Source of the DNA: an uncultured Collinsella sp. | Lineage (GTDB): Bacteria; Actinomycetota; Coriobacteriia; Coriobacteriales; Coriobacteriaceae | Direction: 5' to 3' | DNA length: 64,000 bases | Assembly (NCBI GenBank): GCA_902405995.1 | Contig: CABPCG010000005.1 | Span: forward strand, 7,116 to 71,115 | In this document: one piece after another, positions 1 through 64,000 of the stretch | Position numbering within the stretch: position 1 is the first letter of the stretch | How the letters are laid out: each line of letters starts with the position of its first letter | Program-made: the position numbers and the translations under genes | The notes under the pieces: model-generated | What the model was told of the DNA's origin: nothing | Databases searched by the model: none | The model's input: the letters and a program-made list of their open reading frames with translations, nothing else

Positions 1-1
1 T

Positions 2-1549
2 GGCGGCGTGATAGAAGAAGAGAGCGCATTGACGCTGCAGTCTCCCAAGGGCTTTTGGGATCGCTTTCGCATTGCGGTCAAGACGAGTCACGAGGTGTTT
101 GCCATCCATCCCGATTCGCATACGGTCGAGGTTCGCAATATGCTGACGGGCGAGGAATTTGTCGAGACGTATGACAAGCTCATCCTGTCGCCGGGTGCAA
201 AGCCGATTCGCCCTGCGTTGCCGGGCATCGACTCGGATAAAATCTTTAGCCTACGCACCGTTGAGGACACGCTGCGTATTCACAGCTATGTTCGAGAGCG
301 GCGACCGAGCAGTGCCGTCGTGATCGGCGGCGGCTTCATTGGCGTCGAGACGGCGGAGAATCTGTGCGAGCTGGGGCTCCAGGTGACCCTTCTGCAGCGT
401 CCCGTCCAGCTTATGAACAACCTGGATTACGACATGGCGACCCTTTTGCATACCGAGGTGCGTGAGCACGGTATCGATCTGCGCCTCAAGGCCGATGTGA
501 CAGGTTTTGAGGAAGTTGATGGCCGCGTTGTCACCCATGTTGCGGGCGATGACCCTATCGGAGCCGATATGGTGCTGCTTGCCATTGGCGTGGCACCTGA
601 GAGCCATCTGGCGCAAGAGGCGGGGCTCGAACTGGGCATCAAGGGGGCTATTGTGGTCAACGACCGCATGGAGACCTCTGCTGCCGACGTGTATGCCGTG
701 GGCGATGCCGTGCAGGTCACGCATCAGGTGACCGGCGAGGACGCGGTCATTTCGCTCGCCGGCCCCGCCAACAAGCAGGGGCGTGTCGTCGCCGATGTCA
801 TAGCCGGCATGGACAGCTGCTACCTCGGATCGTTGGGCTCATCGGTTATCAAGGTATTCGACTTGACGGCGGCAAGCACGGGACTATCCGAAAAGGCGGC
901 ACACGCGGCGGGAGTTGACTGCGACAGCGTGGTCCTGTCGCCCGGTTCGCATGCGGGTTATTATCCGGGTGCAACGCCCATGACCATGAAGGTTGTCTTC
1001 GAGAAGCAGGGATTGCGCCTGCTGGGTGCGCAAATCGTGGGCATCGATGGTGTGGACAAGCGTATCGACGTTCTGGCGACTGCCATCCAGGCAGGCATGC
1101 GCGGCGATAGGCTTAAGGATTTGGACCTAGCATACGCGCCGCCGTATTCATCGGCGAAGGATCCCGTCAATATGGCGGGCTTTAGGATCGAGAACCTCAA
1201 TCGCGGCATACTGGCGCAGTGGCATTGGGAGGATGAGCCCAACTTGCCACGCGATGGCAGCGTGCAGCTGCTCGATGTTCGTACGGAAGGGGAGTATGAG
1301 CGCGGGCATATCGATGGTTTCGTAAACATTCCCGTCGATGATTTGCGCAATCGCCTGGGCGAGCTCGACCGGGCCAAGCCGGTTTACGTGATTTGCCAGA
1401 GCGGCATTCGCAGCTACATTGCTTGCCGCATTTTGGCGCAGCATGGCTTTGAGTGCTTTAACTTCTCGGGCGGCTATCGCTTCTTTGCAGCCGTGACTGA
1501 GGCTCGCCGCGGCAGCGCTAACGTTATGCCGTGCGGGCTCGAAAAGTAG
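2..1549 (+). CDS. Pyridine nucleotide-disulfide oxidoreductase (CoA-disulfide reductase / NADH oxidase-like) with C-terminal rhodanese domain; 5-prime end truncated by window edge
   Basis: Rossmann motif VVIGGGFIGVETAENL, AVGDAV FAD motif, dimerisation region, C-terminal rhodanese active-site loop VICQSGIRS; ORF runs to window start. Confidence 0.7.
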   Translation, partial: GGVIEEESALTLQSPKGFWDRFRIAVKTSHEVFAIHPDSHTVEVRNMLTGEEFVETYDKLILSPGAKPIRPALPGIDSDKIFSLRTVEDTLRIHSYVRERRPSSAVVIGGGFIGVETAENLCELGLQVTLLQRPVQLMNNLDYDMATLLHTEVREHGIDLRLKADVTGFEEVDGRVVTHVAGDDPIGADMVLLAIGVAPESHLAQEAGLELGIKGAIVVNDRMETSAADVYAVGDAVQVTHQVTGEDAVISLAGPANKQGRVVADVIAGMDSCYLGSLGSSVIKVFDLTAASTGLSEKAAHAAGVDCDSVVLSPGSHAGYYPGATPMTMKVVFEKQGLRLLGAQIVGIDGVDKRIDVLATAIQAGMRGDRLKDLDLAYAPPYSSAKDPVNMAGFRIENLNRGILAQWHWEDEPNLPRDGSVQLLDVRTEGEYERGHIDGFVNIPVDDLRNRLGELDRAKPVYVICQSGIRSYIACRILAQHGFECFNFSGGYRFFAAVTEARRGSANVMPCGLEK

Positions 1550-1560
1550 CGCGCATTGGA

Positions 1561-1591
1561 ATGTGACAAAGTGACAGCCTCTTTGTCGCAT
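1561..1591. repeat. Degenerate copy of palindromic extragenic element family 1 (atgtgacaaagtgacagcctctttgtcgcat)
   Basis: Matches TGTGACAAAG..CTTTGTC.CAT arms of the repeated palindrome; lies immediately after the oxidoreductase stop. Confidence 0.5.
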
Positions 1592-1762
1592 CGGGGATGT
1601 TATATGCGGGATGGTGCGCCATGCGGCGTGCTGTCCCGTTCGTTTTTTGGCGCGGTTCGTTACATTCTTCACTGGTATCGGCCAAAAATGAGGATAGAGT
1701 AGGACAAACGCGCCGAACGTGAACGGCGGGGGGAGCGGGCGAGCGCGCCCGCGCGAGAGAGG

Positions 1763-4700
1763 TTGCCGTCCATGCTGGATCTCAGAGTTATTTGCAAAAG
1801 GTACGTTACGCAGTCGTTTACGCAGGTAGCGCTCGACAGCGTAAGCCTGTCTTTTCGCGATAACGAGTTCGTAGCCATTCTGGGTCCCTCGGGTTCGGGT
1901 AAAACTACGATGCTCAACGTCATCGGTGGACTCGATCATTTCGATTCGGGCGATCTGCTGATCGACGGCATCTCGACCAAGGACTTCAACGACCGCGATT
2001 GGGATGCCTATCGCAATAATCGCATCGGCTTTGTGTTCCAGAGCTATAACCTCATTCCGCATCAGAGCATTTTGGAAAACGTGGAGTTGGCGCTTACGCT
2101 CACGGGCGTGGGGCATGCCGAGCGCCGCCAACGTGCGCGCAAGGCGCTCGAGGCAGTCGGTCTGGGCGAGCACGTTGACAAGCGCCCGAGCCAGCTTTCG
2201 GGCGGGCAGATGCAGCGCGTGGCCATTGCCCGCGCTCTGATCAATGACCCCGAGATTGTGCTGGCTGACGAGCCGACCGGCGCCTTGGACTCAACGACGT
2301 CCGTCCAGGTCATGGATTTGCTCAAGGACGTTGCGCGCGACCGTCTGGTCATCATGGTCACGCACAATCCTGAGCTGGCGTACAAGTACGCCACGCGCAT
2401 TGTCAACCTGGCGGACGGCAAGGTCACCGACGATTCAGATCCCTTTGATGCTGCCGAGGCCGCGCGTCGCGAGGCCAAGCCCACGCGCAAAACCTCGATG
2501 AGCTTTGTGACGGCGCTGGGGCTTTCTGCCCGAAACCTCATGACCAAGAAGGGCCGCACGGTCATGACGGCCTTTGCGGGTTCGATTGGCATTATCGGCA
2601 TTGCGGCAATCCTGGCGCTCTCCAACGGCGTAAACGACTACATCAAAAAGGTCGAGGAGGACACGCTCTCGAGCTACCCGCTCACGATTTCCAAACAAGA
2701 CTACGACCTGTCGTCCATGATGGGCGGCCATGGGGCTACCGATGAGGAGGCGTCCAAGGGCGAGGGCTCGTCCGATGACGCTACCGGTGGCAAAGCTAAG
2801 GGAACCGACAAGATCCCTGTGGTCACAGCCGTAAAGGACATGTTCGCAAGTGTTAAATCTAACGATATGACAAGCTTTAAGGCATGGCTTGACGACGGCG
2901 GCGACGGTATCGACAAAGAGGTCAACGCTATCCAGTACGGCTACGGCGTGACGCCGGTTGTCTATCGTGCGGGCAAGGGCGATGAGAAGCCTGTCCGGCT
3001 GGTGCCCAACGCTATGACCGAGGCCATGAGCGGCGGCGCAAGTTCGGCGGCAACGGTGAGCATGGATTCCATGGGAACCTCGGTCTTTAACGAGATGATT
3101 GACGACCAGAGTCTGCTCGACAGCCAGTACGATGTCGTTGCCGGCCATTGGCCTACGTCTGCCAACGAGGCCGTGATGGTGCTTTCGAGCCGCGGAACAG
3201 TGGGCGACTACACGCTCTACAGTATCGGCGCGCTGGATATCGATGAGCTTAACGACCTGGTTAACAGTGCCATGACGGCCGACGGCAAGGTCAAGACGCC
3301 CAAGACCGGCAGCGACTTTACCTACGACGATGCACTGTCCACGACGTTTAAGGTGTTGTCGCCGGCCGATGCCTATCGCAAAAACGAAGAGACCGGCATG
3401 TGGACTGACATGTCTGGCGACGCCGACTTTATGAAAACCAAGGTTGCCGACGGTATTGACGTGCGCATTGTGGGCGTGGTGCGACCCAACGAGACGGCAA
3501 ACGCGAGCGCATTGTCCCCGGGCATTGTCTATACGCATGCGCTGACTCGCCAGCTTATGGAGCGTGCTGCCGATTCGCAGATTGTGCAGGAGCAGCTTGC
3601 CCACCCCGAGACGGATGTCTTTACGGGCAAAACCTTCGACGAGCTGCAGGGCGAAGCCAAGCAGGGCGTGGATTTGGGCAGTATGTTCAGCGTAGACGAG
3701 GCGGCACTGAAGAGCGCGTTCTCTCTCGATGCATCTGCGCTCTCGGGCGCAGCCGGCGGTATGGACCTTTCTGGTCTCGACTTGTCCGGGCTGGACATTG
3801 ACCTTTCGGGTGTTGGGAGGGACATCGACTTTAGTGACATCATGGCCAAAGCGCCGGCCCCAGATTTCTCGGGCATCTTTGACGGTCTGGAACTCACACC
3901 CGAGCAAATGCAGCAGGTGGGAGCACTTGCCAACCAGCTGTTTGAGGGCTTTATGCGCTCTGATCAGTTTAAGGCGCTGTCATCCGAAGACCTTAAAGAC
4001 GCGTCAAAGCTCGCTGCCGCATTCTCGGCATATCTTGAGAATGATGCCGCAGCCCAGCAAATTTTGGCACAGCTCAAAGCGCTCGGCGGCGATGCCCTGG
4101 CCGAGCGTCTGCAGCAGGTGATGGGCGACTATGTGCAAAAGCAGCTGGCTCCGTATTTGCAGCAGTCTATGGATCAGGTGATGAAGGCGGTCAGCGAGCA
4201 GATTGCGACGACGGTATCAACCCAGCTCAAGGCGGGTGCGGCAGGGCTCATGGACCAAATGGCGACGCAGATGTCTTCGAGTTTTGCCAACCTGGCGAGC
4301 GCCATGCGCGTGGATGCGGGCGCCTTTGCTCGTGCCATCCACTTCAACATGGACGCCGAGGACCTGAGCTCGCTCATGATGAGCTATGCCAAGGCGTCGA
4401 AGCTCACCTACGACAACAATCTGACCACGTTGGGCTATGCGGACGAGGCGGACCCCATTTCGGTCAAGATTTTCCCGCGCGACTTTGAGGCCAAGGAGCG
4501 CGTGCTCGATCACATCGACGCGTACAACAAGCAGGTCAAAGCCGCTGGCCACGATGAGCAGGCAATCTCGTACACCGACTACATGGGCATCATCATGGGT
4601 TCGGTGACCGACATCGTGAACACCATCAGCTTGGTGCTCATCGCATTCGTGAGCATCAGCCTGGTCGTGAGCTCCATCATGATCGGCATCATCACCTACA

Positions 4701-5026
4701 TCAGCGTACTGGAGCGCAAAAAGGAGATTGGCATCCTACGCGCGATCGGCGCGTCGAAGCGTAACGTGGCCAACGTATTCAATGCCGAGACCTTTATCGA
4801 AGGTCTCATTGCCGGCGTCTTTGCTATTGTCGTCGTGGTGGCCGTGAGCTTTCCGGTTAATGCCTGGGCGCTTGCGGCCAAACAGGTACCCAATCTGATG
4901 AGCCTGCCCGTGCAGGATGCGCTGATGCTCATTGCAATTTCTGTGTTGCTGACGGTTGTTGCCGGCCTGCTGCCGGCTCGCAGCGCATCCAAGAAAGACC
5001 CTGTGGAAGCCCTGCGTTCCGAATAA
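1763..5026 (+). CDS. Fused ABC transporter ATP-binding protein / FtsX-family permease (MacB-like) with large extracytoplasmic domain
   Basis: Walker A GPSGSGKTT, ABC signature LSGGQMQRVAIARAL, Walker B IVLADEPTGALD; single TM after ATPase, approx 600-aa extracytoplasmic region with DLSGLD low-complexity repeat, C-terminal FtsX-like TM bundle. Confidence 0.8.
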   Translation: MPSMLDLRVICKRYVTQSFTQVALDSVSLSFRDNEFVAILGPSGSGKTTMLNVIGGLDHFDSGDLLIDGISTKDFNDRDWDAYRNNRIGFVFQSYNLIPHQSILENVELALTLTGVGHAERRQRARKALEAVGLGEHVDKRPSQLSGGQMQRVAIARALINDPEIVLADEPTGALDSTTSVQVMDLLKDVARDRLVIMVTHNPELAYKYATRIVNLADGKVTDDSDPFDAAEAARREAKPTRKTSMSFVTALGLSARNLMTKKGRTVMTAFAGSIGIIGIAAILALSNGVNDYIKKVEEDTLSSYPLTISKQDYDLSSMMGGHGATDEEASKGEGSSDDATGGKAKGTDKIPVVTAVKDMFASVKSNDMTSFKAWLDDGGDGIDKEVNAIQYGYGVTPVVYRAGKGDEKPVRLVPNAMTEAMSGGASSAATVSMDSMGTSVFNEMIDDQSLLDSQYDVVAGHWPTSANEAVMVLSSRGTVGDYTLYSIGALDIDELNDLVNSAMTADGKVKTPKTGSDFTYDDALSTTFKVLSPADAYRKNEETGMWTDMSGDADFMKTKVADGIDVRIVGVVRPNETANASALSPGIVYTHALTRQLMERAADSQIVQEQLAHPETDVFTGKTFDELQGEAKQGVDLGSMFSVDEAALKSAFSLDASALSGAAGGMDLSGLDLSGLDIDLSGVGRDIDFSDIMAKAPAPDFSGIFDGLELTPEQMQQVGALANQLFEGFMRSDQFKALSSEDLKDASKLAAAFSAYLENDAAAQQILAQLKALGGDALAERLQQVMGDYVQKQLAPYLQQSMDQVMKAVSEQIATTVSTQLKAGAAGLMDQMATQMSSSFANLASAMRVDAGAFARAIHFNMDAEDLSSLMMSYAKASKLTYDNNLTTLGYADEADPISVKIFPRDFEAKERVLDHIDAYNKQVKAAGHDEQAISYTDYMGIIMGSVTDIVNTISLVLIAFVSISLVVSSIMIGIITYISVLERKKEIGILRAIGASKRNVANVFNAETFIEGLIAGVFAIVVVVAVSFPVNAWALAAKQVPNLMSLPVQDALMLIAISVLLTVVAGLLPARSASKKDPVEALRSE

Positions 5027-5057
5027 TGTGACAAAGGGGCAGTCCCTTTGTCACATT
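5025..5057. repeat. Palindromic extragenic element family 1 copy (aatgtgacaaaggggcagtccctttgtcacatt)
   Basis: Near-perfect 31-nt palindrome overlapping ABC gene stop codon TAA; same sequence recurs at 8 or more other sites. Confidence 0.85.
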
Positions 5058-5136
5058 GGGGGCCCAATTACCGTTCGGCACGTTAAGGGTCCCCGCTCCC
5101 CGCTTAACACTTGACGAAGAATCTCCATCTTTATAT

Positions 5137-5152
5137 ACCTATCGGTAGGCAT
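5137..5152. promoter_or_regulatory. Putative TetR-type operator motif (acctatcggtaggcat) overlapping -10-like tttatata upstream of MFS transporter
   Basis: Shares CGGTAGG(C/T)AT with two motifs in the TetR/deiminase divergent region (7332-7344, 7374-7391); preceded by ttgacg -35-like hexamer at 5111. Confidence 0.35.
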
Positions 5153-5185
5153 ATAGGTTGCATTGCCGATAGAAACGGAGTAACC

Positions 5186-6466
5186 ATGACTCTCATCGCA
5201 CCAGCCGAAAAGGACCGCCCCCGTGAGAGCGGCGCATTTGCTTGGATTGTCGTTATTGCGCTCGGTTTAATGTCTGCGGGAACAACCGGCACCTACAGCA
5301 TCATTGCCGGCTCATTCATCGCTCCTGTATGTGAAGACCTGGGCTTTGACTACACTTCTTTCTCTTTCTATTTCACCGCGATTCTTCTTGGCCTTGCGCT
5401 TGGGCTTCCGCTTTTGAGTCGTTTCATTCCAAAAGTAATCGGCAAACCATGGCATATTTGCGTTGAACTCGTCCTTATTGCCGCCGGCGCCGCAATGGCG
5501 TTCTACACCGAGGTCTGGATGTTCATCGTCTCCGCCGCAGTGATCGGCATCTGCTTTTCGTTCACAACGGGTGTCTGCATGTCCGATGTCATTGACCAAT
5601 GGTTCAGTAAATCGTCTGGTCTTGCCATCGGCCTTGCGTGGGGCGTTAATTCTCTCTGCACGCTGCTATTGAGTCCTGTCATTACACTGGTCATCGAGCA
5701 GCAAGGCTGGCGTACGGGTTACATCGTACTTGCGGCCGTTTCTGCAGCCATGATATTGCCCACAAGCGCATTTATCATTCGCCTTAAGCCTTCTGATCGC
5801 AATATGCTTCCGTACGGAGAGACTACCTCCGAAACCCATGAGAGCTACAGCGCCGATGAAAAGGAAGATGTCTCTTCGGGCATGGCGCTCCGCGATGCCG
5901 CGAAAACGCCATCTTTTATTCTCTGTGCCCTTCTGCTCTGCGTGGCGCAACTCACCTGCTGCATGAACCAGCTGTTCCCGACCTATGCAAGCGAGGTCGG
6001 CTTCAATCCCATCGTGGGAAGCCTAATGGTTTCGGCGGCCTCGCTCTCCGATATTTTCCTAAATCCCTTCGTAGGCAAAACATGCGACAAGCTCGGTGCT
6101 ATTAAAGCAACGGTCGCATGGACGGGAGTCAGCATTCTTTCATTCCTACTTCTCATCTTTGGCGGAAGCAACGAGACCGTTTCCATCATCGCGGCCGGCG
6201 TAAACGACGTCATGTTCGCCATCGTTGGAACTGCAATGCCGATGATTCTCCTCTCGCTCTTCGGATCACGCGATTTTGGAAGGATCTATTCGATTATTTG
6301 CTCAGCGGGCTATGTTGTCGGAGCTTTCGGAATGCCAGTCATGATGAAGGTTTACGGTATGGCAGGGTCTTTCCAAGGAGTATTCGTCTTCTGTATCATC
6401 TGCAACCTTCTGATTGCGACATTTGCTTTAGTTTCCGGTATCCTCAATAAGACTACCGTGAAATAA
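5186..6466 (+). CDS. MFS-family transporter (paralog of 9908..11173)
   Basis: 12-TM hydrophobic profile, approx 50 percent identity by eye to second MFS ORF (shared AGTTGSYSIIAGSFIAPVCE, CCMNQLFPTYA, FGSRDFGRI motifs); ATG with GGAG RBS at 5174. Confidence 0.7.
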   Translation: MTLIAPAEKDRPRESGAFAWIVVIALGLMSAGTTGTYSIIAGSFIAPVCEDLGFDYTSFSFYFTAILLGLALGLPLLSRFIPKVIGKPWHICVELVLIAAGAAMAFYTEVWMFIVSAAVIGICFSFTTGVCMSDVIDQWFSKSSGLAIGLAWGVNSLCTLLLSPVITLVIEQQGWRTGYIVLAAVSAAMILPTSAFIIRLKPSDRNMLPYGETTSETHESYSADEKEDVSSGMALRDAAKTPSFILCALLLCVAQLTCCMNQLFPTYASEVGFNPIVGSLMVSAASLSDIFLNPFVGKTCDKLGAIKATVAWTGVSILSFLLLIFGGSNETVSIIAAGVNDVMFAIVGTAMPMILLSLFGSRDFGRIYSIICSAGYVVGAFGMPVMMKVYGMAGSFQGVFVFCIICNLLIATFALVSGILNKTTVK

Positions 6467-6520
6467 CCTGACCAACGAACTGCCCTTCAGCCCTGTCATT
6501 TGTCTCCGCAAGTTAAAACG

Positions 6521-6563
6521 AAATTGGGGCCGATTCCAACATAGCTGGAATCGGCCCCAATTT
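6521..6563. terminator. Bidirectional intrinsic terminator hairpin (17-bp perfect stem aattggggccgattcca / tggaatcggccccaatt)
   Basis: Perfect inverted repeat between convergent MFS (+) and TetR (-) genes, followed by T-rich tract. Confidence 0.6.
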
Positions 6564-6668
6564 CTATTCAACAACTTTTGCAATCATCGCGAACACGGGT
6601 TTCGAACCATTCCGCGACCCCGCAAGTCGTCGCATCGCGCTTGCCAAGGTGCCTCTGTTATTACGCGC

Positions 6669-7232
6669 CTATTTAAACATGAGTTCGACGATCCCTGCCC
6701 AAACAGCCTTTTCATCGATGTCTTCATCTTGGGCAACGGTATTGCTCGCTCCCTCAAGTACGGTGTAAAGAATCTGCACGTACAGCATGACGTCTGTTTC
6801 ATCGGAAAACGCGCCAATTTCTAGGCCATGGAGAAGGATGTCTTTAAGCGCGTCCATAGTTCGGTTGATCGCCGTTGCCTGACGTTCCTGAACTGCAGGG
6901 ATTCGATTTGCCTGAATACTGACCTCGGCCAGCACGCGACGGCGCTTTTCATCACTACGATAGCCACCTATAACCGAATTGCCGAGCTCGATAAGCGCCG
7001 CCTTGAATCCGTCCCTATCGACTATTAGCGAGTAGTCGCGCTGATAGTCGATAGTCGGAAACATACTATCTAAGAGCGTGGTGAAAATATCCTCTTTAGA
7101 GGGAAAGTAGTAGTACACCGATGGCTTGGATATACCGACACGGTCGCAGATTTTTCCAATGGACGCCTTGTCGTAACCGACTTCTGCCACAAGATCATAC
7201 ATTGCGTCCAATATTTTTCCCTTTGTGCTCAC
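6669..7232 (-). CDS. TetR/AcrR family transcriptional regulator
   Basis: N-terminal HTH signature ILDAMYDLVAEVGYDKASIGKICDRVGISKPSVYYYFPSKEDIF typical of TetR_N; divergent from deiminase gene. Confidence 0.85.
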   Translation of the reverse strand: MSTKGKILDAMYDLVAEVGYDKASIGKICDRVGISKPSVYYYFPSKEDIFTTLLDSMFPTIDYQRDYSLIVDRDGFKAALIELGNSVIGGYRSDEKRRRVLAEVSIQANRIPAVQERQATAINRTMDALKDILLHGLEIGAFSDETDVMLYVQILYTVLEGASNTVAQDEDIDEKAVWAGIVELMFK

Positions 7233-7373
7233 GCTTCACTTCTCCATTGCAAATCACTTCCGCATTGCCAACATTATTAAGAATGGCAACGGAACATCAA
7301 TTCGTGTCCAAACACGACCACTATAAACGGTGAACGGTAGGTATCGACAGGCGAATGGCAATTATACAAAAAC

Positions 7374-7391
7374 ACCTACCGAACGGTAGGT
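7374..7391. promoter_or_regulatory. Perfect palindromic operator candidate acctaccg-aa-cggtaggt (plus related direct motif gaacggtaggtat at 7332-7344)
   Basis: 8-bp inverted repeat in the 240-bp divergent region between TetR and deiminase-family gene; motif CGGTAGGTAT also upstream of MFS at 5141. Confidence 0.4.
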
Positions 7392-7471
7392 ATAGTAGTA
7401 CTATAGCTGGTGTAACCCCGCTATTGTCGCGGCCGGACAGCATTGCGGGAAACCCGACGGAAGGACCAACC

Positions 7472-8710
7472 ATGTACGAGAACTATCGTATGCCGGGCGA
7501 GTTTGAGAAGCGCTCCAACGTCTATGTGACATGGCTTCCCGATTACATTCGCGCAGAGGGCTTCGATAATCGCCAGCCCTGCGTTGACGTAATTAAAGCT
7601 TTGCTTGAGTATGGCGACGTTACGGTCAATCTCAACTGTGGCACCCCCGGCTCCTACGAGGAAGCCTGCTCGCGCCTTAAAGAAGAAGGGGTGGATCTCG
7701 ACCGTATCCAGATTACGCAGTTCGAAGACTCCAACTTCTACGTTCGCGACAACGGCCCCAGCATCATGGTCGACGACGAAGGCCATTCCTATATGGTCAA
7801 CCCCGCTTGGACCTATTATGGCGTGTGGGACAAGAACTCCCCAGAGTGCCAGTCCGCACGCAGGGCAGCTGTTCACATGGCGGTTGCGCTCGGGTGCTTC
7901 GATATCGTCAATTCCGAAATGGTTTCGGAGGGCGGCGACCGCGAGTTTGACGGTCACGGCACCCTGATCGCCATCGAGGACACGGAATGCCGCAAGCGCA
8001 ATCCCGAGTTCTCAAAAGAGGAAGTGGAGGCCGAGTACAAGCGCATCTACAACCTCAACAAGGTTATCTGGCTGCCGCAGCCTATGCTTGAGGACGACGA
8101 CTATCGACTGGGCATCCTCGACGAGAAGGAAGATGGAACTCCTGTCTTCGGCATGAGCTTCGCCGCCCACATCGATGAGATGTGCCGCTTTATCACCCCG
8201 AACAAGATTCTTCTTGCCGAGGTATCCGATGAGGAGGCCGCCTCGAGCAAGGCGGGCGCGGAATCGCATCGTCGCATCGACGCCGCCTACGAGATTCTAC
8301 GCGCCGAGACGGACTGGGAGGGCAAGCCCTTCGAAATCGTCCGCATGCCCACTGCCGAGCCGATCGAGGTTGTCATCGCTCCCGGCGACGAGGACTACGA
8401 GCTGTATAAGGGCTTCATCGACGAAATGGGCGGCAAGTTCATGGATGGCACCCCTTGGCCCGAAGGCCCCGTTCACTTTTATGCCGCAGCAAGCTACTGC
8501 AACTTCCTCATCTGCAACGGCGTCGTTCTTGGCCAGCGTTATTACCACGAAGGCATGAGCGAAGTCGTGAAGGAGAAGGACGAGCAGGCCAAGGCGGTTC
8601 TTGAGAGCTGCTTCCCCGATCGCAAGGTCATCATGATCGACTCTCTCGCGCTTAACCTGTCCGGCGGCGGCGTGCACTGCTGGACCAAGGACGTGGCCGC
8701 CAGCTGCTAG
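7472..8710 (+). CDS. Agmatine deiminase / porphyromonas-type peptidyl-arginine deiminase family enzyme (guanidino-group deiminase), approx 412 aa with insertions
   Basis: N-terminal YRMPGEFEK (agmatine deiminase hallmark), FYVRDNGP (WxRD-like), SEGGDREFDGHGT, C-terminal catalytic LSGGGVHCWTKD (GGGxHC); start chosen at ATG 7472 with GGAAGGA RBS because upstream ATG 7355 would place operator palindromes inside CDS. Confidence 0.75.
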   Translation: MYENYRMPGEFEKRSNVYVTWLPDYIRAEGFDNRQPCVDVIKALLEYGDVTVNLNCGTPGSYEEACSRLKEEGVDLDRIQITQFEDSNFYVRDNGPSIMVDDEGHSYMVNPAWTYYGVWDKNSPECQSARRAAVHMAVALGCFDIVNSEMVSEGGDREFDGHGTLIAIEDTECRKRNPEFSKEEVEAEYKRIYNLNKVIWLPQPMLEDDDYRLGILDEKEDGTPVFGMSFAAHIDEMCRFITPNKILLAEVSDEEAASSKAGAESHRRIDAAYEILRAETDWEGKPFEIVRMPTAEPIEVVIAPGDEDYELYKGFIDEMGGKFMDGTPWPEGPVHFYAAASYCNFLICNGVVLGQRYYHEGMSEVVKEKDEQAKAVLESCFPDRKVIMIDSLALNLSGGGVHCWTKDVAASC

Positions 8711-8831
8711 CAAGTTCTTAAACTTGCGCTGCCTGATCCAAGCGCCACATTTACAGTCCCCGAGGGATATCCGTGTTTCCCTCGGGGGCGCATTCGACAC
8801 TTACCCATCAAACAATTGAAAGGAAATAGGC

Positions 8832-9896
8832 ATGAACAACAGCCTTCGCGGTCGCGACTACCTCAACATCCACGATCTTTCCTCTGAGGATTTCCGTTAC
8901 CTCATCGATCTTGCCTGGAACCTCAAGGCCCAGAAAAAGTCCGGTGTCGACCAGCGCTACTTCCCCGGCAAGAACGTTCTCGCCAACTTTGAGTGGGGCT
9001 CGACCCGCACTCGTTGCGCCTTTGAGACCTCTTGCAACGACCTGGGCATGGGCTTCACCTATCTGACCAACTCCCACATGGGCGATTGCGAGACCATCGA
9101 GGATGCCATGCGCGTCTTCAACGGCATGTATGATCTCATTGTCTATCGTGCACAAAAGGACGAGCAGTTCCTCTATGATGTCGCCGACTTGGTCGATATT
9201 CCAGTCATCAATGCCCTCACCCTCGGCGATCACCCGACCCAGATGCTCGCTGACGCTCTCACGATGGAGGAGCAGTGGGGTGGTCTGCGCACGAGCCGTG
9301 GCAAAAAGATGGCCTTCGTTGGCAACTGCGCCGGCGCCCCCGTGTGGTATGGCCGTCTGTGCGCGATGCTCGACATGGACTTCCTCGCCATCGGCCCCGA
9401 CGACCTCCGTCACCAGATGTGCAAGGAAATGATCGAGGAGGTTGAGGCCTGCTACGCCAAGTACGCGCCTAACAGGACCTTCACCATCACCTCTGACCTT
9501 GATGCTCTGGACGGTGTCGACGTAATCGTTACCGAGGAGTGGCGCTACATCAACCCCGAGTGCGGCGACGAGGTTCTGGACCCTGACGACTACAACTCTT
9601 GGCTTGGCGACGCCGAGTCCCTGTACCCCTATCGCGTCACCAGTGAGCTGTGCAAGCGCACCAACAACCCCGACATCTTCTGCATGCACGAGCTCCCCTC
9701 TGTTCACAACGCAAATCACCGCGTTGGCAAGATGTTGCTCGACCAGTGCAAGAACGACCTGCATCGTGAAATCATCACCGAGGGCTTTGAGATTGCGGAC
9801 GAGTGCTTTGAGGCCAACGCGTCGGTCATCTTCCGTGAGGCAGAGAACCGTCAGCACACCATCAAGGCCGTTATGTGCGCCCTTCTGGGTCTCTAG
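8832..9896 (+). CDS. Ornithine/putrescine carbamoyltransferase-family enzyme with variant substrate-binding motifs (HELP instead of HCLP; no SMG loop)
   Basis: STRTRCAFE carbamoyl-phosphate motif, HPTQMLADALTMEE, C-terminal AENRQHTIKAVM all conserved relative to OTCases; substrate loops read TEEWRYINPE and FCMHELP. Confidence 0.75.
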   Translation: MNNSLRGRDYLNIHDLSSEDFRYLIDLAWNLKAQKKSGVDQRYFPGKNVLANFEWGSTRTRCAFETSCNDLGMGFTYLTNSHMGDCETIEDAMRVFNGMYDLIVYRAQKDEQFLYDVADLVDIPVINALTLGDHPTQMLADALTMEEQWGGLRTSRGKKMAFVGNCAGAPVWYGRLCAMLDMDFLAIGPDDLRHQMCKEMIEEVEACYAKYAPNRTFTITSDLDALDGVDVIVTEEWRYINPECGDEVLDPDDYNSWLGDAESLYPYRVTSELCKRTNNPDIFCMHELPSVHNANHRVGKMLLDQCKNDLHREIITEGFEIADECFEANASVIFREAENRQHTIKAVMCALLGL

Positions 9897-9907
9897 GAGC
9901 TGTATCA

Positions 9908-11173
9908 ATGGAAAATGCAAAGTTAAAGAGCAGCAAGGTTTACGCATGGGTTCTCGTGATCGCGCTCGGCCTCATGTCTGCCGGTACGACCGGATCCTAT
10001 AGCGTAATCGCTGGCTCCTTCGTCGCGCCCGTGTGCGAGGAGTTCGGATTTGACTACTCCATCTTCTCGTATTACTTCACTGCAACGCTCATTGGTCTTG
10101 CAGCGGCTCTTCCGTTTGTCGGAAAACTCATCCCCAAGGTTGTTGGCAAGTTTTGGCTCCCCGTCGTCGAGCTTATTCTGCTCGCCGCTGGCGCAGGCAT
10201 GGCCTTCTACACCGAAGTCTGGATGTTCATCGCAGCTGGTGCTTTGATTGGCGTTTGCTTCGCCTTCACTACCGGCGTCGCCATGTCCGATGTTATTGAC
10301 CAGTGGTTCAAAAAATCTGGCGGCCTGGCAATTGGTCTCGCTTGGGCAGTGAACTCGATTTACATGCTCATCATGAGTCCCGTCATCACCTCTGTCATTG
10401 AGGCTGCTGGCTGGAGGACTGGTTATCTGGTGCTCGCTGGCGTCTCCGCCGTGCTCATTCTTCCCGCTTCCATCCTGATTATCCGCTATAAGCCCCAGGA
10501 CAAGGGCATGCTGCCCTATGGCTATGTCGAAGGCGAGACGGTCGCCGAGACCGAGGAGACGACCGAGGATAGTGCACGTGGCGTTAGCTACGCACGCGCT
10601 ATTAAGTCGCCTGCATTCTTTTTCTGCATCGGCTTCCTCTGCCTCGTTCAGCTTACTTGCTGCATGAACCAGCTGTTCCCCACCTATGCCGCCGAGGTCG
10701 GCTTTAGCCCCATGGTGGGTGGCTTCATGGTTTCCGCCGCATCGCTGTTCGACCTGTTCCTCAACCCGATCGTCGGTACCACTTGCGATAAGTTTGGCAG
10801 CACCAAGGCCATTCTGAGCTGGCTCGCCGTCTCGATTCTCTCCTTTGTCATGCTCATGATGAGCAGCGGCAACTCGACGCTCAGCATTCTTGCTGCCGGT
10901 GTTAACGACGTCATGTACGTCATCGCCGGCACCGCTCTGACCGTTTTGGTGATGGACGTCTTTGGCTCCCGTGACTTTGGTCGCATCTTCGCGCTCATCT
11001 GCTCCGTGGGCTATATCGTCGGCGCCTTTGGCATGCCCGTCATGATGAAGGTATACGAGCTTGTCGGCTCCTTCCAGGGCGTTTTCATCTTCTGTATTGC
11101 ATGCAACGTCATCATCGGTCTGTTCTTGCTGCTGGCAAAGAAGACTGGTAAGAGCCTCTCTTGGGACGAATAG
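9908..11173 (+). CDS. MFS-family transporter (paralog of 5186..6466)
   Basis: Shared motifs with first MFS ORF; 12 predicted TM segments; ATG with GGAGC RBS. Confidence 0.7.
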   Translation: MENAKLKSSKVYAWVLVIALGLMSAGTTGSYSVIAGSFVAPVCEEFGFDYSIFSYYFTATLIGLAAALPFVGKLIPKVVGKFWLPVVELILLAAGAGMAFYTEVWMFIAAGALIGVCFAFTTGVAMSDVIDQWFKKSGGLAIGLAWAVNSIYMLIMSPVITSVIEAAGWRTGYLVLAGVSAVLILPASILIIRYKPQDKGMLPYGYVEGETVAETEETTEDSARGVSYARAIKSPAFFFCIGFLCLVQLTCCMNQLFPTYAAEVGFSPMVGGFMVSAASLFDLFLNPIVGTTCDKFGSTKAILSWLAVSILSFVMLMMSSGNSTLSILAAGVNDVMYVIAGTALTVLVMDVFGSRDFGRIFALICSVGYIVGAFGMPVMMKVYELVGSFQGVFIFCIACNVIIGLFLLLAKKTGKSLSWDE

Positions 11174-11223
11174 TTCGATTCGTCTTAGTCATACGCTGTA
11201 GGAGTTAATCTGCAGCAGCTTTA

Positions 11224-11252
11224 GGGCATCGGCTAACGCCGGTGCCCTTTTT
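11224..11252 (+). terminator. Intrinsic terminator (gggcatcggc taac gccggtgccc + TTTTT)
   Basis: GC stem-loop followed by T5 run 50 nt after MFS stop. Confidence 0.6.
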
Positions 11253-11257
11253 CATGG

Positions 11258-11290
11258 AATGTGACAAAGGGACAGTCCCTTTGTCACATT
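11258..11290. repeat. Palindromic extragenic element family 1 copy (aatgtgacaaagggacagtccctttgtcacatt)
   Basis: Exact consensus palindrome between convergent MFS (+) and membrane protein (-) genes. Confidence 0.9.
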
Positions 11291-11296
11291 GGGCGC

Positions 11297-12430
11297 CTAG
11301 CTCGTTTTGCCCACCAACGTGATACGGATGCTTGGATGGGTGTACTCGTCAAACTCGTCCTCGGGCTCCGTGTCAAACGAATAGTACGTTTTGATGGGGT
11401 TGTCACTCGTCCTGATGGAGATTCTCTCGTAGAGCGAACCGTTCAAAAAAGCCTGCCTAAACTCTTCGGGGAGCTTTTGCGGTGCTAGGAGCTCGGGACT
11501 CATGGTCTTGACGTCTACGGTTTGGACGACAGAGGAAAGTTCGTCCAAGTCGAGCTCGATGCGGGCGAGGTTGTCCTCAAGGCTCGCGTCGGGGTCGATC
11601 TCTGCTATGTAACTCACTTCCTTGAGCGTTCCCTTGTTGTCAAAGTCCAGATACGTATAGGTCTTCTGGGCGTCGGAGTCGCCTTCGTGCAGATAGCCGC
11701 GGACATGATAGCCGTAATCTTGATATCGCTCGTAGGGGTCATCGGCGGACACGTACTCGCATGCGGGCTCTAGCGTCTTGCGGGCGATGGCGATCTGCTC
11801 GGCCGCGGCCGCGGCATTCTCCTGCATCTCGATGTTTCCCTGTGCCAGCTGCGGGATATAAGCACCGCACACGATTGCGAGGGGCAGCGCCACAAGTGCG
11901 ATGATCCACTTTTTTGCACGGGGGATAGGCACGCTATAGGCCTCCGCCATGGCCTTTGCGTTGGCATAGCTTTCGGTAAGTACGTCCGCTGCGGTGGCGA
12001 CGGCGCCTACGGCAGCGGCGACTTCTGCCGCGCCGCCCAGGTTGCGCACGGTCGCGTTATCGCTGTTCTTAAGCAGGCGCGCGGCAGCCTGCGTACCGAT
12101 AACGCCTGCGATTTGTGCCGAGCGGTCTTTCTCGGTCTGCTCGACGACGAGTCGGTGCTGCATTTCCTTCCATTGCTTGCCGCGCATGCCAAAGCGCGGC
12201 GCGAGCGCGCAGTAGCAGAATATGACGAGCTCGATGGCAGTGAGCGCCAAGGCGGTCATCATGCCCGTCTCTTGGAAGCCTTCGTGATGGAAGACGATAT
12301 CGTCGATCATTTCGAAGGGAATGATCAAAAAAGGCAGCACGAACGCCATGGCAAGCGCTGCACCGGCAATCTTGGGATAGATGCAGTATCGCTGGATACG
12401 CTTGCGTTCTTGTTCGGAAATTGTTGCCAT
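11297..12430 (-). CDS. Hypothetical membrane protein (3 TM + approx 190-aa extracytoplasmic C-terminal domain)
   Basis: ATG at 12430 (MATISEQERK) with AAGGA RBS; hydrophobic segments IAGAALAMAFVLPFLIIPF, MMTALALTAIELVIFCYCALAP, WIIALVALPLAIVCGAYIP; no recognisable catalytic motif. Confidence 0.5.
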   Translation of the reverse strand: MATISEQERKRIQRYCIYPKIAGAALAMAFVLPFLIIPFEMIDDIVFHHEGFQETGMMTALALTAIELVIFCYCALAPRFGMRGKQWKEMQHRLVVEQTEKDRSAQIAGVIGTQAAARLLKNSDNATVRNLGGAAEVAAAVGAVATAADVLTESYANAKAMAEAYSVPIPRAKKWIIALVALPLAIVCGAYIPQLAQGNIEMQENAAAAAEQIAIARKTLEPACEYVSADDPYERYQDYGYHVRGYLHEGDSDAQKTYTYLDFDNKGTLKEVSYIAEIDPDASLEDNLARIELDLDELSSVVQTVDVKTMSPELLAPQKLPEEFRQAFLNGSLYERISIRTSDNPIKTYYSFDTEPEDEFDEYTHPSIRITLVGKTS

Positions 12431-12493
12431 GGCTGGTCCTTGGTGTCGTAACGGTCGTTGCGGCGCATGGGGCGCGGGGCGCATCAGTTTGAG

Positions 12494-13021
12494 CTAGCGC
12501 TGGATAAGAACATAGAGCAAGATGCTCATCGCGATGAGCAAGAAGCCTGCGATGTTAAACATCAGTGTGGCAAAGTTGCCCACGATGGGGCGTTCGACAT
12601 AGCTTTTGTCTGGGTTGCTGGGGTTGTAGTACACGGTCATTTGGCTACCGAGGGGCCAAAGCTGCTCCGCGAGGGTGCCTAGGCGGGCGATGGGGCCTGT
12701 CTGCACGTGCAGCCAGCCCTTGGCGTCTTCGTAGGCGGTGGCTTGCGTGCGGATGGGGAGTCCCGACAAGCTTTTGGTCTTTATGCCACGGAATTGTTTT
12801 TTCGCGCGGTATTGCGTGCCGTCGACGGCGTATTCCAAAACGGGATACATCCTGCCTTCGCCCATAAAGCGATGGTCGATGACCGTTCCCATGGTCACGG
12901 CGGTACAGGCCTTGGCTTTCTTGCGAGCGGCGGCTTTCATGAGCGCGCTCACTCCGATAAGCAGGATGCCGATGCCCCCAACCAAGATGAGCGCGAGCAG
13001 GGATATCTGCGACGTGGTCAC
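12494..13021 (-). CDS. Small membrane protein, TM-soluble domain-TM architecture (DUF3592-like)
   Basis: N- and C-terminal TM helices flanking an approx 110-aa domain; co-directional and adjacent to previous gene (probable operon). Confidence 0.5.
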   Translation of the reverse strand: MTTSQISLLALILVGGIGILLIGVSALMKAAARKKAKACTAVTMGTVIDHRFMGEGRMYPVLEYAVDGTQYRAKKQFRGIKTKSLSGLPIRTQATAYEDAKGWLHVQTGPIARLGTLAEQLWPLGSQMTVYYNPSNPDKSYVERPIVGNFATLMFNIAGFLLIAMSILLYVLIQR

Positions 13022-13111
13022 GGCGTTCTCCTTTGGCGCGATACCGTCATATGTGACCCAGTATAGAGAATCCCGCCATCGATGAGCTATTGCGGGGGGG
13101 GGTCAATTCTG

Positions 13112-13144
13112 AATGTGACAAATGGACTGTTCCTTTGTCACATC
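13112..13144. repeat. Palindromic extragenic element family 1 copy, slightly degenerate (aatgtgacaaatggactgttcctttgtcacat)
   Basis: Same arms TGTGACAAA..TTTGTCACAT; in divergent intergenic region. Confidence 0.8.
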
Positions 13145-13147
13145 GGG

Positions 13148-13345
13148 GACTGCGGAATCGAGGTCTAATACTTTTCCCGAGAAGTGAACGAGTGAAAACG
13201 GACTCCCGAAGCATCGACACTTTTGGCGTGCAATTTCCTGCGGTTTTGCCAGTCAAATCCTGCGGTTTTGACGCCTAAAAATGTCAATGCTTCGGGGGTC
13301 CAAATAGAGCCGTTCACTTCTCGGGAAAAGTATTAGACCTCGAAA
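13148..13345. repeat. Large imperfect inverted repeat (arms approx 65 bp, 32-nt perfect core cgaggtctaatacttttcccgagaagtgaacg) flanking approx 65-bp centre containing direct repeat cctgcggttttg x2; MITE-like or structured RNA
   Basis: Left arm 13148-13213 and right arm 13279-13345 are reverse complements (perfect over 32 nt, approx 75 percent over remainder). Confidence 0.7.
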
Positions 13346-13397
13346 TATGGGCGGCGTTCGCGAACGGCAACTAGCTTGCGTCCGGTAGCCGGCACTT

Positions 13398-13424
13398 GGG
13401 GCAAAGGGACTGCCCTTTTGCCCC
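13398..13424. repeat. Variant palindrome related to family 1 core (ggggcaaagggactgcccttttgcccc)
   Basis: Shares AAAGGGAC.GTCCCTTT-type core but with GGGGC arms instead of TGTGAC. Confidence 0.6.
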
Positions 13425-13508
13425 TTCACCATTGCATCGTATCTGGTGTGGAAAAAATATCGCCTGCGTTCTCGCGCCTGCGAAGAGTTCCTGAACCGCT
13501 TGAATGGG

Positions 13509-13539
13509 ATGTGACAAAGGGACTGTCCCTTTGTCACAT
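13509..13539. repeat. Palindromic extragenic element family 1 copy (atgtgacaaagggactgtccctttgtcacat)
   Basis: Exact palindrome 15 nt upstream of Dus start codon. Confidence 0.9.
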
Positions 13540-13553
13540 TGATTTGAGAGTGG

Positions 13554-14516
13554 ATGTTGATGAATTTATCGCTGGCCCCTATGGAGGGGATTACCGGGCA
13601 TGTGTTCCGTCGCGTGCATGCGGAGTGCTTTGGCGCGCTCGATTGTTATTACACGCCGTTTTTGCCGCCGCCGCGGGTGGGCAACCGCTTTGGTGGCAAG
13701 GCGTTTAAAGAGGTCGATCCTGCCAATAACCAGGGGCTTAACGTAGTACCTCAGCTGATGTCCAAGAATGCGGACGAGTTTGTGTGGGCGGCGCAGGTGC
13801 TCGCCGAGATGGGGTACCGCGAGGTCAATCTCAACCTTGGCTGCCCCTCGGGTACGGTTGTTGCCAAAGGCAAGGGTTCGGGCTTTCTGCGCAACCTGGA
13901 TGAGCTCGAGGTGTTCTTGAGCGACGTGTGCGAACGCTCACCCTTGCCGGTGTCGGTCAAGACCAGGCTGGGGTTGGAAAGCGATGACGAGTACGAACGC
14001 GTGCTCGACCTCTATTGCCGCATGCCGCTGGCAGAGCTGATCGTGCATCCGCGCGTGCAAAAGGACCGTTATACGGGCTCGCCGCGTAAAGAGTTTTACG
14101 GCGAGACGTTGGAGCGGGCGCCGTTTCCCGTGGCCTATAACGGCGACATCTTTGATCTTGAGGACATGGATGCGCTGGTGGGGGCCTATCCCGGAACACG
14201 CCACGTAATGTTGGGGCGCGGCTTGCTCGCGAACCCCGCGCTGGCTCGCATGGTTAAGGGCGGCCCTGCCGCCACGGCTGCCGAGTTGCAGCGCTTCCAC
14301 GACACGCTGTTTGCGGCCTATGCGGACGAGATTGGGGGCAACGCGGTCTTTCGCATGAAGGAATGGTGGTTCTACGCCAAATGTGCCTTCGCCGATCCTG
14401 CTACCGTGCACAAGCTCGTGCGCAAGACCAAAAAGGTCGACGAATACCGCGCCGCCGTCGAGCGCGTCTTTCGCGAGCAGCCGCTCGCGCCTGTTGCCCG
14501 CTTTTGTGGCTACTAG
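13554..14516 (+). CDS. tRNA-dihydrouridine synthase (Dus family)
   Basis: LAPMEGITGHVFR, NLNLGCPSGTVVAKGKGSGFL FMN/active-site motifs, TIM-barrel length. Confidence 0.8.
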   Translation: MLMNLSLAPMEGITGHVFRRVHAECFGALDCYYTPFLPPPRVGNRFGGKAFKEVDPANNQGLNVVPQLMSKNADEFVWAAQVLAEMGYREVNLNLGCPSGTVVAKGKGSGFLRNLDELEVFLSDVCERSPLPVSVKTRLGLESDDEYERVLDLYCRMPLAELIVHPRVQKDRYTGSPRKEFYGETLERAPFPVAYNGDIFDLEDMDALVGAYPGTRHVMLGRGLLANPALARMVKGGPAATAAELQRFHDTLFAAYADEIGGNAVFRMKEWWFYAKCAFADPATVHKLVRKTKKVDEYRAAVERVFREQPLAPVARFCGY

Positions 14517-14571
14517 TCGTTGGGGACGTTCTTTAACGACTAGTCATTCAAGAACGTCCCCAATGACTAGA
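14513..14571. repeat. Hairpin repeat family 2 copy (gactagtcattcaagaacgtccccaatgactag) preceded by partial inverted copy actagtcgttggggacgttcttt
   Basis: 33-nt element with 9-bp stem ctagtcatt/aatgactag; second near-identical copy at 33881-33913. Confidence 0.75.
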
Positions 14572-14687
14572 TTGAAAAGCTGTACGCCAGCATCCAAAGA
14601 TGTCGAAAAATGTCGACTTTGGATGCTGACGTACATGTTTGGTTCGTATGGGTTTGTGCGTTGGGGCCGGCCGACCGCAATAGAACG

Positions 14688-14933
14688 CTAGAGCAAATTC
14701 TCCTGCACCCACGCGATGATGTCGCCCGACTCGTAGAGCGGCGCGCCGTCAATGAACAGGCAGGGAACCTGGCGCTTGCCGCCGACGGCGATGAGCGTCT
14801 GCTCGGCATCGGGGTCGGTCGAGATATTGCGCTCGGGGATGGTCACGCCGTTATCGGCCAAAAAGCGCTTGACCTTTATGCAATACGGGCAGCCGGTCAT
14901 AACGTACAGCTCGAGCTTGTGATCAGTAGCCAT
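14688..14933 (-). CDS. Glutaredoxin
   Basis: CPYC active site in YVMTGCPYCIKVKRFL, thioredoxin-fold length (81 aa); ATG at 14933. Confidence 0.8.
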   Translation of the reverse strand: MATDHKLELYVMTGCPYCIKVKRFLADNGVTIPERNISTDPDAEQTLIAVGGKRQVPCLFIDGAPLYESGDIIAWVQENLL

Positions 14934-14984
14934 AGGTCTCCAATCGGTTGAGGTTTCGATTGAGATACCCAATGCCGCCGCGGT

Positions 14985-15812
14985 CTATGCGCGAGTCAGC
15001 GATGACTCGATTGCCTGGACCAGAAACGCCGTGGCTCCGGTGCCGCAGGGCTTGTCGTAGTAGTCAACAAAGCGCTGGTCGGCGAGGTAGCCGTGGGCGA
15101 GCCCCAGGTATGCCTCGTCTTGGGGTTCGCTTCCCCAGTTGAGGCCAATCCAACGACGATGCATCGCAACAAGTTTTTGGGCCTTTCTGCTCTTTGGATC
15201 GCCGTCGCCCATGGCAATCGAGAGCTGACCCAGAATGGCACGCTCGAGTTCCTTCATGTCGTTCCATGTCTGGGGATCCATGTCCAGTAACGTTTCGTTT
15301 GCTGCATCGATAGCCTCATCGCCATAGCGCGCCCGTGCCTCGGCGCCGTAGCGCTCCTCGTTTTCCTGCACGGTACGCCAGCGCTCCAGTTGCGGCAGCA
15401 CGGCACCCATGAGCGAGACTGCCTCGTCGAGCGACATGCCGGTGTTTTGCGCCAGACGCGGGGCGCAGTCCTCGATCATTGCCTCCATCGTGGTCTCGTA
15501 GGTGTACTTGCCGTGGTCGTAGCACCACTTGCAGTAATGGTCGGTCGTTGCGCCGTGAGCATCGGTACCGCAGTCGTCGGGCGTGAGTATCATGCCGCAG
15601 CTCTGACAATAGTACTCGGGCATTTCGAGCAGATGAGACAGTGGCTCGCCGGTCACGGCGGCAATGAGCTTCATCATGTCGATGCCCGGTGTGACCTCGC
15701 CGCGCTCCCAACGGCTGACGGCTTGGCGTGTGACGAAGAGCTTGGCGGCGAGCTGCTCCTGAGTTAGGTGATGGGCGCGACGGACAGCAATGAGCTTTTC
15801 TGCGAAGGCCAT
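14985..15812 (-). CDS. XRE-family HTH transcriptional regulator fused to zinc-ribbon and TipAS-like C-terminal domain
   Basis: HTH_XRE motif LTQEQLAAKLFVTRQAVSRWERGE; CQSCG...CKWC zinc ribbon; C-terminal region resembles TipAS antibiotic-binding domain; ATG at 15812 (MAFAEKLIAV); upstream in-frame extension is non-coding. Confidence 0.65.
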   Translation of the reverse strand: MAFAEKLIAVRRAHHLTQEQLAAKLFVTRQAVSRWERGEVTPGIDMMKLIAAVTGEPLSHLLEMPEYYCQSCGMILTPDDCGTDAHGATTDHYCKWCYDHGKYTYETTMEAMIEDCAPRLAQNTGMSLDEAVSLMGAVLPQLERWRTVQENEERYGAEARARYGDEAIDAANETLLDMDPQTWNDMKELERAILGQLSIAMGDGDPKSRKAQKLVAMHRRWIGLNWGSEPQDEAYLGLAHGYLADQRFVDYYDKPCGTGATAFLVQAIESSLTRA

Positions 15813-15945
15813 AGCGGCTCCTTTCTGCTGGTTGATGGCTTTAAGCATACGCGGCGGCAGACGCCCTTCCAAGCAACCGTTGGTTGCACGACGGGGGACC
15901 GCGACAAAGAATTGCGCACGACGCCTCACACCTTCATGCCGTACA

Positions 15946-16692
15946 ATGACCGGCATGGAACCTATTGCACACATACATACCGACCTGCCGCAGAAGTTCG
16001 GCATCCCACGCAACAGCTTTTTGGCGCCCCATCTGCAGGGGCGCATCGTCTTTGAGCCGGAATTTGCCTCCAACGCTGCAGTTGAGGGTCTGGACTCCTT
16101 CTCTCACCTATGGCTGCTATGGTGCTTCGAAAACGGAACGCCCGGTGGCACGGCTAAGGACATAGCCGCCGATGCCAAAACGCAGGACAGGTCCGGCACC
16201 AACGCAAAATGGTCGAAAACCGTGCGCCCGCCGCGTCTGGGTGGAGCCGAGCGTGTGGGCGTGTTTGCCACACGCAGTCCGTTTCGCCCTAATCCCATCG
16301 GGCTCACCTGCGTCAAGCTCAGCCGTGTTGAGCTCACCGATGATGGCCCGATCATCCATATACTGGGGGCCGACCTGCGCGACGGCACGCCCATCTACGA
16401 CATCAAGCCCTACATTCCATTTGCCGACTGTCACCCGGATGCGACGGGCGGCTGGATTGAGGACGCGCCGTGGCAAGAGCTCGATGTTGAGTTCCCACAA
16501 GCGCTGAAAGATATGGTCCCGCCTGCAAAGCTCCCCGGCTTGGTCGAGGTCCTTCGCCAAGATCCGCGCCGTGCGGGTAGCAAGCACGAGCCCAACCGCG
16601 TTTACCACTTGGCCTACGCCGGGCTCGACATATCGTTTACGGTCGACGGAACAAGGCTGACGGTAACCGCCATCAACGACGCGCAAGACTAA
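15946..16692 (+). CDS. tsaA: tRNA (adenine37-N6)-methyltransferase TsaA/YaeB-family protein
   Basis: Characteristic SHLWLLWCFE motif and RSPFRPNPIGL; length approx 249 aa from ATG 15946. Confidence 0.65.
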   Translation: MTGMEPIAHIHTDLPQKFGIPRNSFLAPHLQGRIVFEPEFASNAAVEGLDSFSHLWLLWCFENGTPGGTAKDIAADAKTQDRSGTNAKWSKTVRPPRLGGAERVGVFATRSPFRPNPIGLTCVKLSRVELTDDGPIIHILGADLRDGTPIYDIKPYIPFADCHPDATGGWIEDAPWQELDVEFPQALKDMVPPAKLPGLVEVLRQDPRRAGSKHEPNRVYHLAYAGLDISFTVDGTRLTVTAINDAQD

Positions 16693-16804
16693 CCAGCCAT
16701 TCGTCCGCACCCGTCAAATTAAGCGCCAAACCCCATGTCAAAACCGCCCACGCTGGTGGACAATAACGCCTACCGAAACAATCCGCTTTGCACGGGAGCT
16801 CAGC

Positions 16805-18016
16805 ATGAAATACGACTTTACCTCGCTTATCGACCGCCACGGCATGGACGCCATCGCCGTTGACTCCTGGGGAGAAATTCCCGGCATGGCTCCGAACGCA
16901 CCCGACGAGGGCTTCGACCGCATCCCCATGTGGGTAGCGGACATGAACTTTGCCACGGTGCCCACGGTCCAGGAGTACATCATTCAGCGCGCCCAGCATC
17001 CCATGTTTGGCTATTTCAATCCGCGCGACGAGTACTTCGACCGCATCATCGAATGGCAGACCCGCCGTAATGGCGTCGAAGGCCTGCTCCCTGAGCATAT
17101 CGGCTACGAAAACGGCGTACTGGGCGGTGTCGTGTCGACGTTGCGCGCATATGTCCAGCCGGGCGATGCGGTGCTGGTCCACAGTCCCACCTACATCGGC
17201 TTTACCAAGTCCATCGAGGCCGCGGGCTATCGCATTGTCCACAGCCCGCTTAAGCTCGACGATCAGGGCGTGTGGCGCATGGATTTTGAGGACATGGAGC
17301 GCAAGCTCGCCCAAAACCACATCCATGCCGCCGTGTTCTGCTCGCCGCACAATCCCTGCGGCCGCGTATGGGAGCGCGACGAGATCGAGCGCGCCATGGA
17401 TATCTATCGCCAGCACGATTGCGTGGTGATCTCGGATGAGATTTGGTCCGATATCATCCTGCCGGGTCACAAGCATATCCCGACGCAGTCGGTGAGCGAG
17501 GATGCCCGCATGCGCACGGTTGCCCTCTATGCGCCCAGCAAGACGTTTAACCTGGCGGGCCTGGTCGGCAGCTACCACATCATCTATAACGAGACGCTGC
17601 GCGACCGCGTGTGCGCCGTGTCCAACAAGACTCACTACAACGAGATGAACGTCCTCTCCATGCATGCGCTTATCGGTGCCTACCAGCCGCAAGGCTACGA
17701 GTGGCTCGATGAGCTCAATGAGGTCATCGATGCCAACGTTGACTACTTTTGCAATTACGTTGACGAGCATTTTGAGGGCGTGTCCTATTCGCGTCCGCAG
17801 GGCACGTACATGGTGTTTCTGGACTGCACCGAGTGGTGTCGCGAGCATGGCCGCGATATTCAGTGGCTGCTTGACGAGGGGGCGCGCGTGGGCGTGGGGT
17901 ATCAGGATGGCCGTCCGTTCCACGGGCCTTGTCACATCCGCGTGAATCTGGCACTGCCGCTTTCGCGGGTAAAGGAGGCGTGTGAGCGCCTGGACCGCTA
18001 CGTTTTTGGGGTATAG
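16805..18016 (+). CDS. PLP-dependent C-S lyase (MalY/PatB-type cystathionine beta-lyase, aminotransferase class I/II)
   Basis: SPHNPCGRVW motif, PLP-lysine region YAPSKTFNLAGL, approx 400 aa. Confidence 0.8.
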   Translation: MKYDFTSLIDRHGMDAIAVDSWGEIPGMAPNAPDEGFDRIPMWVADMNFATVPTVQEYIIQRAQHPMFGYFNPRDEYFDRIIEWQTRRNGVEGLLPEHIGYENGVLGGVVSTLRAYVQPGDAVLVHSPTYIGFTKSIEAAGYRIVHSPLKLDDQGVWRMDFEDMERKLAQNHIHAAVFCSPHNPCGRVWERDEIERAMDIYRQHDCVVISDEIWSDIILPGHKHIPTQSVSEDARMRTVALYAPSKTFNLAGLVGSYHIIYNETLRDRVCAVSNKTHYNEMNVLSMHALIGAYQPQGYEWLDELNEVIDANVDYFCNYVDEHFEGVSYSRPQGTYMVFLDCTEWCREHGRDIQWLLDEGARVGVGYQDGRPFHGPCHIRVNLALPLSRVKEACERLDRYVFGV

Positions 18017-18037
18017 GGGGCGCTCGATTCGAGTGCT

Positions 18038-18080
18038 GCCCCATGTGCCCACGCCGTCAAAATGCGTGGGCACATGGGGC
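18038..18080. terminator. Bidirectional terminator hairpin (16-bp stem gccccatgtgcccacg / cgtgggcacatggggc)
   Basis: Perfect inverted repeat between convergent C-S lyase (+) and PNPOx-like (-) genes. Confidence 0.6.
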
Positions 18081-18112
18081 GCAGAGGGTAGCGAGCGCGT
18101 TTTTCGCATTCG

Positions 18113-18592
18113 CTACTTTTCGTGAATCTGCTTGCCGCAAAGATGCTCAATCGAAATCTCGTAGAGTTGGACGCCCTTGATGTCTTTGGCGATTTCTTCC
18201 TCGACTTCTTCGGCAGAAGGGTAGTACTTAAGCGCGAGCTGACGGACTTTGTCCTCGATAAACGCAGGCGCTTCATCTACCAGGCGGCAACGGCCAAAGA
18301 CCACGGTGCTCATGACGTAAGGAGCCCAGTCGCCGTCCTTGTACCACTCGTTGCCGTAAACGGTAAAGCAGACTTTATCGTCACGCCTGAGCGAATCGAC
18401 CTTGTGGCCGGCCTTGGCGCCATGGAAATAAATCTTGTCGTGCTCGGCGTCAAAGAAGTAGTTGACGGGAATGGCATAGGGGTAGCCATCATCGCCGTTG
18501 ACGGCAAAGACGCCGCGCTTACAGGTGGCGAGCAACTCGCGCGCTTCCTCGTCAGTGATGGCGCGTTTCTTTCGACGTAAGGGCCTAAACAT
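18113..18592 (-). CDS. Pyridoxamine 5-prime-phosphate oxidase-like FMN-binding protein (NimA/flavin reductase-like split-barrel family)
   Basis: Split-barrel pattern GVFAVNGDDGYPYAIPVNYFFD..IYFHGAKAGHK; ATG at 18592. Confidence 0.7.
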   Translation of the reverse strand: MFRPLRRKKRAITDEEARELLATCKRGVFAVNGDDGYPYAIPVNYFFDAEHDKIYFHGAKAGHKVDSLRRDDKVCFTVYGNEWYKDGDWAPYVMSTVVFGRCRLVDEAPAFIEDKVRQLALKYYPSAEEVEEEIAKDIKGVQLYEISIEHLCGKQIHEK

Positions 18593-18634
18593 CGTTGGCT
18601 TCCTTTCTGGCTGTGCATGGTGGTTGAGCACAAA

Positions 18635-21472
18635 CTATAGCGAAACGGATCCGTATTTCTTGATACAGGCGAGTATGTTTTTGAGCTTGCTAAAGTCGAG
18701 CGGTTTGGGCAGATGGGCGTTCATACCGGCATCGTGTGCCGCCTTGGCGTCTTCGGCAAAGGCGTTGGCGGTGAGCGCGATGATGGGGATGTCGGCCGCA
18801 TCGGCCTTTTCGCTCAGGCGGATCGCGCGGGTTGCCTCGTAGCCGTCCATGCCCGGCATCATGATGTCCATAAGAATCGCATCGAAGCTACCCGCGGGAC
18901 GGCCAACGTATAGGTCGACCGCTTCGTTGCCGTCGGCGGCGCGAGTTACGACGATGCCCTCGCTTTCGAGCAGAGCCTGGGCAATCTCGGCATTGAGCTC
19001 GTTATCTTCTGCCAAAAGAACGTTCATGTCTGCAAGCGAGCAACTGTATGCCTGCTCGTCCGTACGTTCTTTTGCCTGAGGGTTCTTGTCGATCTCGAGC
19101 GGAATCTGGACGTTAAACGTACTCCCCACGCCAACCTCACTCGAAATCTCAATCGTGCCGCCCATCATATCGATGAGTGATTTGACGATAGACATGCCAA
19201 TGCCGGTTCCTTGGAACTTGCTGCGCGCATCGTCGCCTTCCTGGGCAAACGGCTCGTAAATGTGTGCCAAAAACTCGGATGTCATACCAATGCCGGTATC
19301 CGAGACGCTAAAGCAAAACGCGGCGTGCTCGTCGTCGACCGGTTTGATGGTCGATGAGAACGTGACGGTGCCTCCGTGCTTGTTGTACTTGATGCTGTTG
19401 TCGAGCAGGTTGACAATGATCTGCCGAATATGGGTGGGGCTGCCGATCATATATTGGTCGACAGCGTAGGGCTCGCTGGTGTCGAGCATGGTTATGCCGC
19501 GGTCCGATGCGCGGAGCTTGCACAGTACGAGCGCATTGTCGCACAGCTCTTTAAGGTTGAATGATTCGTGCTCGAGTGTCACTTTGCGCTCCTCGATCCT
19601 GCCCATCTCGAGGATGTCGTTAATCAGTGACAGCAGGTGATTGGCGGCAACGCGCGCCTTGGCGCGGCTTTCGCGGGCGACCTGCATGTCGCCTTCTCTC
19701 AATTCCTCAATTTCGATAAGACCCAGGATGCCGTTGAGCGGCGTGCGGATGTCGTGGCTCATGCGCGTGAGGAAAGCGGTTTTGGCGGCGTTGGCGGCAT
19801 CAGCTTTCTGCCGTTCTGTCTGTGCGCGGTAAAGCGACCAGACAAGGATGATGATGCCGGTGAGCAAAATGCAGATGACGACTGCCGCAATGACGATGCG
19901 GTTGCGGTAGAGAAGTCGGAACGCATCCGATTCTTGCGCCGAGTACGATGTGGGGAAATAGCTGTTTGCAGAGAGCGATTCACCTGCATTGACGATGCCC
20001 TTATTGATGATTCCCAGCAGCTCGGGCTTGCCGCGCGAAATTAAACACGATAGTTGCGCCGTGTTGGTGAGTTCCTGTGTTTCGAAATCCTCGATGTCGT
20101 AGATGTCGCGGAGAGTTTCCAGGCGCGTGCTGGAGACAATGATGCAACGTGCCTTCCCCTCATTGAGGGCTTTGAGCACCTCGCCGTCATTCGAATACTC
20201 GGTTACCGTTGCGTTCGGAAAGAGACTTTCGAGCTCAAAACGGTTAACGATTGTGCTCTTTGTACAAGCGATGTTCTTAAGGTCGCTGTTCAGGTTTTTG
20301 CCACTGTGAATGGCGGTCAGCGAAACCGTTCCCATCGAGTTTGACTGGATGACCCCTGTCTGCTCGGCGAGCCAGTAGTCGCGAAACAACGGCAGGGCGA
20401 CATCGATGGTCCCGTTGGAAAGGGCTTTGATCATTTGTTTGTTGCTCGAGAGTGCGATTGTTTTGACCGTAATGCCAAACTTGTCGTGCAACGTCGTTGC
20501 AAGCGAGGCGAGCGACCCTTCCATCTCGCCGTCGTCATTTTGCGTACAGTAGGGAAGTTGGTTTTTAAGATAGCCGAGCGTGATGGTATTGCCGTTTGCT
20601 TTGAGCCAGGTGGTCTCGGGGCCGGTGAGCGATGACGAGCCACTGTTTTGGGTCGAGTAACTCGATTTGACTTCCTCGTTATAGCGCGGGTTATCGCGGG
20701 CGATGGTCGTCATGGCGGCGTTGATGTCGTTCATCAGATCGGGGCGGCTTTTGGGAACGGCAAAATAGTAGTCGCTCGAGCCTACGTAGAACATGGGTGA
20801 CGCATCGGGCGACGAAATGGTGTCGTTCATGATGACGGCGTCGACCTCGCCGTCTGCAAGCGCCTCAAAGAGGGCACTGCCGGTGTCGATTTCTTTATAG
20901 GTGCAGGTGACGCCTTCGTCGGCGAGCCACTGCTGGCCGACGATAGTTTGCATAACGCCAGAGTTGCAGCCGATGGTGAGGCCTTGGAGCGCCTGGGGGT
21001 CACCCTTGGCCAGATCGTCGCGGTCGGGCCTGGCGTAGATGTAGTAGCGCTCGGTGCCCTCGGGGTTCGAGGAAAAGAGCAGCTTCTGCTCGCGTTCTGC
21101 CGAATACGAGATGTTGGGCATGAGGTCGATTTCGCCTGCTTCGAGCATGTCCATAAGCTCGGAGAAGGTGCCGCTAACGTATTCGTATTGCCAGCCCTTT
21201 GTGTAATACGAGAGGGTCTGGAGGTACTCGTAGCCCCACCCCGAGAGTCGCTCGCCCGGCATGCCTTCCTGGAAGCCTTTGTTGTTGACGAGCCAGCCAA
21301 CGCGGACCGTCTTGACCTGCTGGTCGGAGTCGGCGGCAAAGGCGGGGGCGGGCATGACGGCGCTCAGTATGGCGAGCGCGGCAAGCGCGACGGCCAGGGT
21401 GCGATATAGAGCCAAGCGAAAGACAGCGGAAGGTTTCACATGAAATCCTATCGAGTTGAGACAGTTTCGCAT
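18635..21472 (-). CDS. Hybrid sensor histidine kinase/response regulator with N-terminal signal peptide and two periplasmic solute-binding (SBP_bac_3-like) domains
   Basis: HisKA H-box LTRMSHDIRTPLNGILG, HATPase DTGIGM..GTGIGMSIV, receiver LLAEDNELN..DIMMPGMDG, two periplasmic PBP-like segments, one TM. Confidence 0.85.
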   Translation of the reverse strand: MRNCLNSIGFHVKPSAVFRLALYRTLAVALAALAILSAVMPAPAFAADSDQQVKTVRVGWLVNNKGFQEGMPGERLSGWGYEYLQTLSYYTKGWQYEYVSGTFSELMDMLEAGEIDLMPNISYSAEREQKLLFSSNPEGTERYYIYARPDRDDLAKGDPQALQGLTIGCNSGVMQTIVGQQWLADEGVTCTYKEIDTGSALFEALADGEVDAVIMNDTISSPDASPMFYVGSSDYYFAVPKSRPDLMNDINAAMTTIARDNPRYNEEVKSSYSTQNSGSSSLTGPETTWLKANGNTITLGYLKNQLPYCTQNDDGEMEGSLASLATTLHDKFGITVKTIALSSNKQMIKALSNGTIDVALPLFRDYWLAEQTGVIQSNSMGTVSLTAIHSGKNLNSDLKNIACTKSTIVNRFELESLFPNATVTEYSNDGEVLKALNEGKARCIIVSSTRLETLRDIYDIEDFETQELTNTAQLSCLISRGKPELLGIINKGIVNAGESLSANSYFPTSYSAQESDAFRLLYRNRIVIAAVVICILLTGIIILVWSLYRAQTERQKADAANAAKTAFLTRMSHDIRTPLNGILGLIEIEELREGDMQVARESRAKARVAANHLLSLINDILEMGRIEERKVTLEHESFNLKELCDNALVLCKLRASDRGITMLDTSEPYAVDQYMIGSPTHIRQIIVNLLDNSIKYNKHGGTVTFSSTIKPVDDEHAAFCFSVSDTGIGMTSEFLAHIYEPFAQEGDDARSKFQGTGIGMSIVKSLIDMMGGTIEISSEVGVGSTFNVQIPLEIDKNPQAKERTDEQAYSCSLADMNVLLAEDNELNAEIAQALLESEGIVVTRAADGNEAVDLYVGRPAGSFDAILMDIMMPGMDGYEATRAIRLSEKADAADIPIIALTANAFAEDAKAAHDAGMNAHLPKPLDFSKLKNILACIKKYGSVSL

Positions 21473-21527
21473 AAGGATACCAGCTCAGCCTGCCCATTCA
21501 GCCGTCGCACCGCTAAACGGTCACTCC

Positions 21528-21581
21528 CGGCAGTTGGGGACAGTCCCTTTCTGCCGGCAGAAAGGGAACGTCCCCAACTGC
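21528..21581. repeat. 54-nt near-perfect palindrome ggcagttggggacagtccctttctgcc|ggcagaaagggaacgtccccaactgcc
   Basis: Contains GGGACAGTCCCTTT (family 1 core) and GAACGTCCCC (family 2 loop); sits in the intergenic region shared by the kinase gene start (21472) and the K-channel gene (21637). Confidence 0.8.
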
Positions 21582-21636
21582 CGGGTGTGGGACAATAACG
21601 AGCGAATGTGATTGGGCGTCTGGAAAAGGGGTCGCG

Positions 21637-22062
21637 ATGAACAAGTTGAGGACGCTTGCCGACGTGTTGCGCCAGGCTGGCTTTGCACGCATCACGGGCC
21701 TGTTTCTCGTCTTCTATCTGCTGTGCTCGACGGCCGTCTGGCTGTCCGAGCCCACGACCCTTACGTTTGGCGACGGCCTCTGGTTTAGCTTTGAGACCGT
21801 ATCGACCATCGGCTTTGGCGATATCCCGGCCGAAACGCCGGTTGCCCGCGCTATCACTGTCGTTTTGAGCGTCATCAGCATCTTCTACATCGCCATGCTC
21901 ACGGGCGTGGCGGTGAACTACTGCAATACGCTCATCAAGATGCGCCAAAAGGACACCATGGCGCGCTTTATGGATGATCTGGAGCATTTGGAAGAGCTCG
22001 ATCGTGACGAGCTTGCCGACCTATCGCGCCGTGTGCGCGAATATCGCCGACGCCAACGCTAG
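21637..22062 (+). CDS. Minimal two-TM potassium channel family protein (KcsA-like, Ion_trans_2)
   Basis: Selectivity-filter signature TIGFGD (TxGYGD class) between two hydrophobic helices; 141 aa. Confidence 0.7.
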   Translation: MNKLRTLADVLRQAGFARITGLFLVFYLLCSTAVWLSEPTTLTFGDGLWFSFETVSTIGFGDIPAETPVARAITVVLSVISIFYIAMLTGVAVNYCNTLIKMRQKDTMARFMDDLEHLEELDRDELADLSRRVREYRRRQR

Positions 22063-22098
22063 AACGGGCGACGCGCGTCACGACGAGGGGGACTGAAT

Positions 22099-22632
22099 AT
22101 GAATATCACGGTATACCTGGGCGCGAGCGTCGGCAGCGACCCGGCGTTTCTGCCTGCAGTGCGAGAGCTCGGCACATGGATTGGCTCCAGCGGTCACGCG
22201 CTGGTATACGGCGGGTCCAAGTCGGGCCTGATGGGCGCGCTTGCCGATAGCGTGCTCGATGCTGGCGGGCATGTGACCGGCGTGGAACCAAGCTTTTTTA
22301 TCGAGGCGGAGTATCAGCACGATGGCATCGACGACCTTATCGTGACGAGCGACATGGCCGAGCGCAAGGCCAAGATGATCGAGCTCGGCGATGCCTTCAT
22401 TGCCTTTCCCGGCGGGACGGGCACGCTCGAGGAGATTGCCGAGGTCATGTCTGCGGTATCGTTGGGACACCTGAGTGCTCCGTGCATCCTGTATAACCTG
22501 GACGGTTACTACAACGACCTCAAGGCGCTGCTCGGGCATATGATCGATAAGGGGCTTTCGAGCTCGAGGCGCCAGCACGGCATCTACTTTGCCGACGATT
22601 TGCGCGAGATTGCCTCGATTATCAACGGATAA
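22099..22632 (+). CDS. LOG family protein (cytokinin riboside 5-prime-monophosphate phosphoribohydrolase / TIGR00730)
   Basis: VYGGSKSGLMG and PGGTGTLEE motifs, 177 aa. Confidence 0.8.
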   Translation: MNITVYLGASVGSDPAFLPAVRELGTWIGSSGHALVYGGSKSGLMGALADSVLDAGGHVTGVEPSFFIEAEYQHDGIDDLIVTSDMAERKAKMIELGDAFIAFPGGTGTLEEIAEVMSAVSLGHLSAPCILYNLDGYYNDLKALLGHMIDKGLSSSRRQHGIYFADDLREIASIING

Positions 22633-22755
22633 GTCTTGGGCCTTCCCCGCTGTGAATCCCAATGGTGCCGTTTGCGGCGCAGATGGTTAGCTCGTTCAGC
22701 AACGCTCGCTCTACAATTAATGTATCTATGTCGACTTTGACCGCGGGAGGACCCG

Positions 22756-24057
22756 ATGGATAACCTTGCCAAACCCACAAACCGCGCGCTGTTTTTGGTC
22801 AGCGTTGCCGTGACCGGTGCACTCGCGGGTGCTGCAGTCTGGCTATTCTTCTTTGCGATGGAGCACGGCATTGATTATTTGTGGACCGAGGTCCCGCATA
22901 TGCTGGGTGTCTCTTCGCCCGAACTCGCCAGCGGTCCGTTTGGCTTTTTGCCATACCCGTTTTTTGTCTGCCTGCTGGGCGGCTTGGTGATTGGCCTGTA
23001 CGAAAAGATGACGGGCGCCAAGACCGACGACCTCAACCAGGTCATGGCCAAGGTCAAGCAAGACGGTCGCTACCCGTACGACAATCTGGGCAAGCTGTCG
23101 ATTGCGGCGCTGCTGCCGTTGCTGTTTGGCGGAAGTATTGGACCGGAGGCCGGCCTGACCGGCGTTATCGCGGGACTGTGCAGCTGGGTCGGCGATCGCA
23201 TGCGTCGCTTTGGAACTGAGTTTAGGGAGCTCACGCTGCTGGGCACCCAGGCTGCTCTGACGGCGCTCTTTACCGCGCCCGTGTTTGGCTTTGTGGCGCC
23301 GCTCGCCGGAAGTGCTGACGGTCAGGGTGCCAATGACGATGAGTCCGCGTCTGACGAGATCACGATCAAGCTGCCCAAGGCGCAAAAGACCGTGGTCTAC
23401 GGCATCGCGATTGCCGGCGGTCTGGGTACCTACCTGCTGCTCGGCCAGCTTATGGGCGGCGGCATGGGCATGCCCAGGTTCGAGTCCGCTCAGGTGGGCA
23501 ACCTGGAACTTGTCTGGCTCATTCCGCTGGCGTTGGTCGGCACCGTATGCGGCTGGCTGTACTTTGTCTCTGAGCATGCAAGCGAGGCACTGTCCCATGC
23601 CATAGGGGAGCGCCCTGTCGTCAAGGCCATGCTAGCCGGTCTGGCGCTCGCCATCTGTGGCACGGTCCTGCCCTACACCATGTTTGCCGGCGAGACCCAA
23701 GCCGACGTGCTCATGGAGACCTATCTGACCATTCCCGCCGGCGTGCTTATCGCGACCGGTCTGGTCAAGGCCATGCTGACGCCCGCCCTCATCAACCTGG
23801 GCTGGCGCGGCGGTCACTTCTTCCCGGTTATCTTTTCGGGCGTGAGCTTGGGCTACGGCTTCGCTATCCTTACCGGCGCCGATCCGGTCTTTTGCGTCGC
23901 CGTCTGCACGGCCTCGACGATGGGCGCCGTTATGCGTCAGCCGGTCATGGTTGTGGGCTTGCTGCTCATGTGTTTCCCGCTCAAGGGTATCGTCTGCATG
24001 ATCATCGCCGCCGTTATCGCCGCTGGCATTCCGCTGCCCAAGCCGCTGCGCAAGTAG
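22756..24057 (+). CDS. ClC-like chloride channel family membrane protein (divergent)
   Basis: 10+ TM profile; GGSIGPEAG (GxEGP-like) and GGHFFPVIFSG (GxFxP-like) motifs; weaker N-terminal GSGIP equivalent. Confidence 0.5.
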   Translation: MDNLAKPTNRALFLVSVAVTGALAGAAVWLFFFAMEHGIDYLWTEVPHMLGVSSPELASGPFGFLPYPFFVCLLGGLVIGLYEKMTGAKTDDLNQVMAKVKQDGRYPYDNLGKLSIAALLPLLFGGSIGPEAGLTGVIAGLCSWVGDRMRRFGTEFRELTLLGTQAALTALFTAPVFGFVAPLAGSADGQGANDDESASDEITIKLPKAQKTVVYGIAIAGGLGTYLLLGQLMGGGMGMPRFESAQVGNLELVWLIPLALVGTVCGWLYFVSEHASEALSHAIGERPVVKAMLAGLALAICGTVLPYTMFAGETQADVLMETYLTIPAGVLIATGLVKAMLTPALINLGWRGGHFFPVIFSGVSLGYGFAILTGADPVFCVAVCTASTMGAVMRQPVMVVGLLLMCFPLKGIVCMIIAAVIAAGIPLPKPLRK

Positions 24058-24239
24058 CACGGCGGCGCACGGTCAATACAAACATCTCAAGCCCGGTGTG
24101 AGGGTGTTCAACTTGAGCTTGTGCCCTTTGACGGGTCGTTATTTTCAAAATGCTGCTGTAATCCACGACACGGGTTGAGCGCCTTCCCAATAATGGGCCA
24201 CGCCGATCTGTGGCGCATGTCCGATGATACCGCGCCTGC

Positions 24240-24938
24240 CTACAGGTCGCGTGCTCGATAGACCTTGGTACTGATGGCGCAACTCAGTGCAAAGAGCACG
24301 AGGGCCAGTACGGCAATTCCTGCGCACAGGCAGCCGAGGACGGCGGGATCGGGATTTGCTCCGGCAATCGACATAAGCCAGTTGCTAATGGGGTTGGAGG
24401 AGCTCAGCGTGGCCATGGCAAGGCACCCGAGCAGGGCAAACAGGCCAACGGATAGGCGCAGCGCCTCCATGTGTCCAAGGCGAAAGAACAGCGGCTGCGC
24501 CAAAAACACCATCATGAGGGAGATGAGCATCGATGCTGCCGAGGCTATTGCGATCTCAAAGACCGTCTGTCCCGTCGAAGGAATGCCCGCGCTGTTGAAG
24601 AGCGGGATGGCGACGATACTCAAAAGCGTAGCTGCACATGCCATGGCGGCGGAGAAGACAATAACGCTCAGGTAGCGGGCACAAATAATGTCTTTGCGCG
24701 AGAAGGGCAGCGTTGCCCGATAACGCTCCCATCCGTTTTGATTGTCGAAGCCGGCCAGCGAGCTCATGACCATGATGGGTGACATGGCGCTGACCGCGCA
24801 GGCGCCGGCGCTCATGCCGGAATCGCCGTCCGATGCGTTGGCAAGGGTCAGCACGACGAATATGAACAAGCCGACACCCGCAATGCTCGGGACAAGTGAG
24901 CGAACGATGGCGAGCTCGGACATAAAGGCGCGTTTCAT
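24240..24938 (-). CDS. ABC-2 type transporter permease
   Basis: 6 TM hydrophobic protein immediately downstream of and overlapping ABC ATPase stop. Confidence 0.65.
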   Translation of the reverse strand: MKRAFMSELAIVRSLVPSIAGVGLFIFVVLTLANASDGDSGMSAGACAVSAMSPIMVMSSLAGFDNQNGWERYRATLPFSRKDIICARYLSVIVFSAAMACAATLLSIVAIPLFNSAGIPSTGQTVFEIAIASAASMLISLMMVFLAQPLFFRLGHMEALRLSVGLFALLGCLAMATLSSSNPISNWLMSIAGANPDPAVLGCLCAGIAVLALVLFALSCAISTKVYRARDL

Positions 24939-25816
24939 TTCGAAGCCCCTTTCAGCGTGAGGCGCAGATAGTCATCAATGGTTGCCCGGTCGCAGGGAAT
25001 CTCGGGAAAGGCCTCGAGCGCCTCGCGACGGTTGGGCACGAGCACGTCCACGCTATAGGCGTGGTGGGCGGCGCGAGCGCCTTCGACGCAAGCCATAAGC
25101 TCGGCGGCCTGTGCTTGGGTGCAGTGGGCGATGCCGGCGCGGTCGGTAATGTCCTCGCGCGGCAGGTCAAACACAATCGAACCGTTATCGATGCAGATGA
25201 CGCGGTCGGCGGCGCGATCGAGGTCGGACGTAATGTGGCTCGAGAGCAGCACACTGTGCTGGCCGTCGGCGACAAAGGCGAGCAGCTCATCGAGCAGCTC
25301 CTCGCGCGCCATGGGATCGAGGCCCGCAGTGGCTTCGTCCAAAACGAGCAGCTTGGCATTGTGGCTGAGCGCGCAGGCGAGCTGCAGCTTCATGCCCATG
25401 CCGCGGGAGAGGTCTTTTACCTTGGCTTTGGGATCAAGGCCAAATCGGTCGATAAATCTGGCGAATGTTTCGCGACTCCATGTGGGGTACGCCGGGCCTA
25501 CGAGCGTCTCGATCTGGCCCACCTTGAGCGTGGAGGGGAAAGGACACGTGTCCAGGACAAGACCGACGCGGGAGCGCAGGTGACGCTGTGCCTCGCCGGG
25601 CGCGTTGGCGTCGCAGTGCTGTCCAAACAGATGCACCTCGCCGGCATCGAGCTTTATAAGCCCGAGCGCGGCGCGAATGGTCGTTGTCTTGCCGGCGCCG
25701 TTTGCGCCCACAAAGCCGACAATCTGGCCGGGCTCCACGGTGAGTGTGACATCGCGTAGCGAAAAGCGGTCGCTTACGCGGCGTGAAACGCCTTTGAGTT
25801 CTAGCAAGTTTTGCAT
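24935..25816 (-). CDS. ABC transporter ATP-binding protein
   Basis: Walker A GANGAGKTT, signature LSRGMGMKLQLA, Walker B LLVLDEATAGLD; true ATG at 25816 (MQNLLELKG), upstream in-frame extension is non-coding. Confidence 0.85.
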   Translation of the reverse strand: MQNLLELKGVSRRVSDRFSLRDVTLTVEPGQIVGFVGANGAGKTTTIRAALGLIKLDAGEVHLFGQHCDANAPGEAQRHLRSRVGLVLDTCPFPSTLKVGQIETLVGPAYPTWSRETFARFIDRFGLDPKAKVKDLSRGMGMKLQLACALSHNAKLLVLDEATAGLDPMAREELLDELLAFVADGQHSVLLSSHITSDLDRAADRVICIDNGSIVFDLPREDITDRAGIAHCTQAQAAELMACVEGARAAHHAYSVDVLVPNRREALEAFPEIPCDRATIDDYLRLTLKGASK

Positions 25817-25839
25817 GGTATAGCCTTTCTTGCAGATGG

Positions 25840-26220
25840 CTACTGCATGGTCTCGGGGGCTACAAGGTCGAGCATCTCGTGCAATTTGTCGCGCGTGACG
25901 CCCAGGGTTTCGGCCTGCGTAGCGGCCTGCGCAAGCAACTCTTCGATATGGCAGAGCTGGTTTTCGCGCAAGAGTTCCTGGTTTCCCTCGGCGACAAAGC
26001 AGCCCTTGCCCTGCACGGTGCAGATAAAACCGAGTTGCTCCAGGTCGGCATAGGCGCGCTTGGTGGTGATGACGCTCACGCCCAGGTCGCTCGCCAGCGC
26101 GCGGATACTGGGGAGCTTGGCTCCCGCAGCGAGTGAGCCCGAAAGGATCTGGGCTTTGACCTGCGAGGTTATCTGCTCGTAGATGGGCTTGTCGCTCGAA
26201 TTGGATAGGATGATGTCCAC
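25840..26220 (-). CDS. GntR family transcriptional regulator (YtrA subfamily) heading the ABC operon
   Basis: GntR HTH KLPSIRALASDLGVSVITTKRAYADLE; 126 aa YtrA-like size. Confidence 0.8.
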   Translation of the reverse strand: MDIILSNSSDKPIYEQITSQVKAQILSGSLAAGAKLPSIRALASDLGVSVITTKRAYADLEQLGFICTVQGKGCFVAEGNQELLRENQLCHIEELLAQAATQAETLGVTRDKLHEMLDLVAPETMQ

Positions 26221-26435
26221 AGCGGCTCCTTAGCTGTTGGGCTACACGTGTATATAACCGGTAAGCACAGTATATATACACTATGCACAGTTACGCAAGA
26301 GACAAATTCGGATTGGGCCGGCTACCCAGGCCCCAACTGATGAATTTGTCCTGATAGGTGCCCTATGGCGGGATTTGGCGGCTACAATAATGCGGTTACA
26401 ACGACGTAATGCACTCAATGCAAGAAAGGATCCGC

Positions 26436-28049
<1,614 letters not shown>

Positions 28050-28150
28050 CGCATCGGCGCGGTGGCCCTGCGGGGCTGCCGCGCCGTTTACTTGCCTGAT
28101 GCCGTATGAGCGGCTATCATACCCACCGTCGTCTCAAGACCGGGGCGTCC

Positions 28151-28198
28151 GAGCAGTTCGGGTCCGATATCCTGCTCGTTAAACCTAAAACCAAAGGA
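28151..28198 (+). ncRNA. Candidate preQ1-I riboswitch (P1 gagcag/ctgctc, A-rich tail gttaaacctaaaaccaaaggag overlapping RBS)
   Basis: Stem-loop plus A-rich 3-prime tail resembling preQ1-I architecture (compare Tte UUAACAAAACAAGG tail), directly upstream of a YhhQ-family queuosine-precursor transporter, the classical regulated gene class. Confidence 0.45.
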
Positions 28199-28205
28199 GT
28201 ACATA

Positions 28206-28928
28206 ATGATCAAGAAGGTCATGGAGGACTACAAGGTCCTGTTGCGGAGCATTCCCACGGCAACGGTTTCGCTGTTTTTCGTGAGCGTCATCATGATGAA
28301 CCTGCTGGCCAACAAAGAGCTCATCAGCCTGCCGTATCTGGCACTCGATTGCGGCTTTGTGGTGAGCTGGGTTTCGTTTTTGTGCCAGGACATGATCTGC
28401 AAGCGCTTTGGCGCCAAGGCATCCATCAAAATCTCTATCCTCGCGCTGCTGGTCAACCTGGCCGTGAGCCTGTGCTTTTGGGCATGCTCGCTCACGCCCG
28501 GCATGTGGGGCGCCTACTACGACACGGGCATGATCGAGGTCAACAGCGCCCTTAACGCCACCATTGGCGGCACCTGGTACGTGGTGCTGGGCTCTTCGCT
28601 GGCAATGCTCGTTTCTGCCGTGGTTAACTCCACACTCAACCAGTCGCTCGGCCGCATGCTCAAAAAGAATAACTTTGCGAGCTTTGCCTTCCGCTCTTAT
28701 GTGTCCACGGGTGTTGGCCAGTTTATCGACAACTTGGTCTTTGCCATTGTGGTGAGCCACACGTTCTTTGGTTGGACCTGGGTGCAGGTCCTTATGTGCT
28801 CGCTGACCGGCGCTGTCGCCGAGCTGCTGTGCGAGGTCTTTCTGAGCCCCGTGGGCTATAAGGTCGTGCGCGGCTGGGAGCGCGAGAATGTGGGCTCCGA
28901 GTACCTCGAGCGCCACGCAGCTGCCTAA
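28206..28928 (+). CDS. Queuosine precursor transporter (YhhQ / VUT family, DUF165)
   Basis: 6-TM protein with conserved DNLVFAIV and VSW regions typical of YhhQ/COG1738. Confidence 0.7.
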   Translation: MIKKVMEDYKVLLRSIPTATVSLFFVSVIMMNLLANKELISLPYLALDCGFVVSWVSFLCQDMICKRFGAKASIKISILALLVNLAVSLCFWACSLTPGMWGAYYDTGMIEVNSALNATIGGTWYVVLGSSLAMLVSAVVNSTLNQSLGRMLKKNNFASFAFRSYVSTGVGQFIDNLVFAIVVSHTFFGWTWVQVLMCSLTGAVAELLCEVFLSPVGYKVVRGWERENVGSEYLERHAAA

Positions 28929-28937
28929 GGAGCACCT

Positions 28938-29618
28938 ATGCGGGTTTTGATCACGGGCGCTTCGGGCGGCATTGGAGCCGCGTGCGTGCAGCGCTTTTTG
29001 GACGAGGGCCACGAGGTCGTGGGCTTTGATCTGCTGCCGGCGGCCGTCGAGCACGAGCGCTATCGCCATCTGATCGTTGATGTCCGCGAGCCGGACTCGT
29101 TTCCAGACGGCCTTGAGCCTCAGGCGATCGTAAACGTTGCCGGCACGCAAGATTCGGCCGACGACATCGCTGCCAACCTGCGTGGCACCATCAACGTGAC
29201 CGAGCGCTATGCCTTTGCGGGGGAGGGGCTTGCCGCCAAGCCGGCGCCTGCTATCCAATCCGTGGTCAATGTGGGGTCCGCGAGCGGACATACGGGATCG
29301 GAGTTTCCCGCCTATGCCGCCAGCAAGGGCGGCGTTATCGCCTACACCAAGAACCTTGCAAACCGCCTGGCACCGCAGGCCATCGCCAACAGTGTGGACC
29401 CGGGCGGCGTTATCACGCCGCTCAACCGTTGCGTGATGGAAGACGAGCGCCTGTGGAACCAGATTATGGAGCTCACGCCGCTTAAGCGCTGGGCCACCGC
29501 CCAAGAGATCGCCGAGTGGATCTACTTTGTGGGCGTGACCAACCGGTTTATGACCGGGCAGAGCCTGCTGATCGATGGCGGCGAGGCCGGCCGCACACAA
29601 TTTATTTGGCCCGAATAG
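28938..29618 (+). CDS. SDR-family short-chain dehydrogenase/reductase
   Basis: TGASGGIG Rossmann motif, catalytic YAASK (YxxxK). Confidence 0.8.
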   Translation: MRVLITGASGGIGAACVQRFLDEGHEVVGFDLLPAAVEHERYRHLIVDVREPDSFPDGLEPQAIVNVAGTQDSADDIAANLRGTINVTERYAFAGEGLAAKPAPAIQSVVNVGSASGHTGSEFPAYAASKGGVIAYTKNLANRLAPQAIANSVDPGGVITPLNRCVMEDERLWNQIMELTPLKRWATAQEIAEWIYFVGVTNRFMTGQSLLIDGGEAGRTQFIWPE

Positions 29619-29619
29619 G

Positions 29620-29655
29620 AAACGCGCCCGATGGAAAGCCGTCGGGCGCGTTTTT
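29620..29655. terminator. Bidirectional intrinsic terminator (aaacgcgcccgatggaaagccgtcgggcgcgttttt)
   Basis: GC-rich hairpin flanked by A and T runs between convergent SDR (+) and ung (-). Confidence 0.7.
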
Positions 29656-29668
29656 GATGTATCGGTTT

Positions 29669-30394
29669 TTAGCCGAGGCAAGTCCAGTTGACGGGGGTCG
29701 AGCCGTGCTGTTCGAGTAGCCGATTGGCAGCGGAGAAGGGGCGCGACCCTATAAAGGCGGGGAGTTCTGCCGTGGCACGGTTGGCCGAAAGCGGCGAGGG
29801 GTGCGTAGAGGCCAGGCAGAACTTGCCGGTTGCCTTGCCCGCGCCGATCGCGTCGAGCTTGCCCTCAACCATTTGCTGGGCAAAGCGTCCCCATGCCAAA
29901 AAGACGACCGGCTGGGGCAGCTGGCAGCAGCGTTCGATAACGTAGTCGGTGAGTGTGCTCCAGCCCAGCTTGGCGTGCGAATTCGCGGCATGCTCACGCA
30001 CGGTGAGCGTAGTGTTGAGGAGCAAGACGCCCTGCTGTGCCCATGGGGTTAGGTCTCCCGTGGCGGGAATGGGGCAGCCCAGATCGGCGTTGAGTTCCTT
30101 ATAGATGTTGCGCAGGCTCGGCGGTAACTTGGTTTGCGACGCGGGGACCGAGAACGACAGCCCCATGGCCTGGTTGGGCCCGTGATAGGGGTCTTGGCCC
30201 AGGATGACTACCTTGACCAGGTCGGCCGGCGTGTAGGCGAGGGCATTGAGGATGTCGTCTTGTGCCGGGTAGATGGTCTGCTCGGCACGCAGAAGGGCGA
30301 TGCGCTCGAGTAGCTGGTTCGTAGTGTCACGTACCGGCTGCGGCGCATCGCCCAACCAAGTTGCTATGTTGCGGTCGCGAGTTGCAGCGTCCAT
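29669..30394 (-). CDS. ung: Uracil-DNA glycosylase (family 1)
   Basis: Motifs VVILGQDPYHGPNQAMGLSFSV and HPSPLS. Confidence 0.9.
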   Translation of the reverse strand: MDAATRDRNIATWLGDAPQPVRDTTNQLLERIALLRAEQTIYPAQDDILNALAYTPADLVKVVILGQDPYHGPNQAMGLSFSVPASQTKLPPSLRNIYKELNADLGCPIPATGDLTPWAQQGVLLLNTTLTVREHAANSHAKLGWSTLTDYVIERCCQLPQPVVFLAWGRFAQQMVEGKLDAIGAGKATGKFCLASTHPSPLSANRATAELPAFIGSRPFSAANRLLEQHGSTPVNWTCLG

Positions 30395-30480
30395 GGAACT
30401 CCTTTAGGGCAGATGCTTTGTCGGCATCTATTGTAAAGGCGTCAGAGACCTTTATGCCGCGGCTGTATGAGGAGTGGGGT

Positions 30481-31383
30481 CTACGAGACGTGCTCGGGCG
30501 CTGCCGCCATATGAGCATGCCCATGTGCGCGAAGGCGCGGAAGCTCGACAGTTGCCACCATGACGCCGGTGAGGATGAGGGCAGCGCCAAGGAAGGCGAT
30601 AGGGCTCAGGACCTCGCCGACCAGGAAAAACGAGAAGACGGCGGAGCAGACCGGCTCGAGCGAGAAGGCGAAGCCAGTGGTTTCGGCAGGTACGTGGGGC
30701 TGCACGAGCGTCTGGGTGATAAAGCCGTAGGCAGAGCAGATGAGTGCGAGTGCAACGATAACGACGATCTCGCTCGGCGTGCTGGGAAGCGTGAAGCCGC
30801 CAAAGGTAAATGCGGCGATACCCGAGAACAAGCCGCCGAAGCCCAGCTGCCAAACGCCCAGAGCCAGCGGATCGACTTCTTCGACAAAGCGCTTGGCGAT
30901 GATAATGTGGCCGGCATAGATAAAGGCCGAGAGCAGCATGATGATCGCGCCGGGATTCAGGCTGGTAAAGTCGGCGCCCGAGAGCAGCAACATGCCGCAG
31001 GTGACGATGGCGGTGCCGATGAGCACCTTGCGCTCGGGGGCGCGACGCAGCAGGGCCGCGTTGGCAAACGGCACGATCACGACCGTCAGGCTCTGCAAAA
31101 AGCCGGCGGTGGAGGCGGAGGTGAGGCTGGAGCCCAGGCACATGCAGGTGATCTCGGTTGCCATGATGGCGCCGATGATGGCGGCGCGGACCATCAGGTC
31201 ACGGTTGATGCGCACCGCGCGCTTGTGGAAGAGCAGCAGGCAGGCCGCAAAGGCGATGATGCAGCGCAGCGCGACGATGCTCGTGGCATTCATGCTGTCC
31301 ATGCCGATCTTCATGAGGGGGTACGAAAAGCCCCATGCGACGGGAACGGAAAATGAGAGCGCGATTGCTTTTTTGCGATCCAT
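30481..31383 (-). CDS. DMT superfamily (EamA-like) transporter
   Basis: 10 TM, duplicated EamA pattern, 300 aa. Confidence 0.7.
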   Translation of the reverse strand: MDRKKAIALSFSVPVAWGFSYPLMKIGMDSMNATSIVALRCIIAFAACLLLFHKRAVRINRDLMVRAAIIGAIMATEITCMCLGSSLTSASTAGFLQSLTVVIVPFANAALLRRAPERKVLIGTAIVTCGMLLLSGADFTSLNPGAIIMLLSAFIYAGHIIIAKRFVEEVDPLALGVWQLGFGGLFSGIAAFTFGGFTLPSTPSEIVVIVALALICSAYGFITQTLVQPHVPAETTGFAFSLEPVCSAVFSFFLVGEVLSPIAFLGAALILTGVMVATVELPRLRAHGHAHMAAAPEHVS

Positions 31384-31541
31384 GGGACTCCTTTTGTTAC
31401 AGAACGGTTTCGCAAAAAGGATTCTGCTCCCAGATATGGATGTAGTAAAGCGAATGTATCTTCAGTATGATTAAGAAATACTAATGTTGGAAGAAAAAGC
31501 CCTGGCAAAACGTTTTACGGCTACATCGATGTGGAGGCACG

Positions 31542-32408
31542 ATGGCATCGCGGTATCAGATTGTATGTATGGTGGTCGATTGCGGCAGCCTGAAACGTGC
31601 CGCCGACGAGCTGGGCTATACGCAAAGTGCGGTGAGCCAGGCCGTCAAGGCGCTCGAGCGCGAGCTGGGCACCACGATTATCGAGCGTGGCAAGCAGGGC
31701 GTCTCACTGACGCGCGACGGCAAACAGTATCTGCCGTATCTGCGCCAGATCGTTACAGCCGAGGCCGAGCTTGAGGGCAAGCGTCAGGAGTTGCTGGGGC
31801 TTTCGTCGACCGACATTCGCATTGCGACGTTTACCAACGTGAGTCGTACTGTGTTGCCGCGTGTGATCCGCGACTTTGGGGCCCTGCATCCGGGCGTGCG
31901 CTTTACCCTCAAGCAGGGCGATTACACGCGCAATGCCCAGTGGGTGCACGATGGCATGGTCGACTTTTGCTTTACAGCGCGTGGATTTACCGAGGGGCTC
32001 GAGAAACGCGTGGTCTATCACGACGAGCTGGTGGCGCTGTTGCCAGCCGTCCATCCACTGGCGGCAAAGGAAAAGGTGACGCTTGCCGACCTGGCGTCCG
32101 AACCGTTTGTGCTGCTGGATGAGGGCGAACAGAGTCTGGTGCTCGATGCGTTTGCCGCGCACGGGCTATCGCCGCATGTGACGAGTGAGGTCACCGATGA
32201 CTACACCATTATGGCGATGGTGGAGGAGGGCCTCGGTGTGAGCATGCTCTACCGCCGTACCGTCGAGGGCATGCGGGCCGATATTTGTGTGCGCCCCATC
32301 GTGCATGCTCCCTCGCGCGACGTCGTGGCGGCTTGGCGCAGCTGGGACACCATGCCTATCGCCACGAGGCGCTTTATCGACTATATGAGCTCGCATATTG
32401 TCAATTAA
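31542..32408 (+). CDS. LysR family transcriptional regulator (divergent from EamA transporter)
   Basis: LysR HTH IVCMVVDCGSLKRAADELGYTQSAVSQAVKALE and substrate-binding domain length. Confidence 0.85.
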   Translation: MASRYQIVCMVVDCGSLKRAADELGYTQSAVSQAVKALERELGTTIIERGKQGVSLTRDGKQYLPYLRQIVTAEAELEGKRQELLGLSSTDIRIATFTNVSRTVLPRVIRDFGALHPGVRFTLKQGDYTRNAQWVHDGMVDFCFTARGFTEGLEKRVVYHDELVALLPAVHPLAAKEKVTLADLASEPFVLLDEGEQSLVLDAFAAHGLSPHVTSEVTDDYTIMAMVEEGLGVSMLYRRTVEGMRADICVRPIVHAPSRDVVAAWRSWDTMPIATRRFIDYMSSHIVN

Positions 32409-32435
32409 TGACTGGCGTGGCGTTGAGTGTGGAGA

Positions 32436-33818
32436 TTAGCGGGCTGTCGCTTTGGCTTGCGCCAGACGGTAGGTGCGTGCCGGATGGCAGAGCAATACCG
32501 CCACGACCATAAAGAACGCTGTGGTGCCCAGGCTGATGGGGTAGACCATCATGATGTTCGCAAAGGTGCGGAAGTGCGGGAACACGCAGAATACCCAGTA
32601 GAAGCGGATGCCGCAGACACAGATCATGGTGATGAGGGCGGGCATGAGCGAGATGCCAAAGCCGCGCAGGTAGCCGGACATATTCTCGTAGAACATGCTA
32701 AAGGCGTATGCCGGGAAGATCGAGCACACACGGATATAGCCGATCGAGACGATGTTGGGATCGCTGTTAAAGAGCGCCAGGATCTCGCGCCCCAGACCGA
32801 CGATGATGACGATGGTGGTGAGTGCGACGATACCGCCTTCGACCAGGCAGACCTTGAGCGTTTTGGTGCAGCGGTCGATCTGGCGGGCACCGTGGTTTTG
32901 TCCCACAAAGGTGGTGCAAGCCTGGCTAAAGCTGTTGAGCAGGTTGTAGCACACATACTCCAGGCTCATGGCAGCGCTGGATGCCGCCATGACCTCGGTG
33001 CCCAAGCTGTTGATGGCGGACTGGATGATGATGTTAGCGACGGCAAAGACGGCGCTTTGGATGCCGGCGGGCAGGCCGATCTTAACGATGCGCTTGAGGG
33101 CGACGGGGTCGATAGCCAGATCGCGCAGGGTGACGCGGACGACGGAATCGGTCTTGAGCAGACGGACAAAGAGCGTGACGGCGCTGACCGTGTAGGCGAT
33201 GGCGGTGGCGATGGCGACACCCGCGACGCCCCAGTGGAGCACGGGGACAAAGATGAGGTCCAGGCCAATGTTGAGGATGGTGGACACGGCAAGCGCCTGC
33301 AGCGGCATGCGGGTGATGCCGACGGAGCGGAAGATCGCGGCCTCAAAGTTGTAGAGCAAGATCGAGGGCATGCTGAGCAAAAAGACGCGCAGATAGAGCG
33401 AAGCGAGCGGCATGGTTTCGGCAGGAACGTTGAGCGCGGCGAGCATGGGCTCGGCAAAGATCTCGCCCAGCGCGATGACGATAAAGCCCACGAGCGCCAT
33501 CAGAATCGAGGTATGGACGGCGCGCTTGACCATGTTCTGATCGTTGCGGCCGATAGCGTTGGCGATGACCACATTTGAGCCAAGCGACATGCCGATAAAC
33601 AGGTTGAGCATAAGACTGGTAAGCGGAACATTGGAGCCGACCGCCGCCATGGCGAGGGTTCCCTGGTCGCCTGAGAAGTTACCGATGATGACCGTGGCGA
33701 TGAGGTTCGATAGCTGCTCCAAGATGCTCGTGGCGGCCACGGGGAAGGCGAACAGGGGAATATTGCGCCACAGTGAGCCGGTGGTCATGTCAATGTGCTT
33801 AGATGCGGTGTCTGCCAT
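32436..33818 (-). CDS. MATE family efflux transporter
   Basis: 12 TM, MATE N-terminal pattern LWRNIPLFAFPVAATSILEQLSN, 460 aa. Confidence 0.8.
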   Translation of the reverse strand: MADTASKHIDMTTGSLWRNIPLFAFPVAATSILEQLSNLIATVIIGNFSGDQGTLAMAAVGSNVPLTSLMLNLFIGMSLGSNVVIANAIGRNDQNMVKRAVHTSILMALVGFIVIALGEIFAEPMLAALNVPAETMPLASLYLRVFLLSMPSILLYNFEAAIFRSVGITRMPLQALAVSTILNIGLDLIFVPVLHWGVAGVAIATAIAYTVSAVTLFVRLLKTDSVVRVTLRDLAIDPVALKRIVKIGLPAGIQSAVFAVANIIIQSAINSLGTEVMAASSAAMSLEYVCYNLLNSFSQACTTFVGQNHGARQIDRCTKTLKVCLVEGGIVALTTIVIIVGLGREILALFNSDPNIVSIGYIRVCSIFPAYAFSMFYENMSGYLRGFGISLMPALITMICVCGIRFYWVFCVFPHFRTFANIMMVYPISLGTTAFFMVVAVLLCHPARTYRLAQAKATAR

Positions 33819-33880
33819 ACGCTCTCAATCTCTAATATGCTCTTTCGTGCTTATTTGCGCAGATGATGATACTCCTAATC

Positions 33881-33913
33881 GACTAGTCATTTAAGAACGT
33901 CCCCAATGACTAG
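33881..33913. repeat. Hairpin repeat family 2 copy (gactagtcatttaagaacgtccccaatgactag)
   Basis: 32/33 identical to copy at 14539-14571. Confidence 0.8.
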
Positions 33914-33969
33914 GTGGGGAAGGCGTGCGACAATGGTGGGCGTTGTGTTGTTCGCGCTAAGGAGTTGCC

Positions 33970-34782
33970 ATGTTGTTGTGTCCCGTTTGCCATGAGCCGT
34001 TGGTGGGCGACGAGCGCGGTGCTGCATGTGCGGGCGGACACCGGTTTGACCGTGCGCGCGAGGGCTATCTGTATCTACTGCGCTCGTCCAAGAGCGGCGA
34101 CTCCATGGGTGATCCCAAGTCGCAGGCGCGCAGCCGTCGCGACTTTCTGAACCGCGGTTACTATGCGCCGTTGCGCGATGCGATGGTCGAGCTGGTGCGC
34201 GAGCGGGCGACTGGGCGTGCTGCGTCTGCGAACGACCCCATGACCTTGCTCGACATTTGCTGTGGCGAGGGCTACTACACCAGCGCCATGGGTGCGGTGC
34301 CGGGCGTGGATGCTTACGGCTTTGACCTGGGCAAAGAGATGGTGCGCCTGGCCGCCAAGCGCGGCGATGCGACCTTCTTCGTGGCCAACATGAAGGACAT
34401 TCCCGTGGCCGATGACGCCTTCGATATGGTGACCGAGCTCTTTGCTCCCTTTAACGAGCGCGAATTTTCCCGCGTGCTGGCGCCAGATGGCTCGCTCTAT
34501 ACCGTGGTGCCGGGTGCCCGTCATCTGTTTGGCCTCAAGGAGGTGCTCTACGACACGCCATATCTCAATGACGAGAAGCTGCCGAAGACCACCGAACTCG
34601 AGTTGGTCTCAACGCAGCGGGTGTCTGCGAACATTACACTCCAGACCCAGGCCGACATCGAGGCGGTGTTCCAGATGACGCCGTACTACTACCGCACGCG
34701 CCCCGCCGACAAAGAGCGCCTGGCAAACCTCGATACCCTTCAGACCGACATCGACTTCATCATCGCCGAATACCGCCACTAA
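33970..34782 (+). CDS. rlmA: 23S rRNA (guanine745-N1)-methyltransferase
   Basis: N-terminal Zn-finger CPVCHEPL...C..GH followed by class I SAM-MTase motif LDICCGEGYYT; RlmA architecture. Confidence 0.75.
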   Translation: MLLCPVCHEPLVGDERGAACAGGHRFDRAREGYLYLLRSSKSGDSMGDPKSQARSRRDFLNRGYYAPLRDAMVELVRERATGRAASANDPMTLLDICCGEGYYTSAMGAVPGVDAYGFDLGKEMVRLAAKRGDATFFVANMKDIPVADDAFDMVTELFAPFNEREFSRVLAPDGSLYTVVPGARHLFGLKEVLYDTPYLNDEKLPKTTELELVSTQRVSANITLQTQADIEAVFQMTPYYYRTRPADKERLANLDTLQTDIDFIIAEYRH

Positions 34783-34834
34783 CCTACCAAAAAGGGACAG
34801 GTTTATTTTTGGCAGGTTTTATCTGGGCAAACGT

Positions 34835-34872
34835 AAAGGGCCGACCGCGTTGCTGCGCGATCGGCCCTTTTT
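34835..34872. terminator. Bidirectional intrinsic terminator (aaagggccgaccgcgttgctgcgcgatcggcccttttt)
   Basis: GC hairpin with flanking A/T runs between convergent genes. Confidence 0.65.
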
Positions 34873-34910
34873 AGTTGCTTGGCTGTAGGGAATTGTGGGG
34901 GGGCAGGTGA

Positions 34911-35312
34911 CTACAGGCGGTCCTTGTTCTCGGCCTTAACGGCGTGCGCCTGCTGAACAAAGAACAGGTCGTAGACCACGATGACAAAGGCGCCATAGTT
35001 GATGGCGTCGCCGCCAAACGCGGGAAGCGTGAGCACGGCTTGCGCAATCGTGGCGAGTGCGGCAACGATGCCGAGCTTAAGCGCGCCATCCACCTGCGAG
35101 GGCTTGTTGGCGCCCTTGATGCCCGCAACACCTGCGGCGAGATCGATGAGGCCCTTGGCGACAAGCACGACCGTGGCGAGCATGGCGTTCGGCCCGTAGG
35201 TGGACTCGAACTTGCCGGTCGCGATGCCGGCGATTCCAATGACGAGACTGGCGATGCCCAGAACAAAATAAATCAGGGCAAGGATTTTGAGTGTCTTGCG
35301 AGCGGCGCTCAT
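34911..35312 (-). CDS. Small membrane protein (4 TM, 133 aa), unknown function
   Basis: ATG at 35312 (MSAARKTLK); hydrophobic helices; upstream ORF extension lacks coding character. Confidence 0.5.
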   Translation of the reverse strand: MSAARKTLKILALIYFVLGIASLVIGIAGIATGKFESTYGPNAMLATVVLVAKGLIDLAAGVAGIKGANKPSQVDGALKLGIVAALATIAQAVLTLPAFGGDAINYGAFVIVVYDLFFVQQAHAVKAENKDRL

Positions 35313-35741
35313 AACTGGTCCTTTCGATGCGGGCGCGGTGAATCTGTCGCGCCCAGGTTGCGGCATATATGGTGAAGCACATTGTAGTTCAACGCGGCGA
35401 TGCATGCGCCTGAAAGCGACTCTTGCCTGTGCGGTCCAACCTTTCAAAAAGGAAAGCTGGACGTAAGTCAAATCGATGGCAGCGTATGCGCGGCGCTGCG
35501 ATGATGAGGCCATGGTAAGAGCTGGACCGAAGGAGGAGCCGTGATGTACGGAGCCAAGCAAGTGCGTGAGCCGCGTTCGTTAGGAAGGCGTATGGGCGAT
35601 TCCGTGATCGCTGCCGTGTGCACGGGATTGATGGCGGTGCTTTGCATTGGGATGCTGTGGACCATGTCGCGTGTGGGACAATAGCGGACGGTTGGGTGCC
35701 AACTGAGGTGGCGCTCACGTATTCGTTTTGCTTGCTAAGGA

Positions 35742-36452
35742 GTGTCCATGGGCGTCGTCGATCCCTTTTCTGTTGCTCGGGCCGCGGGGCTTGAGCTCGC
35801 GCGGACGTCCGAGGGCCTCACGCTCACCGACGGTACGATGGAGTTGCGCGCCGATTTTGGCCGCATGCTGCCACGACTCAAGCAGGGCCGTCTGCAGCAA
35901 GAGCTGCTGGTAAAGGCCGCGCGCACAAAAGGCATCGAGAACCCATGGGCGATTGATGCCACGGCGGGCTTTGGTGAGGATTCGCTGCTGCTGGCGGCCG
36001 CGGGCTTTACCGTCGATCTGTATGAACAGGATTGCGTGATCGCAGCGCTCCTCAAGGATGCCTTGGATCGCGCGGCAGATGATCCGGCGCTTGCGGCTGC
36101 TGTGGCGCGCATGCGCTTACATGCGGGCGAGGACAGCATTACCGGCCTTCGCCATACAGCTGAGCTGATCGGGCAGGGCGAGCTCACCGCTCCCGACGTG
36201 GTGTATCTGGACCCCATGTTTCCCGGGCGCACCAAGAGCGCGGCGGTGAAAAAGAAGTTCCAACTCTTGCACCATCTGGAACAGCCGTGCGCCGATGAGG
36301 AGTCGCTGGTCGAAGCTGCGCTTGCGGTGCGCCCGCGCAAGGTCGTTATCAAGCGGCCGGTGAAGGGGCCGCTGCTTGCCGGCGTTAAGCCGAGCTATCA
36401 ACTTGCGGGCAAGGCCGTTCGCTACGATGTTTTGGTGCCGCCGCGCCCGTAG
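35742..36452 (+). CDS. rsmJ: 16S rRNA (guanine1516-N2)-methyltransferase RsmJ-like class I SAM methyltransferase
   Basis: DATAGFGEDSLLLAAAGFTV and VVYLDPMFP motifs characteristic of RsmJ/YhiQ. Confidence 0.7.
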   Translation: MSMGVVDPFSVARAAGLELARTSEGLTLTDGTMELRADFGRMLPRLKQGRLQQELLVKAARTKGIENPWAIDATAGFGEDSLLLAAAGFTVDLYEQDCVIAALLKDALDRAADDPALAAAVARMRLHAGEDSITGLRHTAELIGQGELTAPDVVYLDPMFPGRTKSAAVKKKFQLLHHLEQPCADEESLVEAALAVRPRKVVIKRPVKGPLLAGVKPSYQLAGKAVRYDVLVPPRP

Positions 36453-36500
36453 CTTGCGTGCGATGGTTAGCGCTCCGTCAACACCGTGCCGATGCGGGGT

Positions 36501-36797
36501 CTATTTCCAAGGGTGCGACGTCAGATGCCACCCGCCACAGTATTCGCATTTGTAGCAGGCTAAACCACGCCGCCCGCGGTTTTCGCAGTCGGCCATAACG
36601 GCCTCGGCCTCGGCGCGTGTGTCGTACCGGTTTTTGCGCTCGCACGACTTATAGCGCCAAGCCTCATCGCGCTCGGCGTCCAGGGCGTCGCGGCGCTCGT
36701 CCTCGCGCGCAAACAGGTCGCTCATATCGCCGCCGGTGGCAGCGCCCAAAAACTCGCTTTTGGCCTTTGACCAGGCGGCTCGCGTCTTGCTCCCCAT
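36501..36797 (-). CDS. Hypothetical Cys-rich small protein (C-terminal CxxC...CxxCGGWH zinc-ribbon-like)
   Basis: ATG 36797 with GGAGAGGG RBS; KSCERK..ADCENRG..ACYKCEYCGGWH cysteine pattern; no recognised family. Confidence 0.4.
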   Translation of the reverse strand: MGSKTRAAWSKAKSEFLGAATGGDMSDLFAREDERRDALDAERDEAWRYKSCERKNRYDTRAEAEAVMADCENRGRRGLACYKCEYCGGWHLTSHPWK

Positions 36798-36870
36798 CTG
36801 CTTCGCACCCTCTCCAAACGTTGGTATCATTGCTCAATCAAAGTGATACCAATAAACGTGAGGTCGCCGC

Positions 36871-37362
36871 GTGATGATCAGAAAAACCCTCGATACCGAC
36901 ATTCCCGCCGTCATGGCTATCTATGACGCGGCCCGCGCCTTTATGCGCGCGCATGGCAACGCCACGCAGTGGCCCGAGGGCACGCCTTCGGTCGAGCAGG
37001 TGGCTGCCGATATCGCCGCCGGTGGCAGCTATGTGTGCGAAGTCGACGGTCGCGTGGTGGCGACGTTTGCCTTTTTACCGGGTCCGGACGAGTGCTATGA
37101 CGTCATCGAGGATGGCGCCTGGCGCAGCGACGCTCCATACCATGTGCTGCATCGCGTGGCATCCGACGATACCGTGCACGGTATCGCGGTTGCGATGTTT
37201 GCCTTTGCCAAGGAACGCGCCGACCATCTGCGTATCGACACGCACAAGGACAACTTGCCCATGCAGGGTGCCATCGCCAAGGCCGGGTTTAAGCGCGCCG
37301 GTATCGTATATGTGTCGGACGGTACGCCGCGTGTCGCGTTTGATTGGCTGCGCGAGGCGTAG
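36871..37362 (+). CDS. GNAT family N-acetyltransferase
   Basis: Acetyl-CoA binding-like segment and GNAT fold length 163 aa. Confidence 0.65.
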   Translation: MMIRKTLDTDIPAVMAIYDAARAFMRAHGNATQWPEGTPSVEQVAADIAAGGSYVCEVDGRVVATFAFLPGPDECYDVIEDGAWRSDAPYHVLHRVASDDTVHGIAVAMFAFAKERADHLRIDTHKDNLPMQGAIAKAGFKRAGIVYVSDGTPRVAFDWLREA

Positions 37363-37393
37363 GAGCCAAGGCACGTATCATCACCCAGCTCAA

Positions 37394-37426
37394 ATAAAAA
37401 ATGGCCTCGAGTGGGGCCATTTTTGG
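37394..37426 (+). terminator. Intrinsic terminator (aaaaaatggcctcgagtggggccattttt)
   Basis: Hairpin with flanking A/T runs after GNAT gene. Confidence 0.6.
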
Positions 37427-37667
37427 TAAAACGCGTCGTTGTGGGGCTCGCGTTGTTACCGCCCAGATGAGTCCGGGCGGACAAAAAGGGGAGGTGCCGG
37501 CTTTCGCAAGGCGCGAACCTACGAAAATCGCCGCGCGGCAACGCAGGGCGATGAGCTCGGTCGGGGGATAGGGCCCGCTTCGCCCGCCGGCCCGTAAATT
37601 GTATCATCCAGTGTGGAACGAGGATGCCCGTTGCCGCGTGCGATGGGCTTGTAATAAGAGGAGAGCC

Positions 37668-39671
37668 ATGTCGAAGCAAGCGGTCGTTGGAATCTTGGCG
37701 CATGTCGATGCCGGCAAGACCACGCTGGCCGAGGCTATGCTGTTCAACGCGGGCCGCATTCGCAAACGCGGCCGTGTGGACGATGGCGATTCGCACCTGG
37801 ACACGAACGCGATCGAGCGCGAGCGCGGCATTACGATCTTCTCGTCGCAGGCCGTGCTCGACCACGGCGATGCCCACGTCATGCTCGTGGATGCACCCGG
37901 CCACGTCGATTTTTCGGCTGAGGCGGAGCGCACGCTGCGCGCGCTCGACTATGCGATTTTGGTTGTGGGTGCCAACGATGGCGTGCAGGGGCACACCGAA
38001 ACCCTGTGGCGCCTGCTTGCACGCTATGACATCCCGACGTTCATCTTTATCAACAAAATCGATTTGGAGAATCCCGGTCGCGATGTTTTGCTGGCACAGC
38101 TGGGGCAGCGTCTTTCCGAGGGCTGCCTGGATGTCAACGAACTGCTGGCGGGCGGCGCCGTTCAGGAGGACGCTGCTGCGTTGGACGAAGCGGCGCTCGA
38201 GGAGTTTCTTGAAGCGGGTGAGCTTTCTGTCGCAACGCTGTCGCGCATGGTTGCCGAGCGCAAGCTCTTTCCCTGCTTTGCCGGCTCGGCGCTCAAGGAC
38301 CAAGGCGTTGACGAGCTGCTGGATGGTATATGCGCGCTGATTCGTGAGCAGGCGTGGCTCCCGGAGTTTGCCGCGCGCGTCTATCGTGTCAGCCGCGGGG
38401 ATCGTGGCGAGCGCTTGGCTTGGGTTAAAGTGACCGGCGGCACGCTGCGCGCAAAACAGATGATCAGCGGGCATTCCAGTGCCGAGGCGTGGGAACAGAA
38501 GGTCGATCAGGTACGCATCTATAACGGCGAGAAGTATGAGCTTACCCAAGAAGTTGCTGCTGGCGGTATTTGCGCCGTGACGGGTCTTGCGCACGTTCGC
38601 CCAGGGGACGCCCTGGGCACGGAGCCCGCGGGCGATGCGCCCGTCATCGCTCCGGTCCTCACCTATACGGTGCTGCCGGGCGAACACGACGTTCATGCGG
38701 TGTTTAAAGCGCTGAGTGAGTTGGCGGACGAAGATCCCATGCTCGGCGTAAGCTGGAATACGCATCTTGAGCAGATCCATTTGCAGTTGATGGGCGCTGT
38801 GCAACTCGAGGTCGTGCAGCGCGTGCTGGCCGATCGTTTTGGCCTTTCGGTCGAGTTTGAGTCTGGCGGCATTCTCTATAAGGAGACGATCTCGCAGCCG
38901 GTCGAGGGCGTGGGCCACTTTGAGCCGCTGCGCCACTATGCCGAGGTGCATCTGCGCCTGGAGCCGTTGCCAGCAGGTTCGGGCGTGCAGTTTGGCACCG
39001 TGACCTCGACCGACGAGCTCGATCTTAACTGGCAGCGTCTGGCACTCACCAACGCCATGGAGCGCGACCACCTGGGCGTGCTGACCGGCTCGCCCATCAC
39101 CGATGTGCGCATTACGCTCACGGGCGGCCGCGCGCATGCCAAACACACCGAGGGCGGCGATTTTCGCCAGGCCACGTACCGCGCGATTCGCCAGGGTTTG
39201 ATGCAGGCGCGCGAGGCGGGTGCGGCGGTGCTGCTGGAGCCGTGGTACCACTTTGAGCTCGAGGTGCCGGGGGAGTGCGTGGGCCGGGCGCTCTCGGATG
39301 CCACGCGCATGGGTGCCGAGTACGAGCCGCCGACGATGGCGGGCGACCGGGCGAAGCTTGTGGGTCGCGTGCCGGCATCCGAGGTGCAGGATTATGCGCT
39401 GGAGGTGGCTGCCTACACGAGCGGTCGCGGGCATCTGTACCTGGAGTTCGCCGGTTATGCGGCCTGTCATGATGCCGAGCGCGTCATCGAGGCGGCCGCC
39501 TATGAGCCCGAGGCCGATCTGCCCAACACACCCGACTCGGTTTTTTGCTCTCACGGCGCCGGCTACACGGTCAAATGGTACGACGTACCCGCCGCGGCGC
39601 ACGTAAAGGTCGATCCCGCCACCTTCCGTCCCTGGCGAGCGGCAGACGCCGAGTTTTTCGGCCACATGTGA
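37668..39671 (+). CDS. Translation-factor GTPase of the Tet(M)/Tet(O) ribosomal protection protein / EF-G paralog family
   Basis: N-terminus GILAHVDAGKTTLAE, ERERGITI, DAPGHVDF, FIFINKID match RPP G-domain; FPCFAGSALKDQGVDELLDGI as in Tet(M); 667 aa; stop codon embedded in palindromic element. Confidence 0.7.
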   Translation: MSKQAVVGILAHVDAGKTTLAEAMLFNAGRIRKRGRVDDGDSHLDTNAIERERGITIFSSQAVLDHGDAHVMLVDAPGHVDFSAEAERTLRALDYAILVVGANDGVQGHTETLWRLLARYDIPTFIFINKIDLENPGRDVLLAQLGQRLSEGCLDVNELLAGGAVQEDAAALDEAALEEFLEAGELSVATLSRMVAERKLFPCFAGSALKDQGVDELLDGICALIREQAWLPEFAARVYRVSRGDRGERLAWVKVTGGTLRAKQMISGHSSAEAWEQKVDQVRIYNGEKYELTQEVAAGGICAVTGLAHVRPGDALGTEPAGDAPVIAPVLTYTVLPGEHDVHAVFKALSELADEDPMLGVSWNTHLEQIHLQLMGAVQLEVVQRVLADRFGLSVEFESGGILYKETISQPVEGVGHFEPLRHYAEVHLRLEPLPAGSGVQFGTVTSTDELDLNWQRLALTNAMERDHLGVLTGSPITDVRITLTGGRAHAKHTEGGDFRQATYRAIRQGLMQAREAGAAVLLEPWYHFELEVPGECVGRALSDATRMGAEYEPPTMAGDRAKLVGRVPASEVQDYALEVAAYTSGRGHLYLEFAGYAACHDAERVIEAAAYEPEADLPNTPDSVFCSHGAGYTVKWYDVPAAAHVKVDPATFRPWRAADAEFFGHM

Positions 39672-39697
39672 CAAAGTGGCAGTCCCTTTGTCACATG
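39665..39697. repeat. Palindromic extragenic element family 1 copy (catgtgacaaagtggcagtccctttgtcacatg)
   Basis: Overlaps stop codon TGA of GTPase gene. Confidence 0.85.
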
Positions 39698-39764
39698 CTA
39701 TTGGTATAACTTGGTATAAGTTGGTATAACTATTATCAGGGTTTGCCAATCCGAGGAGGCCGAC

Positions 39765-40883
39765 ATGAATCCAAATCCCTTTAAGCCAACGGCAGGCAAG
39801 CGGCCTCCGATGCTCATCGGTCGAGAGTCGGTCATCGAAGATTTCGAGGAAGGGCTCGATAACGGCGCCGGAGCGCCGGGTAGGCTCATGCTCATTACGG
39901 GAAACCGCGGCTGCGGCAAAACGGTTCTCCTGCGAGAGCTGCAACGTCTAGCCAGCGAGCGCGGATGGGCGGTTATCTCCGATTCTGCTTCGCTTGGCTT
40001 GTGCGATCGCCTGGCCGACGCGCTTCGCTCGAATAAACCCGTTGTGACGTCAATGGAGTTTGGGCCGTCGTTTGGTCGGATGTCGGTCGAGGCGGCTCGG
40101 GCAAAGGGCGAGACGCTACGGGGGCTGGTCAACGAGCGCCTCAAGAAGCTCGGTCCAGGCAAGGGCATCCTGTTTGCGATTGACGAGGCGCAATCTGCGT
40201 CAATCGAGGAACTGGCGGCCCTTGCCGTTCTCTATCAGCAGGTGCTCGGAGATCAGGATGCTACGGGCCTGCCCGATAGCGACCAGCGCGGTCTTGCGCT
40301 GGTATTTGCCGGCTTGCCCAGTATGGTTGACGACCTGCTCGAAGAGCCGAGCGTGACGTTTTTGCGCCGTGCTCAGCAGCGTACGCTGGGGGCGATTTCT
40401 TTGCCCAAGGTGCGCGATTCATATGTCCAGACGGTCAAGGACGCCGGTCTTTACGTTGATGCGGAGACGGCGGACCTTGCGGCGCGCAAGAGTATGGGGC
40501 ATCCCTACATGGTCCAGCTGGTGGGATATTACATGTGGCGCTCTGCTGTCCGGCGTGGCTCGCAGATCATCGAAAGCTGTGATGTCGAGGATGGCCATGC
40601 GGATGCCGTCTCCGAGTTCTACGAAGCGGTCGACGCGCCTCTGTATTACGGGCTGCGCAGTCCACAGCGCCTTTTTATCGAGGCCATGGCTACTGACGAG
40701 GGTAAGCCGACGCGCATGGCGGATATCATTGAGCGCTGCGATCGCACTCAGAGCTGGGCGAGTAAATATCGCGCAAGCCTGATTCGCGAGCGCGTCATCG
40801 AGGCCGCCGGATACGGCCTTGTGCGGTTTACCGTGCCCATGCTGGGCGAGTATATCCGCGACCGCGTTTTATGGCATGAGTAG
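39765..40883 (+). CDS. AAA+ ATPase (Arch_ATPase/ATPase_2-type with C-terminal winged-helix, DUF234-like)
   Basis: Walker A GNRGCGKT, Walker B LFAIDEAQ, 372 aa; stop overlaps next start (ATGAGTAG). Confidence 0.65.
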   Translation: MNPNPFKPTAGKRPPMLIGRESVIEDFEEGLDNGAGAPGRLMLITGNRGCGKTVLLRELQRLASERGWAVISDSASLGLCDRLADALRSNKPVVTSMEFGPSFGRMSVEAARAKGETLRGLVNERLKKLGPGKGILFAIDEAQSASIEELAALAVLYQQVLGDQDATGLPDSDQRGLALVFAGLPSMVDDLLEEPSVTFLRRAQQRTLGAISLPKVRDSYVQTVKDAGLYVDAETADLAARKSMGHPYMVQLVGYYMWRSAVRRGSQIIESCDVEDGHADAVSEFYEAVDAPLYYGLRSPQRLFIEAMATDEGKPTRMADIIERCDRTQSWASKYRASLIRERVIEAAGYGLVRFTVPMLGEYIRDRVLWHE

Positions 40884-40908
40884 GGTGATAAAGGTGACGG
40901 AACAGAAG

Positions 40909-43389
40909 ATGAGCCCGCAAGCTATCGAGGTGCGCGGTGCGCGCGTCCATAACCTTAAGGACATCGATATCGATATCCCGCTGGGAAGGCTCGTGGGCAT
41001 TGCCGGCGTGTCGGGGTCGGGCAAGAGTTCGCTGGCGCTGGGGGTTCTTTATGCCGAGGGCTCGCGCCGTTACCTGGAGGCGCTCAGCACCTATACCCGC
41101 CGACGGCTCACCCAGGCCGAGCACGCTCAGGTGGATGAAGTGCTGCACGTGCCGGCGGCGCTCGCGTTGCATCAGCGCCCTAGTGTGCCAGGCGTACGCT
41201 CGACCTTTGGCACCATGACCGAGCTCAACAACAGTCTGCGTTTGCTCTTTAGCCGCTGTGCCCATCACGTGTGCCCACATTGCGGGGCGCGTGTGGAGCC
41301 GAGCCTTAACGTGGCCGCAGGCCTGTCGCTCACGTGTTCGACATGCGGCCGCGAGTTCTACGCGCCGAGTGCCGAGGATTTGGCTTTCAATAGCGGCGGT
41401 GCATGCCCCACCTGTGGCGGTACCGGTGTCATGCGCGAGGTGGACGAAGCGAGCCTGGTGCCCGACGAGTCCAAGACCATCAACGAAGGCGCGGTGCTTC
41501 CCTGGGGCACGCTCATGTGGGACTTGATGAAGCAGGTAGCCGGCGAGATGGGTGTGCGTACCGATGTGCCGTTTAACCAGCTCACACCTCAAGAGCGCGA
41601 CATCGTGTTCCATGGTCCGGCGGTTAAGAAGCATATTCTCTACGTTCCCAAAAACGGCGAGGGCGCCACGCCGCTCGACTTTACCTATTACAACGCCGTC
41701 TATACCGTCGAGAATGCGCTCGCCAAGGTTAAGGACGATAAGGGGCTTAAGCGCGTTGCGCGCTTTTTGCGCGAGGGGCCGTGCCGCGATTGCGGCGGCA
41801 CGCGTCTTTCCGACGCCGCGCGCCAGCCCCAGGTGCGCGGCATCAATCTGGCGCAGGCGGCGGCCATGACGCTGGGCGAGGCGATTGAGTGGGTGCGCGG
41901 GGTGCCCGCATCCTTGCCGACCGAGATGCGGCCCATGGCGACGGACATCTGCGATTCGTTTTTGAGTACGGCCCGCCGCCTGGTCGATCTGGGTCTCGAC
42001 TACCTTTCGCTCGACCGCGCCGGCGCCACGCTTTCCACGGGTGAGCGCCAGCGCGTACAGCTTGCCCGCGTGGTGCGCAACCGATCGACGGGCGTGCTGT
42101 ATGTGCTGGACGAGCCTTCGATCGGCTTGCATCCTGCCAATGTCGACGGTCTGGTGGGCGTGATGCGCGATCTGGTGGTCGACGGCAATACCGTGGTTGT
42201 TGTCGACCACGACACGCGCGTGCTGGCAGAAGCCGACTATCTGGTCGAGATGGGCCCCGTTGCGGGAGCAGGCGGCGGCCATGTAATCGCCGCCGGTACG
42301 GTAGACGAGGTCGAACAATCGCAGGGCAGCCGCATCGCGCCGTTCTTGCGCTCGGACCCCAAGCGTCTGCGCCCGCAGGTGGCTGACGACGAAATGTTCG
42401 ACCTAGGCCATATCCGCATGGCGACCGATGCCATCCATACCGTCAAACCACTCGAAGTCGATATCCCGCGCGGCCGCCTTGTCGCGGTGACGGGTGTTTC
42501 GGGTTCGGGCAAGACGACACTGGTGCTCGAGACGCTCATCCCGGCGCTCAAGGCACAGGCGGCCGGCGAGCGCCTGCCAAGGCACGTGCGTTGGGTCGAT
42601 GCCGAGGGCATCGCGCGCGCCAACCTGATTGACGCCACGCCCATCGGCGCCAACGTACGCTCGACGGTAGCGACCTATGCCGACATCCATGATGAGCTGC
42701 GCCGCGCCTTCGCCCGTACGCCCGAGGCCAAGGCGGCAGGATATAAAGCGGGTGCCTTTAGCTACAACACTGGCGCTTTGCGTTGCCCCACGTGCGATGG
42801 CACGGGCTCGATATCACTTGACGTGCAGTTTTTGCCCGATGTCGAGATCGTCTGTCCTGCATGTCGCGGCTCGCGTTATGCAGACGCAGCCTCGCATATT
42901 CATCGCGAGGGCAAGGACGGCAGTCTGCTCACGTTGCCGCAGCTCATGGACATGAGTGTGGACGAGGCCCTCGACGCCACGGTGGGACTCAAGAAAGTTC
43001 AGGCGCGCCTGCAGACCTTGCATGGCCTGGGTCTGGGCTACCTGACACTTGGCGAGCCCACGCCGGCGCTCTCGGGCGGCGAGGCGCAGCGACTTAAGCT
43101 TGCGAGCGAGATGGGCCGCGTGCAGGACGATGCCGTATTCGTGTTCGACGAGCCCACCATCGGCCTGCATCCGCTCGATGTTCAGGTACTGCTGAGCGTG
43201 TTTGACGGACTCGTTGCCAAGGGCGCCACGGTCATCGTGATCGAGCATGACCTCGATCTTATCCGCAATGCCGATTACGTGATCGACATGGGCCCAGGCG
43301 GTGGCGATGCCGGCGGGCAGGTCGTCTGCGTCGGCACGCCGGGTGACATCGCGGTCTGCCCTAAGAGCATTACCGGCCGCTATCTATAA
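40909..43389 (+). CDS. UvrA paralog (class II excinuclease ABC subunit A-like, lacks UvrB-binding domain)
   Basis: Two ABC modules (GVSGSGKSS, GVSGSGKTT), Zn-finger CxxC pairs, signature LSGGEAQR; approx 830 aa, shorter than canonical UvrA; alternative start ATG 40876 overlapping upstream stop. Confidence 0.8.
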   Translation: MSPQAIEVRGARVHNLKDIDIDIPLGRLVGIAGVSGSGKSSLALGVLYAEGSRRYLEALSTYTRRRLTQAEHAQVDEVLHVPAALALHQRPSVPGVRSTFGTMTELNNSLRLLFSRCAHHVCPHCGARVEPSLNVAAGLSLTCSTCGREFYAPSAEDLAFNSGGACPTCGGTGVMREVDEASLVPDESKTINEGAVLPWGTLMWDLMKQVAGEMGVRTDVPFNQLTPQERDIVFHGPAVKKHILYVPKNGEGATPLDFTYYNAVYTVENALAKVKDDKGLKRVARFLREGPCRDCGGTRLSDAARQPQVRGINLAQAAAMTLGEAIEWVRGVPASLPTEMRPMATDICDSFLSTARRLVDLGLDYLSLDRAGATLSTGERQRVQLARVVRNRSTGVLYVLDEPSIGLHPANVDGLVGVMRDLVVDGNTVVVVDHDTRVLAEADYLVEMGPVAGAGGGHVIAAGTVDEVEQSQGSRIAPFLRSDPKRLRPQVADDEMFDLGHIRMATDAIHTVKPLEVDIPRGRLVAVTGVSGSGKTTLVLETLIPALKAQAAGERLPRHVRWVDAEGIARANLIDATPIGANVRSTVATYADIHDELRRAFARTPEAKAAGYKAGAFSYNTGALRCPTCDGTGSISLDVQFLPDVEIVCPACRGSRYADAASHIHREGKDGSLLTLPQLMDMSVDEALDATVGLKKVQARLQTLHGLGLGYLTLGEPTPALSGGEAQRLKLASEMGRVQDDAVFVFDEPTIGLHPLDVQVLLSVFDGLVAKGATVIVIEHDLDLIRNADYVIDMGPGGGDAGGQVVCVGTPGDIAVCPKSITGRYL

Positions 43390-43393
43390 GCGA

Positions 43394-43425
43394 TTGTGAC
43401 AAAGGGACAGTCCCTTTGTCACATG
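43394..43425. repeat. Palindromic extragenic element family 1 copy (ttgtgacaaagggacagtccctttgtcacatg)
   Basis: 4 nt after UvrA-paralog stop; also forms left boundary of low-GC island. Confidence 0.9.
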
Positions 43426-43644
43426 CCGGCAAGGCCTGTCAGCATCACGCTTTTCTTTTCTAGCCAATTCTAGTTAAAAGCAGTTAATTACCGTTAAAAG
43501 CTAGCATGTTGTCGACGTAGCACTTGAACAGCTTGTGCCTGAGGACCAAAATGACTTCAGCCCATTCGCGAAATTTGCACGCCCTATAGTGAGTGGGCTC
43601 TCGCTTGAGCCGATGCTGCCAAGAGGCGGCCGATAGGGGCAATT

Positions 43645-44247
43645 ATGGACAATCGAATCTTTGGGTATGCGCGTGTCTCTTCCGCGGACCAGAACTTGGA
43701 TCGTCAGTTAGACGCACTGGGAAGGTTTCCCGTTCAACAGGGTCAGATTTACGCTGACAAGGCAAGCGGTAAGAACTTTAGACGTCCCCAGTACCAGCGT
43801 CTTCTTCGCAGGTTGCGCGAGGGTGACGTTCTCGTGATCAAAAGTATCGACCGATTGGGTCGCGATTATCGTGAAGTCCTCGATGAATGGCGACGCATCA
43901 CGGTGGATAGGCGTGCTGCCATCGTGGTGCTTGATATGCCGTTACTCGATACGCGCGAGCAACCCGATGGCATCACGGGAACGTTCATGGCGGATCTGGT
44001 CCTTCAAATCTTGAGCTACGTGGCGCAGCTGGAGCGCGAGAACATCAAGCAGCGCCAGGCAGAGGGTATCGCGTCGGCGCGCCTGCGTGGCGTGAGATTT
44101 GGGAGGCCGGCGCTCGAACGTCCGGATGGCTATAACGATGTCATCAAATCATTTGAAGGGGGTGAAGTTACGAGGCGAGAGGCCGCAACGCTCCTGAACG
44201 TCAGCGCATCGACGTTCGATCGTTGGAGACGGGCGGACACGAACTGA
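43645..44247 (+). CDS. Serine recombinase (resolvase/invertase family)
   Basis: N-terminal IFGYARVSSADQNLDRQ catalytic serine motif, C-terminal HTH; 200 aa. Confidence 0.9.
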   Translation: MDNRIFGYARVSSADQNLDRQLDALGRFPVQQGQIYADKASGKNFRRPQYQRLLRRLREGDVLVIKSIDRLGRDYREVLDEWRRITVDRRAAIVVLDMPLLDTREQPDGITGTFMADLVLQILSYVAQLERENIKQRQAEGIASARLRGVRFGRPALERPDGYNDVIKSFEGGEVTRREAATLLNVSASTFDRWRRADTN

Positions 44248-44441
44248 TATGACCGTTCGCCGTCTGTCCGTCCTCTTTAACTAGACATTTTGAAGAGGGG
44301 AGTTTATCGCACAGAGCCCACTCCTTCCCTCGATGTTTATCCAGTTCACGCCCTGGAACCAAATAGTGCCACCGCGTTGCCAATTCGTCTGCTTTTTGAC
44401 GAGGGGTTATGAGCTGTAACGTCAATCGAAGGGAAATAGCC

Positions 44442-45257
44442 ATGAAACGAAATGCTACTAAAAAGCAGCCCATGATGGGCTTGCTTGTTCTGCTCATCTG
44501 TTCTCTGGGGTTCATTTCGGCCTGTTCACAGAATGATGCAAACGCTGCAAAGTCGAAATATGTCGACGATAAGGCAATGAATGTTATCGCCGCCGGGTTT
44601 GAGAGAAGGTCCGACGTCATTGAATCTAATGCAAACGATGATGATCCTCATTCAATCGAGAATATCCAGGAAGCTATTGAGGCTGAAATCAAGAACGACA
44701 AGGAACTCAAGAACGCTAGGTTTAAAGATTCCAAGATGCAACAGGACGTAATCACGTATCTGAATCTGCTTGATGACCAGCTTAAGGTTACCGAGGACTA
44801 CTCGCAATCGTCTGCGGATTATTACGAAGAGTGGAATAAAGTCTACGATAAGCGGTCTGCGCAACTCAAGAAGCTTGTTGATAATTACGGGCTGGAAGTA
44901 GGGGAAAAATATAAGGATGATTTCAACGACTTAATTAAGAATGGAAAGTCCGTAGCAGAGAAGACCCGCTATGAGGATGCCATCAACAGTTTGATTCAAG
45001 GAGCAAATTTCGAAAAATCGGATGACGGTTACGGTCTGTATACGTATACGGCGGTAGTTGAGAACACCTCTGGTATATCGTTCTCTAACGTCAGCCTGAC
45101 ACTTGCTCTCTATGATGCAGATGACATCAAAGCGGAGGAGACCTATGCGGACACCTCTTCGTGGGCGCCGGGTGAGAAAGTCAAGTTCGAGGCAATGTCC
45201 GATGTTGACGCTGCGCGCGTTGTCGCATCTGTTTCCAGCTACGATGTAAATAAATAA
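44442..45257 (+). CDS. Lipoprotein with C-terminal FxLYD-like domain
   Basis: Signal peptide plus lipobox LGFISAC; C-terminal LTLALYDADD motif; low-GC codon usage. Confidence 0.6.
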   Translation: MKRNATKKQPMMGLLVLLICSLGFISACSQNDANAAKSKYVDDKAMNVIAAGFERRSDVIESNANDDDPHSIENIQEAIEAEIKNDKELKNARFKDSKMQQDVITYLNLLDDQLKVTEDYSQSSADYYEEWNKVYDKRSAQLKKLVDNYGLEVGEKYKDDFNDLIKNGKSVAEKTRYEDAINSLIQGANFEKSDDGYGLYTYTAVVENTSGISFSNVSLTLALYDADDIKAEETYADTSSWAPGEKVKFEAMSDVDAARVVASVSSYDVNK

Positions 45258-45470
45258 GTTCTGCACGGAAGGGGCGGGTTAATCGGCAATGAATGGTTGA
45301 CCTGCCCGTTTTATGCCAATTATTGAACAACAAGTGCTGCGAACGAATGTGTATATTTCGGATTGCAAACAACTGCCCTCGTTTAAAGACATGCTGAAAA
45401 CGACAATTTAGGCATGAGGTATAACCTACGGCAGTTTCTTAAATAGCAGGGATTTTGAAAGGAATAGGGG

Positions 45471-46142
45471 ATGGATGAGTTGGAGGAAGGCATGGGGGCG
45501 CTGAAAGCGAAACTCGGGAGAATTCTGACGAAACCCAAGGTATTCATCGCGGGCTTGGCGCTTGGCGGGCTGATTGTAGCTGTACTTTTTATTAGCATCT
45601 TTAATAACGGCAAAGCTGCGGGTGCAAAAGAAGCGACCCCCAATACGCTCTCCCCGTCGGTTGTGTTTGAACGTATTGCTTCCCAGAATGAGATGGTTTC
45701 TGCATCGCAGAACTATACGATTGTCGATAAGGTGACAGATACCAAGAGGTTCTTCGATTGGTTTGATATCCCGTTTACAGAAAACAGTTTTTGGTATCGC
45801 TATGTTGGAACCATTAAGGCGGGCGTGAATCTCGAGACGGCAGAGATACATACAAACAAGAAGAAGCTGACCATTACGATGGATGAGCCTTACGTAATTT
45901 CAAACACGCCGGATATGAAGAAATCGGGCGCTCTCGAGGAGCGCAACAACATCCTCAATCCCATTGAGGTCAAAGACGTCACGGCGTTTGAAGCGCAGTG
46001 CAAGGAGCGGAGTGAAAGCGAGGCCATCAAGGATGGCGACCTGCTCGAAGAGGCACGGGTGAACGCCGAAGCAAATATCCGCGCGATGTTCAACTCGGCA
46101 TTTGGCGATGAATATACGGTTGATTTCGACTATCGGAAATAG
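45471..46142 (+). CDS. DUF4230-family membrane-anchored protein
   Basis: N-terminal TM, conserved FWYRYVGTIKAGVNL region typical of DUF4230. Confidence 0.6.
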   Translation: MDELEEGMGALKAKLGRILTKPKVFIAGLALGGLIVAVLFISIFNNGKAAGAKEATPNTLSPSVVFERIASQNEMVSASQNYTIVDKVTDTKRFFDWFDIPFTENSFWYRYVGTIKAGVNLETAEIHTNKKKLTITMDEPYVISNTPDMKKSGALEERNNILNPIEVKDVTAFEAQCKERSESEAIKDGDLLEEARVNAEANIRAMFNSAFGDEYTVDFDYRK

Positions 46143-46151
46143 GAGGTCACA

Positions 46152-47213
46152 ATGGAGGATAAAGACGATCTGGCTGTTGTCGAAAGGGAGGAGCCGCCGC
46201 GACATAAGCAGAGTTTTGATATCCGTAAGGCCGCTGCCGGGTTGGTTGATGGCGCCGGAAGCGCGATGGCGGGCGCGGTTGCAACCGTACAGAAAGTTGC
46301 CGATGGTGCAATGCGTGCTGCAACTCCGCTGGTCGATGACGCCTTGGCAGCTATTGCTGATGCGGCCGATGGTGCGGCAGGTACTGCTGCGGATATCGGT
46401 GACGCGGTCAACGATTGGGCATACCAGCAGCAGCTTAATAGATACAGGCCGGTAACCAAGGAGACCTATCAGAGTCCTTCATTCCATTTGCCGAACATGA
46501 TTCGAATTGTTGACGGAAATGAGCGTCGGGGCATCGACGCCTGTAGAGATGCTATTGGTTGGCTGGATACTGTTAAGGGCACGCAGATTTTCAATCTGTA
46601 CCGCGAGGCAATCGGGGATAGCGAATTGTCTTTCTATCCTAAACCATCTCTTTACTCCACATATTACATAGATGCTTTTGATCGGTCTCGCTTTGTTGAC
46701 CTTGACTCTTATTTCGCAACCATGCAACAAGACAAGATGGCCGAGTTGAGACGGATTGCGTTCATGCTTGGCGCGAAGCGCTGCAAGCTGGAGGTGACGG
46801 AGTACGAGGAAACTCGGCGAGGCCGCCAGGTTAAGGGAAATGCCAAGGCGGGAAAGAGGGGCTCGGTTCGAATCGACGGTTCCTTGAGCGATTCAACGAG
46901 AAGTGAGAAGAAAATTCTGTTTACACAGGAATTTGAGGGCGACATGGTTCCACAGCGCCCTGAGCTCCATTGGTATGCCCATGACTCAGATGTTCTCTTG
47001 TTAATTGAGACGAGATGTGGTGGAGAGGATAAAAACAAGGCGAAGAGCTATCGGGTCGAATTGAAAAGTGAAACGACCATGACCATGTCTGTATCACTTG
47101 CTATGGCTATCGACGAGGCATGCAGCAAACTGAACATAAGGGCGAATTCGAGCCTGACAAGCCAAGCTAAGCGAGAGCTCCGGCAATCGTTTGTATTTGA
47201 AGTTGAATTCTGA
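46152..47213 (+). CDS. Hypothetical protein (Ala/Asp/Gly-rich N-terminal region, approx 250-aa C-terminal domain), no recognised family
   Basis: Strong AGGAGG RBS 7 nt upstream of ATG; 9-nt spacing from DUF4230 gene suggests co-transcription. Confidence 0.5.
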   Translation: MEDKDDLAVVEREEPPRHKQSFDIRKAAAGLVDGAGSAMAGAVATVQKVADGAMRAATPLVDDALAAIADAADGAAGTAADIGDAVNDWAYQQQLNRYRPVTKETYQSPSFHLPNMIRIVDGNERRGIDACRDAIGWLDTVKGTQIFNLYREAIGDSELSFYPKPSLYSTYYIDAFDRSRFVDLDSYFATMQQDKMAELRRIAFMLGAKRCKLEVTEYEETRRGRQVKGNAKAGKRGSVRIDGSLSDSTRSEKKILFTQEFEGDMVPQRPELHWYAHDSDVLLLIETRCGGEDKNKAKSYRVELKSETTMTMSVSLAMAIDEACSKLNIRANSSLTSQAKRELRQSFVFEVEF

Positions 47214-47371
47214 TGTGTGGGGACCATTTGCTGCGGGGTTCCTGTCCTTTACGGGGTGGAAGCGTATAAACCCATACGGTGCAACTCAGTAAAAGCTAGT
47301 AATATACTGGCAATTTTTCTAGTTAAAAGCGTTTAAAACCGGTTAATTCCATTTAAATTAGTAGTTGCGAT

Positions 47372-47402
47372 ATGTGACAAAGGGGCTGTCCCTTTGTCAC
47401 AT
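47372..47402. repeat. Palindromic extragenic element family 1 copy (atgtgacaaaggggctgtccctttgtcacat)
   Basis: Right boundary of island; overlaps 3-prime end of TrmL-like gene on minus strand. Confidence 0.9.
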
Positions 47403-47996
47403 TCCTGGAAAGCCTGTTTGGCGCAGGGCTTCGTAGAGGACGATGGCGGCGCTGTTGGAGAGGTTGAGTGCGCTGATGCGGTAGTCGTCCGGATTGACGA
47501 AGTTGCCGCAGATGTCCTGTTGAAGGATGGCCTCGTGGCTGTCCTCGGTATGCCCGAGCGATTCCTCGTGGGCTTCCCAAACCTCGGCGTTATCGAGCGA
47601 GTCGCAATCGCGCAGCATAGGGATGCGCTCGCAGCGCTCAGGCGCCGCGGCGAGCAGCTCTTCGGGAATCCCCGAGCTCTCGCTGCCAAAGACCAGATAG
47701 TCACCGTCGCGGTAGGTGCTTTGCGCATAGGTTCGGCGCGCCTTTTTGGTCAGCAGGTGCAGGCGCTCGTCGGCGGGGGAGAGACCGTTGCGTGCAAGGA
47801 AATCTTTCCAGCCGGCATATGTCGTCACGTCCAAGTTTTGCCAGTAGCCCAGACCGGCGCGACGCACCGTCTTGTCGTCGAGCGAAAAGCCCAGCGGCTC
47901 CACCAGGTGCAAGCGGGTACCGGTGACCACGCAGGTACGGCCGATATTGCCCGTATTGGCCGGAATCTCGGGCGCGTACAGCACGATATTGAACAT
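47397..47996 (-). CDS. trmL: SpoU/TrmL-type tRNA (cytidine/uridine-2-prime-O)-methyltransferase with approx 42-aa insertion near C-terminus
   Basis: MFNIVLYAPEIPANTGNIGR and C-terminal LNLSNSAAIVLYEALRQ match TrmL (YibK); extra segment CDSLDNAEVWEAHEESLGHTEDSHEAILQQDICGNFVNPDDY between IPML and the knot motif. Confidence 0.7.
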   Translation of the reverse strand: MFNIVLYAPEIPANTGNIGRTCVVTGTRLHLVEPLGFSLDDKTVRRAGLGYWQNLDVTTYAGWKDFLARNGLSPADERLHLLTKKARRTYAQSTYRDGDYLVFGSESSGIPEELLAAAPERCERIPMLRDCDSLDNAEVWEAHEESLGHTEDSHEAILQQDICGNFVNPDDYRISALNLSNSAAIVLYEALRQTGFPGM

Positions 47997-48095
47997 GAAT
48001 CTCCTTGGCTCAGAATGAAAAACCACCACGAAGGGGACAGGCACCTTCGTGGTGGTTTGGCGGTTACGTGGGCAGAAAACGCCCGCTTCGATAGC

Positions 48096-49226
48096 CTAGG
48101 CGCGGTGCCAGTCGGTCAGGCAGGCATCGAGGGCGGCGATGAGCGCGTCCTTGTCCATGTGACGGCCGATGATGCACAGGCTCGTCATGCGGTCGCCCGT
48201 CTCGTCGTCCCAAATCTGCAGGATCTCGGGGTTCTCGTCGATAATCTTCTGCTTTTCGCCCTCGGGCGCAGAATCGACAAACAGACCGTTCTCCATCAGG
48301 CGCATCTGGTGGCCGGCCTGCTCAAACATGTAGCACATGTCCGGATCGCCGGTCTGCCACAGCGGACCCTTGACGCGAATGACCTCATCGGGCCACTCCT
48401 GCTCAACAAAATCGGTGAACTTCTGCAGGTCGAACGGCTTGCGGCGCGAGTACACAAAGGTCTCGATGTCGTACTCGAGCACCTCGGGGTCGTCGTGCTC
48501 CTCGGGATGCTCCATGGCCTCGATCCAGGCGGCGGAGTTGTAGGCGCGCATAAAGTCGAAGCGGTCGGTGTCGAGCAGCTCCTCCATGGGGACCTCGCCG
48601 TTTTGGGCCTCGATAATCACGGCGTCCTTCTGCAGGCTGCGCACAATGGCCTTAAGCTCTGCGATTTGCTCGGGGGTGACGGTGTCAGTCTTATTAAGAA
48701 TCAGCGTGGAGCAAAACTCGATCTGCTGGATGAGCAGGCTCTCGATGTCGTCCTCGTCGATATCCTCGGCTAGCAGATCGCGACCGCCGTTGAACTCGTC
48801 GTACATGCGGGCGCAGTCGACCACGGCCACGATGTTGTCGAGCGCGAGCTTGGGCTCGCCGCCCACCTTGGCCTCGTCGCAGAAGCTCGAGATGGTGTAG
48901 GCGATGGGGATAGGCTCGCAAATACCCGAGGCCTCGATGATGATGTAGTCGAACTTGCCCGAATCGGCGATGCCCTGCAGCTGGTTGGCCAGGTCGTCCG
49001 AAAGCGTGCAGCAGATGCAGCCGTTGGTGAGCGGGATGAGGTCGTCGGTCTCGGAAAGGCCGCCGTCGGCGATAAGGCTGGCGTCGACGTTGATCTCGCC
49101 GATATCGTTGACGATCACGGCGGCGCGGATGCCGCCGTCGTTGGCGAGGATGTGGTTGAGCAGCGTGGTCTTGCCGGCACCGAGGTATCCGGTAAGCATG
49201 ATGATCTTCACGGGTCTGTTGGGCAT
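48096..49226 (-). CDS. COG0523 (CobW/ZigA/YeiR-like) GTP-binding metallochaperone
   Basis: P-loop GYLGAGKTT, CxCC motif NGCICCTL, C-terminal CobW_C-like domain. Confidence 0.8.
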   Translation of the reverse strand: MPNRPVKIIMLTGYLGAGKTTLLNHILANDGGIRAAVIVNDIGEINVDASLIADGGLSETDDLIPLTNGCICCTLSDDLANQLQGIADSGKFDYIIIEASGICEPIPIAYTISSFCDEAKVGGEPKLALDNIVAVVDCARMYDEFNGGRDLLAEDIDEDDIESLLIQQIEFCSTLILNKTDTVTPEQIAELKAIVRSLQKDAVIIEAQNGEVPMEELLDTDRFDFMRAYNSAAWIEAMEHPEEHDDPEVLEYDIETFVYSRRKPFDLQKFTDFVEQEWPDEVIRVKGPLWQTGDPDMCYMFEQAGHQMRLMENGLFVDSAPEGEKQKIIDENPEILQIWDDETGDRMTSLCIIGRHMDKDALIAALDACLTDWHRA

Positions 49227-49312
49227 GTGCCCTCCTTTGTTAGACATGGCTTACAGTTAAATCTTATGCCAAACGCCTGCTCTTATACCCACGCGCCGGC
49301 AAATAACACAGG

Positions 49313-49654
49313 CTACTCCCAGGCTCCCCACACATCGGGGCAATAACCGACGGTGGCCTTCTTGCCGTTGCGCACGATGGGCTCGGCCAGAACCTGCTGG
49401 TTCTCGAGCAGCTTATCAAAGCGCTGGCTGGGGGTGAGGTGCTGGATGAGTGCGAGCGTCTCCTCGTCCTTGGCTTTGGGGTTGAGCAGCTTGTCGATGC
49501 CGCCGACCGCCTGCATCACGCTCGTGAGCTCGCCCTTGCTCATCTCCTTTTCCTTAAGGTCGATAAACTGCACCTTAATGCGGCGCTCCTTAAAATAACG
49601 CTGGGCCTTCTTGGTATCGAAGGACTTCTTAGTCCCGAAAATTTGAATATTCAT
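49313..49654 (-). CDS. ArsC/Spx-family protein (YffB-like arsenate reductase fold)
   Basis: MNIQIFGTKKSFDTKKAQRYF thioredoxin-like N-terminus characteristic of ArsC/YffB family; 113 aa. Confidence 0.65.
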   Translation of the reverse strand: MNIQIFGTKKSFDTKKAQRYFKERRIKVQFIDLKEKEMSKGELTSVMQAVGGIDKLLNPKAKDEETLALIQHLTPSQRFDKLLENQQVLAEPIVRNGKKATVGYCPDVWGAWE

Positions 49655-49839
49655 GTATTTGTTCCGCCGTTCTAACGAACGGCGGTCACATCGACGCTGC
49701 AAAGCCATCTGATGGGCAATCTGCCTTTCAATCGTCGGGCGCGGGCAAAAGCCCAGCGCCCTCCTCTTTCAAGGCACCTTGCCTCATCAGCTGGCTTTTC
49801 GCTGACATTGATAGAGCATCGAGGTGACCACCGCTGGAC

Positions 49840-50466
49840 TTATCGAATAAAGTTGGTGCGCGCGCGATCTGCCTCGGGCGCATTGATGCCGGCGGCCTTG
49901 CCTGCCTCGATACAGCGCAGGAGCCAGGCCATGTTTTTGCCGATGTTTCGCATGGTGGCAAGGCCTTCGGCGTCCTGGGCGGCCTCGCCCGGCATGGCGC
50001 CAAAGACGTTGTTCCAATAGGTGGAGGCGACCACGGGCATCTGGTTGATGGTGAAGTATTTATTGAGTACATCGAAGGTGGTCGACGTGCCGCCACGGCG
50101 GGCAACGGCGACCGCGGCGCCCGGCTTGTGCGCAAAGGCCTTGCTGCCAGCATAGAAGGCGCGGTCGAGGGCCGAGAGGATGCGGCCACTGGGATGCGCG
50201 TAGTAGACGGGTGAGCCAAAGACAAAGCCGTCGGCCTGTTCGGCGGCGGCGATGAGCTCGTTCACCACGTCGTCATCAAAGGTGCAGCGGCAATCGAGCT
50301 TGCCGCACTGGCCACAGCCAATGCAGTCGCGAATGGGCTTGGCGCCCAGCTGGAACACCTCGGTATCGATGCCCTCGGCATGCAATTGCTCGGCGACCTC
50401 GGCGAGCGCGCGGGCGGTGTTGCCGTTTGCCTTGGAGCTGCCATTGACCAAAAGAACCTTCATCAC
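49840..50466 (-). CDS. NAD(P)H-dependent FMN reductase / iron-sulfur flavoprotein (flavodoxin-like fold)
   Basis: VLLVNGSSKANGNT flavodoxin-like start and Cys cluster CIGCGQC. Confidence 0.7.
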   Translation of the reverse strand: MMKVLLVNGSSKANGNTARALAEVAEQLHAEGIDTEVFQLGAKPIRDCIGCGQCGKLDCRCTFDDDVVNELIAAAEQADGFVFGSPVYYAHPSGRILSALDRAFYAGSKAFAHKPGAAVAVARRGGTSTTFDVLNKYFTINQMPVVASTYWNNVFGAMPGEAAQDAEGLATMRNIGKNMAWLLRCIEAGKAAGINAPEADRARTNFIR

Positions 50467-50573
50467 AAACTCCCTCTGCTGTTGGTGACTTCTGCAGAGG
50501 ATTATCGCACGATGGGGGAGGCGGTGCGGGCGCGATGCGAAACGGCTTGTGTTTCACATCGCGCCCCACGACG

Positions 50574-52103
50574 CTAGTCCAGTTTGGTGCCCGGTACCTG
50601 CGGCGCTTCTTCAAGTAGCGCTTTGAGCTCATTCAGAATGGAAACGGGCTGTCGGTCGACGGCGTCCAGATGAAGCGTGGCCACACGAAGGGGCGGCTGA
50701 TATTCAAATGAGCCAAAGAGCACGGGAGAGCCCAGGAACCGCTCGATTTCCTCTGCGATCGCGTCGATCTCTTCGGGATCGAATTCGTCGAAAAGCGCCA
50801 CGAACATCGGTCCCGTCGAACGGAACAGACGACCCTTGCCGCGCGAACAATCCATGAGGCAGGCGGCGCTTTCCGCCAAAACGCGATCGCCCGCATCAAA
50901 GCCAAAGCGGGTATTGACCTGAGCGATATCGTCGATTTTAATGGCGACCATGCTCGCCTTGCGCGCCACGCGACGCATCTCGCCAATGGCGTTGACCAGG
51001 GCGTGAATATCGCCCAGACCGGTCACGGAATCGGTCGTATCTGCCAGGCTTCGGTTGATGATAATGCCCACGTACATGTTAGGCTCGGTATCGGTGCCGT
51101 CCAAGCGGTAGCCCGTGCAGTCGCAAAGCGCGTACGCTCCGGTAGCATCCATCACGCGATACTGCATGTAATGGAAGTGCCACGCGCCGTTTACCACCAT
51201 ATCGAGCTCGCTGCGCACGTTGTCGCGGTCTTCGGGGTGAACGCGGGCAAGCCACATATCGAGTGAGTTGTAGGGATGCTGGGAGGGTAGGTCGAAATCG
51301 CGCACGGCATTAATCGACCATTGCGATTCGCCGGTATCGAGGTTAAGGATAAACGGATAGCGTGTCTCGGAGCTCATGGAGATCGCCTGGAACACGCGGT
51401 CGTTGCAAGGAAGTTGATCGGCAATCGGCCGCATCGGCGCGTTGTCTTCTTTCGGTTGCTGCACGCGGTGCATGAGCTTGTAGCGATACATTTTGCGATC
51501 GGCATCCATCGTCATCTGGCGACGCGTATCGCCTGCAAGCGGGTCGACGTGCGAGCAGCCAAAACTAAAACTGGCGATCATGGGCGCCTTGCCGTCCGAT
51601 GTTGCCTCGACAAGATCGGTGCGTGTCCGCTCCAAGCGCTGCTCGAGCTCGGCTTCGCCTGTCGTGGGGGACACGAGTACAAATTCATCTCCACCGATAC
51701 GGAACAGCATTTCATCGTGCTCCATGGTCTCGGTGAGCGCACGACAGATGCCCAGAATATAGCGGTTGCCCTCGGCGTGGCCAAACTTATCGTTGCAGTG
51801 CTTGAGGTGATCGATGTCAATATAGGCGCAGGTGAAGGGGGCGCCTTTGCGCCAGAGCTGATTGACATGGCGGTCGAGTCCACCGCGGTTGCCAAGATTG
51901 GTGAGCGAATCGATATAGGCGCTACGTTCGAGCAGCTGGCGTTCTTGTTGCAAGACGGCGAGCGTTTTCTGCAGTTGCTCGCCGACGGCGCGCAACTCCG
52001 TGGGCAGCGCGTCAACGTCGAGCTCGGCGGTTGAGGCCCCGTTCGCAAGCCGCTGAAGATGGGCAATGATTGACTGCTCGCCCATGCGATACGACTCGTT
52101 CAT
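50574..52103 (-). CDS. Diguanylate cyclase: N-terminal active GGDEF domain, PAS domain, C-terminal degenerate GGDEF-like domain
   Basis: RIGGDEF active motif with upstream I-site-like region; PAS-like middle; second domain lacks GGDEF. Confidence 0.75.
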   Translation of the reverse strand: MNESYRMGEQSIIAHLQRLANGASTAELDVDALPTELRAVGEQLQKTLAVLQQERQLLERSAYIDSLTNLGNRGGLDRHVNQLWRKGAPFTCAYIDIDHLKHCNDKFGHAEGNRYILGICRALTETMEHDEMLFRIGGDEFVLVSPTTGEAELEQRLERTRTDLVEATSDGKAPMIASFSFGCSHVDPLAGDTRRQMTMDADRKMYRYKLMHRVQQPKEDNAPMRPIADQLPCNDRVFQAISMSSETRYPFILNLDTGESQWSINAVRDFDLPSQHPYNSLDMWLARVHPEDRDNVRSELDMVVNGAWHFHYMQYRVMDATGAYALCDCTGYRLDGTDTEPNMYVGIIINRSLADTTDSVTGLGDIHALVNAIGEMRRVARKASMVAIKIDDIAQVNTRFGFDAGDRVLAESAACLMDCSRGKGRLFRSTGPMFVALFDEFDPEEIDAIAEEIERFLGSPVLFGSFEYQPPLRVATLHLDAVDRQPVSILNELKALLEEAPQVPGTKLD

Positions 52104-52230
52104 GATGGATAACCTCCTTGGGTGACAGGATGCTCCGTATCATATCCCCAATTCGGTTTGAATTGGGGATATGAGTTAGCCAATGGGGACAAATGCTCCC
52201 CTAGACGGTGGTGTTTTGCGCGCGAGCGTA

Positions 52231-54948
52231 TCAGTTGTTATTGCCACCATCGAACAATGCCTCAAAATCCTTCGCCGGCATGGGGCGGTAGTAGAGGAAG
52301 CCCTGAGCGTAGCGGGCGCCCATCTGTCGTAGCATGTTCGCCTGCTCATTTGTCTCGACGCCTTCGACCACGACGGGCAGATGGAGCGACTGCGCCATCT
52401 CGAGCATAGACGACACGATCTGGGAGCTCCGGTTGTCGGTTTTCCCATCAGGCAAAAAGGTGCGGTCGAGCTTGATAACATCGACGTTGACGTTCTTGAG
52501 CATCGCGAGCGTGGACTGGCCGGTGCCAAAATCGTCCATATAGGTCGAGAAGCCGCGGGTGTGCAGGTCGGCTGTCAGTTTGTCCACGGCTTCGGACTCC
52601 CCCGTATAAGCCGTCTCGGTGATCTCGATACGCATGAGCTCGGGCGGTAGGTTGTATTGGGCGGCGAGCGCCCCCATATGTTCGGCAACGTCGCAGGCAA
52701 GGATATCCACGCGCGACACATTAAGCGAGACCGGAACCACGCGAAGTCCTCGATCGATGCGCTTGCGCAGCCACGAGGCGACACCCTGCCAAATGTACTT
52801 GTCGAGCGTCACCACAAAGCCGCTTTCCTCGAGCGCCGGGATAAAGGACGCGGGCGGAATTAACGATCCATCTTTGTCGATCCAGCGTGTGAGCGCCTCG
52901 GCGCCAATGATCTCGCCGGTTTCCATATCAACCAGTGGCTGCAGGTAGTAGGTGATGCGGTCGTTTGAGAGCGCATACTGGAACTCGGTGAGGGTGCGGT
53001 GAAACGCAACCTCGCGCTTGTATTCCTCGGGGCGAAAGACGGCAATGCGATCCTTAAAGTCGTTTTTCGCGCGCCGATTGGTAAACATGGCCTTGGCCTG
53101 TGCATCGATGGTGATTTCCTCGTTGGAGTCGATGGGGTAGACACCCATGGACGGCCAGAAACCTACGCCGTTATCATGCTTGGCCACGGCCTCGCGAACG
53201 CGGTTATAGATTTTATGGACGGTGTCGTGCTCAAAGGGGATGAGTACGCAAAAGTCATCTTGGCCCCAGTACCCTGCGACGCCCATGTCGGCATTCTCGA
53301 TGTCCTTGAGGACCGTGCCCACATCGGCGAGCATGCGGTCGCCCTCGGCCTGTCCGTGCCATTCGTTGAACAGCCGCATGTGTCCCATGTCGACGGTAGT
53401 GATACACCAAGCGCCGTCGCGCCCTGTCCTCAGAAATGCGTTGGCACGCCGCATAAACTCGCTGGGTCGATAGAGGCCCGTGAGCGTATCGATGCGTTCG
53501 GCGACGGCGCTTTTGCGCTCAATCTCAGGTATGGGGAGGCTGTCGTTGGGAACAAGCCCGCCGGCCGCACGAAGACGACGGTCGAGCTCGCCTAAAACGG
53601 CGGTCGCTTGATTGATTAAGCGCTCGTAAAAGGCCGGAACGACGAGGCAGACGGGGGTAATGGTATCGCCCGCGATTTGAACAGGAGCGAAAACGGCTTC
53701 TTTAAGATGATGGGTCAGTTGCTCGAATGCCTCGTGGCCCAACTCGTTGCTAAGCACGACGAACTGGGCGTTTCGTGAGCGGAAGACGCGACTCCTGCCG
53801 CGGGTGATCGACAACATGCGGCCTGCGTATTCGGCGAGCATGTTGTCGACAGCCTCGGCCCCATAGAGCTCGTTGAGCTTTGCCGTGCCGCGAACGCGGA
53901 CCGCTATAAGCCCCGTCTCGCAACGGTCGCGACGGCAGGCATCGATAGCGTTGATCAGCATACGCTGCGTTCCGAGGCCCGTAGCGGCGTCGACGGTTTC
54001 GGCAAGCGAGTGGTTGACGAGCTCGCCGACATAGAGCGAGGGGGTATTTCCGTCGCCGTCGATACGAAACCCGCGAGCGCGGCAAAGGACGTAGTCGCCC
54101 GCGGCATTGCGCATGCGGTACTGCATGACGCGGCGGTGTTTGGAGCCGTTGTAGATTTGGTCGATATCGCTGGTATAGGCCTCAAGGTCATTGGGATGGA
54201 CACGCGTTTTCCAGTAATCGTGGCAGTTGTCGATATGCTCGGAAGGAAGACCGAGATCGCGCAAGGCGCCTTGTGACCAAAGGGTGCGATGCTTGTCCAA
54301 GTTCTCGATAAAGCAATAACGGCCTTCGTTGAGCATCGAAAAGGCATCGAAAACGCGGTCGCTTATTTCGAAGTCGTCGGCGTGGACTTGCACGATATTG
54401 CGTCGATCAAGGTGCATGGCATGGCGCAGCTTGTAGTCGTACATGCGATGGTCGGCATCGAGTGTCATGCGATTGGAGGCTTCGCCCAGGGCGGGGTCGG
54501 CGTGTGCCACTCCGTAGCTAAACGAATGAGGCATCTCGGAATCGTTGTTCTTGAGCAGGACCGTTCGGCAGTGTTCCAGACGTTCGGCGAGGTCGTCCTC
54601 GGTCGCAATCGTAGATAGGATGGCAAACTCGTCGCCGCCTATGCGAAACGCCGCCTCGTCCACTTTCATATACAGTTTGAGATAAAGGCTTACCTGCAAG
54701 ATGTAGCGGTTGCCCTCGTCATGCCCAAAGACGTCGTTGCAGTGCTTGAGATTGTCGATATCGATGAACGCCATGGTAACGGGGATGTCCTGCTCCCAGA
54801 GCTCCTCGAGGGAACGGGCAAAGCCGCCGCGGTTGCCAAGTCCGGTAAGCTGGTCGGTAAAGGCGGTCCTAATCAGATCATCCTGACGCTCGAGAAGGTC
54901 ACGGATGGTCTTTTCGAGCGTTTCGGTGTAATTGCTGACAGTATCCAT
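52231..54948 (-). CDS. Multidomain c-di-GMP protein: GGDEF (active) - PAS - degenerate GGDEF - GGDEF-like - EAL phosphodiesterase
   Basis: N-terminal region paralogous to previous gene (RIGGDEF); C-terminal EAL domain with EALTRW, DDFGTG, and conserved catalytic residues. Confidence 0.8.
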   Translation of the reverse strand: MDTVSNYTETLEKTIRDLLERQDDLIRTAFTDQLTGLGNRGGFARSLEELWEQDIPVTMAFIDIDNLKHCNDVFGHDEGNRYILQVSLYLKLYMKVDEAAFRIGGDEFAILSTIATEDDLAERLEHCRTVLLKNNDSEMPHSFSYGVAHADPALGEASNRMTLDADHRMYDYKLRHAMHLDRRNIVQVHADDFEISDRVFDAFSMLNEGRYCFIENLDKHRTLWSQGALRDLGLPSEHIDNCHDYWKTRVHPNDLEAYTSDIDQIYNGSKHRRVMQYRMRNAAGDYVLCRARGFRIDGDGNTPSLYVGELVNHSLAETVDAATGLGTQRMLINAIDACRRDRCETGLIAVRVRGTAKLNELYGAEAVDNMLAEYAGRMLSITRGRSRVFRSRNAQFVVLSNELGHEAFEQLTHHLKEAVFAPVQIAGDTITPVCLVVPAFYERLINQATAVLGELDRRLRAAGGLVPNDSLPIPEIERKSAVAERIDTLTGLYRPSEFMRRANAFLRTGRDGAWCITTVDMGHMRLFNEWHGQAEGDRMLADVGTVLKDIENADMGVAGYWGQDDFCVLIPFEHDTVHKIYNRVREAVAKHDNGVGFWPSMGVYPIDSNEEITIDAQAKAMFTNRRAKNDFKDRIAVFRPEEYKREVAFHRTLTEFQYALSNDRITYYLQPLVDMETGEIIGAEALTRWIDKDGSLIPPASFIPALEESGFVVTLDKYIWQGVASWLRKRIDRGLRVVPVSLNVSRVDILACDVAEHMGALAAQYNLPPELMRIEITETAYTGESEAVDKLTADLHTRGFSTYMDDFGTGQSTLAMLKNVNVDVIKLDRTFLPDGKTDNRSSQIVSSMLEMAQSLHLPVVVEGVETNEQANMLRQMGARYAQGFLYYRPMPAKDFEALFDGGNNN

Positions 54949-55272
54949 GTTCTAAGCGGCTTTCTGAGGTCGGGGCGGATTGCGTCGGGCGAGCTCGTTG
55001 TGTACACGCGTTGCTGCTCAGCGTATTGCGTGTATCCAGGCCTCCGCCTTGCTGCGTTGTTGGGTTACTTTGCCGGCTAATGTTCGCTGTTGATAACTGC
55101 TGAGTAGTATAAACAACAGTACAAAATTATATAGGGGTGCCCATACTATGGGTGACAATTATTTGCCAAGCGGTAACACGACGATGCGATGTTCGATGAA
55201 AATGCGACTGAGACGATATATGTTGACGGGTATACTTGTCCCGTTTAAAAACGCAGAAACGGGGATGATCGC

Positions 55273-56142
55273 ATGACGCAGCCAGATACGACGCGCACGG
55301 TGGGGCTTGCGCTCGAGGGAGGCGGCTACCGCGGTATGTATACGGCGGGCGTGCTCGACGTTTGGATGGAACACGGTTTGACCTGCGACCATATGGTGGG
55401 CGTTTCGGCGGGCGCGGCGTTTGGCTACAACTTTAAATCGCGGCAGATCGGCCGCGCCATTCGCTACAACAAAGCCTATTGTGCCGATAAGCGCTATGCG
55501 AGCGTGACGAGCTGGCTGCGAACCGGCGACATGTTCAATGCCGAGTTTGCCTATCACGAGGTTCCCATCGATCGCGATCCCATCGACCTGGAGGCTTATC
55601 GTGCCTGCCCCATGCGGTTTACCTGCGTGTGCACCGATCTTAAGACGGGGCGGGCCGTCTACCATGACCTGCCTTACGGTGATGAGCATGATATCGAGTG
55701 GATCCGGGCGTCGTCGGCGATTCCCGTGGCAACACGACCCGTTGCCATTGAGGGGCACAAGTACCTGGATGGCGGCGTTGCCGATTCCATTCCCAGCGCA
55801 TGGCTGTTTGCGCAGGGCTATGACCGCAACGTGGTGGTGCTGACGCAGCCGGCGGGCTTTGTAAAGCAGCCCAATAGCGTGATGCCTATGCTGCGTCGCG
55901 TGTATCGTCACTATCCGGAGTTTGTTGCGGCGCTTGAGCACCGGCACGAGGTATATAACGCCACGCTCGACGACCTGGCGCGTCGCGAGGCCGCTGGCGA
56001 GATCTTTGTGGTGCGGCCGAGCGAATCGGTGAAGGTGCCGTCGCTGTGCCGCGAGCCCGAGGAACTCGAACGCATCTATCAGATCGGCCGTCGCGATGCG
56101 GAGGCGTCTTTGTCCGCGCTGGAAACGTATCTGGCGGGGTAG
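55273..56142 (+). CDS. Patatin-like phospholipase
   Basis: GGGYRG oxyanion motif and GVSAG (GxSxG) nucleophile, catalytic Asp region. Confidence 0.8.
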   Translation: MTQPDTTRTVGLALEGGGYRGMYTAGVLDVWMEHGLTCDHMVGVSAGAAFGYNFKSRQIGRAIRYNKAYCADKRYASVTSWLRTGDMFNAEFAYHEVPIDRDPIDLEAYRACPMRFTCVCTDLKTGRAVYHDLPYGDEHDIEWIRASSAIPVATRPVAIEGHKYLDGGVADSIPSAWLFAQGYDRNVVVLTQPAGFVKQPNSVMPMLRRVYRHYPEFVAALEHRHEVYNATLDDLARREAAGEIFVVRPSESVKVPSLCREPEELERIYQIGRRDAEASLSALETYLAG

Positions 56143-56164
56143 GACAAGCTGCCGCGGACTCGGC

Positions 56165-56350
56165 GGAAAGCGCGTCCCAGAATGAGCGCTCAGAACGGGT
56201 TACAGTTTCCCAAACGGTGGGGTTTCGGAAAGTTCGTCCCGGAATATGCGTTCAGACTGGGATGCGGTTTCCCGTTAAGCCTCTATATGGAAAGCGCATC
56301 CCAGAATGGACGTCCAAACTGGGATGCGCTTTCCGCTGTCGAAGGTATGA
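56165..56350. repeat. Three tandem 62-bp direct repeats (conserved approx 47-nt unit starting GGAAAG..CGTCCC.GAAT; third unit is a perfect 16-bp-stem hairpin)
   Basis: Units begin at 56165, 56227, 56289 with exact 62-bp period; located in convergent intergenic region between patatin and thiE. Confidence 0.75.
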
Positions 56351-56378
56351 GGCTGCGGAGCAGCTGCTCGGCATAGGC

Positions 56379-57074
56379 CTATGCCTGCTGCCAGGTATCG
56401 ACGAGCTCCTTGGCCGCGGCGTAGGGGTCGTCGGCGCTGCAGACGGCGCTCACCACAAAGAAGCCGTCGACGCCGGTGGTCTTGAGCTGCGGCAGGTCGG
56501 CCATCTTTACGCCGCCGCCCACCACGATGGGCACGGGGCTTGCCGCGTGGAGTGCGGCCAGGTCCTCAAAGCTTTTGGTGATGATAGAGCCGTCGGCCGC
56601 GCGTCCGCAGTCGCGCTTGGTCTCGGTCTCGTGGAGCGGGCCGATGCCCAGGTAGTCGACTAGGCTCATGTCGGCGGTCTTGACGTACTCGAGCATCTCC
56701 TCGCAACGGGCCGAAAGGCCCACGATGGCATCGGGGCCCAAAAGTTTGCGGCAGACCTCGACGGGAATATCGCTCTGGCCCACGTGCACGCCGTCGACAG
56801 CAATGCCCTGCTCGCGCGCGGCGAGTACGCAGTCCAGGCGGTCGTCGATCAGCAAAGCGACCTGACCGGTCTTGCCAGCCTGTGCGATTGCCTGCGCGGC
56901 GTCGCCGGTCAGCGCGATGATCTCGCGGGCGCTTGCCACCTTGGAGCGCACCTGGATGCAGGTAAAGCCGGCATCGAGTGCCTGGGCCACCACATCGCCC
57001 ACGGGGCGCCCGAGCGTGTTTTCGGGGCCGAGTACCAGATAGGCCGAGATATCAAGGTTGTCGCGGATGCTCAT
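56379..57074 (-). CDS. thiE: Thiamine-phosphate synthase
   Basis: ThiE TIM-barrel motifs (YLVLGPE, IQVRSK, GVHVGQSD, VVGGGV). Confidence 0.85.
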   Translation of the reverse strand: MSIRDNLDISAYLVLGPENTLGRPVGDVVAQALDAGFTCIQVRSKVASAREIIALTGDAAQAIAQAGKTGQVALLIDDRLDCVLAAREQGIAVDGVHVGQSDIPVEVCRKLLGPDAIVGLSARCEEMLEYVKTADMSLVDYLGIGPLHETETKRDCGRAADGSIITKSFEDLAALHAASPVPIVVGGGVKMADLPQLKTTGVDGFFVVSAVCSADDPYAAAKELVDTWQQA

Positions 57075-57412
57075 CGTGCTTCCTCCTGCTTTTTGATCTG
57101 CGCTTCCATGCGCTCGAGTTTGCCGGTCATGGTGTCGGTAAATCCAGGTCGAATATCGGCTTTGAGCACGACTTCGGTTCGGATGCCCTTGTTCGCTAAC
57201 ACAAAGGTCGCGTCGCGCACGACCTGCATGACCTCGTCCCAGTCGCCCTCGATCTCGGTGAACATCGAGGTGGTGCGGTTGGGAAGGCCGCTCTCGCGAA
57301 TGACACGCACGACCTCGGCGACCTCGGCGGACAGCTCATCGCCGGTACCGCATGGGGCGATGGCCACGGCGACGAGTGTGTTCATGCCGGCATCGGTTGC
57401 GGGCTCGGACAT
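57071..57412 (-). CDS. MTH1187/YkoF-family thiamine-binding protein
   Basis: Approx 110-aa ferredoxin-like fold protein overlapping thiE start and thiM stop by 4 nt; family association from established thiamine operons. Confidence 0.55.
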   Translation of the reverse strand: MSEPATDAGMNTLVAVAIAPCGTGDELSAEVAEVVRVIRESGLPNRTTSMFTEIEGDWDEVMQVVRDATFVLANKGIRTEVVLKADIRPGFTDTMTGKLERMEAQIKKQEEAR

Positions 57413-57415
57413 GGC

Positions 57416-58255
57416 TTATGCCTCCTCGAGCTCGAGTCGGTTATCGGCAATGTCCTGGGCGGTCGCGCGGTAGAGCTCGTCGATAAAGGCGACCTTAAAG
57501 CTTGCCGGGGCATCGGCGACGGCGGCGGCACGCGTGCCGGCAACGTTGTAGACGGCGGTGCCGCAGACGGCTGCCGTAAACGGGTCGGCGGCGCAGGCGT
57601 ACACGGCCAGCACGCCGCCCTGCGAGCAGCCGCAGCCGGTGATCTTGGACATGAGCGGGCTGCCGCCGTGGGACTTGGCCACGGTCGTGCCGTCGGTAAT
57701 CAGGTCGACTTCGCCCGAGACCACTACGGCGCCGCCGGTGTAGCGGGCGAGCGCCACGGCGGCATCGCGGGCGGCGTCGACCGTGTCGGTGGTGTCGACG
57801 CCGCGCACGCGGCTCAGATCAGCCGCCTCGCCCTCAAGACCCCACAGGCCGGCGAGCGCGATGATCTCGGAGGCATTGCCGCGCACGATGGCGGGCTTGT
57901 ACTGCTTGAGCTCGTTTACCAGCTGGGTGCGCAGGCTACCGATGCCCAGACCAACCGGATCGAGCACCCAGGGCTTGCCGGCGTCGTGTGCCGCCTTGGC
58001 CGCGCGGGGAATCGTCTGCTCGTAGATGGGAAAGAGCGTGCCCATATTGAGATAGATGGCGCCGCCGCCGGCAACGAGTGCCTCGCCCTCGTCGGGCAGA
58101 TAGACCATGGCGGCCGATCCGCCCACGGCGAGCTGTGCGTTGGCGACAAAGTCGATCGTCACCGTGTTGGTGATGGAGCCCGCCATCGGATTGGTGGCGC
58201 GAATCTCCCCCACGGCCTTGATCACGTTTTGCTTAAGCTGCTCCGAATCGATCAC
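57416..58255 (-). CDS. thiM: Hydroxyethylthiazole kinase
   Basis: ThiM motifs (TNTVTIDFVANAQLAVGGSAAM); GTG start with AAGGAGG RBS downstream of TPP riboswitch. Confidence 0.8.
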   Translation of the reverse strand: MIDSEQLKQNVIKAVGEIRATNPMAGSITNTVTIDFVANAQLAVGGSAAMVYLPDEGEALVAGGGAIYLNMGTLFPIYEQTIPRAAKAAHDAGKPWVLDPVGLGIGSLRTQLVNELKQYKPAIVRGNASEIIALAGLWGLEGEAADLSRVRGVDTTDTVDAARDAAVALARYTGGAVVVSGEVDLITDGTTVAKSHGGSPLMSKITGCGCSQGGVLAVYACAADPFTAAVCGTAVYNVAGTRAAAVADAPASFKVAFIDELYRATAQDIADNRLELEEA

Positions 58256-58274
58256 TGCACATGCCTCCTTGGCA

Positions 58275-58308
58275 TAGAAAAGGGGCGCTGTGCATAGACA
58301 GCGCCCCT
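58275..58308 (-). terminator. Riboswitch expression-platform terminator (GGGGCGCUGU-CUAUGC-ACAGCGCCCC + UUUUCUAU)
   Basis: Perfect 10-bp GC stem followed by U-run on minus strand between TPP aptamer and thiM RBS. Confidence 0.7.
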
Positions 58309-58321
58309 AAAAAGGCGGCAT

Positions 58322-58412
58322 GCTCCCTACGCCAGCATTAACTGACAGGTTCAAAGGATTGGGCCCCATGCCCTCTCAGCCTTGTGGTTTGCACCGCCGG
58401 CACTCCCGCATC
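58322..58412 (-). ncRNA. TPP (THI-box) riboswitch aptamer
   Basis: Minus-strand sequence GGAGUGCC...GCUGAGAGG...CCUUUGAACCUGUCAGUUAAUGCUGGCGUAGGGA matches THI-element consensus (CUGAGA, ACCUGAUC-like, GCGUAGGGA). Confidence 0.85.
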
Positions 58413-58478
58413 GAATCTGTTGTTCCCTATACTAGCGCATCGGTACAATGGTTACGATGAAAACGACTGGGGGACCCT

Positions 58479-59387
58479 ATGATCAAACTTGTGCTGACCG
58501 ATATGGACGATACGCTGATTCCGGCCGGGCATGACGGCGCCAGCGACTATGCCATCGAGGGCATTCATGCCATGCAGGCGGCGGGTCTGCACTTTGGTCC
58601 GGTTTCGGGTCGTCAGCCGTCTGCGATGGGCTGGATGTTTAAAAATCGTTCCGAGTGCTATTCGACCGGCGCATTCTGTAACGGCCAGGTCATGTTTGTC
58701 GACGGCGAGGCGGTCGCCTCGCGTGCGACCGATAGCGACGCACTAATGCGTTTAGCCGCCTATCTGGAAGAAGAAACCGACGATACCTATCTGAAGGTCT
58801 ACAGCTTAGGTGATGACTTTTGGGATAACGATGCCTATTGCGTGACACGTGATGCCGAGCGTGTGCGTCGCGCTATGGAATCGGGCGGCAATGCGTGGCT
58901 CAAGGGCGAAGAGGCCCCGTGCCGCCCTGTCGTCGATGATGCGCCGGTGTTCAAGGCGAATATCTGGAGCGCCCGTTCGCGTGAGGAGCTCGCGGAGCTA
59001 CGCGAGCGCGTTGCCGCCGAGGTGCCGGAGCTCTCGCTTGTGTTTCCCAACAACCGTGTGCGCCTGTTCGACATCCTTCCGGCTGGTTGGGACAAGGGCT
59101 GCGCTGCGCTGGAGCTGGCGCGCGCTTTGGGCCTAACGCCCGACGAGGTGGCCGTATTTGGCGATTCCGATAACGATCTGCCCATGATCGATGCCGTTCC
59201 CAACTCCGTTGCAGTCGCCAATGCTAACGAGGCCGTCACGGCTGCCGCGCGCTGGCATATCGGCGCTGCGGCAGATGATGCGGTTGCCGGGGCTCTGCAT
59301 CAGATTGCCGCCTGCGCCGCGACGGGGGAGATGCCGTCGTTTATGCGTCAGATGGACGCGACGGGTTCGGGTATCGCGGACGTCTAG
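58479..59387 (+). CDS. Cof-type HAD-IIB family hydrolase
   Basis: DxDxT motif LTDMDDTL, later GDSDNDLPM motif. Confidence 0.8.
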   Translation: MIKLVLTDMDDTLIPAGHDGASDYAIEGIHAMQAAGLHFGPVSGRQPSAMGWMFKNRSECYSTGAFCNGQVMFVDGEAVASRATDSDALMRLAAYLEEETDDTYLKVYSLGDDFWDNDAYCVTRDAERVRRAMESGGNAWLKGEEAPCRPVVDDAPVFKANIWSARSREELAELRERVAAEVPELSLVFPNNRVRLFDILPAGWDKGCAALELARALGLTPDEVAVFGDSDNDLPMIDAVPNSVAVANANEAVTAAARWHIGAAADDAVAGALHQIAACAATGEMPSFMRQMDATGSGIADV

Positions 59388-59397
59388 GGAGGCCATC

Positions 59398-60294
59398 ATG
59401 AAGCTCCAGCAGCTCAGATATGTCGTCAAAGTTGCCGAATGCGGCAGCATCACCGAGGCCTCGCGCCGGCTCTTTGTGTCGCAGCCTTCGATTACCGCGT
59501 CAATTCGCGATCTCGAAAACGAGATGGGTGTACACATCTTTGAGCGCACCAACAAGGGCGTCATTGTGTCCGAGGAAGGCGAGACCTTCTTGGGCTACGC
59601 GCGCCAGGTGCTCGACCAGGCCGACCTGCTCGAGGGCAAGTACAAAGGCACGTCCGAGCAGGTGCCGCACTTTAGTGTGAGCTGCCAGCATTATTCCTTT
59701 GCCGTTAATGCATTTGTCGATGTGATCCGCGAGTTCGATGCCGCGCGCTACGACTTTACCCTGCGCGAGGAACAGACCCACGAGATTATCGAGGACGTCG
59801 CGCATATGAAAAGCGAGCTCGGCATCCTGTATCTGTCGGAGCACAATCGCGAGGTCATCGAGCGCATGTTGGCGGCCAACGAGCTCGTGTTCGAAGGGCT
59901 CTTCTGCGCCACGCCGCATGTCTTCGTGTGCGCCGACCATCCGCTGGCGGGCCGCTCGAGTGTGACGCTCGAGGACTTGGAAGACTACCCGTTCCTGTCC
60001 TATGAGCAGGGCAGCTATAACTCGTTTTACTATTCCGAGGAGCTGACCTCGACCTTTGAGCGCCGCAAGAATATCCGCGTGCGCGACCGTGCGACGCTGT
60101 TCAACCTAGCTATGGGCCTTAACGGCTACACGGTGTGTTCGGGCGTGATCAGCCATGAGCTTAACGGCCCCGGTATTATCTCGATTCCGCTCGATGTAGA
60201 CGAGTACATGGAGATCGGCATTATCACGCGCAAAAATACGACGCTCACGCGCTATGGGCAGGCCTATATCGAAGCGATTCGTCAGCATATCTAG
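59398..60294 (+). CDS. LysR family transcriptional regulator
   Basis: HTH LQQLRYVVKVAECGSITEASRRLFVSQPSITASIRDLE; ATG 10 nt after HAD stop with GGGAGG RBS. Confidence 0.85.
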   Translation: MKLQQLRYVVKVAECGSITEASRRLFVSQPSITASIRDLENEMGVHIFERTNKGVIVSEEGETFLGYARQVLDQADLLEGKYKGTSEQVPHFSVSCQHYSFAVNAFVDVIREFDAARYDFTLREEQTHEIIEDVAHMKSELGILYLSEHNREVIERMLAANELVFEGLFCATPHVFVCADHPLAGRSSVTLEDLEDYPFLSYEQGSYNSFYYSEELTSTFERRKNIRVRDRATLFNLAMGLNGYTVCSGVISHELNGPGIISIPLDVDEYMEIGIITRKNTTLTRYGQAYIEAIRQHI

Positions 60295-60449
60295 GGTGCT
60301 GTGCTCCGCACGGTTCAAGTCTCTTTATGGCAGTCCAGACTGATATAGGAAGCATCTATATCAAACTGTTATAAACGTATATTTTACGATGGTCATATGA
60401 GCGCTCATACTCTGTCCCAGTAAAGCAACCAATGCAAAGGGAGATATCT

Positions 60450-61583
60450 ATGAGCACTTCGATTCAACCGAACGCGCCGTTTCGCGCCGATATCGTCGGC
60501 AGCTTTCTTCGTCCGCAGGCTGTAAAGGACGCCCGTGCCGCCTATGTCGCGGGTAAACTCGACGCTTCCGGCCTTAAGGCCGTCGAGGACGATGCCATTC
60601 GCGATTTGGTGGCCAAGCAGAAGGCCGCCGGCCTGCAGGTGATCACCGATGGCGAGTTCCGCCGCAGCTACTGGCACCTCGATTTTATGTGGGGCCTTAA
60701 CGGTATTGAGCGCCGCACCTCACGCACGGGTTATATGTTCCATGACGAGGAGACGACGGCCGACACCGCCGTGGTTACCGGTTCCATTAGCGGCGAGAAC
60801 CACCCGTTCGTCGAGCATTTTAAGTTCGTCAAGGCGCTTGAGGGGGAGGGCCAGGTCGCGCGCCAGACCATTCCGGCGCCGATCCAGACGTTCTCCGAAG
60901 TCACGCTCGACCGTTGCGATGGCCAGCAGGAGAGTCTGCGCGCCGTCTACAAGACCGACGAAGAGCTCGCCGATGCCATCGCGGCAGCATACCGCACCGT
61001 GATTGCCGACCTGTACGCAGCAGGCTGCCGCAATATCCAGTTTGATGACTGTACTTGGGGTATCTACTGCGACACCGATTTCGTGGCAAAGACCGGCATG
61101 AGCCCGGTCGACCTGCAAAAGGTAAGCGAGCTGGGCGTGGCGCTCAACAACGCCGCCATCGAGGGCAAGCCCGACGATCTGGTCATCAACACGCACGTGT
61201 GCCGCGGCAACTATCACTCCACGTATGCCTTCGAGGGTGGTTACGATCCCATTGCACCGTACCTGTTTGCGCACGAGGATGTCGACGCGTTCTACCTTGA
61301 GTTCGATACGCCGCGCGCCGGTGGCTTTGAGCCGCTCAAGTATGTTGCTCCCGGCAAGAAGGTCGTGCTGGGCCTGGTGACCACCAAGGCCGCTGAGCTC
61401 GAGGACGAGGATGCCATCGTCGAACGTATTCACGAGGCCGCAAAGTATGTGCCGCTCGTGAACCTGTGCCTGTCGCCCCAGTGCGGCTTTGCCAGCTGTG
61501 AGATTGGCAACAAACTGACCGAGGACGAACAGTGGGCAAAGATCGCGCTGGTCAAGCGCATTTCCGAGCGCGTTTGGAAGTAA
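60450..61583 (+). CDS. Cobalamin-independent methionine synthase-like protein (MetE C-terminal domain family, YxjG/YxjH-like)
   Basis: 378 aa, UROD/MetE-like fold motifs DGEFRR, zinc-ligand region HVCRGNY and CLSPQCGF. Confidence 0.65.
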   Translation: MSTSIQPNAPFRADIVGSFLRPQAVKDARAAYVAGKLDASGLKAVEDDAIRDLVAKQKAAGLQVITDGEFRRSYWHLDFMWGLNGIERRTSRTGYMFHDEETTADTAVVTGSISGENHPFVEHFKFVKALEGEGQVARQTIPAPIQTFSEVTLDRCDGQQESLRAVYKTDEELADAIAAAYRTVIADLYAAGCRNIQFDDCTWGIYCDTDFVAKTGMSPVDLQKVSELGVALNNAAIEGKPDDLVINTHVCRGNYHSTYAFEGGYDPIAPYLFAHEDVDAFYLEFDTPRAGGFEPLKYVAPGKKVVLGLVTTKAAELEDEDAIVERIHEAAKYVPLVNLCLSPQCGFASCEIGNKLTEDEQWAKIALVKRISERVWK

Positions 61584-61706
61584 CGCTACCGTTTGCAGGT
61601 GACGGCGCGTGCGAGACATGGCATATCACGTACAATGGTTCGGATCGTATCGTTCGGGCAGGTTATCCGATATGCCTGATCGCCCTTCCATCATGAAAGG
61701 ACTTCC

Positions 61707-63041
61707 ATGTCCCAATCCTCGACGCCCGCCGTCACCGATGCCATCTACGATGCATCGTCGCTCGGCCGCCCGCGCATGTTTGTGTTGGGTTTGCAACACA
61801 TGTTTGCGATGTTCGGAGCCACGGTGCTCGTGCCTGTGCTCACCGGCCTTTCCGTTTCGGCGACGCTTCTGTTCGCCGGCATCGGCACGCTGCTGTTTCA
61901 TTTTCTATCGCGCGGTAAGGTGCCCGCGTTTCTGGGCTCGTCGTTTGCTTTTATCGCGGGTTATGCCGCCATTGCACCCAACGGCGAGGCCGAGCTTTTG
62001 CCCTACGCCTGCCTGGGCGTTGCCTGCGCCGGTCTACTCTATCCGGTACTTGCGGCACTCTTCCGCGCATTTGGCGCCAAGCGTGTCATGCGCTTCTTTC
62101 CGCCGGTGGTGACCGGTCCCATCGTCATTTCCATCGGCCTGATCCTGGCGAGCTCTGCCATTGCCAACTGCCAGACCAACTGGCTTGTCGCCGTTATCGC
62201 TGTGGCCGTGATCGTCATCTGCAACATCTGGGGCCGCGGCATGATCAAGATCGTGCCGATTTTGCTGGGCGTTGTGGTGAGCTATGCCGTTGCGACTGCG
62301 CTCGGCGAGGTTGATTTCTCGGGCGTTGCCGCCGCTCCGTGGGTCGGTCTGCCCATCGTGTGGGACAACACCGTGTTTGCACTCTTTGGGCCGCAGTTCG
62401 ATAGCGGTCTTGCCACGACGGCCATCATCACCATCATGCCGCTGGCTTTCGCGACCATGATCGAGCATATCGGTGATATCTCGGCTATCGGCTCCACTTG
62501 CGAGCGTAACTACATCGCCGATCCCGGCCTGCATCGCACGCTGCTCGGCGATGGTCTCGCCACGATTCTGGCGTCGCTCTTTGGCGCTCCGGCCAACACC
62601 ACGTATGGCGAGAACACCGGCGTGCTCGCCCTGACGCGCGTGTTCGACCCGCGCGTGATTCGCATTGCCGCCTGCTGCGCCATCGTGCTTTCGTTCTGCC
62701 CCAAGTTTGCTGCCGTGATCGCCGCCATGCCAGCGTGTGTAATCGGCGGCGTGTCGCTCGTGCTCTACGGCATGATCAGCGCCGTGGGCGTCCGTAACCT
62801 CATCGAGAATCAGGTTGATTTCCAGAACAACCGCAACGTGCTGGTGGCGGCTCTGGTGCTCGTGCTTTCGCTCGGCATTGCCTACAGTACCGCCGGTGCC
62901 ATCGTGCTGGAGCTGGGCGGCGTGACCATTTCGCTCTCGGGCCTTGCCGTGGGTTCGCTGGTGGGCATTGTGCTCAATGCCATCCTACCGGGCAACGACT
63001 TTGAGTTCGACGTCTCTGAACTCGAGGAGGCCGCCGAGTAA
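61707..63041 (+). CDS. NCS2 family uracil/xanthine permease
   Basis: UraA/PyrP-like motifs QHMFAMFGATVLVP, 13-14 TM, 444 aa. Confidence 0.8.
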   Translation: MSQSSTPAVTDAIYDASSLGRPRMFVLGLQHMFAMFGATVLVPVLTGLSVSATLLFAGIGTLLFHFLSRGKVPAFLGSSFAFIAGYAAIAPNGEAELLPYACLGVACAGLLYPVLAALFRAFGAKRVMRFFPPVVTGPIVISIGLILASSAIANCQTNWLVAVIAVAVIVICNIWGRGMIKIVPILLGVVVSYAVATALGEVDFSGVAAAPWVGLPIVWDNTVFALFGPQFDSGLATTAIITIMPLAFATMIEHIGDISAIGSTCERNYIADPGLHRTLLGDGLATILASLFGAPANTTYGENTGVLALTRVFDPRVIRIAACCAIVLSFCPKFAAVIAAMPACVIGGVSLVLYGMISAVGVRNLIENQVDFQNNRNVLVAALVLVLSLGIAYSTAGAIVLELGGVTISLSGLAVGSLVGIVLNAILPGNDFEFDVSELEEAAE

Positions 63042-63061
63042 GGCCGGCTATCGATAAATCT

Positions 63062-63106
63062 AAAAAATGGCTCCCATGCGTGCAGCTACGCGTGGGAGCC
63101 ATTTTT
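63062..63106. terminator. Bidirectional intrinsic terminator (aaaaaatggctcccatgcgtgcagctacgcgtgggagccattttt)
   Basis: Long GC hairpin flanked by A6 and T5 between convergent permease (+) and esterase (-). Confidence 0.7.
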
Positions 63107-63818
63107 AGTGCGTGAGTATCCAGTGGATGCCGCGGGCCATGCGCAAGTCGGTTTGGGCAAAGTGATTGCCGGGGTTGAGCTCCAGCGTTGTTGGAATGTC
63201 GCGCTCGACGAGCAACGCTTCCATCGCGCGTGTGTCGTCGAGTACGTGCCGCATCATGCGGTTGGGCGTCTTGGTTTCCATTTTGCCGAGTGACAGATAG
63301 ACGGCTTGCGGGCTGCCGGCAAATGGCGCCGTGCTGGCGCGATCGACAAATTCGGGAAACCACAGCGACCCCGATGCGCTTGCAGCGCGGTCAAAGGCGT
63401 CGGTTTGCCAGAGAGCCCAAAGCGAAAAGAGGCCTGCCAGCGAGTAGCCAGCAACGCCGTGCCAGGTGGGCGGCTGAGGAAGCGACGACTCGACCTGGGG
63501 GATTATCTGATTCAGCAGCTCATCAAGAAAACCGGCAGCTTGGCCGCCGAAAGGCTCGGCATCGCGCACGGTTCCGTCGCATGCCCAGGGGCTCAGCTCG
63601 CGATTCCAATCGAGCCCGCCAATGGCGACGAGGGTGAATGGAGGACAGTCGAGCTCTCGGCAGCACTCGTAGACTTTACTACCGTCGTCCATGACAACGG
63701 GGAGGTAGATGACGGGCGCGCTTTCCGTATGCTCCGAATGAACGGTTATCTGCTTATGATGCGCTTCCAAGGCAGGCTTCTCTCGGCGTTGTGATATCGA
63801 CGGCCCCCATTGTCGCAC
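63105..63818 (-). CDS. Alpha/beta-hydrolase esterase (putative esterase family; start codon uncertain, possibly internal ATG near 63692)
   Basis: GYSLAG nucleophile elbow (GxSxG), conserved esterase-D-like segments. Confidence 0.6.
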   Translation of the reverse strand: MRQWGPSISQRREKPALEAHHKQITVHSEHTESAPVIYLPVVMDDGSKVYECCRELDCPPFTLVAIGGLDWNRELSPWACDGTVRDAEPFGGQAAGFLDELLNQIIPQVESSLPQPPTWHGVAGYSLAGLFSLWALWQTDAFDRAASASGSLWFPEFVDRASTAPFAGSPQAVYLSLGKMETKTPNRMMRHVLDDTRAMEALLVERDIPTTLELNPGNHFAQTDLRMARGIHWILTH

Positions 63819-64000
63819 GCCGGCTCATGCAGGTTGGGCTAGACCAAAGACAATCTCGTGCATACCCTGCGGACGCATATGGAAAACGCCACCGCCGGAG
63901 GGGAGCTCGGCGGTGGCGTTGTTAAACGGTGCTGGGACTCGGGGCCTTCGCGGGAGCTGCCATGTGCGCAGAGGCGTCTAAGAGCGCTTGCGGCTCGCCA

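Follow-up and report, generated by a model that had tools for sequence, protein, structure and literature searches.

Organization of the Locus

The window analyzed was a 64-kb stretch of DNA from an uncultured Collinsella sp. It contains five clustered genes, whose order and strands were as given in the initial annotation and whose products matched, in gene order, the Pfam families MFS_1, TetR_N, PAD_porph, OTCace_N plus OTCace, and MFS_1 (Table 1). The motifs previously reported for the two enzymes, YRMPGEFEK, GGGVHCW, STRTR, HPTQ, HELP, and TEEWRYINPE, were all readable in the translations.

Table 1. Genes and predicted regulatory features of the locus (positions in the window).
Feature	Position	Strand	Description
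Predicted operator O1	5132..5155		Imperfect palindrome TATATACCTATCGGTAGGCATATA; 31 nt upstream of the MFS1 start
MFS1	5186-6466	+	426 aa; start ATG 5186 most likely; own transcription unit
Terminator	6520..6564		Bidirectional, 20-bp stem; between MFS1 and the 3' end of the TetR gene
TetR gene	6669-7232	-	187 aa; divergent from the deiminase operon
Predicted operator half-site	7335..7344	+	CGGTAGGTAT; TetR/deiminase divergent promoter region
Predicted operator O2	7374..7391		ACCTACCGAACGGTAGGT; 81 nt upstream of the deiminase start
Deiminase gene	7472-8710	+	412 aa; pentein fold; agmatine-deiminase-like, distinct family
Intercistronic stem-loop	8756..8789	+	Deiminase/CTase spacer; 12-bp GC-rich stem; no U-tract
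Carbamoyltransferase (CTase) gene	8832-9896	+	354 aa; new sub-family
MFS2	9908-11173	+	421 aa; start ATG 9908 most likely; within the operon
Intrinsic terminator	11223..11248	+	11-bp stem, then T-run; closes the deiminase-CTase-MFS2 operon

The start codon of MFS1 is preceded by GGAG at a distance of 7–8 nt. The deiminase had been described as about 45 residues longer through insertions, and the protein of 412 residues still exceeds solved agmatine deiminases by about 45 residues. Its proposed start at 7355, however, was replaced by the ATG at 7472, because the homologs are 409–417 residues long and cover 91% of the long open reading frame. The hairpin noted earlier between the two enzyme genes is real (z = -3.2 for the spacer). 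The corresponding spacers in three related loci (L003, L090, and L094) also contained strong hairpins, unrelated to that of Collinsella, and the short deiminase-CTase spacers found in related loci had no hairpin.

Regulator, Predicted Operators and Transporters

The regulator possesses an N-terminal TetR helix-turn-helix domain (PF00440, 51.4 bits) and was 44–49% identical to the TetR proteins flanking the cassettes of L003, L088, L090, and L094. Three copies of the operator-like motif CGGTAGGYAT, at 5143, 7335, and 7384, were found upstream of MFS1 and of the deiminase gene, where the initial annotation had placed a shared motif; chance alone would give 0.17 copies across the whole window. 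One more copy, the fourth, lies at 26722 within the RF3 gene. Both O1 and O2 include the motif. O1 overlaps the -10 element of a possible promoter recognized by eye, which consists of TTGACG (5111–5116), a 17-nt spacer, and TATACC (5134–5139). O2 is a perfect palindrome with 8-bp arms, ACCTACCG-AA-CGGTAGGT. Thus, a putative TetR-family repressor is accompanied by predicted palindromic operators at its target promoters. The O2 core also occurred in the TetR-deiminase spacers of L003, L007, L090, L094, and L011, and in Lactobacillus sp. YT155 (L088) the orthologous operon is preceded by TATATACCTGTCGGTAGGTATATA, which is nearly identical to O1. The predicted operator TACC-N-GGTAGG is therefore conserved across phyla, from Collinsella to Lactobacillus, and its position ahead of orthologous operons in a Lactobacillus and several Coriobacteriia strengthens the earlier suggestion that the genes form one regulon.

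The two MFS proteins (PF07690, 113.8 bits for MFS1 and 117.1 bits for MFS2) are paralogs, as proposed previously, and were 63% identical over 416 residues. The identities between MFS2 and the cassette MFS proteins of L088, L003, L094, and L090 were 50–67%, and the operonic MFS proteins of other hosts were closer to MFS2 than to MFS1. By sequence comparison, MFS2 is orthologous to the single cassette MFS of other hosts and MFS1 is a predicted duplicate of MFS2 in the Collinsella lineage. The closest models to both proteins were monocarboxylate, oxalate-formate, and bile-salt carriers, at only 78–104 bits against cut-offs of 320–400. A substrate with a carboxylate would suit this resemblance better than a purely cationic one, which counts against the cationic guanidine favored below.

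Deiminase

The deiminase (PF04371, 179.8 bits) scored 147.6 bits with the AguA model TIGR03380 (cut-off 381.8) and 147.5 bits with NF010070 (cut-off 483), which places it outside the AguA equivalog. Its closest solved relatives were agmatine deiminases (2JER, 6NIB, and 2EWO), with 22–27% identity and TM scores of 0.72–0.75 in Foldseek. The catalytic residues D93, H233, D235, and C403 were invariant among 34 homologs. D208, which aligned with Asp220 of MtAIH, the residue that binds the terminal amine of agmatine (PMC6447857), was likewise invariant. A family-specific insertion of 20 residues follows D208, before or beside the catalytic His, and was modeled as a beta-hairpin (pLDDT 94). From sequence and model, the deiminase is predicted to be catalytically complete, with an agmatine-deiminase-like fold, and is not an AguA equivalog.

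Carbamoyltransferase

The CTase matched PF02729 (121 bits) and PF00185 (71 bits). Its signature comprises FEWGSTRTR, NSH, GNC, TEEWRY with a loop insertion of 17 residues, and HELP. The AF2 model (pLDDT 93) showed a two-domain fold, and in Foldseek the protein was nearer to OTCases (TM 0.86, 31–34% identity) than to PTCases (TM 0.80, 27–28%). S57-T58-R59-T60, R106, H134-P-T-Q137, H286/L288/P289, and R340 are conserved between the CTase and OTCases. Judged by its residues, the CTase keeps every carbamoyl-phosphate-binding motif and is a member of the transcarbamylase superfamily, and it has lost every ornithine-binding and putrescine-binding signature. K53 of OTCases, the Lys of FxKxSTRT, is replaced by W in the CTase (W in clades A and B of its family, M in clade C). 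Moreover, the NN of the OTCase GDxxNN motif is deleted (VGNC-AGAP), DxxxSMG is replaced by TEEWRYINPE together with the 17-residue insertion, and HCLP is replaced by HELP, or by HMLP or HQLP in the sister clades. E235 is an invariant acidic residue aligned with D231 of OTC and D227 of PTC, at the site where the putrescine enzyme binds the distal ammonium (PMC4581275).

Identification of the CTase as a PTCase was rejected, as it lacks four of the five sequence traits published for PTC. The Gln two residues before STRT that serves as a PTCase criterion (PMC3282769) is W55 in the CTase. The PTCase loop DVW(Y/W)(G/W)(V/L/I)x, which precedes HCLP by about 40 residues, is also lacking; in the CTase, TEEWRYI lies 52 residues before HELP. 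Finally, the C-terminal extension of about 20 residues that forms helix 13 of PTCases is missing. The CTase end (...ALLGL) is flush with those of OTCases, and the last helix of the model stops at residue 352.

The CTase scored below the cut-offs of all NCBIfam OTC, PTC, ATC, and YgeW models, including TIGR00658 (194.9 bits, cut-off 280.85) and NF003286 (237 bits, cut-off 515) for OTCases and TIGR04384 (156.7 bits, cut-off 500) for PTCases; the YgeW score was 51 bits. In a neighbor-joining (NJ) tree, the CTase family formed a separate clade in 100 of 100 bootstraps. With these two results, the earlier description of a non-canonical carbamoyltransferase was borne out. A phmmer search of 1.84 billion representatives retrieved family clusters at 831, 414, and 284 bits and the best OTC-like protein at 202 bits; at 50% identity, these three were the only full-length clusters of the family. 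HELP and HMLP were absent from the published tables of HxLP motifs (PMC4016543; PMC4581275). HMLP is the ancestral motif of the family and HELP a derived state, and the CTase descends from long-form OTCases and not from PTCases. The family consists of three sub-clades whose 240's loops differ; their substrate may not be common to all, and different guanidines may be used.

Proposed Pathway and Substrate

TetR, deiminase, CTase, and transporter genes occurred together in all 10 CTase-linked architectures examined (loci L001, L003, L005/L006, L088, L090, L091, L092, L093, and L094-L099). Their hosts are Coriobacteriia, a Lactobacillus, and Clostridia, and the clade C cassette carries an NhaC-type transporter and a Gate-domain protein. 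A literature search found no characterization of the cassette.

We consider it probable (about 0.6) that the cassette degrades a guanidine-containing nutrient to carbamoyl phosphate, one step from ATP. A guanidino compound would enter via the MFS transporter or transporters, probably in exchange for the amine product. Hydrolysis by the deiminase would release NH3 and leave a ureido group in place of the guanidino group, and phosphorolysis of the resulting ureido compound by the CTase would give carbamoyl phosphate and the free amine. In the last step, a carbamate kinase whose gene would lie elsewhere in the Collinsella genome would form ATP, NH3, and CO2 from carbamoyl phosphate and ADP. The substrate or the ureido intermediate may release TetR from the TACC-N-GGTAGG operators before MFS1 and the deiminase operon. 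In this scheme we infer the direction of flux, the antiport, the identity of the inducer, and the nature of the substrate, whereas the data show the gene content, the motifs, the separateness of the families, the conservation of cassette and operator, and the link to carbamate kinase in relatives. Among the loci compared, no catabolic genes downstream of the cassette were conserved, as export of the amine product would predict.

The initial annotation had proposed an agmatine-deiminase-like route for agmatine or an undescribed guanidino compound, which these results support. Retention of D208 in the deiminase and E235 in the CTase, together with absence of the carboxylate-pairing Lys, suggests that the substrate is cationic and bears no carboxylate. 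Most likely it is a relative of agmatine and not agmatine itself, namely a cationic guanidine that lacks a free alpha-carboxylate; the presence of D208 and E235 would suit agmatine equally well. An analogous AgDI system, in which agmatine would be converted via N-carbamoylputrescine to putrescine and carbamoyl phosphate with MFS proteins in place of AguD and TetR in place of AguR, is rather unlikely. It would agree with the solved structural relatives of the deiminase, which are all agmatine deiminases, and with the conserved acids and the lost Lys, a logic that also separates PTC from OTC (PMC3282769). Similar pairs are also listed as aguA and ptcA in the KEGG-style annotation of the S8 table of PMC10234575. 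However, the CTase lacks all four PTCase traits beyond STRT (Gln before STRT, the (Y/W)(G/W)(V/L/I) loop, HCLP, and helix 13) and is structurally nearer to OTCases, both enzymes scored below the respective cut-offs (156.7 vs. 500 for TIGR04384 and 147.6 vs. 381.8 for AguA), and in each enzyme the insertions coincide exactly with the segments that recognize the substrate. An ordinary AgDI operon, in which the CTase would group with PTCases and the deiminase with AguA, does not describe the locus: the CTase lies outside PTCases and OTCases in the NJ tree and by NCBIfam, and the deiminase lies outside the AguA equivalog. Moreover, Eggerthellaceae already run a canonical AgDI pathway. The CTase family is present in Eggerthella species, and E. 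lenta, the best-studied member of the genus, has a canonical ptcA/APC-permease/aguA operon that is induced by agmatine (PMC10234575), which at the genus level argues against simple redundancy.

As noted initially, the window contains no carbamate kinase gene; the best tblastn hit of the 64 kb to the carbamate kinase of a related operon had an E-value of 2.5. Most Coriobacteriia cassettes are also without it. Both observations would suit a role of the cassette in nitrogen scavenging, acid resistance, or guanidine detoxification, with carbamoyl phosphate used for pyrimidine or arginine synthesis or left to decay, as would the more distant members of the deiminase family that stand alone, with MerR/GyrI-like regulators and, in Bacillus mycoides, an AmiS/UreI channel as neighbors. 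Such a role without ATP formation is nevertheless improbable. The carbamate kinase gene is in the operon in two independent architectures (Lactobacillus sp. YT155, L088, and a Clostridia clade, L005/L006) and 4.5 kb away in a third (L093), and its operonic occurrence strengthens the earlier idea of an ATP-yielding route. Use of a phosphorolytic CTase and not an amidohydrolase is a hallmark of an energy-conserving route, and arcC is available in Collinsella; in C. aerofaciens it is part of the ADI cluster. By analogy with other Collinsella genomes, a carbamate kinase is presumably encoded elsewhere in this genome.

An anabolic role of the CTase, in the synthesis of a ureido or guanidino product such as the precursor of a natural product, has very little probability. 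In its favor, the only known enzymes with an acidic HxLP residue (HDLP) are DPTCase and DBTCase, both biosynthetic (PMC4581275), and a gene trio annotated arcB/argF/aguA in E. lenta strains, possibly this cassette, is associated with an accumulating metabolite of mass 254.137. Against it, the cassette has no linked biosynthetic genes, and a hydrolytic deiminase found with carbamate kinase and transporters of the exchange type points to catabolism.

For the catabolic reading preferred here, the chances are about even that the cassette represents a third substrate-level-phosphorylation "deiminase pathway," with new transcarbamylase and deiminase specificities for a guanidine that is neither arginine nor agmatine, widespread in human-gut Coriobacteriia and shared by some lactobacilli and Clostridia. 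If so, the genera concerned would include Collinsella, Eggerthella, Slackia, Adlercreutzia, Gordonibacter, and Raoultibacter.

Comparison with Known Systems

Similar to aguR-aguBDAC of Enterococcus faecalis, the cassette would combine a pentein-fold deiminase, a phosphorolytic carbamoyltransferase, and a transporter in an inducible operon, with a carbamate kinase in some relatives. The deiminase shares its fold and catalytic residues with AguA. Several features set the cassette apart from the AgDI system, however. The CTase is no PTCase, and the deiminase, with its 20-residue hairpin insertion, exceeds AguA by about 45 residues and falls below the AguA cut-off. The transporters are of the MFS_1 type (NhaC-type in clade C), in place of the APC antiporter AguD, a TetR protein stands in for the LuxR-type AguR, and no carbamate kinase lies in this 64-kb window.

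The arginine deiminase pathway (arcABCD) resembles the cassette in that the CTase is from the long-form, catabolic OTCase lineage and carbamoyl phosphate would likewise yield ATP via carbamate kinase. The cassette deiminase, however, belongs to the PAD_porph/AguA family and not to ArcA, and every ornithine-binding residue has been replaced in, or deleted from, the CTase. In Collinsella, the canonical ADI genes form a cluster of their own (L066).

Similar to PTCase (PDB 4A8H/3TXX), the CTase is unknotted, belongs to the OTC branch, has no Lys two residues before STRT, and has an acid that starts the 230/240 loop. It differs in having W (M in clade C) instead of Q, TEEWRYI plus 17 inserted residues instead of DVWYGLY, HELP or HMLP instead of HCLP, and no C-terminal helix 13. 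Among described enzymes of the OTC branch, only DPTCase and DBTCase share with the CTase an acidic HxLP (HDLP) and replacement of the DxxxSMG Asp. These two transcarbamylases act on 2,3-diaminopropionate and 2,4-diaminobutyrate, respectively, in the biosynthesis of viomycin, zwittermicin, and padanamide. In contrast to the CTase, they are anabolic, reside in natural-product clusters unlinked to a deiminase or carbamate kinase, and keep (T/S)RWQ(T/S)(T/M)G. YgeW and UGTCase are, as proposed for the CTase, catabolic, carbamate-kinase-linked transcarbamylases that lead from a ureido compound to ATP. YgeW, however, is knotted and UGTCase is on the ATCase branch, and their ureido substrates come from purine degradation and not from a deiminase.

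Cassette genes and their surroundings

The initial annotation had read five genes as an agmatine-deiminase-like pathway with a non-canonical carbamoyltransferase (CTase). All five genes were found where it had placed them, their Pfam domains were MFS_1, TetR_N, PAD_porph, OTCace_N plus OTCace and MFS_1, and every motif quoted from them was legible in the translations. Their order and placement stood, but the starts of the deiminase, MFS1 and MFS2 genes needed correcting. The deiminase homologs were 409–417 amino acid residues long, spanned just 91% of the long ORF and began with M-x-E-x-(Y/F)-R, and GGAAGGA preceded the ATG at 7472. Thus, the deiminase gene starts at this ATG and encodes 412 residues. 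The most likely start of MFS1 is an ATG with GGAG ahead of it, and that of MFS2 is an ATG that gives a polypeptide of 421 residues, equal in length to its Eggerthella orthologue. MFS1 and MFS2 were 63% identical, which bears out their paralogy, and MFS1 is a Collinsella-specific duplicate. As also proposed previously, the window contained no carbamate kinase gene: a tblastn search with the carbamate kinase of a related operon returned a best E-value of 2.5.

Positions of the cassette genes, regulatory elements and other features in the window and in related loci
Feature	Sequence	Position	Strand	Remark
Fused ABC ATPase and FtsX permease gene	window	1763-5026	+	1087 aa; unusually long, large low-complexity center; directly upstream of cassette
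Hairpin	window	5029-5057		end of the fused ABC/FtsX gene
Operator palindrome	window	5132-5155		TATATACCTATCGGTAGGCATATA
MFS1 gene	window	5186-6466
Bidirectional terminator	window	6520-6564		bounds transcription units
TetR gene	window	6669-7232	-
Operator palindrome	window	7374-7391		ACCTACCG-AA-CGGTAGGT
Deiminase gene	window	7472-8710
Intercistronic hairpin	window	8756-8789		12-bp stem
CTase gene	window	8832-9896		354 aa
MFS2 gene	window	9908-11173
Operon-end terminator	window	11223-11248		bounds transcription units
Hybrid sensor kinase gene	window	18635-21472	-	945 aa; periplasmic SBP_bac_3-type solute-binding domains, HisKA/HATPase, receiver domain
Peptide-chain release factor 3 (RF3) gene	window	26409-28049
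Fourth exact decamer copy	window	26722-26731	-	CGGTAGGTAT; within RF3 gene
TPP riboswitch (RF00059)	window	58307-58417	-	56.4 bits, gathering score 54.3; presumably upstream of a minus-strand thiamine-related gene
Spacer stem-loop	L003	9896-10000		deiminase-CTase spacer
Spacer stem-loop	L090	9255-9348		deiminase-CTase spacer
Spacer stem-loop	L094	7913-8000		deiminase-CTase spacer
Canonical ADI cluster	L066 (C. aerofaciens)	1807-9994		assembly gap (run of N) after second arcC
Lone deiminase-family gene and flanks	L087 (Bacillus mycoides CP036132.1)	7038-10365		413-aa deiminase, no CTase

The flanking genes, which encode the fused ABC/FtsX transporter, a hypothetical protein, DUF3592 and Dus, were unrelated to the cassette. 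The hybrid sensor kinase 7 kb away is of an amino-acid type and had no evident link to the cassette. CTase was found at 97–99% identity in at least four Collinsella metagenome-assembled genomes (MAGs) among the matches listed, which assigns the window to a Collinsella species. The G+C content was 50–53% over positions 5000–8000, an interval that takes in MFS1, TetR and the first half of the deiminase gene, vs. 58–60% in the flanks, and the nearest non-Collinsella relatives were from Eggerthellaceae and a Lactobacillus. Together, the two observations suggest horizontal acquisition of the cassette. No genes of mobile elements were observed beside it.

The carbamoyltransferase family

Three sub-clades sharing T-E-x-W and H-[EMQ]-L-P were defined among the 120 best CTase homologs. 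Clade A, whose members were 65–99% identical to CTase of the window, carried TEEWRY and HELP and included proteins of Eggerthella sinensis, E. guodeyinii, E. hominis, a Slackia multispecies entry, Adlercreutzia, an E. lenta MAG, Gordonibacter sp. An230 and Lactobacillus sp. YT155. Clade B, with TEEWEY or TECWIY and HMLP, included those of A. equolifaciens, Raoultibacter, Rubneribacter, S. isoflavoniconvertens and Eggerthella sp. YY7918. Clade C, with TENWG(D/F)F and HMLP and lengths of 340–377 residues, included those of Angelakisella, Enterocloster asparagiformis and a Clostridium species. When 1.84 billion 50%-identity representatives were searched exhaustively with phmmer, the family gave three full-length clusters (831, 414, and 284 bits), and the best ordinary OTC-like protein came next at 202 bits. 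In a neighbor-joining (NJ) tree that included 27 OTC-like representatives, the family was monophyletic in all 100 bootstraps and had a long stem; support was 100% for clade C, 100% for A plus B and 87% for clade A. In this tree, the HELP-bearing clade A was nested in an HMLP grade. Thus, HELP is the derived state. Publicly, family members were named only "ornithine carbamoyltransferase" or "hypothetical protein". A pattern scan of the genome collection with the universal motifs STRTRC and HPTQMLA recovered mostly ordinary OTCases, with at least five true family loci among the matches listed. One homolog, P0078, combined a clade-A-like N-terminal half with a canonical OTCase C-terminal half (DVWVSMG, HCLP). 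Chimeric assembly of metagenome reads is the probable origin, or possibly natural recombination.

Judged by the curated NCBIfam cut-offs, CTase fell below the threshold of all models: 237 bits vs. 515 and 194.9 vs. 280.85 for OTC, 156.7 vs. 500 for PTC, 94.9 vs. 237 for ATC and 51 vs. 500 for YgeW. Foldseek comparison of its AF2 model (pLDDT 93) identified long-form OTCases as the best solved relatives (TM 0.86, 31–34% identity), while PTC of E. faecalis gave a TM of about 0.80 at 27–28% identity. Alignment with OTCases revealed that all carbamoyl-phosphate ligands were retained (S57-T58-R59-T60, R106, H134/Q137, H286/L288/P289, and R340), whereas all listed ornithine ligands (PMC4581275) were altered. 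K53 of OTC was replaced by W55, D231 by E235, S235 and M236 by Y and I, and C273 by E287; the NN of GDxxNN was deleted, and the 240's loop carried a 17-residue insertion. Beyond the shared STRT, the PTC signature consists of Gln before STRT, (Y/W)(G/W)(V/L/I)x, HCLP and C-terminal helix 13 (PMC3282769), and none of these four traits was found in the CTase sequence. In published tables, the variable position of HxLP is C, P, D, A/V, S or T, and E or M is never listed (PMC4016543).

The deiminase

The PAD_porph domain of the deiminase scored 179.8 bits, and the AguA equivalog model 147.6 bits vs. a cut-off of 381.8. The sole close matches of its AF2 model (pLDDT 94) were agmatine deiminases (TM 0.72–0.75, 22–27% identity), with PPAD next and DDAH far behind. 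The catalytic residues D93 (of RDxG), H233, D235, and C403 were invariant in 34 homologs. Moreover, the whole deiminase family shared a 20-residue insertion, G-x-L-D...D-G-x-P-V-F/Y...S, immediately after D208, which was modeled as an ordered beta-hairpin just ahead of the catalytic His. The segment that holds this insertion governs distal-end substrate recognition in known enzymes. D208 was also invariant in the 34 homologs and aligned with Asp220 of Medicago AIH, a residue that forms a hydrogen bond with the terminal amine of agmatine (PMC6447857). For the Collinsella deiminase cluster alone, public assemblies contained over 4,600 members. More distant family members of about 48% identity occurred singly in Bacillus mycoides and Romboutsia. 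In B. mycoides, the gene was flanked by those for a MerR/GyrI-like regulator and an AmiS/UreI-type amide/urea channel, which hints that the soil Bacillus branch may yield a small neutral ureido product or serve in detoxification.

The cassette in other genomes

TetR, deiminase, CTase and a transporter occurred together in all CTase-linked loci examined. The gene order in L003 was TetR (divergent), deiminase, CTase, MFS, and the same order was found in L090, L092 and the E. lenta-like L094–L099. It was deiminase, CTase, MFS, TetR in L091 and TetR, flavodoxin, CTase, MFS, deiminase, TetR in Eggerthella sp. YY7918 (L001). In Lactobacillus sp. YT155 (L088), TetR (divergent), deiminase, CTase and MFS were followed by carbamate kinase. 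The clade C loci L005/L006 contained TetR, CTase, an NhaC-type transporter, deiminase, carbamate kinase and a Gate-domain protein, and L093 contained TetR, CTase, deiminase, an NhaC-type transporter and MFS, with carbamate kinase 4.5 kb off. TetR (44–49% identity) and MFS2 (50–67%) were orthologous between loci. In C. aerofaciens, a canonical ADI cluster contained two arcA paralogues, a YfcC/DcuC-type carrier, arcB (FEKTSTRTR, DVWVGMG, HCLP) and two nearly identical arcC. By analogy with this arcC, carbamate kinase could plausibly be supplied in trans, from elsewhere in the genome of the window.

Regulation

The two promoter regions of the cassette contained three copies of the decamer CGGTAGGYAT, vs. 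0.17 expected per window, and these copies belong to the two palindromes at 5132-5155 and 7374-7391. The same core was present in the TetR-deiminase spacer of other clade A loci (TATATACCTGTCGGTAGGTATATA in the Lactobacillus, ACCTACCGAACGGTCGGTAG in L003, TATACCGACCGGTAGGTAAA in L090, and TTACTTACCGGTAGGTAA in L094 and Gordonibacter L011), and a degenerate version lay upstream of the clade B operon of L001. Because the predicted site and its TetR were conserved together across two phyla, the proposal of a single regulon, in which a dedicated TetR repressor-operator pair would control both MFS1 and the deiminase-CTase-MFS2 operon, has strong in silico support. The fourth decamer copy, inside the RF3 gene, is most likely due to chance. 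No guanidine or other riboswitch was detected near the cassette by an Rfam scan of the window and four relatives.

The hairpin reported between the two enzyme genes was confirmed and lacked a U-tract, but its suggested tuning of expression, whether by partial termination or by a difference in mRNA stability, is only plausible. Three other high-G+C Coriobacteriia loci had strong GC-rich stem-loops of unrelated sequence in this spacer, and none was seen where the spacer was short. The stem-loop recurs as a structure, but its sequence is not conserved.

Proposed pathway and substrate

The deiminase would convert a guanidino compound to a ureido compound, which CTase would split into an amine and carbamoyl phosphate, from which carbamate kinase would form ATP. 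We put the probability of this catabolic route at about 85%, because by sequence the deiminase is catalytically intact and the transcarbamylase competent for carbamoyl phosphate, and because genes for carbamate kinase and transporters repeatedly accompany the cassette. The initial interpretation is thereby supported and sharpened.

The substrate can be approached by exclusion and analogy only. CTase lacks the carboxylate-pairing Lys, and both enzymes have retained an invariant acid where the distal ammonium is bound, which favors a cationic, agmatine-like guanidine without carboxylate. Agmatine itself, the substrate of the closest structural matches of the deiminase, is a less likely, though not negligible, candidate. 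The two enzymes fell outside the AguA and PTC definitions, their insertions lie in recognition segments, clade A has the additional acidic residues E236 and E287, CTase descends from OTC rather than PTC, and Eggerthellaceae also possess a canonical AgDI that is induced by agmatine (PMC10234575); these features argue for another physiological substrate. The MFS carriers resembled bile-salt, lactate and oxalate-formate MFS models at scores far under the cut-offs, too weak a similarity for assigning a substrate; through this faint likeness to monocarboxylate-type transporters, guanidino acids are still in play. Arginine is excluded at the sequence level, as the deiminase is of the wrong family and CTase has no ornithine ligand.

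Two published observations on E. lenta, of which a MAG protein belongs to clade A, were considered. ELEN_RS11005-15, a "second AgDI operon", was reported not to be induced by agmatine, yet RS11010 is listed as induced in a supplementary table (PMC10234575). PGAP calls RS11010 ptcA; it is probably a canonical PTC paralogue, and the operon was rejected as evidence for this cassette. In addition, a strain-variable trio annotated as arcB, argF, and aguA, present in 16 of 30 strains, was associated with about 100-fold higher levels of unknown supernatant features, which appeared as two isomers, at m/z 255.144, 238.117 (NH3 lost), 277.127 (Na adduct) and 293.100 (K adduct) (PMC10234575, S6 Table). 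The formula C11H18N4O3 fits their neutral mass of 254.137. That this trio is the cassette is a lead only.

Comparison with known deiminase pathways

The cassette, which is abundant in human-gut Actinomycetota, appears from its sequences to be a deiminase pathway with new enzyme sub-families. To our knowledge, only two deiminase/carbamoyltransferase/carbamate kinase routes are established, those of arginine and agmatine. Both serve non-saccharolytic gut and oral bacteria as major systems of energy supply and acid resistance. No description of this deiminase-CTase pair was found in the literature searched, including two family reviews, and no characterization of the family in that on deiminases of guanidinobutyrate, guanidinoacetate, guanidinopropionate, homoarginine and taurocyamine or on deiminase plus carbamoyltransferase clusters; undiscovered catabolic transcarbamylases were explicitly expected by a 2015 review (PMC4581275). 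If it is a third route, the cassette would add a new transcarbamylase specificity to the family (cf. PMC4581275), point to an unrecognized guanidino nutrient, or a metabolite from host or diet, used by abundant gut Actinomycetota, and correct a systematic mis-annotation of its genes as "ornithine carbamoyltransferase", "agmatine deiminase" or "hypothetical protein". In addition, the TetR/operator pair would come ready-made, with an inducer that identifies the substrate. No further catabolic enzyme was conserved beside the cassette in the loci examined, a pattern also shown by the ADI and AgDI systems, which export their amine products.

Follow-up and report, generated by a model that had tools for sequence, protein, structure and literature searches.

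A dispersed palindromic repeat of Collinsella, present beside REP-like hairpins in the dus/DUF3592 intergenic region

Introduction

Small, non-coding palindromic repeats have been described in several groups of bacteria. The Correia elements of Neisseria (CREE/NEMIS) occur in hundreds of copies per genome with duplication of a TA target; they are documented to contain promoters and IHF sites and to be processed by RNase III. The ERIC/IRU, BOX, RUP, and bcr1 repeats of Proteobacteria and Firmicutes are imperfect palindromes of about 100–200 bp, each found in one genus or family and of uncertain function; RUP and bcr1 have defined target duplications. REP and BIME sequences are short imperfect palindromes, extragenic and present in many copies per genome, and a REPIN is a long hairpin of two inverted REP units, which in a REPIN/RAYT system is accompanied by a RAYT (Y1 transposase) gene with REPs on its flanks. 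Some insertion sequences target REPs, and those known carry a transposase gene of their own; such targeting is the subject of Tobes and Pareja (2006), as cited in PMC8040213 (ref. 26 there). A MITE is small (under ~500 bp) and non-coding, has terminal inverted repeats and a target-site duplication of fixed length, occurs at multiple unrelated polymorphic sites, and is related to an autonomous insertion sequence with matching ends. In invertons, inverted repeats enclose an asymmetric segment that is seen in both orientations at one locus.

Here, we describe an element that resembles each of these systems in part. It lies upstream of dus in a 64-kb stretch of DNA from an uncultured Collinsella sp.; we call the whole stretch the window, and all coordinates refer to it unless a contig is named. 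The element is a Collinsella-specific, non-coding dispersed repeat with a core of 186 bp, or about 215 bp with its extensions, and is classed with the MITE, REPIN, ERIC, and Correia-type repeats.

Results

The intergenic region at 13022–13553 (532 bp) lies between a divergent gene for a DUF3592-family membrane protein of 175 aa (12494–13021, minus strand; from the ORF list, Pfam PF12158, E=3e-10) and dus, the gene for tRNA-dihydrouridine synthase (Dus; 13554–14516, plus strand; Pfam PF01207, E=8e-36). The sequence-only reading had described this divergent region as packed with repeats, among them three copies or variants of a palindrome, and these are found at 13113–13143, 13396–13426, and 13509–13539. 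The first, ATGTGACAAATGGACTGTTCCTTTGTCACAT, and the third are 94% alike; the third is a perfect copy located 14 nt upstream of the dus start. The middle one, TTGGGGCAAAGGGACTGCCCTTTTGCCCCTT, is a degenerate variant (68%) at the junction where another contig, L014, has an extra ~2.8 kb. Most of the region is a strain-variable block of 417 bp (13092–13508), comprising a G9 homopolymer tract, the first palindrome, the element, its right extension, and the variant palindrome. The tract (13094–13102) is ~70 nt upstream of the start of the DUF3592 gene and varies in length among strains, being C9 in the window and in L122, C7 in L129, and interrupted in L126.

The long inverted repeat with a 32-nt perfect match, also reported in that reading, was recovered by repeat search as two arms of 67 nt (13158–13224 and 13277–13343), 85% complementary and 52 nt apart. 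This refines the boundaries of the core to 13158–13343, with an nhmmer/HMM match at 13157–13344. The perfect arm end, CGAGGTCTAATACTTTTCCCGAGAAGTGAACG, occurs once per strand (13159–13190 and 13311–13342), and none is expected in shuffles. From the outside inward, the core consists of outer arms (13158–13190 and 13311–13343), non-complementary bulges (13191–13199 and 13302–13310), middle arms (13200–13224 and 13277–13301), and an asymmetric center (13225–13276). The center carries a direct repeat twice, as had been noticed: TCCTGCGGTTTTG at 13236–13248 and again at 13258–13270, 22 nt after the first, both on the plus strand and nearly invariant across the family. Weakly conserved inverted extensions beyond the core reach about 13144 and 13356. 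The left one, CGGGGACTGCGGAA (13144–13157), for which the family consensus is ..CCYTTGCGAAAT, fills the 14 nt between the first palindrome and the left end of the core, and the right one, AATATGGGCGGCG (13344–13356), is its weak mirror. A further ~25 nt to the right of the core (..GTTCGCGAACGGCAAC..) is common to the palindrome-associated subfamily, as seen in the right flanks of contexts (3,0), (3,30), (2,10), and (15,18).

Five mechanical ORFs of 50–110 aa overlap the region. None of the five has a Pfam match, and the frames over the element are broken by 1-nt indels between copies. Coding potential was therefore rejected, in agreement with the earlier remark that no ORF explains the structure.

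The 31-nt palindrome is itself abundant. There are 7 close copies in the window, where 0 are expected, and 144 copies in 888 kb, or once per 6.2 kb. They are extragenic, after stop codons and between genes. Thus, the palindrome has the properties of REP and BIME sequences, being short, imperfectly palindromic, extragenic, and present in many copies per genome.

The element has only one copy in the window. When species-representative genomes were scanned with an exact 20-mer of the arm, ACTTTTCCCGAGAAGTGAAC, at least 119 genome loci were matched, and nhmmer on the fetched loci gave 127 element copies. Nearly all of the loci have Collinsella titles; a few are labeled only Coriobacteriaceae or 'uncultured bacterium', and one (L069) is labeled Acutalibacteraceae, which we take to be mis-binned. 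The flanks of the 127 copies cluster into roughly 15–20 distinct contexts, and at least nine genomes have two or more copies. The copy number per genome appears to be low, a few copies, in contrast to the bursts of classical MITEs; an estimate from contig-end positions was abandoned because a long palindrome can itself break assemblies. Identity among copies ranges from 63 to 99.5%, with a median of 78%. Paralogues within one genome are 73–90% identical, and each is closer to its own orthologue elsewhere, so that there is no sign of recent transposition. All copies are intergenic, 9–130 nt from gene ends, in divergent, convergent, and tandem arrangements and with no preferred orientation relative to the neighboring genes. 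Homology between differently placed copies ends within a few nt of the same termini, ..(AAAT)CGAGGTC...GACCTCG(ATTT)...

The element is absent from phage and plasmid collections by blastn and from viral contigs by pattern search. No description of it was found in the literature searched, nor anything on Collinsella repeat families, and its sequence is absent from the supplementary files searched (200 of 408; PMC8040213).

An alignment of 81 distinct copies (A1) shows that the terminal inverted repeats are conserved throughout. Near-invariance is seen in the two direct repeats, in the outer arms (GGTCTAATACTTTTCCCGAGAAGTGAACGA plus its complement), and in the middle arms (ACCCCCGAAGCATCGACAC and GATGCTTCGGGGGTCC). 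The variable parts are the bulges that follow the outer arms, the stretches next to the direct repeats, and the spacer that separates the repeats. Outer arms are of two co-varying types, GGTCTAATAC/GTATTAGACC and AGGTGAATGG/CCATTCACCT, apart from a few chimeras, and both types are found together in one genome. Subfamilies also differ in having the center inverted relative to the bulges. Since the loci were found with an exact 20-mer, the conservation of the outer arms is partly an ascertainment effect. That of the middle arms and direct repeats is real because these were not selected for by the scan. Within orthologous sets, moreover, the arms and direct repeats change 2–3 times more slowly than the spacers and bulges; in context C, column identity is 0.86–0.92 in the conserved blocks and 0.59–0.75 in the variable ones. 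This block-wise pattern suggests that the DNA may be recognized by a protein, either a mobilizing enzyme or a host factor. In paralogues this old, near-invariant blocks exceed the expectation for a decaying selfish element, which hints at some host-level function.

We also compared the element with known sites. The direct repeat has a 9-nt match (CCTGCGGTT) to the 3' strand of 16S rRNA helix 45. Neither this resemblance nor any to dif/Xer sites, LexA boxes, integron attC, or IHF sites fits the defining consensus or spacing.

What, then, could the element do for its host? It might not be mobile, or no longer be so, and serve instead either as an RNA with a long hairpin or as a DNA module bound by protein. 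The RNA could block transcription in both directions, be cut by RNase III, or stabilize mRNA, roles of the kind proposed for ERIC, BOX, and Correia elements; the DNA module would be recognized via its conserved arms and two central direct repeats. We regard this as unlikely, though with a real minority chance. The conservation just described, in copies of only 78% median identity, speaks for it, as do the short distances to gene ends and the folding. The predicted folding energy of the region is −123 kcal/mol for the plus and −121 kcal/mol for the minus strand (z-scores −13.4 and −14.4), and every copy of the family folds as a hairpin with 64–76 pairs and −80 to −117 kcal/mol. However, the other properties of an RNA are missing. 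No Rfam family was found at the element at gathering or permissive thresholds, with only chance-level miRNA matches (E about 1) in 12950–13650. There is no strand bias: the mean folding energy is −101.7 kcal/mol for the plus and −98.0 kcal/mol for the minus strand, a difference of −3.7 ± 9, 48 of the 81 copies fold more stably as the plus strand, and counts of G-U and A-C mismatches in these copies give no RNA-strand signal. In the alignment, which is biased by the way the copies were found, hairpin pairing is 86.7% compared with 85.9% in column shuffles, and the inner variable helix is often unpaired; covariation is not convincing. Since pairing is close to the shuffled control and there is no strand or orientation preference, the arms are conserved as sequence rather than as pairs. 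This fits DNA recognition better than a free-standing RNA gene, and the large structured ncRNA that had been offered as one reading is disfavored. Nor is a host role as such easily reconciled with the arrangement of the copies. The element stands in either orientation to its neighbors, so that either the direct repeats or their complement would be present in read-through RNA, and some subfamilies have the center turned around with respect to the arms. At the dus locus, many strains lack the copy and do well. No sigma-70-like promoter site was found in 12900–13700 and no terminator-like site in the element. Read-through transcripts may carry a passive hairpin. The only Rfam match in the window is a TPP riboswitch, which lies outside the region.

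Strains with an identical DUF3592 protein carry either a long or a short allele at the dus locus. The long allele, with the element, is present in the window and in L122, L126, and L129, counting as 8 of the 24 contigs read. The short allele, in L121, L123–L125, L127, L128, and L130, counts as 14 of the 24; it lacks 13092–13508 and has a single palindrome, that at 13509–13539. Filled and empty alleles were found at four sites in all, the dus locus and three others, of which two are empty in the window. At context C, seven genomes have the element and nine lack it, and the junctions show an 8-nt direct repeat, CGAGGGGC. At contexts 7|13 and 7|10, which include the window palindromes at 5027 and 11260, filled and empty alleles differ with a 4–5-nt repeat, TGGG/GGGSC, at the junctions. 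The palindrome at 5027–5055 is just 3' of the stop codon of an ABC-transporter permease gene; the site is empty here and filled in L020, L021, and L022. That at 11260–11288 lies between a convergent MFS gene and a gene for a 395-aa membrane protein; the site is likewise empty here and is filled in L022 (7079), L100, L101, and L034 (7270). There are also truncated derivatives: L064 keeps 56 nt of the element, the L082 type keeps ~10 nt, and L081 is also truncated or deleted. Some 'empty' alleles may be deletions rather than pre-insertion sites.

Nearly half of the copies keep a regular distance from the palindrome. In 58 of the 127 copies, a palindrome lies 15–20 nt from one end of the core; this holds for at least five contexts that are independent of one another, the end is usually the same one, and in one further context a canonical GC-rich terminator hairpin takes the position of the palindrome. 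At filled sites, the 14-nt 'linker' between palindrome and core belongs to the inserted DNA and forms a weak continuation of the inverted repeat. Palindromes are found at other indel junctions as well: the ~6.2-kb segment between 5055 and 11260 is missing in other genomes, with palindromes at the junction. The proposal that the region is a hotspot where repeats nest is thus supported, with the 417-bp block as a strain-level indel beside a palindrome and with palindromes and element at indel and rearrangement junctions.

The same observations can also be read without a mobile unit: segmental duplication or REP-anchored recombination would have carried an ancestral palindrome to a few sites, and differential deletion would have shaped the present distribution. 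Three element sites lie within one 10-kb neighborhood, each beside a palindrome, and this, together with the common truncated derivatives, the age of the paralogues, and the palindromes at the junction of the ~6.2-kb segment, is what would be expected. However, about half of the contexts (B, C, 6|5, 8|x, and 12|x) have neither a nearby palindrome nor shared flanking homology, and there the homology stops a few nt from the same termini, as for a discrete unit. The direct repeat at the junctions of context C is also difficult to explain in this way, and we give this scenario a small chance.

Copies of the element also appear to recombine. A given flank can be found with more than one partner flank and next to one or the other end of the element (7|0, 7|10, 7|13, 2|10, 0|2, 8|12, and 12|19), which is the result expected of recombination between copies, and the element is found at synteny breakpoints. 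At the dus locus of one genome, L066, the flanks are 96–99% identical to the window, and the sequence enclosed by the outermost ~22 nt of the arms is reverse-complemented. A recombinase that flips the segment between inverted repeats and so alters the expression of the flanking genes, as in an inverton, would account for an asymmetric center bounded by such repeats and for both orientations at one locus with a crossover in the outermost ~22 nt of the arms. One global invertase could serve several dispersed copies, as Mpi of Bacteroides fragilis does. We nevertheless consider an inverton very unlikely. The inverted orientation is present in only 1 of about 22 genomes at the dus locus, and no other context among the 127 copies has both orientations. 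There is no promoter-like site inside the element and no recombinase gene adjacent to it in the window or in the context representatives, and arms of 67 nt with a center of 52 nt are atypical. The data are accounted for by rare inversion, through recombination or template switching between the long arms. A chance local duplication-inversion confined to the dus locus, single-copy and unconserved, which had been named as the refuting outcome and which the single copy in the window would by itself allow, has virtually no chance of being right, given 127 copies in many contexts at the loci of other genomes.

We searched for an enzyme that might mobilize the element. Beside the window copy and the copies representing the other contexts, there is no transposase or recombinase gene. 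Across 957 kb of Collinsella DNA, there is no longer element with matching ends, the HMM giving only full or truncated elements. An exact-match metagenome scan for an arm followed by a non-element interior gave one match, L120, which was rejected as an autonomous partner since the contig is chimeric and of low coverage. A tblastn search near the copies, with a RAYT and an IS200 TnpA sequence, gave one unrelated IS200-like gene only. This gene is private to L090, where it is inserted 35 nt from an element, and orthologous loci lack it; a link to IS200 or RAYT was dismissed. The 395-aa protein was considered as a hidden recombinase and also rejected: this membrane protein matches nothing in Pfam or PDB, its one NCBIfam match is sub-threshold and negligible, and the recurrence of its gene near several copies reflects one shared neighborhood. 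There is no consistent target duplication of fixed length, with candidate repeats of 8 nt at context C and of 4–5 nt at 7|10 and 7|13, and none visible elsewhere. The idea of a non-autonomous transposable element is thus borne out by dispersal, by filled and empty alleles, and by terminal inverted repeats, and falls short in its target-site duplication and in an autonomous partner or transposase.

Discussion

The explanation that we prefer, at slightly better than an even chance, is that the element is an old, low-copy, non-autonomous palindromic repeat, which was inserted beside hairpin repeats by an enzyme acting in trans and is now mostly inherited vertically. The past spread of the element would have depended on this enzyme, which would insert it beside hairpin-forming palindromes or terminators, after ...GTCACATTG/GGGSC. 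Such insertion would resemble the targeting of REPs by some insertion sequences. The present copies would be old paralogues, passed on mostly by vertical inheritance, and their long arms would promote inversion as well as recombination between copies and the deletion of part or all of a copy. Thus, the element was probably inserted beside hairpin repeats and is now mostly immobile but recombinogenic. At the dus locus, it would have arrived, or been lost, within the 417-bp block beside the palindrome upstream of dus. If the element is read through, the transcript would contain a hairpin of roughly 75–90 bp, a candidate barrier or RNase III substrate; there is no indication of a specific role in dus expression.

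A different account, to which we assign a low probability, is that the element is a sequence-constrained module recognized as a hairpin or cruciform. In one variant it would be an actinobacterial counterpart of REPINs, mobilized in single-stranded form by an enzyme (HUH, Y1, or other) docking on REP-like hairpins. In the other, it would be a domesticated protein-binding site, whose arms and two direct repeats, 22 bp apart, organize recombination or transcription at several loci. Either variant would explain together the near-invariant blocks, the fixed spacing from the hairpin, and the missing target duplication and classical transposase.

Collinsella is an abundant and very diverse genus of the human gut. 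By inversion, exchange, and deletion at its long arms, the element marks structural variation, and since element and palindrome mark the breakpoints of indels and rearrangements, they help to explain structural variation at the strain level. They are possibly also behind breaks in Collinsella MAG assemblies. The natural long and short dus alleles in near-identical strains are a ready test of the effects of a hairpin repeat on its neighbors. Should a dedicated binding protein or a hairpin-directed mobilization enzyme lie behind the block-wise conservation, REP/REPIN-type biology would be extended to the Actinomycetota.

Correia elements are among the systems closest to the Collinsella element. 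Both are small (about 100–190 bp), non-coding, and intergenic, and both form a hairpin of the whole unit via long terminal inverted repeats. Both have two types of terminal repeat with occasional chimeras and a conserved internal block that resembles a protein site, and both are polymorphic in presence among strains and have no known cognate transposase. They differ in the high copy number, the duplicated TA, and the promoters, IHF sites, and RNase III processing of the Correia elements; in the Collinsella element, the copy number looks low, and there is no consistent duplication and no promoter-like site.

The likeness to REP systems is of two kinds. The 31-nt palindrome is REP-like in being extragenic, often just after stop codons, and in occurring about once per 6 kb, and the fixed distance of the element from it recalls the REP-targeting insertion sequences, which, however, bring their own transposase. 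The element, as a long hairpin of two inverted units, is like a REPIN, but it is not a doublet of the 31-nt REP because its arms are unrelated in sequence to the palindrome. It also differs from REPIN/RAYT systems in that the search near the copies turned up no RAYT or Y1 transposase.

ERIC/IRU, BOX, RUP, and bcr1 are similar to the element in size, in restriction to one genus or family, in occurring in either orientation, in modular structure, and in uncertain function; they are known from transcribed intergenic regions, and the Collinsella element is likewise intergenic. Their sequences are not similar to it, and they belong to Proteobacteria and Firmicutes rather than to the Coriobacteriia (Actinomycetota); the target duplications of RUP and bcr1 also have no defined equivalent here. 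With invertons, the element has in common inverted repeats around an asymmetric segment and both orientations at one locus, but its inversion is rare, its arms are much longer than the center, and no promoter or invertase is evident. Like a MITE, it is small and non-coding, with terminal inverted repeats, at multiple unrelated polymorphic sites, although no related autonomous insertion sequence with matching ends was found in the 957 kb of Collinsella loci. The element therefore differs from the known families in sequence, host phylum, low copy number, and the lack of a defined duplication. As far as these sequence comparisons go, it is a previously undescribed, genus-specific palindromic repeat of ~190 bp of the MITE/REPIN/ERIC-like kind.

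A segment of about 6.2 kb in the window (5056-11259), which carries MFS transporter genes along with a TetR-like gene, is flanked on its two sides by copies of the 31-nt REP-like palindrome (5027-5055 and 11260-11288). The segment is missing from the L034, L059, L039 and L119-type Collinsella genomes, where the end of the ABC transporter and one palindrome directly join the gene for a 395-aa protein. The presence or absence of 5056-11259 looks like an indel with the REP-like palindromes as its boundaries. The 395-aa gene (11297-12484, minus strand) encodes a predicted membrane protein that is conserved in Collinsella. Searches with this protein gave no match in Pfam or the PDB, and only a negligible, sub-threshold hit in NCBIfam. 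At another palindrome in the window, 39667-39695, a short tandem repeat, ttggtataa(c/g), follows directly in three copies (39696-39730).

The palindrome at 13509-13539 has a perfect 15-bp stem, and it ends only 14 nt ahead of the dus start codon. It is present in both alleles of the locus, the long one with the block 13092-13508 and the short one without it. This palindrome might influence the initiation of dus translation or transcription. On the other side of the intergenic region, a G9 homopolymer (13094-13102) is located about 70 nt upstream of the start of the divergent DUF3592 gene. The length of this tract varies by strain, with nine residues in the window and in the L122 locus and seven in L129, while in L126 the tract is interrupted. 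Such a tract, in a promoter region, might serve phase variation by slipped-strand mispairing. The sole Rfam match within the 64-kb window is a TPP riboswitch on the minus strand (58307-58417; 56.4 bits, above the gathering score).

L120 (1-3627) is a human-gut metagenome contig of low coverage (2.3x), in which a Collinsella stretch of about 170 nt is fused to low-GC DNA; the stretch includes the initial ~45 nt of a copy of the 186-bp palindromic element. The low-GC part looks foreign to Collinsella, and the contig is probably an assembly chimera formed at the repeat.

At the L090 locus, an IS200-family element (577-1320) with a frameshifted Y1 transposase and terminal hairpins has inserted close to one of the palindromic elements, at a distance of 35 nt. 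This insertion is not present at the orthologous loci L103, L112 and L054.

In several species, a histidine-kinase/response-regulator operon is bracketed by two copies of the palindromic element that point the same way and are separated by 3-5 kb, as seen at L041 (1736-6887) and likewise at the L077, L111, L049 and L009 loci. The kinase-adjacent copy is missing from nine other genomes.
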